Source: Magallana gigas
Lineage: Eukaryota
Length of the DNA: 64,000 nt
Assembly (NCBI RefSeq): GCF_963853765.1
Contig: NC_088858.1
Coordinates: forward strand, 22,630,001-22,694,000
Direction of reading: 5' to 3'
In this document: positions 1 to 64,000 of the stretch, piece by piece
How the letters are laid out: the number at the start of each line of letters is the position of its first letter
Numbering within the stretch: position 1 is the first letter of the stretch
Program-made: the position numbers and the translations under genes
The notes under the pieces: model-generated
Database searches by the model: none
Seen by the model: the letters and a program-made list of their open reading frames with translations, nothing else
Told to the model about the DNA's origin: nothing

Positions 1-2215
1 TTGGGGACTTGAAGCCCTAATCTTACTTTTAACTTCTTGGGTAGTATTTTGTTAGAATTGAGAGTAGTTTGTGATCAAGTGATTTCAAAACTATAATACA
101 GCTTTAGAAGTTTGTTTTTAAAACTAGTCAATTATAATCATCATGTTGTATTCAACTTTAAGTCTTTTAGTCTATAAATTTTTGTTTAACCTGCATTAAT
201 TATTTTTTCTCATTTTTGACTCAGTGCTAAGGGTTTGTTCAATTATCGGTACTTTACAATGCAGAAAGTAATTATTACAAGTCAAACTAATATGCATATC
301 TGAAAATTAATAACTATTTCGCTTTCATTCTTTTTATGAGAGGGTTTTCGAAAATAGTAAAAATATTTTAAAATGAACGTATAATACAATGAGAAAAAAT
401 TAAACCATGAGCTCAAATTTTTTGTGTACCATACTAGATATTTTATAAATTGTACATGTATTGAAATTCAATGCTTGATAAAGAGATCAGATGATGATAT
501 TTATTCTACTGACTGTATTACAGCAAATGTGGAAGTTTACATTTATATTGAGCTCATTGGAATGGGTTAAATCTTAGTTTTGAAGGGGATGCAATACAGC
601 TTTGGTATCCTTTAATTGCATGACCCCCCCCCCCCCCCCCCCCCTTTTTTATGAATGTTCTTAATATTGTGAAAATTTCTGGTATGAACATGTAAACTAG
701 TACATGTACTGTTATTAATATTATCCTATGTTATATAATTATTCTTTTACTACTATTGTGAACTATTTTGATTTGCGTAAATTTAATACTTGTATCTAGA
801 ATCTCATTTGTTTCTATGGTAAAAGAAAATTTTGCACTCTGAAGATATTAGATTAAGAAAATGAGCAACAGTTGAATAAAATGTCATGTTATCCATGTAC
901 ACATACACAAAAAAAGTCAAGTGAATTGAGAAGAGACAAATACATGTACATGTAGATTTCTTCAATATACAGCAGTTCAGCTGTGCTTTTGTATAACGAG
1001 TGGAAACCGGTTATTTAAAATGCTGTCGATTATTTTATACTTCAAGTTGTGACAACAAGTCTATCAAGTGCACAATCATGATATCTGTTGTAACTTTATA
1101 CTGAAACTGCTGGACATGTGATTTATTTGCTACTTTGTCATATAAATCTTAACAGTAGCCTTGTATCAGTTTTGGCAAAGAGTCAAAGATTTGCATGTTA
1201 GAAAATTTTAGTCGTAAATTCTCCCTGTATGATTTATTTTGAATGTGTTTACTCTTCCATTATGCCAAATTATGTGGAAAAATTATGAGCCAATGTGTGT
1301 TTCTTTTATTATTCACTGTTAATGAAGAATGAATTATGATAGGTTTGATTGTTTTTTAAAATTTATAACGAAATCTCATTTGCACTAGTGTTCCTTACAA
1401 AGGGTATCGAGATTTTCAGATTGTCAAATTTTGAAAATAATCTTGACTGTGCCATTGATTTTTAATTTGTTTTCAATTGGAAGGTTATCTATTGTATGAA
1501 AAAAAATGTGTGCTCTTTTTTTGGTTGGCGCTTTGGAGTGGAAGTTGAATGTTTGTTGGTGTTTTGACCGTTACCAATTTATAACAATTTTGTCTTGTCT
1601 ATACAAACCCTCAAACGTAACAGTACATAAAACCTTAAAATTAAAACTCCTGTATTTATGGATCAACATCATAGGAATTTCCACAATATTTAATGCAATG
1701 CTTTTGTTTGGATGTTAAAATGAGAATTAAAACCAAAACTGTTTAAACCTGAATTTACTATTGACATCTTTTATCATGAATGCTGCTGTGGGCACTTTTC
1801 CATTTTGTTTTGGTATTTGTAGTTTGACCTATATCACTGTGAAGATCTATGTTTGTTTTTTTTCGAGTTGTGAGTTCAAGATGTTTCTTTTTTTCCTGTT
1901 TTTCAATGTTAGAATGTTTACAGTTATAACCTTTGAGAAAATCAATTGATTTTTATAAATGGTATGCAATGTTTTAATTAGTGTTCTTGTTGCTTTGTAA
2001 ACAATTTTGTCACATTTTCAAGAAAAGTCAAATAAATTGGTTGTAATATGCCATAATCTAAATTTTTCAATCTGTATACCATATTATAACATAGCTGCTA
2101 TATTTTTCTCATTCAAGAAAAATATACCTCCTACCTAGCAATAACTATTTATAAGGTTACATATATAGCTAGAGATTTTATTTTTTCTTATGAGAAAAAT
2201 ATAACCCTGAACAAC

Positions 2216-2456
2216 ATCTGGGCTGCTTTCAAGATTGTAGCTGCTACGTAGTTGAACAATAAGCTAGCCTAGCCGAATGTAATGAATTTAAACATGTATA
2301 TTTCCGCTTAAAATTAACAAATTATGTCGATGTAATTAGTCTTTAGTTGAATATTTCAAAACTTCAAATCTTAGACCTAGCGGTCTGTTCAATAGACTTG
2401 GATATCTACGATCTAGCGGCTAGGCTAGCTGCTACGATCTTGAACGCAGCCCAGGT
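2216..2456. mobile_element. MITE-like element with ~45-bp imperfect terminal inverted repeats
   Basis: ctgggctgctttcaagattgtagctgcta..gcctagccg at ~2218-2275 is the reverse complement of cggctaggctagctgctacgatcttgaacgcagcccag at ~2417-2454. No clear TSD. Confidence 0.6.
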
Positions 2457-2910
2457 GCCTGTGCAAAGATGCACCTCTTTTCAGACTGTTGGTGTATCAA
2501 CTACAGTTCACATTCCACAAATTTTCTTAATGTGCAAGATTTATCTAAATCTTGATTGCATCATTTCATGCGTGTGTACAGTATTTTTAATCTAGGATTG
2601 TATAAAACAAGATGTACTAATTCACAATTAGTTCAACCCTGCCTCACAAAATACAACAGGTATAAAAATCAAAATTTGCAAGCATTTAGAGATCATTTAA
2701 TTTTCATTCAATGGCAACGGTTCACATTTTAGTCGTGTAAGGTTTACTTAAGCAATTTCATCTAACATTTTACACCTATGGGCTGGTTTACTGTTTTACC
2801 AAACCATTTAATACAAATGTTCCAAAGGCTTGAACTGTAAAAAGAAATTCTAAATGATGCACAAAAAGCAGTGTCCTTTACCAAATATCTTTTATACATA
2901 CATGTATAAT

Positions 2911-4731
2911 TCAATCTTGCTTACTTCTTACCAATCGTAGGAAGAAGTTGTACAAGAGACTGTTGGACTGCAAGAGATCTTGCAGACAGCTTGAAGTTTT
3001 CTCATACAAGTTCAAGATTGTGATATTCTTAAAGCAACAACTTGTTAATGGATATGCAAGAGTATCACTTCTTGCAATAATTATAACAACATGGACAGCA
3101 ACAGTCGTATCTGAAAACACGCTTTTCACAACATTCAAGGCTTGACCAATTCGTTCTCCTCTTAGAGTAGCACCTGTTGCCACTTGAACAAGATACAGCA
3201 CTGAGTTTTTGCAGGGCCGTAGCTTCTTGGCAGGAGAGCATACTTCTGTTTCATCCATTCTGATCGTAACATATACAAAGTAATCCATTCCCAGGAAATC
3301 TTGGATCTCTGGGTATACAACAAACTTGTCTACTGAAGTAGCAAGTTCTTTAAGATATAACGCAACCCTGAACAAACTTTTGTAATGACTGTTTAGACTT
3401 GTAGGAACATCTTTTGCAAAATGTTCTATTCTCTGTTGATCTGGGTGGAAAAATCTCTGGGAAGGAATTCGCAGAAGAAGCCAATCATCAGACTTAGTTT
3501 GTGGAACATCAAGAGGAGTTTCAGAAGGTTGATATGACGTTTCCATAGTATTGTATATTAAAGGCAGCAATACGATGCCTTTCTTCTCTTGGGCACTAAC
3601 TAACAATTTAATGAACTCCCTTTTTGCACTATTTTGTAACATCACTGTGAAAATCTTGTCACTATAACCTTTTTGTAAGACCATATCTAGCCTGTATGGC
3701 AATCTGGCCCTCCACTCAGGAGCTAGGTAGGCTTGAAGGTGATGCACCTTAACAACCACATCTCCTTCCTGTACTCCTAGTTCAAAGATTTTGGCATTGT
3801 TTTCTATATCCTCCTGCATTACAGTGTAAAGATCTGTATGAAAGATGTTGAAAGCTATCATTACTTGTCTAGCATCAGTTACTGTAAAGATGTATTCTCC
3901 TTCAACAGGGATATGTTGGAGCAAAATAGTGGTATGCAGTATAAATTTATCATAGACTGCACTGTTTCCAGTTCCCTTAAAGCTGGCTATTTCTTCTTGG
4001 ATTTCTTTGGTGTATTGTATCAAGGCTTGATGAACCGTTTTTCCAAACGCATACATGTACTCCAAGACATTGTGGAGTAATCTAGGAGTCATTATAAAAT
4101 GCTCCGAAAAAACATCATATGCCTCCTTCCCTGTCTTTGTGAGTCCTTCATCTTTACAGTTCAATACCTTCAAAGACCCACTCCAGATTTTCAGAAAGCA
4201 TTCTTCATCTAGTTGTAATTCTCTTCCACAGTCAATTTCACCATTGCTATAAGGAGTGGCAGTAAATCCTGCTGGAATCATAATAAATTTGATGTCTTTA
4301 CCCTCAAGGATGTTTCTGATTTTCTGTGTATAGTGGGTGTTGAAAATTGTTGTGTGGTCAATGATGAGACAATCCTCTGCTTGAAAATTCAAAGAAAAGG
4401 AGGAAAACTTATCTAAATGTTTATCCCTTACATCAATTTCATTGAGATCAACGTAATGAATCCTATGGTCTTTTCTTCTCCTGCACTCCAAAACAAAATA
4501 CAAAACCGAGGACGTTTTCCCAAGTCCTTGAATTCCTGAGACACAGTTCCATTGTTTCCTACACTTCCTGTAGAGACGGTCAATCACATTGATGAACACA
4601 TCATGGAATTTCGTTTTAATGAAGCACCTCCCAGCTTTAAAGTCGATGACATTGGCGAACAGTTTTGCCTCCTCATCTTCTGTAACACCTTGCAAAATAC
4701 TGCTTTCGAATTCATCCAAACTTCTTGGAAT
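2911..4731 (-). CDS. P-loop NTPase plus putative C-terminal restriction-endonuclease-fold protein (Crinkler/RHS-like architecture); 5' exon not found
   Basis: One long open exon (>600 codons). Walker A SGIQGLGKTS, Walker B-like CLIIDH, and C-terminal VVYPEIQDFLGMDYFVYV...LYLVQVATG. The track start at 4719 is TTG; an acceptor (ttttttag) at 4733-4732 opens the exon at 4731 in frame (IPRSLDEF). Confidence 0.7.
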   Translation of the reverse strand: MPRSLDEFESSILQGVTEDEEAKLFANVIDFKAGRCFIKTKFHDVFINVIDRLYRKCRKQWNCVSGIQGLGKTSSVLYFVLECRRRKDHRIHYVDLNEIDVRDKHLDKFSSFSLNFQAEDCLIIDHTTIFNTHYTQKIRNILEGKDIKFIMIPAGFTATPYSNGEIDCGRELQLDEECFLKIWSGSLKVLNCKDEGLTKTGKEAYDVFSEHFIMTPRLLHNVLEYMYAFGKTVHQALIQYTKEIQEEIASFKGTGNSAVYDKFILHTTILLQHIPVEGEYIFTVTDARQVMIAFNIFHTDLYTVMQEDIENNAKIFELGVQEGDVVVKVHHLQAYLAPEWRARLPYRLDMVLQKGYSDKIFTVMLQNSAKREFIKLLVSAQEKKGIVLLPLIYNTMETSYQPSETPLDVPQTKSDDWLLLRIPSQRFFHPDQQRIEHFAKDVPTSLNSHYKSLFRVALYLKELATSVDKFVVYPEIQDFLGMDYFVYVTIRMDETEVCSPAKKLRPCKNSVLYLVQVATGATLRGERIGQALNVVKSVFSDTTVAVHVVIIIARSDTLAYPLTSCCFKNITILNLYEKTSSCLQDLLQSNSLLYNFFLRLVRSKQD

Positions 4732-4827
4732 CTAAAAAATGTTGAAGCAGATTGGAAAAACAAAGACATAAGGTTATATTACTAAAGCTACAGTTACAAG
4801 GTTACAGAATAGTAATTTAATATTTAA

Positions 4828-5106
4828 AGTGGTATGGAACACCTCCTTATTGTGGCATTCTTTTTAACGAAATTAACTATACTTTCCAAAAATTGTTACC
4901 TAACAGAGAAGCGCACTGGGTGAGAGCATTAACTACAAATCTATAACTCATGAGTCAAACTTTTATAATTTATATCTTTCCATAAATTTTAAAAACATAC
5001 TTTTGGTTCAAATATTGTACAATTTCAAAATTATAATCATTATGTAAAAATTATGATTTTAAGGTACTTTTATCCACATTAATATCGACAGGTGTGCCAT
5101 ACCACC
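4828..5106. mobile_element. Non-autonomous TTAA-flanked DNA transposon (Kolobok-like), degenerate copy
   Basis: ttaa|agtggtatggaacacct ... ggtgtgccataccacc|ttag. The interior aligns by eye with the 12659-13183 copy. Confidence 0.65.
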
Positions 5107-5519
5107 TTAGTAAAGTTAGATACTGGTCACTGTTTGGTAAATTGACTCCAATTATTGATTTGATGGTCTAATGGTAAACTAATTTTCCTACTAAACATTT
5201 AAGCATAGGTAATCACAGATTACAAAGCTCACCGAGACGAGACATCACCCTTATGAGACTTCACCTTTAAGAGACCACCTTTATCATATTAAATGAAAAT
5301 CATACTTTATGATCTTGGATATTCATGGATTCTGTTTTGACACAATACCGTATATCATCTGTTAAAAAATTGTATGATAATCATATGTTCATTTGTTAAT
5401 CAATACAATAATATAACATTAAATATTGCATCCTATCATATTTACAACATATATCATATAATACAATAAAATACCGTAATAAACAATGATGAGATATGAT
5501 ATTGTAACGTATGATATGA

Positions 5520-6201
5520 CATTTTGTTTTCCCTTGGTCTGAAATGTCACACTTTCATTGGTTTAAACATAGCACGTGATTGCCTCATATATCTCTATTA
5601 TAATATTTGTTCTGTGAGAAATAATATTAGGCAATATGGCCGTCATTGGTCGACGCTTCGCTTACTCATTTCGACATTTCATAGTATTTAATACATAAAC
5701 CGCATGCCGTAAGTTCTTAAAGTATTTGGAGTAGTTGCCCTTTGAAATTCTTTAAAATTAGAGTAGTTGCCCTTAGAATATTGACGTCACATTGTTTTGT
5801 CTGGAGCAGAACAAAATGGCAGCGTCGAATTTTGCTCAAATATCTGCAGAGGAAAGGGGGAAAACATTTAAAATTGAATAGCAACAAAACCTTGTAAGTA
5901 AACATGGCTGAAGCAAGGATTTTTAAAGATTATTTGAAAGGCGAGATTGAAAATTTTGAAGAGTTTAAATGAGTTAAATTGGATGAGATGTTAGGCATCT
6001 TGTACATGGCTAGATCATCGCTATTTGTGAATAAATATGTCGCTTGATAGTCCTCGGGAAAACAAAACACTTATAAGGTTAGTTACTGACTCACTACGGA
6101 AAAATATTGGGTTGATCAATCTCATAGAAGGCTCGGCTTCGCCTCGCCATCTATGAGATTGATCAACCCAATATTTTTCCGTAGTGAGTCAGTAACTAAC
6201 C
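5520..6201 (+). mobile_element. Crypton-like (tyrosine recombinase) non-autonomous relic
   Basis: ~5910-6012 translates as ARIFKDYLKGEIENFEEFK*VKLDEMLGILYMAR, resembling the N-terminal region of Crypton YR proteins. It is flanked by a long palindrome with a ggcttcgcctcg loop. Confidence 0.55.
6077..6201. repeat. Long palindrome/hairpin with 51-bp perfect arms
   Basis: ggttagttactgactcactacggaaaaatattgggttgatcaatctcatag, then loop aaggctcggcttcgcctcgccat, then the exact reverse complement. Confidence 0.95.
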
Positions 6202-6209
6202 TAATAAGT

Positions 6210-7030
6210 AATAGTATTGTGTTATACGTTATTGTATTTGATCAAATAATACAATATCATTATATATAAAACAATATAGTATTATATTACAATATCATAT
6301 TACATAATACATCATAACATTGAAACATATGATATTATATTGTATAATATAGTATGGTATTGTATGATACTGTATCATTTTTAATACATAATATGATATT
6401 GTATCATATGATACAATATAATTTGATACAACATTGTATCATATCAAATGATACAATATTATGTGATAAAGTAAAATATTTTATAATACAATATTATATT
6501 ATATATATTGTATCATATGATACAATAATATGTTTTACAATATCATACAATACAATTTCATGCAATGTGATAATATATCATATTATAAACCAATATCATA
6601 TTATACAATATCGTATGATACAATATTATATAATATTACAGTATCATATTATACAATTTCATGTGATATAATTCTATATTACAGACACTAATATCATATT
6701 ATACAATATCGTATGATACAATATTATAAAATATACAATATTGTATCATAGGATACAATATTATATTTTTCAATATCTTATGTAATAGTATCATGTGATA
6801 AAATAATAAATTAATAATACAATATAATATTATACAATATTGTATCATAATATACAATATTATACATAACGATATCATGATACAATATCATAACATAAAA
6901 TATAAAAAAAAATTGATACAATATCATATTGTATCATATAAATTTTTATAATATCACATATGATATTATATTGTGTCATATTAAACAATATTGTTTCATA
7001 CCAAACAATACTATATCATAGGAATCATGT
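6210..7030. repeat. Degenerate AT-rich simple repeat (atacaatat/atatcat type)
   Basis: Recurrent atacaata, tatcatat and atatt words, with very low GC content. Confidence 0.85.
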
Positions 7031-8394
7031 TATATCATTTATCAACAAACACATCTATCTATCGAGCAGGTTTGAGTGAGGTAGGAGATTTCTTTAGCAT
7101 CCTTGATAATGGAGATCAGGCTCTGCATCTGAAGCAACCTCTGCGTTTCATTTATAATATAGTTAAATCAACTATGCAAGCTATCATCTATAAAACATGT
7201 GACCTGTTCCAAAAAAACTAAACCTCATCCAGCATCCGAAACATATGGCTCAGATTCAGCATTCAAGCCTGTCAGGTGCATCAGTATACATAAGACGCAT
7301 CTCCATGCAATTTGGTAAAGTTCAGACCAGTAATAACTAAGATATCATCATCAGAGGGCACTAGCAATTAAAACCTTAACCTGGTCCAGCATCCCTAACC
7401 TATGGCTCAGATTCAACATTCATGCTTGTCAGGTGCATCTGTATCATAAGACACACCATCCATTCAAGTTTGGTGAAGTTAGGACCTGTAATAACTAAGA
7501 TTTATTTTTTAGCATCCTTGGTAATGGAGATCAAGCCTGCATCTGAAGCTTCCTCTGTGATTCATTCATTCTACAGTTTAATCAACTATGCAAGTTTGAA
7601 ATAGTACTATTATCTATTAAACATGTAACCTGTTCCAAAAAACTTAACCATATCCAGCATCTGAAACCTATGGCACAGATTCAGCATTCAAGCCTGTCTG
7701 GTGCATCAGTATCATAAGACGCACCATCCATGGAAGTCTGGTGAAGTTAGGACAAGTAGTAACTAAGATATAATGATCAGAGGGCACCTGCAACAAAAAC
7801 TTTAACCTGGTCCAAAAACCTTAACCTCCTCCAGCATCCGAAACCTATAGCTCAGATTCAGCACTCAAGCCTGTCTGGTGCATCAGTATCATAAGACACA
7901 CCATCCATGCAAGTTTGGTGAAGTACAGACCTGCAGTAACTTAGATATTGCTATCAAAGGGCACCTGCAACAAAAACTTTAACCTGGTCCAAAAACCTTA
8001 ACCTCCTCCAGCATCCGAAACCTATAGCTCAGATTCAGCACTCAAGCCTGTCTGGTGCATCAGTATCATAAGACACACCATCCATGCAAGTTTGGTGAAG
8101 TACGGACCTGCAGTAACTTAGATATTGCTATCAAAGGGCACCTGCAACAAAAACTTTAACCTGGTCCAACAACATTAACCTCCTCCAGCATCTGAAATTT
8201 AGGACTCAGATTCAGTATCCAAGTCTTTCAAGTCCATAAGTAAGTCCAGATGCATCAACCATGCAAGTTTGGTGAAGATAGGACAAGTAATAACTTAGAT
8301 ACAGGACCTGCAACAAAAACTTTAACCAGGTCCGGACGCCGACGCCGAGGGTATAGCATAAGCTCCCCCTGACTTCGTCTCGGTGAGCTAAAAA
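7030..8394 (-). mobile_element. Helentron/pearl(CvA)-type non-autonomous element carrying a 177-bp tandem satellite
   Basis: caacaaaaactttaacctggtcc recurs at 7791, 7968 and 8145 (177-bp period), with more diverged units to the left. The terminus ggacgccgacgccgagggtatagcataagctccccctgacttcgtctcggtgagctaaaaa is typical of oyster Cg170-satellite-bearing elements. Confidence 0.8.
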
Positions 8395-9027
8395 TAAATT
8401 TTTTCCTCCAGTCTGTCCCAAGTTTGATGTGGCACATTTGGTCAATCTTTAATAAAAATACACATACCTGTAAAATTGAAGTCAATGAAAGGGAAAATAT
8501 CCAAAATATTTTCATTCACACATTATTTTTTAACTTGAAAAAATTCACAAAAACAAATGCAGATTTTTTACGGAGATTCAATAGGAAATGTCTACACCTT
8601 TTTTCCAATCGGAATACTTAGCACAACTTTCCAACATTATAATCCAGGTATTTTCATCTTTTTTTACTAAGCAAAACCTCCGTAAACTTTTTTTTGAAAA
8701 TGAAATGAAACCTGACAAGGTAGAGGGGGCGTCTCCAAGGGGGGAATCTTGGAACTTTTTTTATACTTTGAATGAACATCATTTGAATCTAGAGGTATTT
8801 ATAAATATAGAATAATTTAAGAAAATGTAAGGCATAGACTATAAATCAGAAAAATAAGGCTAAGGCGTCTTTGAAAGGGGCGTCATGCAGTCAAAATTTT
8901 CCAGTCTTGACAAATTTTGCTAAGATTTAGTCTGGGACTCGTCGCCAACTTTTCATCTTTTTACTATCTTATGTCATCACTTCTATACTATAAAATACAA
9001 GTGTTCTACGTGACGAACATCTGTGAA

Positions 9028-9447
9028 TAAACCTTAGACAGTGAACTACATGTAATTTAAACCTTTTCACGTCGCTTATCTTGCATATAGCATGCATCTT
9101 GAATTTTCAAACCCTAGTACCTGATATGACACCGATGAATCTTCTGTTGAATCCATGGATCGTTTGCAAAGTACTGTTATATGAATTGTTGACAACTGAG
9201 CACGTCGACATATTTTGGCGGCAAAATGCCATCTTGGTTAACTCGTACACTGATAAAGTCGAAGCCTCTACACTTACAATTGATTTCACCGCCGAAAAAA
9301 TATGTTTAAGCTTTTATTTTGCTCACATAAAAAAAACTATCATAAAAAGTTGCTAAATTAAAAACAAGATTTAGATACTTTATTTGGTAGAATTTTTGCG
9401 AAAATAATTGCCTGACGTCATGACGTCAGGCATATCTAAGGTTTAAA
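9028..9447. mobile_element. MITE-like element
   Basis: taaaccttaga at 9028 and tctaaggttta at ~9436 are inverted. Internal palindrome gcctgacgtcatgacgtcaggc. Confidence 0.5.
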
Positions 9448-11716
9448 AGTTGCAATCTCCGAAACAGTGCAGACAATGGGACAAGCAATATCATGATATT
9501 TCACAGAAAAGATTAACTGATGCATGTTTAAAATATCAGCATTTACGTTCATAATTGATGAACATGTTATATGGCATGTAATAACAACAGCGAGCAAGAG
9601 TTTTCAAGTAAACAGGGACGGTCACCATGCAGAGCACGTGTGTAATCCTGCTTTAAAAATAGATCAGCATTCCACCATATTTGAATGGTGAAAAAGGGGG
9701 AGGGGGTCATCGCAACAAGTTGTAGCATATTGTCTATTATGGTACAATGTAAGAAATAATTGGTGTTGGATTATCATTATTACAAGAGAGTCATCAGTTT
9801 GGATTAAAACAAATATATATTTATACAGCTGGAATGTTTACTGGGGGAACTAAATCGCCAAAGCGGGGTGTGACCCCATTTTCGTTTAGTTGGGCGATTT
9901 CATTAATCTTGAAAAGGGAACATAACTCGCATGTCTTACTATATGTACATTACCACATTTAAAAATTACTAATCAAGTGTGTTTCTTAATTCGATAGATT
10001 TCTTCCAAACCATCCGGTCCAAAGTATAATATACATATATGTAGCTGTTACAAAAAAAAAAGTCAAAAAATTCATCTAACCCTCCCCCCCCCCATGGATC
10101 TCTGCCAATGGATAAGTTCATTCGTTGCGTGAACGGTAAAGCAGGATTTCGCGCCAAAATGTCTCATTCATAGTTTTTGTACGTCGATTATTTGACGAGT
10201 CTGTTGGGATCATGAAAAATACCCCAGTGCACACCATGTGTTTACATCACAGGCACGTAGCATCGGGGGTTGGGTGAGGGAGGCTGCTTCCCCTCCCCTC
10301 TTTTTTGACAGCTGGCACTTTCTTAACTTTATAGGATAAATGGAAATATCATGGATTTGCCCCCCCCCCCTTCCACTTTTGTAGGAGCATGCAATAATAA
10401 AAAGTTCTGCAAATAAGGAATTCTAATTGAATTGAAGTTACAGTTAGGGTTTTTTCATGAATTTGAGAATTCACCCTTCTTAAATTGCTTGTCAAGATGA
10501 TTTTAATGAAACTGCCCACACACATTCAAACACAATACGTGTTTGTTTCATAAGGTTGGAAGTTTTAAAAAATGCCTTTTAGTTGATTTTGCAATTAATA
10601 TAACAAATACAATTTGAAAAAAAACGACTATTTACTCTCCAGCTTTCAAACTTACATGTACTTATATGATATGTGTATATTCCTAAAAACATTGAATTAA
10701 TAAAATAAATGAATTTCAAGTGATATATATGTACATGTTCTAGATCGGAGAAAAGACTAACATTTCGTCTTAAATTTGCATGTTCCATTTATAAATTTAT
10801 GATCAGCAGCGAAAATAAAAATTCATTTCTGATAAGATAGCCTAATTGATACATGCATGCTTCCATTGAATAATTTTGTTTAGTCAGGCAAGCTTTTTGG
10901 AAAGCTATTACTTGTTGTATTATATAGTTTATGGATGCACAGGATATATCCGGATAATCTCCTGTGTATATTGTTTTATCTTGGATAAGAAAGGAATTCT
11001 ATGAGAGTGTACAAATCAAATTAAGAACATGCAAAATAAAAAACGAACTTATAAAGGAGTAGGTAACAATTTTACAGCGGAGAAGTGCGATATTTTAAAG
11101 CTTTCGAGAACACTGCCATGGCTTATTATGTATCACGCGTGTGAGCAGGGACCGATATACGTCCCTGGTGTGAGGAATATTTTTTTTATTAATTAAATTA
11201 AAAGTGTTTCCTAGAAAGTTAAGAAATATTTTGGTGAAATTAGAACAATCGGCCACCGTCTCCCAATAGTCATTGATAGTGAGTGGTCGATATAGCAAAG
11301 CCATGAAAAGGTTTATAATTTAGTAAAATTGAAGACGAGTTTTGCTATTTGTTAGAATGTTATCTGCTATCATTTTGATTAGGAAAGATTGTCTCGTCTC
11401 TTGACTTTGAAGAGCGTCAGTATGGGGATAGTTTCAATATAGCACATTTTTGCATAAAAAGGAAAACAGCGCATATTTTTAAATGCGTGACAACAACGCG
11501 AGGAAGAACTATACATGCACACCATTGTGAAACGGATTCTCCCTGAAATGCCCAAAAGATGTTTACATCTACAAATGAATTAACATGAAAATATGTCACT
11601 TACCACTTTTAAAAAGTCCATGTATTCGAGACATTAGAAAATTGTTTTCTCTTCCTAGCATACTAATGTACCCATACATAAATAGTAGATCCTTTCTAAC
11701 TCTAGGCACAAACAGC

Positions 11717-11743
11717 CTCTCTCTCTCTCTCTCTCTCTCTCTC
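11717..11743. repeat. (CT)n microsatellite
   Basis: Run of ctctct... Confidence 0.9.
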
Positions 11744-12083
11744 AAAAATAACTTTCTATTTTATGAAAGAAGATTTACTCAAACTATATAGTGAATACTT
11801 TTAATGTATATAATCAAAATATCATCTTGAGACAGTGAATAAAAAAGTAGCACTGACAAATAAAATGGAAAATACCTGGTCATCTTTGAAATATACAAAA
11901 ATCCAGCAATAATCAAATCCAATATACACATTTTAGACGGCATAGTTTTAATTGAAATGTTTGTCGACAAATGCATGCACAATTATTGTATAAATATTTG
12001 GCACATATAGTTGTTTTTTTTTTATTATCATATAATCACTTATAAAAGTATTTATACATGTAGTTTATGTGTTGATTTAAATA

Positions 12084-15000
12084 TCACATATTCTCCTTCA
12101 TCCATTTAAAAGCGTATTCATTGACCAGCAACATGATTGCTCCTCCTGTCAATACAAAAAAATTGTGTTTAGATTCTGATTTCAATATATTAAATATGGT
12201 ACTTAATTAATAGGAGCACACTTTCAAGAAAGATTAAACTATAATGTACATGTATTTTTGTTAAGATTTTAATGTTCCAGCCTCAACATATTATTATGAA
12301 CTATAAACGTCAGCTATTCCATTCATTTCTAGAAGTATTTTCTTTTTCTTTTTTTTTTTTAAGGAGGGGGGGGGGGGTGGGGGTATCAACATGTAATATG
12401 GCAGAATCTCACTGATATTTATTGCATTAGTACAATACTTATCAATAATTGGTTTACATTTTGTATAAAAACATACCTGGGCCTAATCTCAGTACTTTTG
12501 GTAGCAGTCCTTTATACAAAGCTAAAAACCTGGAAGAAATATATAATGATAGATGTAAGAACATCCATAAACCAACATGTATTGCTACCAATAAGTCAGA
12601 CTGAGGTTAAAACTGCATGTTAATGAAAAAAATATTCTTCCTTCCACGTTTTTTTTAAGGTGGTATGTTGTAACATACCGTATATCCAGTTCTTTTTGCG
12701 TGTCACAAAATTTGCGGAAATGGGGAAATGTGTAGCATTTTTAATTTGCGCCAGTCATTTTTTGCAATTTTAAAAAGTTTCTTATAGAAAATAATACAGA
12801 GTATTATTTCTGCGTATTCAATAATTTGTGATTTAAAAGACATCGTGAAAAAAGCAAAAATTATATCATCGCGAAAATCATCTGATATTCGGTATTGTTT
12901 ATTGAAATAAACAATAAAATGAAGTGTAATTATATACACTCTGTAAGTAGTTTCTTTCTAAGTATTGTCACCTAACAGCATAGCGCATTGGGTTAGAGGG
13001 TTTACTACGAAGCTGTAAGTCATGAGTTCGAATCCCACTGGGGTTTTTACATTTTCTACCTCTCCAAAAATTTTTAAATGCTAGCTAAATTTTGGTTAAA
13101 TATTGAAAAATTTGAAAATTCTAAACCGGTGAAAGTATTGTCATTTTAATGTTCTTTAATTCACATTAATGTCTAATACCACCTTAAAGAGAACACTACC
13201 TTGTGAAAGGATATTACATTTTAACACGTACAGTTTAAAGTAATGTGTTCACTTGACAAGTAAACATTGAAATGTGATGTCTATAAAATGTGATGGGTAA
13301 ACTTGTAATAAAAGTAATCTAAGATCTACTATCTCACCCTTCTTCTTTGTAAACTGTTGCAATAGTTTTAAAACACGTCCTGTATTTGATCTCGCCAGGC
13401 ACAGGTTGTGGCCCCTGAATTCTGCTTTTAGCCACATCAAATGGAATGTTGACACAGGATGCTATCGTTCCTGACACAAAGCCAATCAAAAGCTTTCTAC
13501 CAATCTCCAAACTGTGGGTCTGTAGAGACAAAACAGTATTTTCAAAGCATGAGTTTCATAGATTTACAGCAGAATCATATGGATGTGTAGTGGATAAATT
13601 TTCATTGTACTCTCTACCCAAAACTCTAAAACCTAACTGAATTAAGAGGCACAGTCTAATTTAGATCATCATACAAAGAAATTCATGAAATTGCATTCCC
13701 ATGAAATTGATAAAAAATAATTGGTACCCATGAATTTTGAAAACTCTGCAAATCTTTCCTATTTAGCAGTGCATTACCTCTGCCTGTGGAATTAAATCTC
13801 GGACATTGTGATAAAAGCCAAAGTAGATCATGTTAAAAACTCCATGACGACCTAGAGTGGATGTGAGGCCTTTGTTTAATCCGCGCCGTCCAAATCCGTC
13901 ATTTCGAATTATCTCTCTTGCTGTTGCAATTGTGCTGCCTTGCTGAAATGATTATTAAAAGTGCTATAATAAAAATATATGACTTTAAATTTCAATTGAA
14001 TAAATAAATCATTAATAAGAATTGAATTAAGTACTACAAAGTTAAATACATGTAATTTTGAATAATTACAGTGTCAATTTTTCCAGTACATACCTCTTTA
14101 AAAGCATGTCGATCTGCCTGTAGTTTGACTTTCACAACTTCAAATGGATTTATGATTACCGCCTCAGTAAGTCCCGAGCACAACCCAGCCAGATACAAAA
14201 TCTACAAGGGGAGGGAAAAAATAAACAACAGAAAATCATCTAGACATGAATGATTACACCTGACGCATTACAAAATACATATCGTACATACAGCTGTAGA
14301 ATAAAAAGATCTATCTCAAATATTCTATTTAAAAATAAAATTTTGAGTAGTTTTTAACTGTAGGGTCAACAGATCTGCAGATCTGTAGCTCTACCAAGAA
14401 AATTCAGGTGGATGGACCATAGAGCTACAATTCCTCTCATACAAAAAACTGTGCTTGTTTGGACTGATTAACCTAATATTCTTAGAGATTTTGTACAGAT
14501 ATGAGATATTTGATGCTGCAAAATTTCTCTGTCATTTTCCTATCGATATTGTTACTTTATATGCCTAGGATATTCTTTTTAACACCATCACCAGCTTCAT
14601 GAATTGAAGAAGTGTAGTTTGTTTTATACATGTAAAAATGGCAAGTCTTGATCTGCACATGAAATACATGTGCTTCATTTTCCGAGATCTGTTCGGCAAG
14701 CGTGTCAAGAAAAAGTCTGAGGTAAAGCGATGTCATCAGTATTAAAATGTCTGAAGAATTTAATGGTACTTTGAAATAATTTTTACATAATTTAATCAGT
14801 CCAAAACTCGAGCAAGTTTTTGTGTGCAGTAAGTTGCAACTTTTTAACAGTTAAGGAACTGTAGCTCCAAGGTCATTCATCCAAGCTTTTTCGGACCGGT
14901 AGCTACAGACCTGCACCTAGGTAAACATGCAGAAGTAATAACAAGAAGAAAAAACAAGGGGAAATAACTCTCCAATAGAAAGTAAAATCAATTATTTATT

Positions 15001-16295
15001 TCAGTCATTGAGTTCACATACTGAATAAAATCTGATTTTTTAATGTCTCAAGTTTTTTAGGAGTGTAAACAAATAATTTATCCAAACATATATATCATAA
15101 AGAGATAACTTGTCAGATTTCTGAAAACATGCAAAGTAACCTAAGTTTTTTTATATTATTTAATAGGAGCTAGAGACAATTCATAGTCAACAAAGTACTT
15201 ACAGATGAGTATGGGATGATTTGAAAAGATGCAAACATTTCTTTATATCTCTCAAATGTAAAAAATTTCACAGCTCGTTTGGGAGTTTCTGCCATCAATG
15301 GGGGTAGAATGCCTTTATAAAAAGAAAGAGCCCTGAAATAATCCAATAAACATGATTTATTACAAATTAAAGAAAACACCTATTCTTTCTTTACGATCAG
15401 TGTTAACCATAAGAAAATTAATGTCTCTTATTCAATATCATTTTAGAAAAAATATTCAAATATTTATAATAGTTTAGCATTATGTCAGTCAGAATTTGGA
15501 GATTTACAGAAAGCAATGATCCCAGCTTCATCAGAAACCTTAGTCAGAATAATAATGAGTTCTGTTAAACAACCTAATAATTTTACATCCACTGTTAAAC
15601 CTTAGATTGTTATCTCAAACTCCATGTGTCAGTACCAAGAAAAACTATAGAAATCACATTAGTGCAATATTTGAGATATTGATGAGATAATAATTTCAGA
15701 AACATTTACAATCATTGGAACTTCTAAACCACTTTGACATATCTATGGTATTTGTGATATCAGTGATTTAGATACCAAAATTCAACTGAATATTAAATAA
15801 TAATACATGTATATAAATAATGAGGCATTAATACCCTTCATTTCGGTACATCTTCTTGAAGCAGTCTGCCAATGACGTATACCGATTCGGATCATCTGGT
15901 CCCCTTTGGATTTGGAATCTCGTTTTCATTAGATCAAGTGGGTGCATCAGTGACACCTCCACAAAACCTGATACAAAGTAACCAACAAAAAAATTAAATA
16001 ATGAATCAAAACAAAAAATAACAGACCAATATAAATTCTAATAAAAATTCTACATATCGATAAAAATTATCTTAGCTTAAAGTATTACAAAACAATTATA
16101 TTTATATAGATCCTGGGTGATATCCCCACCTCATCTCTTCAGCAGTGTTTAGAAATTAGAATTTGTAAAATTATCCGGAAATCCATAAAAAAGGGGGGGG
16201 GGGTTACCTGCACATCCACCCGCTGCAAACTGCATAAAGTGGAGTTTCATTGGGCTGTGTCGGGAGCCACTTGAAGGCTCTACGACTGCTGCCAT
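12084..16295 (-). CDS. SLC25A21: Mitochondrial 2-oxodicarboxylate carrier (SLC25 family), 8 exons, ~306 aa
   Basis: Exons 16295-16208, 15967-15835, 15332-15203, 14201-14094, 13942-13778, 13519-13338, 12529-12477, 12145-12084, all GT-AG and in frame. Three carrier signatures (HPLDLMKTRFQ, NPFEVVKVKLQ, IPFDVAKSRIQ) plus YKGILPPLMAETPKRAVKFFTFERYK. Confidence 0.93.
12659..13183. mobile_element. Kolobok-like non-autonomous element with nested TA-flanked MITE (12678-12892) and tRNA-like internal segment (~12978-13047)
   Basis: ttaa|ggtggtat ... ataccacc|ttaa. Nested ta|ccgtatatc...gatattcgg|ta. Box A/B-like tagcgcattgg and gagttcgaatccc. Lies in SLC25A21 intron 6. Confidence 0.75.
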
Positions 16296-16480
16296 GGTGT
16301 TTTCAATACTGTACGTGTACCCCTTTCAGTTGTATCCTAGTAATCCTACACATGAAACCACATCTTGACCCATGACATGGTGATGGTATCCGGTTCAAAC
16401 TTTAGTTTTTTTTAAGTTGAGGGTAAAACCAGTACAAGACAATCCGGAATCTTCTTTTCCGGAGAGTGTGCTAATGCAAG
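16296..16480. promoter_or_regulatory. Probable bidirectional promoter and 5'UTR exon between SLC25A21 and MRPS12
   Basis: Head-to-head genes with ATGs at 16295 and 16750. ccggaa/ttccgg ETS-type words at ~16443-16461, and donor aag|gtaaaa at 16480. Confidence 0.55.
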
Positions 16481-16749
16481 GTAAAAATAAAGGGCATTAT
16501 TTGTGTTATTTCACTTATTTGATTGTCAGTTTCTGGAATAAAAATAATTTCATTCGAACGTTTACTTTCCGTAGTATTGTTGATCATGTGTATATGGATA
16601 TACTTAATTAAACCCAGAACAAAATGTTTTGAGGAACTAGTGCAATGGATAGTGGAGGAAATTCGGGTTGAAATTCCTCTATTTCATGTTACTGTTTATT
16701 ATGTAAGAAAAACTACGTTATTTAATTTATTTTCAATCTACAGAAAATC

Positions 16750-18206
16750 ATGTCGCTTGCCAACCTTTGCCAGAGATTTTCACGCATGATGACAACCACC
16801 AGCTTAAAAACAACACATAAATTTGTAACAAGTAGGTGTATTATGATCAATCTTTCAATCCATTTGTTATCATGACCATGACCTCCTTGTACAATGAAGA
16901 CAAAATTAATTCTATATTTTTGAACACTAGATCTCACTCTAGCCCTTGGTACCTGTGACAGTCTGACCGGCTCGATAGTTTGCGCCACAATTGCTCATTT
17001 TTGTAGCAATAACACTTTTAATATAGAGAATCAGGGTCTGAGGTCCTGTCCATTAATATCCTGTTATACATTTAAAAGTGGTGTTACCAACCCCTAGAAC
17101 TGATAGGTTAATTAACACCTGCCAGGGAAAAGAACTGATTGATGATCCTTGAGGGTAAAGACTGAAGGTTAGGAAACCAGTCTGGTCTTTCATTATTTCA
17201 TTTTAGTACATGTGTACTACAATTGAAGCTGTGATGAACCCCTGAAATTTACAGATTAATCACAAATCCTGACTGGGGAAAAAATTAGGGATGATAGTCC
17301 TTGAGGGCAAATGGGGAGGAATGTGACAGATTCAATGGCAGATACAGTACACAGGGTTATTTTCGCTCCGTGAAATTTTTGCCCTTGTACACTTACAGTT
17401 TTGCCCCATCTTGGATTTGCCCAGACATACGGTATTTGTATTTTAAATAGAGATCATTTAAGAATTTAGAATCGCCCTGTCTGTAAAACAGGGTCAAATT
17501 TTCCTCTCTATACAGCAAGTCAACTGGTAGAACACCTGACTAAGATTCAGGGGACCAGGCTTTGAATCGAAGTCTGGTCTGCCATAATTTCTCCTATCAA
17601 CTTACACATATATCAATTTGCCCATACCTGTGCATTGTGAGCGCTATAAATCACTCCCATAAACATTCAAATTAATATTTTATGAAAATTTCAATTGCTG
17701 GGGGTATTTTTCACTACTCGGCTTGAGTTTTTGATCGAAAGTGACAAAAGAAGAAGTTTTTTATGCACAAATTGAAACTAATTACTGAAATTTTTGTTCA
17801 TTCAGATTCTTCACCATTGGTGAACCATGCAGTAGAACCACGACCGGGAGGTTCCCTCATTTTACAGAGGTTTGAGACCCTTAATCAGATGCACAGACGA
17901 GGAGGCCCCATACAGCCCAAGATAAAGAAACCAAATAAATATCTGTGTGGCAATGCCTATAAAAGAGGTGTTGTATTGAAGCTTGTCATCAAAAAGCCAA
18001 AGAAACCCAATTCTGCTCAGCGAAAATGTGTGCGTTTAAAACTAAGCAATGGGAAAGAGGCGACTGCGTATATTCCAGGCGAGGGACATAATTTACAGGA
18101 ACACAGCATAGTGTTGGTGAGAGGAGGCCGACTTCAGGATGTACCTGGAGTAAACTTGCAGTGTGTTCGGGGGAAATATGACTTAGCACATGTCAAAAAG
18201 AAATGA
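16750..18206 (+). CDS. MRPS12: Mitochondrial ribosomal protein S12 (uS12m), ~160 aa
   Basis: Exons 16750-16831 ([17 protein letters not shown], transit-peptide-like) and 17806-18206, phase-compatible. Contains [54 protein letters not shown]. Confidence 0.95.
17343..17600. mobile_element. TA-type MITE (17343-17516) followed by a degenerate tRNA-derived SINE-like head (17517-17600)
   Basis: acagggttattttcgctccgtg ... ttttcctctctatacag, then tcaactggtagaacacctgactaagattcagg..ttgaatc. Confidence 0.5.
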
Positions 18207-18280
18207 AATGTAGAGAATTTTATGATTAAAAACTATATGCTGACATTAAAATTAAAATCAAACCAAATTAAAGTTAAATT

Positions 18281-18700
18281 ATTTTTATGCCCCTGCTGTC
18301 ATTTTGTCCTTCTGTCTGTCATTTTGTCCTTCTGTCTGTTCGTTCTGTCATCATTAACTTTCCGTTCGTTATCTTGGCAACAATTGTACAAGTTCAACTC
18401 GATCAACTCAAATGACTATGTGCAGGATTTAGTGTTTTTGTGCCTCGAAATTCAAAGCTATGAGTAGGGCTTTAGAAATTTGCTTTAAAAAAGATTATAA
18501 CGTATAAGTCAAGTTTATAGAGATAAATTGTGTGATCAATGTCTTTATACAAATATGATTTATTGATGAAGATCAATTATCGCAAAAGTGCATTTTTTAA
18601 AGAATAAATTGGATATTTCCTATCATTTTGTTTAACAGGAAACATCAAGTGCATGCTTGCTTCAACGATATGCCATTGAGTAGATTATGAACAATTATAT
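18281..18700 (+). mobile_element. Probable Helentron-type non-autonomous element fragment
   Basis: tttttatgcccc start followed by duplicated ctgtcattttgtccttctgt microsatellite-like units, as in the other Helentron-type copies. Confidence 0.45.
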
Positions 18701-18707
18701 ATACACT

Positions 18708-19075
18708 AAATAAATAGTGCCGGTTTAGGAGGGTAAGAGTTGAAATTGACACCCTGGGAAAACTATTTATTGTCTACCGACGTGAAGCGGAGGTTGACAA
18801 TGTTTTGGAGGGGTGTCAATTTCAACTCTTACCCTCCTAAACGGGCACTATTTATTTTATTATACTGAACGTCTTCATTTTAAAGAAAACTTTACTACTT
18901 TAATATAAGAATGACGTGAATTCTTTGGCGAACCGTACGCACATATTTTATGCGCATGTATCAATTCGTTGTGTTACCCGTTGCTAAGTGTGTTGCTAAC
19001 ACTGAGGGTAATAGAACGGATTATCAACTGCGTCTAAACCAATCAGATTTCAGTATTTAACATGAAAGTATAATA
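18708..19075. mobile_element. Palindrome-bearing Crypton-like non-autonomous element
   Basis: ~46-bp inverted arms at 18708-18753 and 18811-18857 around a cgtgaagcggagg loop. aaccaatcagatttcagtatttaacatgaaagtataat lies near the end. Confidence 0.55.
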
Positions 19076-20876
19076 ATGTAAAATGGTACTGAAGCAACAT
19101 TGCGCTCTATACTTTCTATTGTTGAATATGAAGAAAAACTGCTGAATATTTTTGAGAAATGGCGGGAAGTGGTCATGCAATTTACCAATTTACATGGTGC
19201 ACTCATGGAAGCACGATGAATGAACAATATAAAACTTATAGATGTTATACAGTAACCATAAAATAGAGATCAAGTTCGAATTTGGTCAAGGTCCTATAAT
19301 GATTTTGTCAGAGTTATGCCCTTTGAACTTAAAAAAAATTATTTTTAAAAAAATACGGTTCATGTATTTAATGATATAAACATATATTACAAGTTTGTCA
19401 CTCAATACAATTGTATTTTCATGTCATCTTAGCTTATTAAGCGCTTCAAATAAACATTTTTTGCAGCCCCCCCCCCCCTTTCCCATTGTTTTTTATAATC
19501 AGAAATTAAGCTATATTAAGCTACATTTCTAAAGATTAAAAAAATAATATCTTTATTTGATATCGTATATCATTTTGTAAGAGGCATTTCTTTTAAACTT
19601 TTCCCTTCATTTTTGTAAATCCGGCAATTAGTTTGAACTACTTTTACCCAAACCAAGCACCTCGTGTTGATACATCCGCCATTTTGAAATTAAAGTACAA
19701 CGTTTGACAAAACGACTGAAGTAAAATCTTCCTGAGCAAGGTAGGTGGGACATTTTTCCGTAAATCCCTTTCTCTCTGGTATATTTAAAACGTTTTTTTT
19801 CATGCGCAGAATAAGAATGATGTCAGCCTTTGCAATGTCTATTCCTTGTTAAAACTTGTGAAGCGTTTGTTTTCCTTCCTTATTCATTCTTGTTTAGTTT
19901 TCATGTAAACCATGCTATCGAATGTTGTTTAATTTGATATATCTACATCATGAAATTATTTCAAATTTGTTTCCATGAATACCTTTTGATATTTGCACCG
20001 TGTAACCAAACGTTTTCAAGATTTTTTCTTTCGCACTTTGATAAAATGATCAGCAATTTTATGATCATGTATTCTGTTACATTTTTAAGTTTAAGCTTGT
20101 AAAATCGTAAATAAATAACTATAATATGAACACTTTAGTAAGTTAAAATAGAATCAACATTATACCTGACCAGCTGTATAAAAAATCCTTGAAAGTTGAT
20201 GCTATTTTTAGAAATGATATGTAAATATTATATGCATTTTCAACATTCAATCTGATCGGTCCTTTTACTGTATATTCACTAAGACTCTTAGTGGGAAAAC
20301 CAAACAAATTAGATTCAAACATCTTTTAATTTTATTTCACAATGCTGAAAACATTGCAACAGCAAGTTTGTTTATTATTATTATTAAAAAAAAACAACAA
20401 ACAAACACATCAATATTTATAAACGAAATTTTATTAATTCTTGTTTTAAAACTTTTACAGTAGTGTACAGAGGCGTGTTCAACAGAGCGAGTGCTTGCCA
20501 AAATTCCCTTTACCCGCAACCCAAATTTTGGCGAGAGCATACGAGCCCTCTCTTTGCTGAACATGCCTCTGGTTGCCGACCAATTCTTGGGAAGTACCAT
20601 TACTCACCAGTGCATTGTTATGTCATTTTTTGTAAAAAAAAAAAAAAAATTATGTGATGATAAAATGAGGTAACAATGTACTGGCGGGAAATGGTCCTCA
20701 GTGAGAATTGATTGCATGCCAGTATTGACTTCAGATGGGATATGTTTCATACGAGGACTTGTGCAACATTAACACAAAATTACCTGAATAAAAAAGTTAT
20801 ACATTAGTACATTACCTGTAAGTTTGAGCGTTATTCCAAAAGTTAGAATAATTTTATTTTCCTTTTCCAGAGGACA

Positions 20877-23800
20877 ATGTCATTTCCTCCTAGGCCTCCC
20901 ATAGGCATGCCCCCAATGGGATATGCCTATGCACCTGTTGGAATGATGCCCATGGGGCTGGGCATGATGCCCCAACCGGTCAGTAATAAACTTTGAAACA
21001 AAACTTTTATAACAGCATTATAATTTCAGTAATAGGTTTCAATTATATCTAGTAAAAAGAATTATTTGTTGACAGATTATGAATATGTGGTGTAAATCTA
21101 GTACTTGAAACAACAATTGCAAATTCAATTCATAACAAATGAATGTGGAATCTACTATAATTAAAGGATATGTTTGTTGAGTTTTATAAGGTGTCAAAGT
21201 CAACACTAACTGTGTTAAAATGAAAAGATTTATGTTAACGAAACAGAAAACAAAACACTTTGCTGTTTAAACAGAAATGCAGTTGCAAAAATTATACAAG
21301 TCTGTGTTGCAAACGGAATGCCTAGGTACATGTTGCCTATTGTATTGAAAAACAAAATTATAAATGTTTTAGGTCATGAGACCAATAGTGACAACTCAAA
21401 GTGCAGTCTCACAACCAGCCAAACCATTCAACAGAAAATTAATTCCACAAGAAATACCAAAGGTAACACATTTCTATGATTAATTATTGTTGTTAGATTT
21501 GCAATTCAGCTTTTATGGCAAAGGCTATGTGTAAAAATGAAAATAAACTAAGAATACCTAAGGTTTGGGGTGGGTTTTTTCATAGAGTGCGCATGTCATG
21601 ATCAAATTAAAAAAAAAAAGATATGGATGTAAAATTTTCTTTGTAAATATTATTAAAATGGTATTGTTTTTAAAACTACATGTATATACTCCTGATGCAG
21701 AACCTCTGATACAGAATAAGTACAGGTAAATTGAATATATTTTAGGATGAGAAGGAAGAAAAACCTCCTGTGACCACAGTATTTGTTGGAAACATCAGTG
21801 ACAGAGCCCCAGATGCCATGATACGACAGATGTTACAGGTAGGCTTGTTGTTATGATGCATGAATGATCTACAGTTCTTATAATCTGAACTAAGAGAAGT
21901 TTTGTAAGACATACGTTTACCTATATATTAAAAATACACTATTTCAGAGATGTGGTAATGTACTCAGCTGGAAACGTGTGCAAGGTGCCTCAGGGAAATT
22001 ACAAGGTGAGGAGTGTTTGACAGTGATTATCTCATCAAATGATAAATAGATTTTTGATCAAATTTGTATGGCTAAAATTTTACGTTTATAATTTCATGAC
22101 ATACTGTGGTTTCATCAAAATTCATTGAATACCAATTTTCGTGGATTTCATTGTTAAGTTGATCCACGAAATTAAATGTTCATCGAAGTGCAATTTCTAT
22201 TAAGATTTTGTATTGATATGGTCATTGGCCTTGAATTTACGTATCCTTGAAACTGATTTTTCACTTTATCCACGAAAATTGATACCCTTGAATATTAATG
22301 AAACCACAGTATTGCATCCATGAAATCTGACAACTAATTGGAGAAAATAGCTGTTGTAAATTAGTATATAAAAGATCTTTCAGCTGTAATGCTGACATTA
22401 AATTAACAGATATTTTTGAGATTAATGTGGATTATTTAAGAAAGGAAACAATTACTTTCAGCTTTCGGATTTTGTGAATATGAAGATCCAGAAGCAACTC
22501 TGCGATGTATGAGACTTCTAAATGAATGGGAAATAGCAGAGAAAAAATTAGTGGTAAGTGTAAAAGTATATGATGAACATGCTGAAGTATAATTTGTTTA
22601 CTTGATAACAAGTACATACCAGTTTTTCTCAGATTTTGAATAATAATTCATGTAGGACCTACCACATCCTGCCATTCTGCTTAGCTTGTCACATAAATTA
22701 CGTTAAAGATTATTTTAATTTGCATATAAAAGAGAATACCGTATTTTCCTGACGATAAGTCTGTATTTTTTCTCTGAAGCAGAGCACTCGACTTATCGTC
22801 TTGATCGACTTGTCTAAGGCTTAAGGTCAGAAAATTGTGCAAAATAGTATTAAAAATCTTGGTTTTAATGGTCTTGATCTGGCTGTTTTATTGAAAATTA
22901 CGTTGTTGAATTCAATGTTCATCTTTAATTATCATCATTTTCACTCATTTGTTAACACTAGAATACATTTTGATAACAGTTATTAAACAATGGTGCATTG
23001 TCTTTAATCAATTTAAAGTTTTACCGTTCCGTTTTTATAAACACATTGTCACATGATTCCATATATCACTACTGGGAAGATTAAATTGCGCAGTAAAATT
23101 GAAACCAAACATAAATGGAAAAAACTATTGCAGTAGGTCCGGGGAATGTTTTCAATTTTTATTATTTTATTAGTAAATAGTTGTTAGTGGAAAGTATAAA
23201 TGAGAAATATTTTATGGTCAAATTGAATCTTAAAATACATGTACGTAATAGGCAATTATCAATACTATTGTTTATACAGTAGGCTGACACCGGTTGTGCT
23301 AATAATCTTGCCATTGGCTGAGATCTATACGGCAATTTCCCTCCCTGTGTATATAAAGAGTACCGTTATTAGTGTGATTATAGTTCATTGATTATTTATT
23401 GTCCAATTCTTTGATTATTGTTAAATCAAAAATTTAGGAAACGTATGTATGTCGTATATCGTCGTTTTCAAGTCGTACAAATGATTGATCTATTTCTAAC
23501 AGTGTCTATGTAAAACTATAGCGTGTAACTGCATTACTGGATACAAAGTAAACAAGTTTCATCAAATCATAGTAACTGCTAAGCTTTCTGCACTTGAGTA
23601 CTCCCTTTGAAGTCCGACACGAGACAGGTGCATGCCTCTGACACCGGAAATTGTTAAACAAACATTGACCACGCGCCAAGTCAACAGGTGGCTGGTTACA
23701 TAATGGCGAATACACTGGCGATGGTCAGAGTGGGTGATTATTTAAAACTTAAAAAACTCAAAACTTACTTTGACTTCTGTCAAAGTAAGTTTAGTTTTTG

Positions 23801-35383: not shown

Positions 35384-37934
35384 TCAATAAGCTCCTATAA
35401 CATGTGTACAAGAAGCAGAAGCGCTTGCTGAAAGCGAGGCAACTTTTTAAAAAATTGTTACACTACCAGACATAGCGCCCATTGGATCCAAAGGATTTCC
35501 GCCTGGGGGCAGTCCGCCAGGCATCATGGGATTGGAGGCGGTCCCACTGCTACTATCTGCCAATGACAATAATGTTCAAAATATAAGTGGAAACTTTATA
35601 CATCTCTGTATATTTATCTTTATTTTTGAGAATATACAAAATGTACGAACCGCTCGTTCGTCCAGTGACAGATGACGATCCCGTCATAGTGTTCATCATG
35701 TTCATAGGACCGGAAGTCCCTCCTCCGGACCCCCCGGAAGACCCGCCCATCATTGATCCCATTGGATTAAACATGTTGGATCCACCACTTGTACTGCCCC
35801 CGCTGGCTCCACCGTTAACCTGACTGGCACCACTCATCATCCCAGGGGATCCACCCATTAGTGAGCTGGCGTCCATTTTATTGGGGTCACCTCCACCAGC
35901 ACCTTATGGAATTCGTGATCAGTGTATATTCAGTTCAAACATATATATTAAAAATGTTTTTTCATATTGAGCGTTCTTTAATTCGAAAAATTTTGATTTC
36001 CGCATTATTCTGCAATTACCAAGACTCGTTTGAAAAACTGTAGTCACTTTGCTACATATCTATAAATACATATTCTAATCATGTTGGAAAAAATCAATGT
36101 TAATAAGTAAAAAAAAAATTAAAAACGCCCACCTCCAAACATGTTCAGACTTGCGCCCTGTACTGCCATTTGAGTGTTTACTGCTCCAGGATCAAATACT
36201 CCTCCGCTTGCTAAAAAAACAACAACATATTCTTTACAGACTGCTTTAAAAAGACAACAATGTTCAGTCTTTTTTTTAACAATGTTGCACTTACAGCCCG
36301 ACTGGGGTCCCATGAAGTTTTGAACTTTTCCTGCAAGATAACAAAATAGTTTTTTGATTTTTTTTAGCATCATCATGTTAAAAGAACTCGATTGTGGTTG
36401 CCATTTTAAGACTTTATTGATCTCATTTAGAAGAAGATCTATGTATGAAAATCCCAAAATTAAAAAAGTTAAATACGAGTATATGAATTTATCTTTGCAT
36501 GGTATCACATTTATTTTCAAAACTCACGGATCAAAATATCCAAGTTTACAGTGTGTTGCAAGGTTAAAAATGCTTAATAAATACCTAACGTCGGGCTTAA
36601 AGGGTTGAATCCAGATTGTGTGGTCTCGACATTTGTTTTGATGGGATCAAACGACGGCACCGCGGCCCCACCACCGGAAGTCTGTGCTGATCCACTTCCC
36701 GAGCTGCTAGATCCGCCTTGTGTACTTGTAGGAGAGCCAAAAGAGCTTGCCCCTCCTTGTGTCGAACTTGCAGAACCAGTCGGACTGCCAAACGAAGTAG
36801 CACTACCGCTCCCAGAGGTCCCTGTTGAAGATCCCGTTTGACTACCAAAAGAGGAGGCGCTGCCACTTCCAGATGAACTCGTTCCAGATCCACTTGGGCT
36901 TCCAAACGAGGAAGCACTGCTGGTTCCTGTAGAACTTCCAGATGAAGATCCCGAGCCAGACGGACTTCCAAACGCCGACGCCCCACCTCCAGTACTAGAA
37001 CCTCCTTGAGTCATCGTGCCAGCGGATCCTGACTGCTGTGCGGTACCACTGCCGCTTGGCATGGTTCCCCCTCCCATGGACTGCTGTTGCGCGTTCATGC
37101 CCATCCCATTAGTAAACGTTGGAGCATTGCCCCCTGTTCCCTGTCCCGAGTTTGCTGCATTGGGGTCATATCCCCCTGCCATGTTTACTGCACCGTTATT
37201 GGGATTGTAACTCGGCGTTAATGAAGCAGACGACCCAGCCTGACCTCCTCCTCCCATTTGTGACATAGGATTGGTAAACTGAGCACCACCTTGTTGGTTG
37301 GGATTGAAACTGCCTCCAAAAGCAGACGTCCCCGATGTAGAGCTTGATCCACTGGTGCTTCCTGCCTGTTGTCCACTGGAGCCACTCGACTGTTGGGTTG
37401 ATCCTCCGCTACCCAGCTGGTTGGGATTGAAACCACCACCCAATCCGCTGGTGGAAGTCCCTGACGTGCTGCTCAGCTGATTGTTGAGCTTTGTGGGATC
37501 AAATGTTGCCGAGCTCCCGGATGTTTGCGACGAAGGTTGGCTGTTAGTCTGGGATCCCGGATTAAACATATTCATTCCGCTCCCCATACTGCTCATCATT
37601 TGGTTGGGATTAAACGATCCCATATACTGGGAGGTGCTCGAAGTACTACCTCCTCCTCCCCCTCCAAACATCATAGAGTTAGGATCAAAAGTTTGTCTTC
37701 TCGCTGCCGAATTTGCTTAAATCAAAGTACATGTACATTATTGTTAAAACTCTGCTTTGAAAACAAAACAATGAAACATGTTTATATAAACCGATGTCAA
37801 ACATCAGCGGGATTAGTTATGAAATGGATATTAAGAAACTTACCAGAAGCAAGTCTTCGGAATTCCAAAACATACCGGTTCGGTTCTGCTGATATGGAAT
37901 ATATCAATGTAAATAAAAGTACTTTTGGTAGCAT
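35384..37934 (-). CDS. Secreted Gly/Ser/Met-rich FDPN-repeat protein B (~560 aa); last exon uncertain
   Basis: Exons 37934-37844 (MLPKVLLFTLIYSISA signal), 37715-36585 (AARR|QTFDPN...), 36330-36295, 36210-36133, 35902-35651, 35556-35467, and probably 35394-35384 (GAY*). Confidence 0.75.
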
Positions 37935-39830
37935 TTTGCTTTTCTGTTAGTAAATAGGCTACGAGGAATTATAGAAGCGGTCACTCTAAACTCTAAGATA
38001 CATGGTAGATAAGGCATGTTACAGAATCACTTTATACCGTGTTTATAAATATATCGATAAAGTGTTGAGTTTCACGAACTACAAGTAAAGGCATTCTACT
38101 ATTATAGGACATTCTTTATTGATATTGAAATATCGTGAAACAAATATTATGTTAATGAGAATCTGTACAGTATTTAAGGTATATTTTCCAGACGATTTTG
38201 TGACAGTTTCCTCTCCGGAATTCAGCATAAGAAATAATTGCTGCAATTTGTTAAGATTCTGGCCAATATAACTAAAAATAAAGAGAGAGACTTTGTGCAT
38301 TAAAAATGGCAATGTGTAAAATAAACACTTGTTTCAAACCCAATACAATTTCATTTATGTGTTATGTGTATAGTAAGGGAACCAAGATCTGAAGTCGACC
38401 ATCGTCAACACCAATGACCAGGCACGCAAGTATCTTTATTGACCTTGGGTCAACTCTTTAAACATTTGTAGTTTTCATGAATATTAATACATGTAATTCT
38501 ATACCCAACAAGGGGAAATCAACATATTTTAGTTATAATATGATTTATGAAAACAAAGTTAATGCGGACGTTTATATATGCATGCGTAGGCATTAAAACG
38601 AATAGGGGATTTCCTTTAGGAAAGGATGAAGGAGCCAAATGGAAAAGGTCATGAATTATTCATGAGAACGAGAGAAATTCAATGAGTTGACCACCAGTCA
38701 ATAAGTGTGATCGAGACTGACCACTGACCTTTGACAATTGCTGTAGTCTATAGCATGTATGTGCAAAATAAGCTCTAAGGGGATGGACATCAACATACAA
38801 TTTAAAAAATCTCACCAGATGTTTAAATTATGTAGTAGAAATTATATTAAAATCAGTCAGCTAATTAATTCCCTCAAATGATAAAATACAATAATGGTAT
38901 ATACTGATAGTATTCTGATACCTTTTTATCGTATATATAATACTGCGCCATTTTGTTTGATATTGTTTTATCATGTCATATCACTCTTAAGTAATAGTCC
39001 TTGCTCGCGTCACAGATTTCCTTCTGATTTGCTCTATCTTGTCTAGTGAATACAGTTCACCTGTTTCTGTGCTGGTCACAAGAACACGTTCGGTCGAATA
39101 TTTCAATGATAAGTATGGTCTTATCTACTATCAGTATATTCTGCTATCGCGATAGGTGCGACAGATGTTAAGTGGAGGTCATTTGTATACAACCATGGAT
39201 TTTATAAGTCAGTGCGACTTATCAATGTCATGCTTATTTACTAGTATTTAGTATGACTATCTAAACAGCATTTATTCCCGAATCATATTGATAATCCAGG
39301 GAATTAGGAACATTTGTGATTGATTTATCAGATTAAAAAAAATCTTTATTTTTATGATTAGAATACTTGTAATCTTACAAGAACATGTACTCTATTTTTA
39401 AAAGTCTTATCGTTAACCCAAACACTCCATATCTCATTATTTCAACAAAAAATGTTTCAAATGTTATTCTTCAATAGGTAGTTTATTAATCCAGATGCTT
39501 CTTTAATCCAGATTATATCTCAATTAAAATAAAAGCTATCAGAATAACGATCCAATCTAAATTGTTCTTTTAAAAATTGGATTATCATGAAAGGAAACGA
39601 TTTCATGACGTGATTTTTTAAATGATTAATTTGGTATACAACTTTTGGCCTTTTTATTGAAAAATAACAATCAAAATACAATTCAAGCTGTAAAAGGTAC
39701 AATGTGGAAAAGAAAAAACAAATACCGGAAATTAATTGAACCAGTAACCAGCTTGAAGATACAAAGATATAATTTATTTTTCTTTTAAAACACATGGAAA
39801 ATTGTATATCGCTCGCTTATCCTTTTAAAT

Positions 39831-42276
39831 CTATCGCCGCCCAAGAAGATTTTGAGGATTAAAGAAGTTGAACGACAGGGTGTTAACTGCATCAGGATCG
39901 AATCCCCCGGCCGCCGAACCACCAGATCCAAGTTGTGCTTTGGAAGGGTCCAAAAAACTAGATTGGATTTGGTTAACTTTGTTTGGATCAAAAGAAGGCT
40001 GCTGTGCACTTCCACTGGAAGAGGAAGAAGATGATGAAGAGGATGAAGATGAGGACGGACTTCCGCCACTGGTCCCGGAACTACCGCCATTTAAAAATGC
40101 GCTCGGATTTATGAACATATCTGGACTCATCATTTGTGATGATGCACCGGAAGTGCCACTTGAGCTGCCACTGGTTGATGACCCGGATGATGCACTACTT
40201 GAACCAGAAGTTGACGTTTGACGTTTTCTAATACCTGGAATATCGTTAAATGCTTGATAAGTATCATAAAGTACATGAATCAAACTCTGTTACAACGTAA
40301 ATTAGCAGATTTTTAAATTATATGTTATTCGTCGAGACCATGTACTAGTAATTAAGTTTTTTAATGCCATATATTCTTTTGAGAGCAAAATGAAAATTAC
40401 TCTTCTAGTTCTGAAAATAATTACAAATACTCACTTCTTCTCCCGACTTGAGCTTGTGGATTAAAGAAATTGAAAGACATGGTGTTAAACTGATCGGGAT
40501 CGAATCCTCCAGCTGCCCCACCACTTGCTCCAAGCTTTGAGGATGAAGGATCCAGCATGTTGGACTGGATTTTGTTAACGCTGTTGGGATCGAATTTGGG
40601 CGTACTACCACTACTACCACCTGAACCACCACCACCACCGCCTCCTGACATCTGGTTGGGGTTGAAGAAGTTGAACTGCATGGTATTGAGTTGGTCTGGG
40701 TCAAAGCCCCCGGCAGCACCGTTGCTGGCTCCAAGTTTGGAAGAAGATGGATCGAGCATGTTAGCTGTCAGTTTGTTGACACTGTTTGGGTCGTAGCTTG
40801 GAGGACTGCTTCCACCACTGCTGCTGCTACTTCCGCTGCCGCTTGGCCCGGATGGTGAGCTTTGGCGTTTATGAATAACTAAAATATCAGTCATATAACT
40901 ATTTTATCAAAAATGCATCATCATCATCATCATCGTCGTCGTCATCGCTGCACAACGGTCTAGGTTCAAAGATATATTTTCTTACCTCTTTTTCCAACTT
41001 GAGCTTGTGGGTTAAAGAAATTGAAAGACATGGTGTTAAACTGATCGGGATCGAATCCTCCTGCAGCCCCTCCGCTTGCTCCGAGCTTTGAGGATGAAGG
41101 ATCCAGCATGTTTGACTGGATTTTGTTAACGCTGTTGGGATCGAATTTGGGCGTACTACCACTGCTACCACCTGAACCACCACCACCACCACCACCACCG
41201 CCTCCTGACATCTGGTTGGGGTTGAAGAAGTTGAATTGCATGGTATTGAACTGGTCTGGGTCGAAGCCTCCGGCAGCACCGTTGCTGGCTCCAAGTTTGG
41301 AAGAGGATGGATCGAGCATATTAGCTGTCAGTTTGTTGACACTGTTTGGGTCATAGCTTGGAGGGCTGCTTCCACCACTGCTGCTACTTCCACCGCTTGA
41401 AGTCTGTCGTCTTTCTTTAAATTGAAGATGACGAAAATCGATACAATTAAACGAATCAAAGCGTTGTTAACATACAGTATAAAAACTTGAAAACACTAAC
41501 TTCTTCCTGATGGACCACTATTTCCACCATTACTCAAGAGAGCGCTGGGGTTGAAGAAGCTGAAGGCCATGCTGTTAACCTGGTCGGGGTCGAATCCCCC
41601 TCCTCCTCCGCCAGATTGGCCAAGCTGAAGCTTGGAGGGATCTAAGAAGCTAGCATGAATGTTGTTGACCTTGTTAGGGTCGAATGATGGAATTAATGAA
41701 CCACTGCTGCTTGAAGATGGTGATGATGAACCACCACTACTACTGGACCCACCACTCATGGTGCTGCTGGATCCACCACCACTTGGGTTTGAAGGGGAGG
41801 ATCTAAAATATCGTGAATTTCTTTTACATACAAATGATAAATGAAAAAAACCAAATGTAGTGAACTATTTCTTAGATTAAAGAATGTGGATTAAGGTGGG
41901 AAAGATATGTACATACGCACTTGAGCCACTCATGAACTGTGAGGGGTTGAGCAAGAATGATGGTGGCTGCATGTTTTGTGAGAGTTGTTGACTAGAACCG
42001 GATCCGCCACTTGATGTGCTTGTACTTCCGCCAGTTCCGCTACTGCTTGACCCGGAACTAGTGCCACTAGTTCCGGTGCTAGTACTTCCTGTTTGTGTTT
42101 GGCGGACTGTAACATTACGAACAAAATTGGGAAATATCCTCATAGTAAATATATTTATTTTGAATCCTTTAATAACGAATTTTAATACGGGACCGAAATA
42201 GGACCTTACCTCTGAGATATCGAGCATTTCCGCCCGTAGAAATGACTGCCACGACGAGGATGACAGACAGCCACAT
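39831..42276 (-). CDS. Secreted Gly/Ser-rich FDPN-repeat polyprotein D (~611 aa, four modules)
   Basis: Exons 42276-42210 (MWLSVILVVAVISTGGNA signal), 42106-41917, 41802-41501, 41414-40986, 40878-40435, 40234-39831. Junctions read LRVR|QTQ, SGRKRR|QTS, VGKR-VIHKR|QSS and VGRR-SIRKR|QTS. Ends LLGRR*. Confidence 0.88.
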
Positions 42277-42657
42277 AGTACACCTGACTCTGATGGCTGT
42301 GTTTTGTCAGTATTTGTTATTGTTAATTCGATAGTTCGAACCTACAATTCCGTAATGATCACGTAATGATGATAAATTGTGGTCAATCTAACGATTCTAC
42401 TGTTTCAAGAAATAGTACGAGATCTTATCTTCAGTAGCTCACGAGGTTGTGATAAGAGCCACTGTCCAGTTAGGGTGCTGGACAGGTGAACGATAGAACA
42501 CGGTAAATGGTCTGATGTATCTGGTGGTCAGTGGTTATACCAGCCAAGATTTACATTGCCATAGAAATAGGGAATTTTTACAACATTGAAACAATGACGA
42601 ATGTACAGACTTGTCAAAATTTCATGTTTTCTCATTCTTGTGATGGTTAAAGACAAA

Positions 42658-43117
42658 GTTAAATTAATCTGTGTCGTATCAGTTAATTCTTTAGTCTGAC
42701 ACTATGTTTTCCTATTTAACAACTGCTATTCATTTTTAAAATTAAGCTTCAGTAAAAATCATTTGGTCACAAATTTCTTAGAATTTAGCTTGTAAAAACA
42801 ATCAATTGTAAAATAAACTGTAAAAGCAGGAATAGGTTTTGATGATAAAATTTCGTTCTTTATAAATCGAAAATTGATATTGCATGTTAAATTAATCTGT
42901 GTCGTATCAGTTAATTCTTTAGTCTGACACTATGTTTTCCTATTTAACAACTGCTATTCATTTTTAAAATTAAGCTTCAGTAAAAATCATTTGGTCACAA
43001 ATTTCTTAGAATTTAGCTTGTAAAAACAATCAATTGTAAAATAAACTGTAAAAGCAGGAATAGGTTTTGATGATAAAATTTCGTTCTTTATAAATCGAAA
43101 ATTGATATTGCATGTTA
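42658..43117. repeat. 228-bp perfect tandem duplication
   Basis: gttaaattaatctgtgtcgtatcag...attgatattgcat starts at 42658 and again at 42886. Confidence 0.9.
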
Positions 43118-43474
43118 TAAGAAATGTTGTGTTTTAAACAAAAAAAATCAACTACAATATTATAACAATTCACATCACAAACAAAAGTTTATCACGACGA
43201 AAATTCTGCTTCTTCAGTATCTACTATATAGTATATGGAAAACTACTAGTATTTTCTAACATTCACTCACATTTAGTCATTGCCATTGCTTCTGTTTCTC
43301 TGTCGAAATTCTTGACGATGAACAATTTCGATGGGCTTATTTCTTGAAGGATTAAAACATCGGAATGTTTAAAATAAGAAGACAATTATTTCATGTAGTA
43401 TTAATTAAAAATTAAATAATATCACACTCAATAACTCCTAACGTTTTTATATCAGAACAAGAACGCTTTACAAA

Positions 43475-46400
43475 TTAATGATTGTTTAATAACAGCTGAA
43501 ACCACGACTCATTAGTCCCTTCCATTCCTTTGCTATTTTCCAACAACACATTTACACCCTCCAGTAGACCAGATGTGGGGGCTGACTTAAATCGACCCTT
43601 TGTCCGGGGGCTGTCAGATTGAACAATTCCGCCTGGGAGGCTCATTTTGGCGTTATTAACGTTATTAGGATTAAACAAAGTCGACGCCTTGGTTGGCGCA
43701 GCAGTTGTATTGGTCGTCTGGTTGTTATTTGTTTGAGGGACCACTTGGTTGTTTACTCCGATTGGAGCAAAGTGCATGTGAGCATTGTTTACGGAGTCCG
43801 GATTGAATATTGGTATTTCATTCTTGTTTCCGCCACCGAGCAGACCAGGCACGAACCCTGAACCCCCATTAGATGTGGAGCTATTGGTAACGTTATCAGC
43901 CGCAGACGACGGCGCTCCATTAATATTTTGCAAGAAAGACGGTTTAAAATGCATCTGCATATTGTTGATGTGGTTGGGGTTAAACTTGTACGCCAATGCT
44001 TTGTCCGCGTCGTAGCCAGGGTTTTTCTCCAACATCTCGCTTGGATTGAAATGCATTTGCACCTTGTTTACTTCATTCGGATTAAAAACGGCATTGTTGA
44101 CCGATGATGGATCGAAACTGCCACTATATCCCGACATGTCAAATCCCATTCCCATTCCAAAGTGACCTCCTGCACCTGCAGTCTTATTTTCATTTTTTGA
44201 ATTTATCATTGTTTGCATCATTCCTTGATTGATACTATTCGGGTTGAAATTACCGACAAAAGCCGACTCATACCCGGATACGGTACCTGCAGTGAAAGAA
44301 TGGCTGCTATTGTCGTTGTTTTTGGCAAACGGGTTTTGAATCGCCATGATGTTAGTTTTCATAGGATCGTAACCCCCAGTAAAAGCTTGACCCCCAAACG
44401 ACTGGGATTTTCCATCAATTCCTAGCTGAGAGTTGATGTCAAAACTCATCTTTGCGTTGTTCACTTGAGAAGGATTAAATCCAAGATATGCATACTTGTT
44501 TTCTGTAGAGTTCGGGTTCACTTGTTGTTGTTGTTGTGAGTTGTACTGAAATGACCCCATGTTCATCCCTGGCAACGTGCCTGGGTTATACATGATCGGC
44601 TTGTTTATTGCATCAGGATCAAAACCCGAGTAAGATACGACCATCTCCGATGGCGTCGTAGTTTGCATCGTCTGGTCGGTTGAAGATACAGTCGGTGCAA
44701 TGGTCGTGTGGACAGTCACGTTCTTGGCAGAGACATTTGACGAAGAACCATTTTGATCATCGTCTGCTTCCAGTTCTATCAAATCATAAAATGATCGTCT
44801 TTGTTTTGTATTTTGTGCTTCTGTACTTCTGTCTGCACTATTTTGAGTTTGCGTCTTTGAATATTGAGACAAAGGGCCTAAGAAAAGATCGGGACTAAAC
44901 CCCATTGCTGCAGTGTTAAAAGCAGTGTTAAATGGCTTTTGAAATCCAGATTTCTTTGCTCCTTGGTTAGCTTGCGGTTGATTTTGCATCGTATGCTTAC
45001 CGCTACCGGAAAGTCCCATCAGCTGTTGATTAATTGCATTAGCATCGAATTGCGGTTGTTGAGAATTGCCCAACTTGGAAGTAGAAACAGACGCAAACTG
45101 ACCTGGATGGAATGATCCTTGCAAAATGTTCAGTCTATCTGGATCAAAACTAAGTTTTATATTCATATTGGAAAGTTTGGAGTTAGGTAAAATCATACTG
45201 TTCGGGATGAAATTCATTTTCGCAGATAAAGCGGAGTTTTGAATCGCGTTTGACGAAGTCGTTTGTGTTGAGGATTGACTATTCTTTTGATCTAACATGC
45301 TTGACGTCTGGGAATTTGAGGGATTTTGGTTCCCAGCCGGTGCCTGACTAAACTTGTGCATAATTCCCGCATACCCAGTTGGTCTGTTTGCATATCTCGT
45401 CCACTCATCAGCAGATATGAAGTTTTGACCAACGTTGTACTTCGTCGGATTGAAGCCATTTGTACTCGTCCAAGAGCTCATTAAGCGATTGGGGTCAAAA
45501 CGAGATACCTCTGCAGTATTGCTTACTTGATTTTCGTTTGGTAGAATATACTGGGTTTTACCTACATTGCCACCCCCGGATGAACTCATCCCTGCGGATA
45601 ACATGGACATAGGGTTTGTGTTGAGCTGAGCAGAATTGTACGTATTCATAGAATTCCCACTGTGTACTGCTTGGCTTCCAGTGAAACTTGGATTAGAATT
45701 TCCATTATTCTGCTGAAATTTTACTTCATTTGTAAACGTTTGTTTTGCGGGCATGGGTCCTTTGGCTTCATTGGTTAATGAAATTTTATTTCCTGATTTG
45801 TTGATTTCATAACCATTTTGCGATGCCATATTATTATTGTTTTCTGTCATTTGCAAAGTATTAAGGTGTGGAGTTTGTCGACTTGTATCAGTTGCATGGT
45901 TTTCATTAAGGTTAGAATTGCTTTGTTCAAGATAATTTGGTTTCAATCTTGTTTCCATTCCATCGGAACCAATGTTTAAAGGCATTGTCGACTGACTCTC
46001 TTGTTTCTCCCCTACATACGGAAGCACATGTTTTCTGGGAATTGTAACGGTTTTTACCTCTTGAATTTTAGAGACCTCTTCCTTTGAATTGGGCAAGGCT
46101 AACGCCTTGTTTAACAATTCTAGCAGCTCGACACCATTCATATGTTTTAACATTGTTAAAAGTGTAGCCGAATCTTGACCCTCCGCCATCTTAGTAATGG
46201 GTTTTTGATCAGCTTCATTCCTATGTTTGCCTTTATCTGTCATTGAATTAAAATCAGCGCCCCCTCTGATAAAATTCTGAATGGCCGCTTCTGTCGGTAT
46301 TTTTGGTTTCTTGACATAATATTCAGAGGAAAGTTCTTCCAATCCGGGTAGTGGAATGCTCTTGGTTACTGCAAAAATTCAATTACACCCAATATCCATT

Positions 46401-46587
46401 AATCTCTTTGAAGTTAAAAATAGGCATTGCGCGAAAAAAATTTAAATATCAGTTTTTTTCATGAATAGTAAAACAAAATACATGTAACATTTTTTTATGG
46501 AGTAATCCTGTTTAAAAAATCATTACGCCAAATTTTTAACTCACTTGTGACAACAGCGAAAATAACGAAAACTCGAGCGAAATCCAT
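43475..46587 (-). CDS. Large secreted Asn/Gln/Ser-rich FNPN/FDPN-repeat protein E (~978 aa)
   Basis: Exon 46587-46545 (MDFARVFVIFAVVT, phase 1) plus exon 46368-43475. Internal KQRR|SF and many F[DN]P[NSD] motifs. Confidence 0.85.
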
Positions 46588-46935
46588 TGAGTGGAAGAGA
46601 AAATACAGAAAATAAATAGGAATGTTCACATTTGCCGACAGCCGTTGGATAGAGTCATTTTGATGACGATGGGTCGGCTGCCATTATCTGCTGATGATAC
46701 CAAGTTCTGATAAACAGTACATTGGAGCACGCGTTCGTTTTACCACATGGCCTTTATCGTGCCATCACAATATCCGAAAACATACCTTGAGTTTCTATAA
46801 ACAATTGGAAGACATTTAATATGTATTTAGTATATCAAACAGAAGAATGATACAGAAGAATGTTTACTTTCAAAATCTACAATATCCAAAAAGTACTTCT
46901 TTTAAAATGTAAAACTTTTATACGATAAAACTCAA

Positions 46936-47084
46936 NNNNNNNNNNNNNNNNNNNNNNNNNNNNNNNNNNNNNNNNNNNNNNNNNNNNNNNNNNNNNNNNN
47001 NNNNNNNNNNNNNNNNNNNNNNNNNNNNNNNNNNNNNNNNNNNNNNNNNNNNNNNNNNNNNNNNNNNNNNNNNNNNNNNNNNNN
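46936..47084. other. Assembly gap (N run)
   Basis: ~150 N characters. Confidence 0.99.
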
Positions 47085-48410
47085 ACATTTGGTCTCAAAA
47101 CTGATCATCATAGTCTTGTTCCTTTGATCCAATTTAAATTTTGAATATTATTGTTGGAATCGCAAGCTTATTGAAGACAAAATATCATGTTAGAGTTGTT
47201 CGTCTATAGTCAGCGTATAATAGAGGAGTGAATGTGCGAGTCATATTTTAAACTAGATTGAATAAATTATATTCCCTATTTGAATTTTAATAAAAGTGTT
47301 TTGATTTAGATATATGATATAAAAACACCACACTGTTGTTTTGATCTCATCCTTGGTATTTATTTGTGAAACACTTTACAGAAACAAGAAATATCGAACA
47401 ATAACTGAGGTATAGTGACTCATTATTAACATATTGTTTGTTAAATAGGACTAAAAATATGTATGAAATCAAATACGGACGTTCCTCCGACCACTTTTCT
47501 AGTAAAAGGAAAATTTATTGGCATCAAACCAAAGCCAATCGAATATTCTCCTAACCCTTCTATTGTAGAATTGCATACAAAAAATTGAATTCTCCCCTTG
47601 TTGCCAAGCGCGGATCATCAGATCAAATTCGACCGCGCTGCACATCTCCTTTGATCTTATGATCCGCGCCTGGTAACTCTTTGAAGATGTTAGACTTAAA
47701 GTCTAAAGTATGTGTTTGTTTAAGTCTTAAAATAGTTTTAAATTTCATTTTTTTTAATTTTAAATTTTTCCTTCTGGATAAATTTTTGGCCATTTCATAA
47801 GTGCATTGCACGGGACATGCTAATAGCCACAAAAATTCTGAACGATTATTCACGCAAACCACAGGAGATAGTTTTTAGCATTAAGTTTTCATATATTTAT
47901 GATAATCCTCTTAATATTCATATTAATAGTATTGTAAAATGTTTAATTTTTAATTTGAGTAGACTTTATTTCATTTTAATTAAATTTACATGCATTTGAA
48001 TAACAAGTGACCGGAAAAATGACCACAGTTTATGCACAAAATAGAAAACAACATCTTTTTATGATATGAACCGATTTTAATTTTATTTCATGTATAAAGT
48101 TCATGAAAGGGTCGACTAGAATGAACATAAAAAAGTGGTCAGAAAATACCGGTTCTAGCTTAGACTCTTTTTGATCATGGACGTGTGTGAAATAATTAGT
48201 GTCCGTTAAACTGTCAAAAACACAACAAACTTCTTTAGCTTGCAGCGGATAAATCAGTCATTTACACTTCCAAATGTCTGAAAATCCGGAAAATACCGGA
48301 AACATGGCTATAGGGGCATGTAACTTTGACAATGACTATGACCGGCACATAGGCGTTATAAATAAATAGAAATGATAAGGTTGCGCTCCCAAACCAAGCG
48401 CGATTGTGAT

Positions 48411-61134: not shown

Positions 61135-61988
61135 TTAAATATTATATGTTCTTCTTTTCCTTTTTCCAACTAGAAATGCACCGGGATTTAGAAATTGTGA
61201 GGGTTGGAAAAAATTCGTTGAAAATGAAGTTCCACCAGGCGAAGTGCTTCCGCTTCCGGTCTGTTGCTGAAATTGGTTCCCGCTTTGTTGATTGGTTGTG
61301 ATCCCTCCATTCAAATTCAGGTTTTGAAAATTATTGAAAATTCCCAGAGATAAGAAAAGATTTGGTTTACTCAAGTTCCCAGGTTTTTGGAGTTGGTTAG
61401 TACTGGTAATTCCATTTGCAGTTATAGACGATCCAGAACCCAAATTTGAAAATTGTGAATTTCCAAGATTTAGAACAGGAGAAGGGTCGATTAAGTTTTG
61501 CTGAAAAGACCCGGATGAACCATTGATTCCGGACGAAGCTCCTCCAACCGATGACTGAAAACTCGGATCAATGATCTGCTGAGGCATCGGTGCAGAATTT
61601 CCGGTTCCTCCTCCACCATTTCCGGAATTGAAGAACGAGGAAGAGCTGTCTGTCTGACGAAGAATTCTGAGAATGTCTGGAATAAGAATTTAAAAAGTCA
61701 TATTTCTCTCTTTATCGGGAATATGCACGTGTTTCTTATGAATGTACATTTTAACTTTTACCTACAATGTATATAAAAAAATCCATTAGGTATGTTGTCA
61801 TGATCGTTCACTACTACATTTACATCAAGTCCGAATCGTTTTAGGTCAAGTTTCTAAGACAAATGACCAAATCATTGCGGAAACTAAAAAAAAAAGACAG
61901 GAAACAATATCTCACCCGTTTTTCCAGCAGTGAATGTTAAATTCGTAAGAAGACCGATGAAAACAAACAACTGAAAGAAAGGAATCAT
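61135..61988 (-). CDS. Secreted Ser/Asn/Gln/Gly-rich protein J (~204 aa)
   Basis: Exon 61988-61916 (MIPFFQLFVFIGLLTNLTFTAGKT, phase 1) plus exon 61676-61135 (DILRILR|QTDSSS...FLNPGAFLV-GKRKRR-TYNI*). Confidence 0.85.
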
Positions 61989-63336
61989 GGTTTATACCAA
62001 TTCTTTTTCAAAGTCAGCGAAACTGGAAAAAATGGGTCAACAACCTGATAAGTTCCAATAATGAGATTGATATTACTTATAACAATACATGCATAGATCT
62101 ATATGTATAGGCGAAGTGCCTGAAGGTCAAACTTTTATTATAACGTGACCATTAAGGAAGATATGGTTTCTTTGATTAACTAACGTATTGTTTTAAAAGT
62201 ATTTTGGTTTAAATTTAATTGTTTTATTTTTTTTTAATATTGTTGCTAATGATTTATTTATAATTAATTCATTTCATTAGGTTTGATTGCTTTTCTTCCT
62301 TTTAAATGGTAAGCCAAGAACTGATAAATGTCATAGATAAATCTAACTGAGTCATGCCTTAAAGTTGATATGAGCAGCAGCTTTTATGTCGTGAACTTTT
62401 ATCGTAAGACTGTGAATTTCAAAATGTAAAGGTCATTTTGGCAAAATAAGCCATTCAAATTAAAAGAAAATTATAAATGTCTTCATGTACAAAAAGTTTC
62501 AATTGTATTCTATACGCATGGTACAGAAATCTTCCTTCTGAAAATTCTTCCAAAATTTAGCAATAGTTTAATGTCATGATTATCATTTATCATAAAAGTT
62601 GCAAGCAGAATTGTAATATTATCACGTCTATGCAGTAAAATAAATTCGCAAAAATTACGGCAAATATTTCATTTACCTTTCGAATTAAAATTGAAGACCC
62701 CTAATATTACAAACATTATTCATCAATAAAAACATTTTTATTCGTTTTTATAAAAATAGTTTTAACTTTCGAGACTCTCGTATATATATTGCATTAGATT
62801 AATAATTTCAATCAAATTTTCGTTTGACAGAGTTTTTTTCACGCTGCAATCCGTAAATCGATTGATCCATTCTTCTTTTCAAAAAGAATTTATACTACAT
62901 AGAAATGTCAACGTCCTTGGTCACAACCTTGGTTCTCACTGTCAGGATCAATTAACTTTGTTCTCGTTGGCGTAAAATAGCGCTCTGCTTTCTTTGATTT
63001 TTATTTATCTGTTTAAACTTAAAGAGATAATAATCACACGATCGTTCGAAAAAAAGTCGGTCGAAGTTTTTGTAATAACCAAATGAATCTGAAGTGATTT
63101 CCGTGGAGATTTTCATTCAAAAATTGTCGATGTAGTCAGCATTAGCGTTGGCCTTTATTTCAAACACTGTCGAAATTTTAAACTTTAGTTTTAAAAATAA
63201 GTTCATAAATCTTTATGAATTTCATTGTTTTAATGTGTTTTTCATCTACACGACATCCCTCCTTTATAAACTCTGTCAATCAATTATTTCAAAGTTTAAA
63301 GACAGAACAACAAGGCCATGTATATGACACAACATC

Positions 63337-63511
63337 ATGCGCGGATCCAAAACCATTTTCCAGGGGGGGGGGGGGCGTATAATTTTTTTTTGTCGGAGGG
63401 GGGGGGGGGGGTAATTTTACTATGTGAATTTGATAAGTTTGAATTTTTCAATGGGGGGGGGGGGGGGGGGTTACGGATACCCCCTCTCTTTTGATCTTTG
63501 CATGCATTGTT
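63337..63511. mobile_element. Poly-G MITE-like repeat
   Basis: catgcgcggatcca ... tgatctttgcatg ends with several G homopolymers. Confidence 0.5.
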
Positions 63512-64000
63512 GAACTTTAACAAAATTTGCATTGAATAAGCAAGCCGTTTCTTGACTTGCTGTTGACAAGAGGCTTATAATTAATAAATTCTGACGACCA
63601 GTTACCAAGTATATCATCTTCAGCTAATATCAATTTTGTATGAACAGTAATTTATTCTTAATGGTTATCATGACCATGCCATGTCAAAATATAAAATGCC
63701 TCGAAATAATATCAATATTTAATGAAACTTTCATTGGCCAAGGTACGACAAGGACTTGAAAAGGTCTTTAAATGTTTTGATTTGAAATGTCCACAATCAT
63801 TATATGCATGTGTGTGTTTGGTAAATATTTCTTTTTTCTAGTTAGCAGATCTCCCCCTCTTTTTATTTATTCGTAAGAATACAACAACCCCCTCACCCAA
63901 CCTTCCGAGGAAGTAAAGTTAACATTTCAATCAGCAACTTTCACGTTGGTGTAAGCTGCAAGGGCATTTAGAACTGACGTTATCAGTTCAGGATGACCCT

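Follow-up and report, generated by a model that had tools for sequence, protein, structure and literature searches.

A cluster of oyster genes encodes secreted, arginine-free Ser/Gly-rich proteins whose units are bounded, in at least four bivalve orders, by the sequence signals that normally mark hormone precursors for cutting, N-terminal pyroglutamate (pGlu) formation and C-terminal amidation. These signals are real and conserved, whereas the processing itself and the role of the proteins are inferred from sequence alone. The cluster occupies positions 32-62 kb of the window, which is the complete stretch of 64,000 nucleotides analyzed here from Magallana gigas (GCF_963853765.1, contig NC_088858.1, positions 22,630,001 to 22,694,000), and comprises secreted low-complexity genes designated A, B, D, E, F, G, H, I and J. 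No additional cluster members were found within 30 kb on either side, and no paralogues of the D or G units were found elsewhere in the genome. The features that bear on the analysis are as follows, with a slash marking each predicted cut.

36584..37934, minus strand: gene B, first two coding exons, 37934-37844 (signal peptide plus start of propeptide) and 37715-36584. The N-terminus reads signal peptide, a propeptide of about 21 aa ending AARR, then QTFDPN (site at 37690-37707). The transcript splices on from 36584 to further exons below 36520, and the model stops short of the C-terminus.
39831..42276, minus strand: gene D, a six-exon polyprotein of 611 aa, with coding exons 42276-42210, 42106-41917, 41802-41501, 41414-40986, 40878-40435 and 40234-39831 (stop included). 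The layout is signal peptide, RYLRVR/Q unit 1 (160 aa) S-GRKRR/Q unit 2 (137 aa) V-GKR-VIHKR/Q unit 3 (140 aa) V-GRR-SIRKR/Q unit 4 (126 aa) L-GRR-stop. LRVR/QT spans the junction of 42210 with 42106, and GRKRR/QT spans the junction of 41501 with 41414.
40436..40624, minus strand: one copy of the conserved module of about 55 aa that ends every D unit, with the consensus P-x-[FY]-D-P-N-x-V-N, then L-D-P-S-x-x-x-L-G, then [FY]-[DN]-P-D-x-x-N, then F-x-F-F-N-P-x-x-x-x-Gly-basic-basic.
43475..46587, minus strand: gene E, a large paralogue of more than 950 aa with many [FY][DN]Pxx[VIL]N repeats, a predicted signal-peptide exon at 46587-46545 and a main exon from 46368. It has no basic-Gln or Gly-basic code and a normal Arg content (15 Arg), and serves as internal control and synteny anchor.
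46936..47084, no strand: assembly gap (N run), intergenic, between the 5' ends of the divergent genes E and F.
48411..50324, plus strand: gene F (114 aa, predicted model), exons 48411-48462, 48805-48960 and 50188-50324. The signal peptide is followed directly by APFDPN, with no basic-Gln site, and the protein ends F-GKK-stop (50310-50324).
51432..52108, plus strand: gene G (145 aa, predicted model), exons 51432-51477 and 51717-52108, with signal peptide, NPIKR/QS (51722-51736), a 122-aa chain, then F-GKK-stop (52094-52108).
58040..60021, minus strand: gene I (548 aa, predicted model), exons 60021-59967 and 59631-58040, with signal peptide, GFALR/QS (59612-59626), a 518-aa Ser/Gly/Met/Gln-rich chain, I-GRKR (58052-58066), then the tail FVQ and stop.
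61135..61988, minus strand: gene J (204 aa, predicted model), exons 61988-61916 and 61676-61135, with signal peptide, GKTDILRILR/QT (61651-61665), a 163-aa chain, V-GKRKRR (61150-61170), then the tail TYNI and stop.

The original prediction listed eight sites with Gln after a basic residue (AARR/QT in B; LRVR/QT, RKRR/QT, HKR/QS and RKR/QT in D; IKR/QS in G; ALR/QS in I; ILR/QT in J) and eight ends with Gly before a basic run (S-GRKRR, V-GKR, V-GRR and L-GRR-stop in D; F-GKK-stop in F and G; I-GRKR in I; V-GKRKRR in J). This observation is confirmed, as all 16 sites are present. Thirteen were found directly by six-frame translation, whereas the other three (LRVR/QT, S-GRKRR and RKRR/QT) appear only after splicing. 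That splicing is confirmed by GT..AG joints in transcript-like Logan contigs of three runs from three studies, which define D and the start of B (including the joint of 37715 with 37844 and the loose end at 36584), and by the spliced translation, in which D carries all eight of its sites. Each gene modeled (B, D-G, I and J) has a hydrophobic signal-peptide exon, judged by eye, followed by a phase-1 intron; those of B and D are RNA-supported, and that of E, with its phase-1 junction, is predicted. Units 2-4 of D are encoded by one symmetric phase-1 exon each, and the exon junction falls between the C-site of one unit and the N-site of the next.

Certain artifacts can mimic such a pattern, and these were considered first. 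Many sites sit at the very start or end of open frames, and GGTAAG splice donors can be read as Gly-Lys, just as CAG acceptors can be read as Gln. However, the Gln codons are mostly CAA and each lies 11-20 nt inside its exon, F-GKK and L-GRR are followed by true stop codons, and V-GKR and V-GRR lie just upstream of real donors (GTAAGA and GTGAGT). Chance matching in low-complexity sequence is also excluded. Over the six precursor models (2,029 aa), 5 strict [KR]RQ[ST] and 8 G[KR][KR] motifs were observed, against shuffle means of 0.02 and 0.41, and none of 20,000 shuffles reached the observed counts. The sites are paralogous and therefore are not eight independent events, such that their conservation in distant bivalves is the stronger argument. 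Misassembly around the gap was likewise rejected. The gap lies between gene E, on the minus strand with its ATG at 46587, and gene F, on the plus strand with its ATG at 48411; both flanks are AT-rich with no long open frame, and none of the sites is within 3 kb. An artifactual origin is thus refuted.

Conservation of the sites in orthologues had been proposed beforehand as a test, and the motifs are retained. D-like genes lie beside the E orthologue in three other species. In Saccostrea echinata the N-sites are VR/QT, RR/QA, KR/QS and RRR/QT and the ends are S-GRR, V-GKR, V-GKR and L-GR-stop. In Argopecten irradians the N-sites are RR/QT, KR/QT, TR/QT and KR/QS and the ends are V-GRR, L-GRR, L-GRR and G-GR, whereas in Mytilus trossulus RR/QT is found with the ends A-GRR and L-GKR. 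Homologues of E were found in oysters, Argopecten and Mytilus. Profile hits in Mizuhopecten and the unionid Potamilus, and in a marine metatranscriptome record, show the same ends. About 19 of 20 N-boundaries have Gln, and in the module alignment every sequence that reaches the boundary, 23 of 23, has Gly directly before the first basic residue. These residues are kept across Ostreida, Pectinida, Mytilida and Unionida, while the Ser/Gly linkers between them change freely.

Similar evidence comes from the other genes of the cluster. The RR/QT site of B is kept in Saccostrea. For F, the F-GKK-stop end is kept in Saccostrea, with a -F-GK end in Mytilus, and the Saccostrea orthologue of G has VKR/Q and F-GRK-stop. 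Both sites of J are kept in eight congeneric-level homologues, whereas the tails after its conserved V-GKRKRR are short and variable (TYNI, THNI, ALYL, A). A homologue search for gene I returned nothing, probably because of low complexity. The pattern is not universal, since F lacks the N-site, a scallop G-like gene has RRRR/T and L-GKKK-stop, and one metatranscriptome sequence also departs from Gln (Thr or Asp is found instead in these two sequences). All eight N-sites and eight C-sites fit the general convertase form [R/K]-Xn-[R/K] with n = 0, 2, 4 or 6, although some N-sites are weak: LRVR/Q in D is not dibasic, and ALR/Q in I is neither dibasic nor preceded by a basic residue once the signal peptide is gone.

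The composition of the proteins follows the same boundaries. Every Arg sits in a signal peptide, a propeptide or a boundary, and all 14 Arg of D lie at its five boundaries. The predicted mature chains contain no Arg, no Cys and no adjacent basic pair in 1,830 residues here, and 13 unit cores from four species contain no Arg in 1,607 residues, with the D units of the window counted in both sets. The neighbors E and H, which are taken to be unprocessed, have ordinary Arg contents of 15 and 11. This confinement of Arg could also suit uncleaved proteins in which the clusters serve as cationic patches within an otherwise neutral or acidic chain, for example to bind polyanions, chitin or mineral, or to drive coacervation. 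This possibility seems quite unlikely, as it does not explain the invariant Gly before and Gln after the clusters, their placement at the extreme C-terminus or right after the signal peptide, or the variable tails beyond them, and the clusters all match the rule [R/K]-Xn-R.

Another doubtful alternative is that convertases cut at these sites but the flanking Gly and Gln remain unmodified, being kept for flexibility at the cleavage site or as part of the repeat. Gly and Gln are common in these proteins, at 19.6% and 7.4%, so a Gly before a basic run is less surprising than in an average protein, and support for the modifications comes from sequence only. However, the local context of the invariant Gly (QAQV-G, QNLL-G, QSQL-G) is not Gly-rich, and ends such as Gly-Lys-Lys-stop and Gly-Arg-Arg-stop need no endoproteolysis and are hard to explain except as amidation signals. 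An N-terminal Gln cyclizes readily in the secretory pathway.

The best explanation, held with a probability of roughly 0.6, is that the region is a bivalve-restricted cluster of genes for secreted, cysteine-free and arginine-free Ser/Gly/Asn/Gln-rich proteins studded with aromatic-Asp/Asn-Pro-Asn motifs. In this view, B, D, G, I and J are made as pre-pro-proteins, with D as a four-unit polyprotein. After signal peptide removal, a subtilisin-like proprotein convertase would cut after Arg at the [R/K]-Xn-R sites, removing a short N-terminal propeptide and separating the units. A carboxypeptidase would trim the basic residues, PAM would convert the exposed C-terminal Gly to an amide, and the new N-terminal Gln would cyclize to pyroglutamate. 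F and G would need only the trimming and amidation steps at their C-termini. The products would be uncharged-ended chains of 56 to 520 aa with no Arg, resistant to exopeptidases and poor substrates for trypsin-like enzymes. The gene models, the sites, their conservation and the exclusion of Arg are read directly from the sequence, whereas cleavage, both caps, the tissue of expression and any material role are inferences. The genome has the enzymatic capacity, with at least six loci carrying a convertase P domain and many carrying a PHM-type copper monooxygenase domain.

The interpretation offered in the original prediction is therefore only partly supported. Its reading of the motifs as a convertase, carboxypeptidase, PAM and glutaminyl cyclase code is strongly supported at the sequence and evolutionary level, and is considered here to be a genuine, selected code. 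Its estimate of products of 100-500 aa is correct (about 95-520 aa here). Its proposals of packaging in regulated secretory granules and of a biomaterial role have no evidence behind them at present. One polyA metatranscriptome run of the species had no reads on B or D, and run records did not reveal a tissue because their labels are coded and the Logan contigs give only SRR numbers. The weakest inference is that the products form a self-associating extracellular matrix or gel rather than act as signals. It rests on their length, their sticker-spacer low complexity, the well-covered transcripts and the long paralogues I, B and E.

A less likely alternative is that the same processing yields signaling molecules, such as long neuroendocrine, pheromone-like or settlement peptides, in which the module of about 55 aa is the active ligand and the Ser/Gly stretches are glycosylated spacers. 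The code is the classical prohormone one, the module is far better conserved than the linkers, and one scallop unit is only 56 aa with no linker, which is comparable to doubly capped hormones such as crustacean CHH. The metatranscriptome hit is taken to come from a plankton (Tara Oceans) sample, and so may be larval. Against this view, cluster mates I (518-aa product), B and E are long repetitive chains with the same motifs and no single compact module, and the oyster units carry two modules plus long linkers inside one product. The module was not in the supplementary files of a scallop neuropeptide survey, and searches by motif string returned no papers.

Searches with the module revealed few relatives. 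Its profile found only 30 proteins among 1.84 billion representatives. There was no Pfam hit above noise for B, D, G, I, J or the module, no PDB hit with E below 0.4 and no ESM Atlas hit, and an AF2 model from a 28-sequence alignment was uninformative (pLDDT 58, pTM 0.17). Literature searches on pGlu, amidation and convertases in oyster matrix proteins, ligament Met-rich proteins, PAM in mantle, crystalline-style proteomes and biomineral polyproteins found no paper describing this family or this code on long chains.

Some known systems provide useful comparisons. Multicopy neuropeptide and prohormone precursors, such as the molluscan FMRFamide-type and ELH precursors and the doubly capped 72-aa crustacean hyperglycaemic hormone, share a signal peptide, repeated units flanked by mono- or dibasic sites, Gly before the basic pair as amide donor, Gln as first residue, and short discarded spacers and tails. 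General rules for such precursors are available (PMC6425005; PMC5996578). The bivalve units differ in being 56-520 aa of low-complexity Ser/Gly/Asn/Gln sequence instead of 4-70 aa, in lacking Cys, and in showing no similarity to any catalogued neuropeptide family; the long cluster mates have the same repeats, and support for neuronal expression is lacking. Amidated polypeptides of over 100 aa have, as far as is known, not been documented.

Structural or carrier polyproteins cut by furin-like convertases, including profilaggrin, nematode polyprotein allergens (ABA-1 type), the diatom silaffin precursor Sil1p, and pearl-oyster Pif177 giving Pif97 and Pif80, also release tandem units of about 100-300 aa at basic sites from one secreted or stored precursor, and their products act in bulk, not as ligands. 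None of these is known to combine the cut with a Gly amide donor and an N-terminal Gln on every unit, and there is no sequence similarity. Bivalve ligament and shell matrix proteins (LMP, abductin, Met-rich insoluble proteins) are likewise bivalve-specific, secreted and of Gly/Met/Ser-rich low complexity (PMC13080008; PMC7591529), a resemblance judged from composition (Gly, Ser, Met) alone; gene I has 8% Met. N-terminal pGlu is documented on the shell and ligament peptides LICP and Prismalin-14 (PMC13080008). Where searched, these papers report no basic-site processing, with amidation looked for only in PMC13080008, and the [FY][DN]Pxx[VIL]N motif and the 55-aa module are not mentioned in any searchable paper.

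A more speculative possibility, to be held only tentatively, is that bivalves have recruited the neuroendocrine peptide-finishing machinery to make an extracellular material. Arg-free, Cys-free chains of up to about 520 aa, capped at both ends, would be protected from exopeptidases and nearly immune to trypsin-like enzymes, and would self-associate through regularly spaced aromatic-Asp-Pro-Asn stickers into a gel or fiber. Candidates are the crystalline style, hinge-ligament matrix, larval cement or mucus. These would be by far the longest amidated polypeptides known.

If the caps are real, amidation and pyroglutamylation are not confined to small signaling peptides, but can finish long structural or gel-forming polypeptides, which would be a new design principle for protease-resistant secreted materials. 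The total exclusion of Arg also carries a practical warning, since such Arg-free, Lys-poor chains would largely escape trypsin-based shell, ligament, mucus or style proteomes. The finding would also define an uncharacterized bivalve-restricted gene family, whose named representatives are all annotated as "hypothetical," with a conserved 55-aa module.

The window is AT-rich eukaryotic DNA. The 955-aa open frame of gene E (43475-46342, minus strand) has homologues only in bivalves, with 90-93% identity in some assemblies, about 52% in Saccostrea, and about 35% in Argopecten and Mytilus, and the window therefore comes from an oyster-like bivalve. The original prediction listed sixteen sites among the neighboring genes, eight with a basic site followed by Gln and eight with Gly followed by basic residues, and thirteen of these were found directly in frame at the expected places. 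Because nearly all of them sit at the edge of an open frame, the first possibility to be considered was that splice signals had been read as codons. This explanation is ruled out by the DNA. The acceptor AG lies 11-20 nt upstream of each Gln codon, and the Gln codon is usually CAA. Furthermore, F-GKK (in two genes) and L-GRR are followed by real stop codons, whereas V-GKR and V-GRR lie just before good donors.

Transcript-like contigs from three runs of three studies carry six GT..AG joints on the minus strand. When gene D is spliced accordingly, a single frame of 611 aa is obtained, and this frame contains the three sites that are not found in unspliced translation: LRVR/QT, S-GRKRR, and RKRR/QT (a slash within a motif marks the predicted cut). 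Thus, the sites are present as originally described, including those that depend on splicing. Chance occurrence can also be set aside, since shuffling of the six precursor models never reached the observed motif counts in 20,000 trials. Likewise, the assembly gap at 46936-47084 lies between the 5' ends of E (ATG at 46587, minus strand) and F (ATG at 48411, plus strand), is flanked by AT-rich sequence with no long open frame, and affects none of these conclusions.

The cluster (genes A, B, D, E, F, G, H, I, and J) spans 32-62 kb of the window, and no further member lies within 30 kb on either side. Genes B, D, E, F, G, I, and J each begin with a short exon encoding a hydrophobic signal peptide, followed by a phase-1 intron. 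Units 2, 3, and 4 of gene D are each one symmetric exon, and the exon junction falls exactly between the C-site of one unit and the N-site of the next. The layouts that follow the signal peptide, with the mature boundaries inferred from sequence alone, are as follows.

Gene D: RYLRVR; unit 1 (160 aa), then S-GRKRR; unit 2 (137 aa), then V-GKR-VIHKR; unit 3 (140 aa), then V-GRR-SIRKR; unit 4 (126 aa), then L-GRR and stop.
Gene G: NPIKR/QS, a 122-aa chain, F-GKK and stop.
Gene I: GFALR/QS, a 518-aa chain, I-GRKR, then FVQ.
Gene J: GKTDILRILR/QT, a 163-aa chain, V-GKRKRR, then TYNI.
Gene B: a propeptide of about 21 aa ending AARR, then QT; the gene continues into further exons.
Gene F: no N-site; ends F-GKK and stop.

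The remaining members and the spacers of the cluster have features of their own, as does the sequence outside it.

32217-32807, minus strand: gene A, the outermost cluster member, with FNPN, YNP, and FDPN motifs; it contains Arg.
52242-53120 plus about 53195-53341, minus strand: gene H, another apparently secreted protein inside the cluster, whose upstream exon reads MKMLIPLLAALILGLG; it is Tyr/Gln/Pro-rich with a normal Arg content, and has no [FY]DPN repeats, no processing code, and no convincing Pfam match.
42658-43117: a perfect (100%) tandem duplication of a 228-bp unit in the D-E intergenic spacer.
55401-55776 and 57314-57703: two arrays of about 18.5 copies of a 21-bp unit, in inverted orientation to each other and about 1.5 kb apart, between genes H and I; they create the long repetitive pseudo-ORFs (MVLYYMK and HHLHIIK types) on both strands, and may be the ends of a mobile element.
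17763-18206, plus strand: a 147-aa open frame that looks by eye like a mitochondrial ribosomal protein S12.
2911-4719, minus strand: a 602-aa intron-less open frame with no Pfam match.

The strongest new fact to emerge from this analysis is the exclusion of arginine. Every Arg in the proteins that carry the code lies in a signal peptide, a propeptide, or a boundary site. The predicted mature chains of the window (1,830 residues) have 0 Arg, 0 Cys, 21 isolated Lys, and no adjacent basic pair. The same holds for 13 unit cores (1,607 residues) from four species, although this set includes the window's own D units and the two totals therefore overlap. In contrast, cluster members without the code have ordinary Arg content, with 15 Arg in 956 residues for E and 11 in 293 for H. 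This is the pattern that selection against stray cleavage after Arg would produce.

Loss of the motifs in orthologues had been named beforehand as an outcome that would refute the idea, and this outcome did not occur. D-like genes sit next to the E orthologue in Saccostrea echinata, Argopecten irradians, and Mytilus trossulus. Each unit in these genes also starts with [KR]R or TR followed by Gln-Ser/Thr/Ala and ends with Gly followed by basic residues, while the Ser/Gly linker between them varies from 0 to about 150 residues. All units end in a conserved module of ~55 aa. The smallest unit of the family is found in Argopecten irradians (positions 16790-16975 of the retrieved locus, L002), where 56 residues run after TR from Gln to Leu, followed by GRR, with no Ser/Gly linker at all. 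This unit is therefore the bare conserved module, and Mizuhopecten has the same unit (profile hit P0014). D units 2 and 3 of the window (40436-40873 and 40987-41412) are 96% identical to each other, and the two corresponding Saccostrea units (15088-15528 and 15617-16072 of locus L001) are similarly alike. Each of these units contains two copies of the 55-aa module, only the second of which ends in a cleavage site, suggesting an old exon duplication that has been kept similar by concerted evolution or strong constraint.

A profile of the module found only 30 proteins among 1.84 billion representatives. The named ones are hypothetical proteins of Mizuhopecten and of the unionid Potamilus, plus a marine metatranscriptome record, and they show the same ends. 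The metatranscriptome record (P0017, source 'merc', accession ERR1711860_343652) is a scallop-like member of the family with a signal peptide, GRR/DT, and L-GKR-GLFRR/QS. The sample is presumed to be Tara Oceans plankton, and if so, this record hints at expression in planktonic larvae. When boundaries were counted by eye over these data, about 19 of 20 N-boundaries have Gln, and 23 of 23 C-boundaries have Gly directly before the first basic residue. The one N-boundary exception among the D-type units is RR/DT, whereas a scallop G-like gene that falls outside this count has RRRR/T. F and G orthologues keep Gly-basic-basic-stop in Saccostrea, and F-like or G-like genes keep Gly-Lys ends in Argopecten and Mytilus. 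Similarly, J homologues keep both sites, while the tail beyond the basic run drifts.

The most economical reading of these signals is the classical one, in which signal peptidase would act first, followed by convertase cleavage after Arg, carboxypeptidase trimming, PAM amidation of the residue before Gly, and cyclization of the new N-terminal Gln. The gene models, the sites, their conservation, and the absence of Arg can be read directly from the sequence data, but each of these chemical steps is inferred. The genome, a 564-Mb assembly, has several loci with convertase P domains and several with PHM-type copper monooxygenase domains, which demonstrates capacity only. Also, pGlu on bivalve matrix peptides has precedent in LICP and Prismalin-14 (PMC13080008).

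The role of the products might be that of a material or that of a signal, and the existing clues point in both directions. A material is favored by the length of the products, by their sticker-spacer composition (Ser 27%, Gly 20%, Asn 8.5%, Gln 7.4%, Phe 5.8%), by the long repetitive paralogues, and by the well-covered transcripts. A signaling role is favored by the compact, well-conserved module and by the existence of a scallop unit of only 56 aa. The module is not predicted to fold on its own (pLDDT 58). One polyA metatranscriptome run of the species had no reads on B or D, and thus expression is not ubiquitous.

As inferred from sequence, the system works like a multi-copy prohormone precursor and satisfies the sequence-level criteria of that family, whereas the family's biological criteria (small bioactive products and neuroendocrine expression) are doubtful or without supporting evidence at present. 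It also resembles structural polyproteins that are cut by furin-like enzymes, namely profilaggrin, nematode polyprotein allergens, silaffins, and Pif177, but none of these is known to couple every cut with an amide donor and an N-terminal Gln. For the module itself, searches of Pfam, PDB, Atlas, and the literature gave no match.

Overall, the sites that prompted this study are real. Their original interpretation is supported only in part, since the reading as a processing code is well supported by comparative evidence but has no biochemical backing, while the accompanying claims of granule packaging and a biomaterial role are plausible inferences only. Prohormone-type processing is itself an established scheme, and what is new here is the occurrence of its sequence code on an uncharacterized family of bivalve proteins.

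What the first reader, a model, noticed from the sequence alone, without database searches (positions are those of the whole stretch)
39831..42276. Gene D is a four-module polyprotein whose modules follow exon boundaries
Seen: cleavage and amidation sites sit at the exon junctions. Exons 41414-40986 and 40878-40435 are near-identical phase 1-1 duplicates. Short spacers (VIH, SI) separate the amidation site from the next KR|Q. Inference: the gene grew by symmetric exon duplication, releases a stoichiometric set of four capped chains, and permits in-frame exon skipping or copy-number variation.
Basis: partly seen in the sequence, partly recalled or inferred. Interest (0 to 1): 0.72.

Follow-up and report, generated by a model that had tools for sequence, protein, structure and literature searches.

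The report
Exon-modular secreted polyprotein of bivalves
This oyster gene is real and transcribed, and it encodes a secreted serine/glycine-rich protein built from four cassettes. Each cassette is bounded at an exon junction by conserved cutting, amidation and pyroglutamate signals, so it belongs to an uncharacterised bivalve family whose products nobody has yet seen as proteins.

Summary
Spliced RNA contigs from two studies confirm a six-exon minus-strand gene (42276-39831) encoding 611 aa, and both quoted exons are exact and phase 1-1.

- **Processing sites.** After the signal peptide, four chains of 160, 137, 140 and 126 aa each start with Gln after a basic site. Each ends with Gly followed by two to four basic residues. 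All 14 arginines lie within 4 residues of a phase-1 junction or the C-terminus (P about 3e-14).
- **Repeat unit.** The chains carry six copies of a 46-aa unit. In this genome the unit occurs only in this gene.
- **Relatives.** Related sequences occur in a scallop, two unionid mussels and mussel-like or unidentified bivalve contigs, and every named one is called 'hypothetical'. The same Gly-basic / intron / basic-Gln layout is seen in the five related loci read at DNA level.
- **Duplicated exons.** Exons 4 and 5 are 94% identical only in a core of about 392-401 nt (dS 0.27, dN 0.007). Their heads and flanking introns are unrelated, which points to an old duplication with later gene conversion.
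- **Not shown.** Release of four capped chains is inferred, not demonstrated. Neither exon skipping nor exon copy-number variation was seen.
- **No known relatives or fold.** Pfam, the PDB sequence search and the papers searched gave nothing, and AlphaFold2 found no confident fold.

The parts
42210..42276 (-). Exon 1. It holds the ATG at 42276-42274, the signal peptide (aa 1-18, 42276-42223) and the start of the pro-hexapeptide RYLRVR. It ends in phase 1.
   Evidence: Joint 42106/42210 in X1 and X7. Translation. An in-frame stop lies 13 codons upstream and there is no upstream ATG within 150 nt.
41917..42106 (-). Exon 2. It begins ..VR|Q, holds the Ser/Gly/Thr-rich start of module 1 with the F.LNPS.F motif, and ends in phase 2. 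The donor is at 41916, not at the stronger-looking GT at 41920.
   Evidence: Joint 41802/41917 in X1 and X7. My first model, ending at 41921, broke the frame; the RNA-supported end restores it. An orthologous exon occurs in L011 at 5620-6054.
41501..41802 (-). Exon 3. It holds the rest of module 1 with 46-aa unit 1 (41684-41547) and ends ..SGPS-G-R + 1 nt (phase 1).
   Evidence: Joints; units. Orthologues are P0009, P0039, L012 and L011 6664-7149.
40986..41414 (-). Exon 4 is module 2. It starts (K)RR|Q, holds units 2 and 3 (41355-41218, 41145-41008) and ends ..QAQV-G-KR + 1 nt. It is 429 nt, phase 1-1.
   Evidence: Joints 41414/41501 and 40878/40986. X16 contig 40763-41041 spans intron 4 with no differences. 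The orthologous exon with the same head is in L012.
40435..40878 (-). Exon 5 is module 3. It starts (V)IHKR|Q, holds units 4 and 5 (40795-40658, 40594-40457) and ends ..QAQV-G-RR + 1 nt. It is 444 nt, phase 1-1. Its core is 94.4% identical to the exon 4 core.
   Evidence: Joints; alignment; dS 0.27 and dN 0.007. Head is like that of exon 6. One extra Gly codon behind 40624 in X16.
39831..40234 (-). Exon 6 is module 4. It starts (S)IRKR|Q, holds the F.INPS.F motif, a Ser run and unit 6 (39992-39855), and ends ..QNLL-G-RR-TAG (stop at 39833-39831).
   Evidence: Joint 40234/40435; translation.
40865..40995 (-). Junction 2|3, G-KR-VIH-KR. Intron 4 (40985-40879) sits 1 nt after the KR codons, inside the discarded spacer.
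   Evidence: The same intron position and phase occurs in L005, L006, L011 and L012.
40221..40444 (-). Junction 3|4, G-RR-SI-RKR. Intron 5 (40434-40235) sits 1 nt after the RR codons.
41407..41507 (-). Junction 1|2, G-RKRR, a furin-type R-K-R-R site. Intron 3 (41500-41415) sits inside it.

Best explanation
Gene D is the single oyster member of an uncharacterised, apparently bivalve-restricted family of secreted precursor proteins.

**Shown**
- The gene is transcribed and spliced as six exons.
- The product has a signal peptide followed by four acidic, Cys-free, Ser/Gly-rich modules of 12-15 kDa.
- The modules carry six copies of a strongly constrained 46-aa unit: [FY]DPN.VN..., LDPS...LG, GGFDPD..N, F.FFNP.
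- Every arginine sits at a module border, and each border lies at a phase-1 intron.
- The border grammar (Gly, then 2-4 basic residues, a short spacer, a basic site, then Gln) and the intron position are conserved in other bivalve lineages.

**Inferred**
- In the secretory pathway, furin/PC-type convertases cut after the basic sites.
- A carboxypeptidase trims the basic residues.
- Peptidylglycine alpha-amidating monooxygenase turns each terminal Gly into a C-terminal amide.
- The new N-terminal Gln cyclises to pyroglutamate. The spacers VIH and SI and the hexapeptide RYLRVR are discarded.
- The result is four exopeptidase-resistant chains in 1:1:1:1 ratio.
- The chains are predicted to be largely disordered.

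My best guess is that they act outside the cell as a multivalent matrix or mucus-type material, held together by the conserved aromatic/Asn/Pro motifs. Function is the weakest step of this account.

**Evolution.** One exon equals one released chain, so chains can be gained or lost without breaking the frame. The oyster gained a second two-unit exon, and its core has since been homogenised with the first.
For: - **Splicing and transcription.** Joints in X1 and X7, zero intron depth, and full DNA coverage in X16.
- **Protein and phases.**
- **Arginine placement.** All 14 Arg lie within 4 aa of a phase-1 junction or the C-terminus, P = 3e-14. There are four G[KR][KR] sites, against a shuffle maximum of 3.
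- **Selection.** Unit 2 versus unit 3 shows 24 synonymous and 6 non-synonymous codon differences. Exon 4 versus exon 5 core gives dS 0.27 and dN 0.007.
- **Unit length.** Exactly 46 aa in 33 of 34 units from oyster, scallop, unionids and mussel-like contigs. Every unit that ends a module is followed by Gly and then basic residues or a stop.
- **Basic-Gln starts in relatives.** VKRQ, LTRQ, MRRQ, ARRQ, SKRQ, GRRQ, NRRQ and RRRRQ.
- **Intron position.** A phase-1 intron 1 nt after G-[KR]R occurs in L005, L006, L011 and L012.
- **Family size.** Only 23 hits among 1.84 billion representatives, and 29 in the 5.8-billion set; every named one is 'hypothetical'.
- **Uniqueness in this genome.** The unit occurs only in gene D.
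- **Disorder.** AlphaFold2 gave pLDDT 55.6 and pTM 0.15.
- **Expression breadth.** The spliced transcript is held by 14 RNA-like runs from 6 studies, which fits an abundant product.
- **Neighbourhood.** Neighbouring genes are also Ser/Gly-rich with FDPN motifs and G-[KR][KR] exon ends.
Against: - No peptide, N-terminus or C-terminal amide has been observed, so processing is read from sequence alone.
- Products of 126-160 aa are far larger than typical amidated peptides.
- The first site (RYLRVR|Q) is not a classical furin site.
- The tissue of expression is unknown, because run metadata are coded.
- The raw poly-A run X20 gave no reads, which is no test.
- The matrix or mucus role rests only on composition, predicted disorder and the kind of neighbouring genes.
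- An invariant 46-aa unit length is unusual for a purely disordered spacer-and-sticker protein. It may mean a fold or a specific partner that AlphaFold2 missed.
Confidence: 0.55

Rival explanations
1. It is a precursor of regulatory or defensive peptides, such as a neuro/endocrine hormone, a pheromone or an antimicrobial peptide. Processing would be as described above, but the active entity would be a receptor- or membrane-directed peptide: either the conserved amidated tail (F.FFNP....-amide) or the 46-aa unit. The Ser/Gly stretches would be mere linkers.
For: pGlu plus amide capping is the hallmark of bioactive peptides (established knowledge, e.g. the TRH precursor). The amidation Gly and the F.FFNP tail are the most conserved positions. 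In the scallop protein P0003, single units of about 60 aa are each flanked by KR|Q and G-RR.
Against: The chains are 126-160 aa, acidic and low in complexity. The peptide strings are absent from the text and held supplements of two oyster neuropeptide surveys, and from the text of one scallop survey. The transcript is assembled in many RNA-like runs from six studies, which is unlike a rare neuronal message. No further internal basic sites exist to release short peptides.
Confidence: 0.2
2. It is an unprocessed Ser/Gly-rich secreted mucin- or matrix-like protein of about 60 kDa. On this view the basic clusters at exon borders are charge patches or binding sites rather than cleavage sites, and the exon-module match merely reflects exon duplication.
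For: Composition is 26% Ser and 17% Gly with no Cys. There is no confident fold. The gene sits in a cluster of similar low-complexity genes. No product has been observed.
Against: Gln follows the basic site at 4 of 4 borders and in nearly all relatives. Gly precedes the basic site at 4 of 4 borders and in all relatives. In L005 and L010 the last module ends in Gly-stop, an amidation signal with no basic patch at all. Arg is wholly excluded from module interiors.
Confidence: 0.15
3. The exon 4 / exon 5 pair is an assembly artefact: one exon written twice.
For: The cores are 94% identical. Short-read contigs break inside them, and one X7 contig of exon 5 carries five exon-4 states at 40511-40532.
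Against: The two exons have different heads, and both heads are joined in RNA contigs (3-to-4, 4-to-5 and 5-to-6) in two studies. X16 contig 40763-41041 spans intron 4 and both exon ends with no differences. The cores differ at 22 aligned sites plus a 9-nt indel, and nearly all the codon differences are synonymous.
Confidence: 0.02

Closest known systems
Multi-copy prohormone or neuropeptide precursors whose products are capped at both ends, for example the TRH precursor with repeated KR-QHPG-KR/RR (established knowledge)
   Same: A signal peptide is followed by repeated products. Each product is bounded by basic sites, with Gln as first residue (becoming pyroglutamate) and Gly before the basic site (becoming an amide). 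Short spacers are discarded and the products are stoichiometric.
   Different: The products here are 126-160 aa of acidic, Ser/Gly-rich, probably disordered chain, not 3-40 aa peptides. Each product is its own phase 1-1 exon. There is no sequence relationship, and the gene is absent from the oyster and scallop neuropeptide catalogues checked.
Convertase-cleaved tandem polyproteins with domain-sized units: nematode polyprotein allergens (ABA-1 type, cut at R-x-K/R-R), and the molluscan shell protein Pif, cut at a furin-type site into Pif97 and Pif80 (established knowledge)
   Same: Units of about 13-15 kDa are released from one secreted precursor at regularly spaced multibasic sites. Pif shows that bivalve extracellular matrix proteins use this route.
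   Different: There is no homology: Pfam gave nothing and the PDB sequence search gave nothing. Those units are folded and are not known to carry pGlu/amide caps. Here the units are low-complexity, and the cut sites coincide with introns.
Phase 1-1 exon modules of extracellular proteins: exon shuffling or duplication of symmetric exons (established knowledge)
   Same: Exons 4 and 5, the exon 2+3 pair and the orthologous exons in other bivalves are all phase 1-1. They can therefore be duplicated or lost in frame.
   Different: The module here is not a folded domain but a whole released chain together with its own processing signals. The intron lies in the few codons that are thrown away.
Low-complexity bivalve structural proteins: abductin, and the Ser/Gly/Asp-rich or Met-rich shell and ligament matrix proteins, e.g. 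those in PMC7591529
   Same: Secreted, Gly/Ser-rich and repetitive. Neighbouring genes in the window are Gly/Ser/Met-rich or Gly/Phe-rich.
   Different: No sequence similarity was found, and there is no evidence that gene D products occur in shell or ligament. The 46-aa unit is conserved in sequence and exact length, unlike simple compositional repeats.

Membership tests
Convertase-processed, amidated multi-copy secretory precursor (a functional class, not a homology family) | N-terminal signal peptide | tested here: met
   MWLSVILVVAVISTGGNA has a hydrophobic core and small residues at -3/-1. It starts at the first ATG, with an in-frame stop upstream. This was read by eye; no predictor was available.
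Convertase-processed, amidated multi-copy secretory precursor (a functional class, not a homology family) | Each copy is flanked by di- or multibasic sites, with no such sites inside the copies | tested here: met
   The sites are RVR, RKRR, KR..KR, RR..RKR and RR-stop. There is no Arg and no basic pair inside any module.
Convertase-processed, amidated multi-copy secretory precursor (a functional class, not a homology family) | Gly immediately before the C-terminal basic site (the amide donor), conserved in relatives | tested here: met
   Present at 4 of 4 borders in the oyster. It is an invariant column (G145) in the 20-sequence alignment. Two relatives end in Gly-stop.
Convertase-processed, amidated multi-copy secretory precursor (a functional class, not a homology family) | Mature products demonstrated, with cleaved ends, pGlu and amide | not testable with these tools
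   No proteomic data are reachable. The peptide strings occur in no relevant searchable paper.
Convertase-processed, amidated multi-copy secretory precursor (a functional class, not a homology family) | Products of peptide size (a few to a few tens of residues) | tested here: not met
   The predicted products are 160, 137, 140 and 126 aa.
Catalogued bivalve neuropeptide precursors | Listed in published oyster or scallop neuropeptide surveys | tested here: not met
   There are no matches to unit or tail strings in PMC8398477 or PMC4200219 (text and held supplements), nor in the text of PMC5996578. Only held text was searched.
Any curated protein family or solved structure | Significant profile match | tested here: not met
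   Pfam gave no hit at the gathering score for the modules, the neighbouring genes or the relatives. The best PDB profile match had E = 0.68. The Atlas gave no usable hit.
New bivalve 46-aa-unit family (defined here) | A 46-aa unit [FY][DN]P N.VN ... LDP ... LG ... F[DN]PD..N...F.FFNP, followed by Gly and then basic residues at the module end | tested here: met
   There are six units in gene D. The same unit occurs in Mizuhopecten KP79_PYT10582, Potamilus CHS0354_015535/015533 and Sinanodonta ACJMK2_037151, and in contigs L006, L010, L011 and L012.

The most novel reading that the evidence does not exclude
Bivalves may possess an undescribed class of large (12-15 kDa), intrinsically disordered secretory polypeptides that are capped at both ends, by pyroglutamate and amide, like neuropeptides. 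They would be produced from polyproteins in which one phase 1-1 exon encodes exactly one released chain, and the intron sits in the discarded spacer. That gene grammar is shared by oysters, scallops, mussels and unionids. It would let chain number evolve by exon duplication and conversion.
Probability: 0.4. Interest if true: 0.6.

Novelty: new variant of a known kind. Interest (0 to 1): 0.5.

Why it matters
If the four capped chains exist, this is a clear case of gene structure mirroring post-translational processing. Each exon would be a self-contained product with its own start and end signals, and the intron would be parked in the few residues that are thrown away. That arrangement explains how such polyproteins gain and lose products in frame.

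The finding also flags an expressed, selectively constrained bivalve protein family with no annotation. It sits in a cluster of similar low-complexity secreted genes. These are candidates for mucus, shell, ligament or adhesive material, or for a new signalling molecule.

The prediction is directly testable, because the four N-termini and four C-termini are specified exactly.

Tried and rejected
- **First gene model.** I ended exon 2 at the stronger-looking donor (41921), which broke the frame. RNA joints place the donor at 41916.
- **Tandem Repeats Finder.** It reported only short Ser/Gly codon repeats, not the exon duplication.
- **Pfam.** No hit at the gathering score for modules, neighbours or relatives.
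- **PDB profile search.** Nothing significant.
- **ESM Atlas.** No usable hit.
- **AlphaFold2 with a 20-sequence alignment.** pLDDT 55.6 and pTM 0.15, so no fold search was run.
- **The search for homologous proteins with the neighbour's 527-aa ORF.** This was meant to reach full-length proteins of about 600 aa. None of 8000 low-complexity candidates scored. Full-length orthologues of 611 aa could not be queried, because a spliced protein has no stop-free reference and I did not paste it.
- **The look-up of encoding contigs.** P0003, P0005 and P0025 were not on record.
- **Literature.** No relevant paper contains the peptide strings, and none the locus tags of the named homologues. The paper on Met-rich shell and ligament proteins gave no link.
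- **Raw poly-A run X20.** No reads were laid, so it is no test.
- **P0020 and P0022.** These long repeat proteins from the phmmer list were judged spurious on reading them.
Full report
**1. The observation**

On the minus strand the region reads as a gene with an ATG at 42276 and a TAG ending at 39831. I laid contigs of four public runs on 39700-42400.

Runs X1 and X7 come from two studies and are labelled only 'RNA?'. Both behave as RNA: depth is zero in every proposed intron, and their contigs carry five joints with CT..AC ends, which are GT..AG on the minus strand. The joints are 42106/42210, 41802/41917, 41414/41501, 40878/40986 and 40234/40435.

Run X16 covers all 30 bins, introns included, without joints. 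One of its contigs (40763-41041) spans intron 4 and both exon ends with no differences.

The exons are therefore:

| Exon | Window coordinates |
|---|---|
| 1 | 42276-42210 |
| 2 | 42106-41917 |
| 3 | 41802-41501 |
| 4 | 41414-40986 |
| 5 | 40878-40435 |
| 6 | 40234-39831 |

My own first model used the stronger-looking donor at 41920 and broke the frame. The RNA-supported donor at 41916 gives an open CDS of 1836 nt encoding 611 aa. The ATG is preceded by an in-frame stop, and there is no upstream ATG within 150 nt.

**2. Anatomy of the protein**

A signal peptide (aa 1-18) is followed by RYLRVR and then four modules.

| Module | Residues | Length | Exons | Followed by |
|---|---|---|---|---|
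| M1 | 25-184 | 160 aa | 2+3 | G-RKRR |
| M2 | 190-326 | 137 aa | 4 | G-KR-VIH-KR |
| M3 | 335-474 | 140 aa | 5 | G-RR-SI-RKR |
| M4 | 483-608 | 126 aa | 6 | G-RR-stop |

- Each module begins with Gln.
- The modules are acidic (pI 4.1-4.6) and contain no Cys or Glu.
- Over the whole protein, Ser makes up 26% of residues and Gly 17%.
- All 14 Arg of the protein lie at the five borders, each within 4 residues of a phase-1 exon junction or the C-terminus. The hypergeometric P is 3e-14, and 100,000 random placements never exceeded 8 of 14.
- G[KR][KR] occurs four times, against a shuffle mean of 0.28 and a maximum of 3.

The same grammar also holds at exon 1|2, where a phase-1 intron lies two codons before R|Q. 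Module 1 is the one exception to 'one exon, one module', because a phase-2 intron splits it.

**3. The repeat unit and selection**

The modules carry six copies of a unit of exactly 46 aa: one each in M1 and M4, and two each in M2 and M3.

- Units 2 and 3, which lie within one exon, are 87% identical in protein but only 72% in DNA. They show 24 synonymous against 6 non-synonymous codon differences, so synonymous sites are saturated while the protein is held.
- The exon 4 and exon 5 cores differ by dS 0.27 and dN 0.007.

This is a constrained sequence, not drifting low-complexity filler. AlphaFold2, run with a 20-sequence alignment, nevertheless found no confident fold (pLDDT 55.6, pTM 0.15, only three short helices). 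I therefore read the chains as largely disordered with conserved linear motifs. The invariant unit length leaves room for a fold or a partner that the prediction missed.

**4. The duplicated exons**

The high identity (370/392 aligned bases, 94.4%) is confined to an internal core. The first 28 and 52 nt of the two exons do not align, and the last 10 nt differ at three sites.

Introns 3, 4 and 5 show no local similarity above shuffles (scores 14 and 15, against shuffle means of 15 and 18). Segments that co-duplicated at dS 0.27 should still be about 77% identical. The head of exon 5 (IHKRQSSPSG) aligns with the head of exon 6 (IRKRQTSTSG), not with that of exon 4.

The simplest reading is an older duplication, possibly with breakpoints inside exons, whose core was later homogenised by gene conversion. 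A rival reading is a duplication of that age followed by complete intron turnover.

Signs of ongoing exchange or polymorphism:
- The one amino-acid difference inside the units (Leu versus Phe, 40690-40691) is Phe, as in exon 4, in X1, X7 and X16.
- One X7 contig of exon 5 carries five exon-4 states at 40511-40532. This could also be a chimeric short-read contig.
- X16 has one extra Gly codon in the Gly run of exon 5.

The duplication itself is not an artefact. The different heads of both exons are joined 3-to-4, 4-to-5 and 5-to-6 in RNA contigs.

**5. Relatives**

phmmer of module 3 against 1.84 billion representatives gave 23 hits, mostly exon-sized fragments. A profile search of the 5.8-billion set gave 29 hits. 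The named ones are all 'hypothetical protein':
- Mizuhopecten yessoensis KP79_PYT10582
- Potamilus streckersoni CHS0354_015535 and CHS0354_015533
- Sinanodonta woodiana ACJMK2_037151

The Potamilus assembly was identified through the paper that cites WGS project JAEAOA01. The remaining hits come from metagenome or SRA contigs of unidentified bivalves, one of them from a hydrothermal-vent sample.

Unit length is 46 aa in 33 of 34 units. Every unit that closes a module is followed within 4-10 residues by Gly and then basic residues, or by Gly-stop. Module starts read VKRQ, LTRQ, MRRQ, ARRQ, SKRQ, GRRQ, NRRQ and RRRRQ.

At DNA level, the phase-1 intron lies 1 nt after the G-[KR]R codons in Potamilus (L005), in the vent-sample contig (L006), in a mussel-like 10-kb contig (L011) and in a related oyster (L012). 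The next exon begins two bases before the basic-Gln site. L011 shows the same order as oyster exons 2, 3 and 4.

The two-unit exon is single and terminal in L005 and L010. The second copy and the extra C-terminal module are therefore additions on the oyster side, as far as these fragments show.

In the oyster genome, the unit occurs only in gene D.

**6. Surroundings**

The window holds further minus-strand genes with Ser/Gly/Gln/Met-rich exons studded with F[DN]P[NS]..N motifs. Their exons also begin ..RRQ or ..LRQ and end G-KRKR or G-RKR (36577-37716; 58043-59638 with 61138-61587). There is also a Gly/Phe-rich ORF on the plus strand (48777-48965).

The clustering recurs elsewhere. In Potamilus, CHS0354_015533 and CHS0354_015535 lie within about 30 kb on one contig. 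In L011, a 686-aa open frame full of such motifs lies just upstream.

**7. Mechanism**

*Shown:* transcription, splicing, protein architecture, site placement, selection, and conservation of both the sites and the intron positions.

*Inferred from established knowledge of the secretory pathway:* convertase cleavage after the basic sites, carboxypeptidase trimming, amidation of the exposed Gly by PAM, and cyclisation of N-terminal Gln. Together these would give four doubly capped chains in equal amounts.

The first site (RYLRVR|Q) has Arg at P1, P3 and P6 and is not a classical furin site. RKRR is classical.

Function is a guess. I favour an extracellular multivalent matrix or mucus-type role, on composition, predicted disorder, the cluster of similar genes, and assembly of the transcript in 14 RNA-like runs from six studies. 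A regulatory or antimicrobial peptide role is the main rival. The scallop relative, with single units of about 60 aa between KR|Q and G-RR, fits that rival better than the oyster gene does.

**8. Comparison with what is known, and novelty**

The gene works like a multi-copy prohormone such as the TRH precursor in its end-capping grammar. It works like convertase-cut tandem polyproteins (nematode polyprotein allergens, Pif) in product size. It is a sequence member of neither.

- Pfam, the PDB sequence search and the Atlas give nothing.
- No relevant paper contains the peptide strings, and none contains the locus tags.
- The strings are absent from the two oyster surveys (text and held supplements) and from the text of the scallop survey.

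Exon duplication of phase 1-1 modules is textbook. The new element is that the module here is a whole released chain with its own signals, that the intron sits in the discarded spacer, and that this layout is conserved across bivalve orders. I rate it a new variant of a known kind and of moderate interest. The weak points are the absence of any product-level evidence and the unknown tissue of expression.

No exon skipping was seen, and exon copy-number variation could not be tested. Contigs cannot exclude either.

Noticed in passing
window 58043-59638 and 61138-61587 (minus strand): A neighbouring gene has a 527-aa Ser/Gly/Gln/Met-rich exon carrying many FDPN/FNPN..N motifs and GGSSQMM repeats. 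Its upstream exon ends ..GAFLVG-KRKR, the large exon starts ..LRQSSFDPN, and it ends ..NPSQFIG-RKR. This is the same border grammar as gene D. Pfam gave no hit.
   Followed up: partly
window 36577-37716 and 35556-35903 (minus strand): Another Ser/Gly-rich gene has F[DN]P motifs. Its 380-aa open frame starts ..ARRQTFDPN. Pfam gave no hit.
   Followed up: partly
window 48777-48965 (plus strand): A short open frame carries FDPNAINQNFGSGGFGG... motifs. It is Gly/Phe-rich and reminiscent of abductin-type composition. It lies on the opposite strand to the other family members.
   Followed up: no
window 57277-57756: A tandem repeat is open in three frames (HHLHIIK-type, MVLYYMK-type and GALLYED-type ORFs). 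It looks like a minisatellite just downstream of the neighbouring gene.
   Followed up: no
window 46936-47084: A run of 149 N, either an assembly gap or masked sequence. I left it untouched.
   Followed up: no
L011 3-2060 (plus strand): In a mussel-like contig, a 686-aa open frame with about 25 F[DN]P..[VL]N motifs lies directly upstream of the gene D orthologue. It is not Ser/Gly-rich. The motif family is therefore wider than the 46-aa unit and is clustered in other bivalves too.
   Followed up: no
P0026, P0030, P0032-P0036 (mussel-like two-unit exons): The Gly/Ser/Ala linker between the two units varies widely (open frames of 144-192 aa), while the units themselves stay almost unchanged. The linker seems to be hypervariable in length. 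This parallels the 9-nt difference between oyster exons 4 and 5 and the 3-nt indel in run X16.
   Followed up: no
window 40511-40532 and 40690-40691: In other individuals' contigs, exon 5 carries exon-4 states. Five sites do so in X7, and the Leu>Phe pair does so in X1, X7 and X16. This is either short conversion tracts or, for X7, a chimeric short-read contig.
   Followed up: partly
window 41802, 40878, 40234 (acceptor sites of introns 2, 4 and 5): All three acceptors share the string GATATTYYAG immediately before the exon. Whether this is a remnant of common origin or a splice-signal preference was not examined.
   Followed up: no
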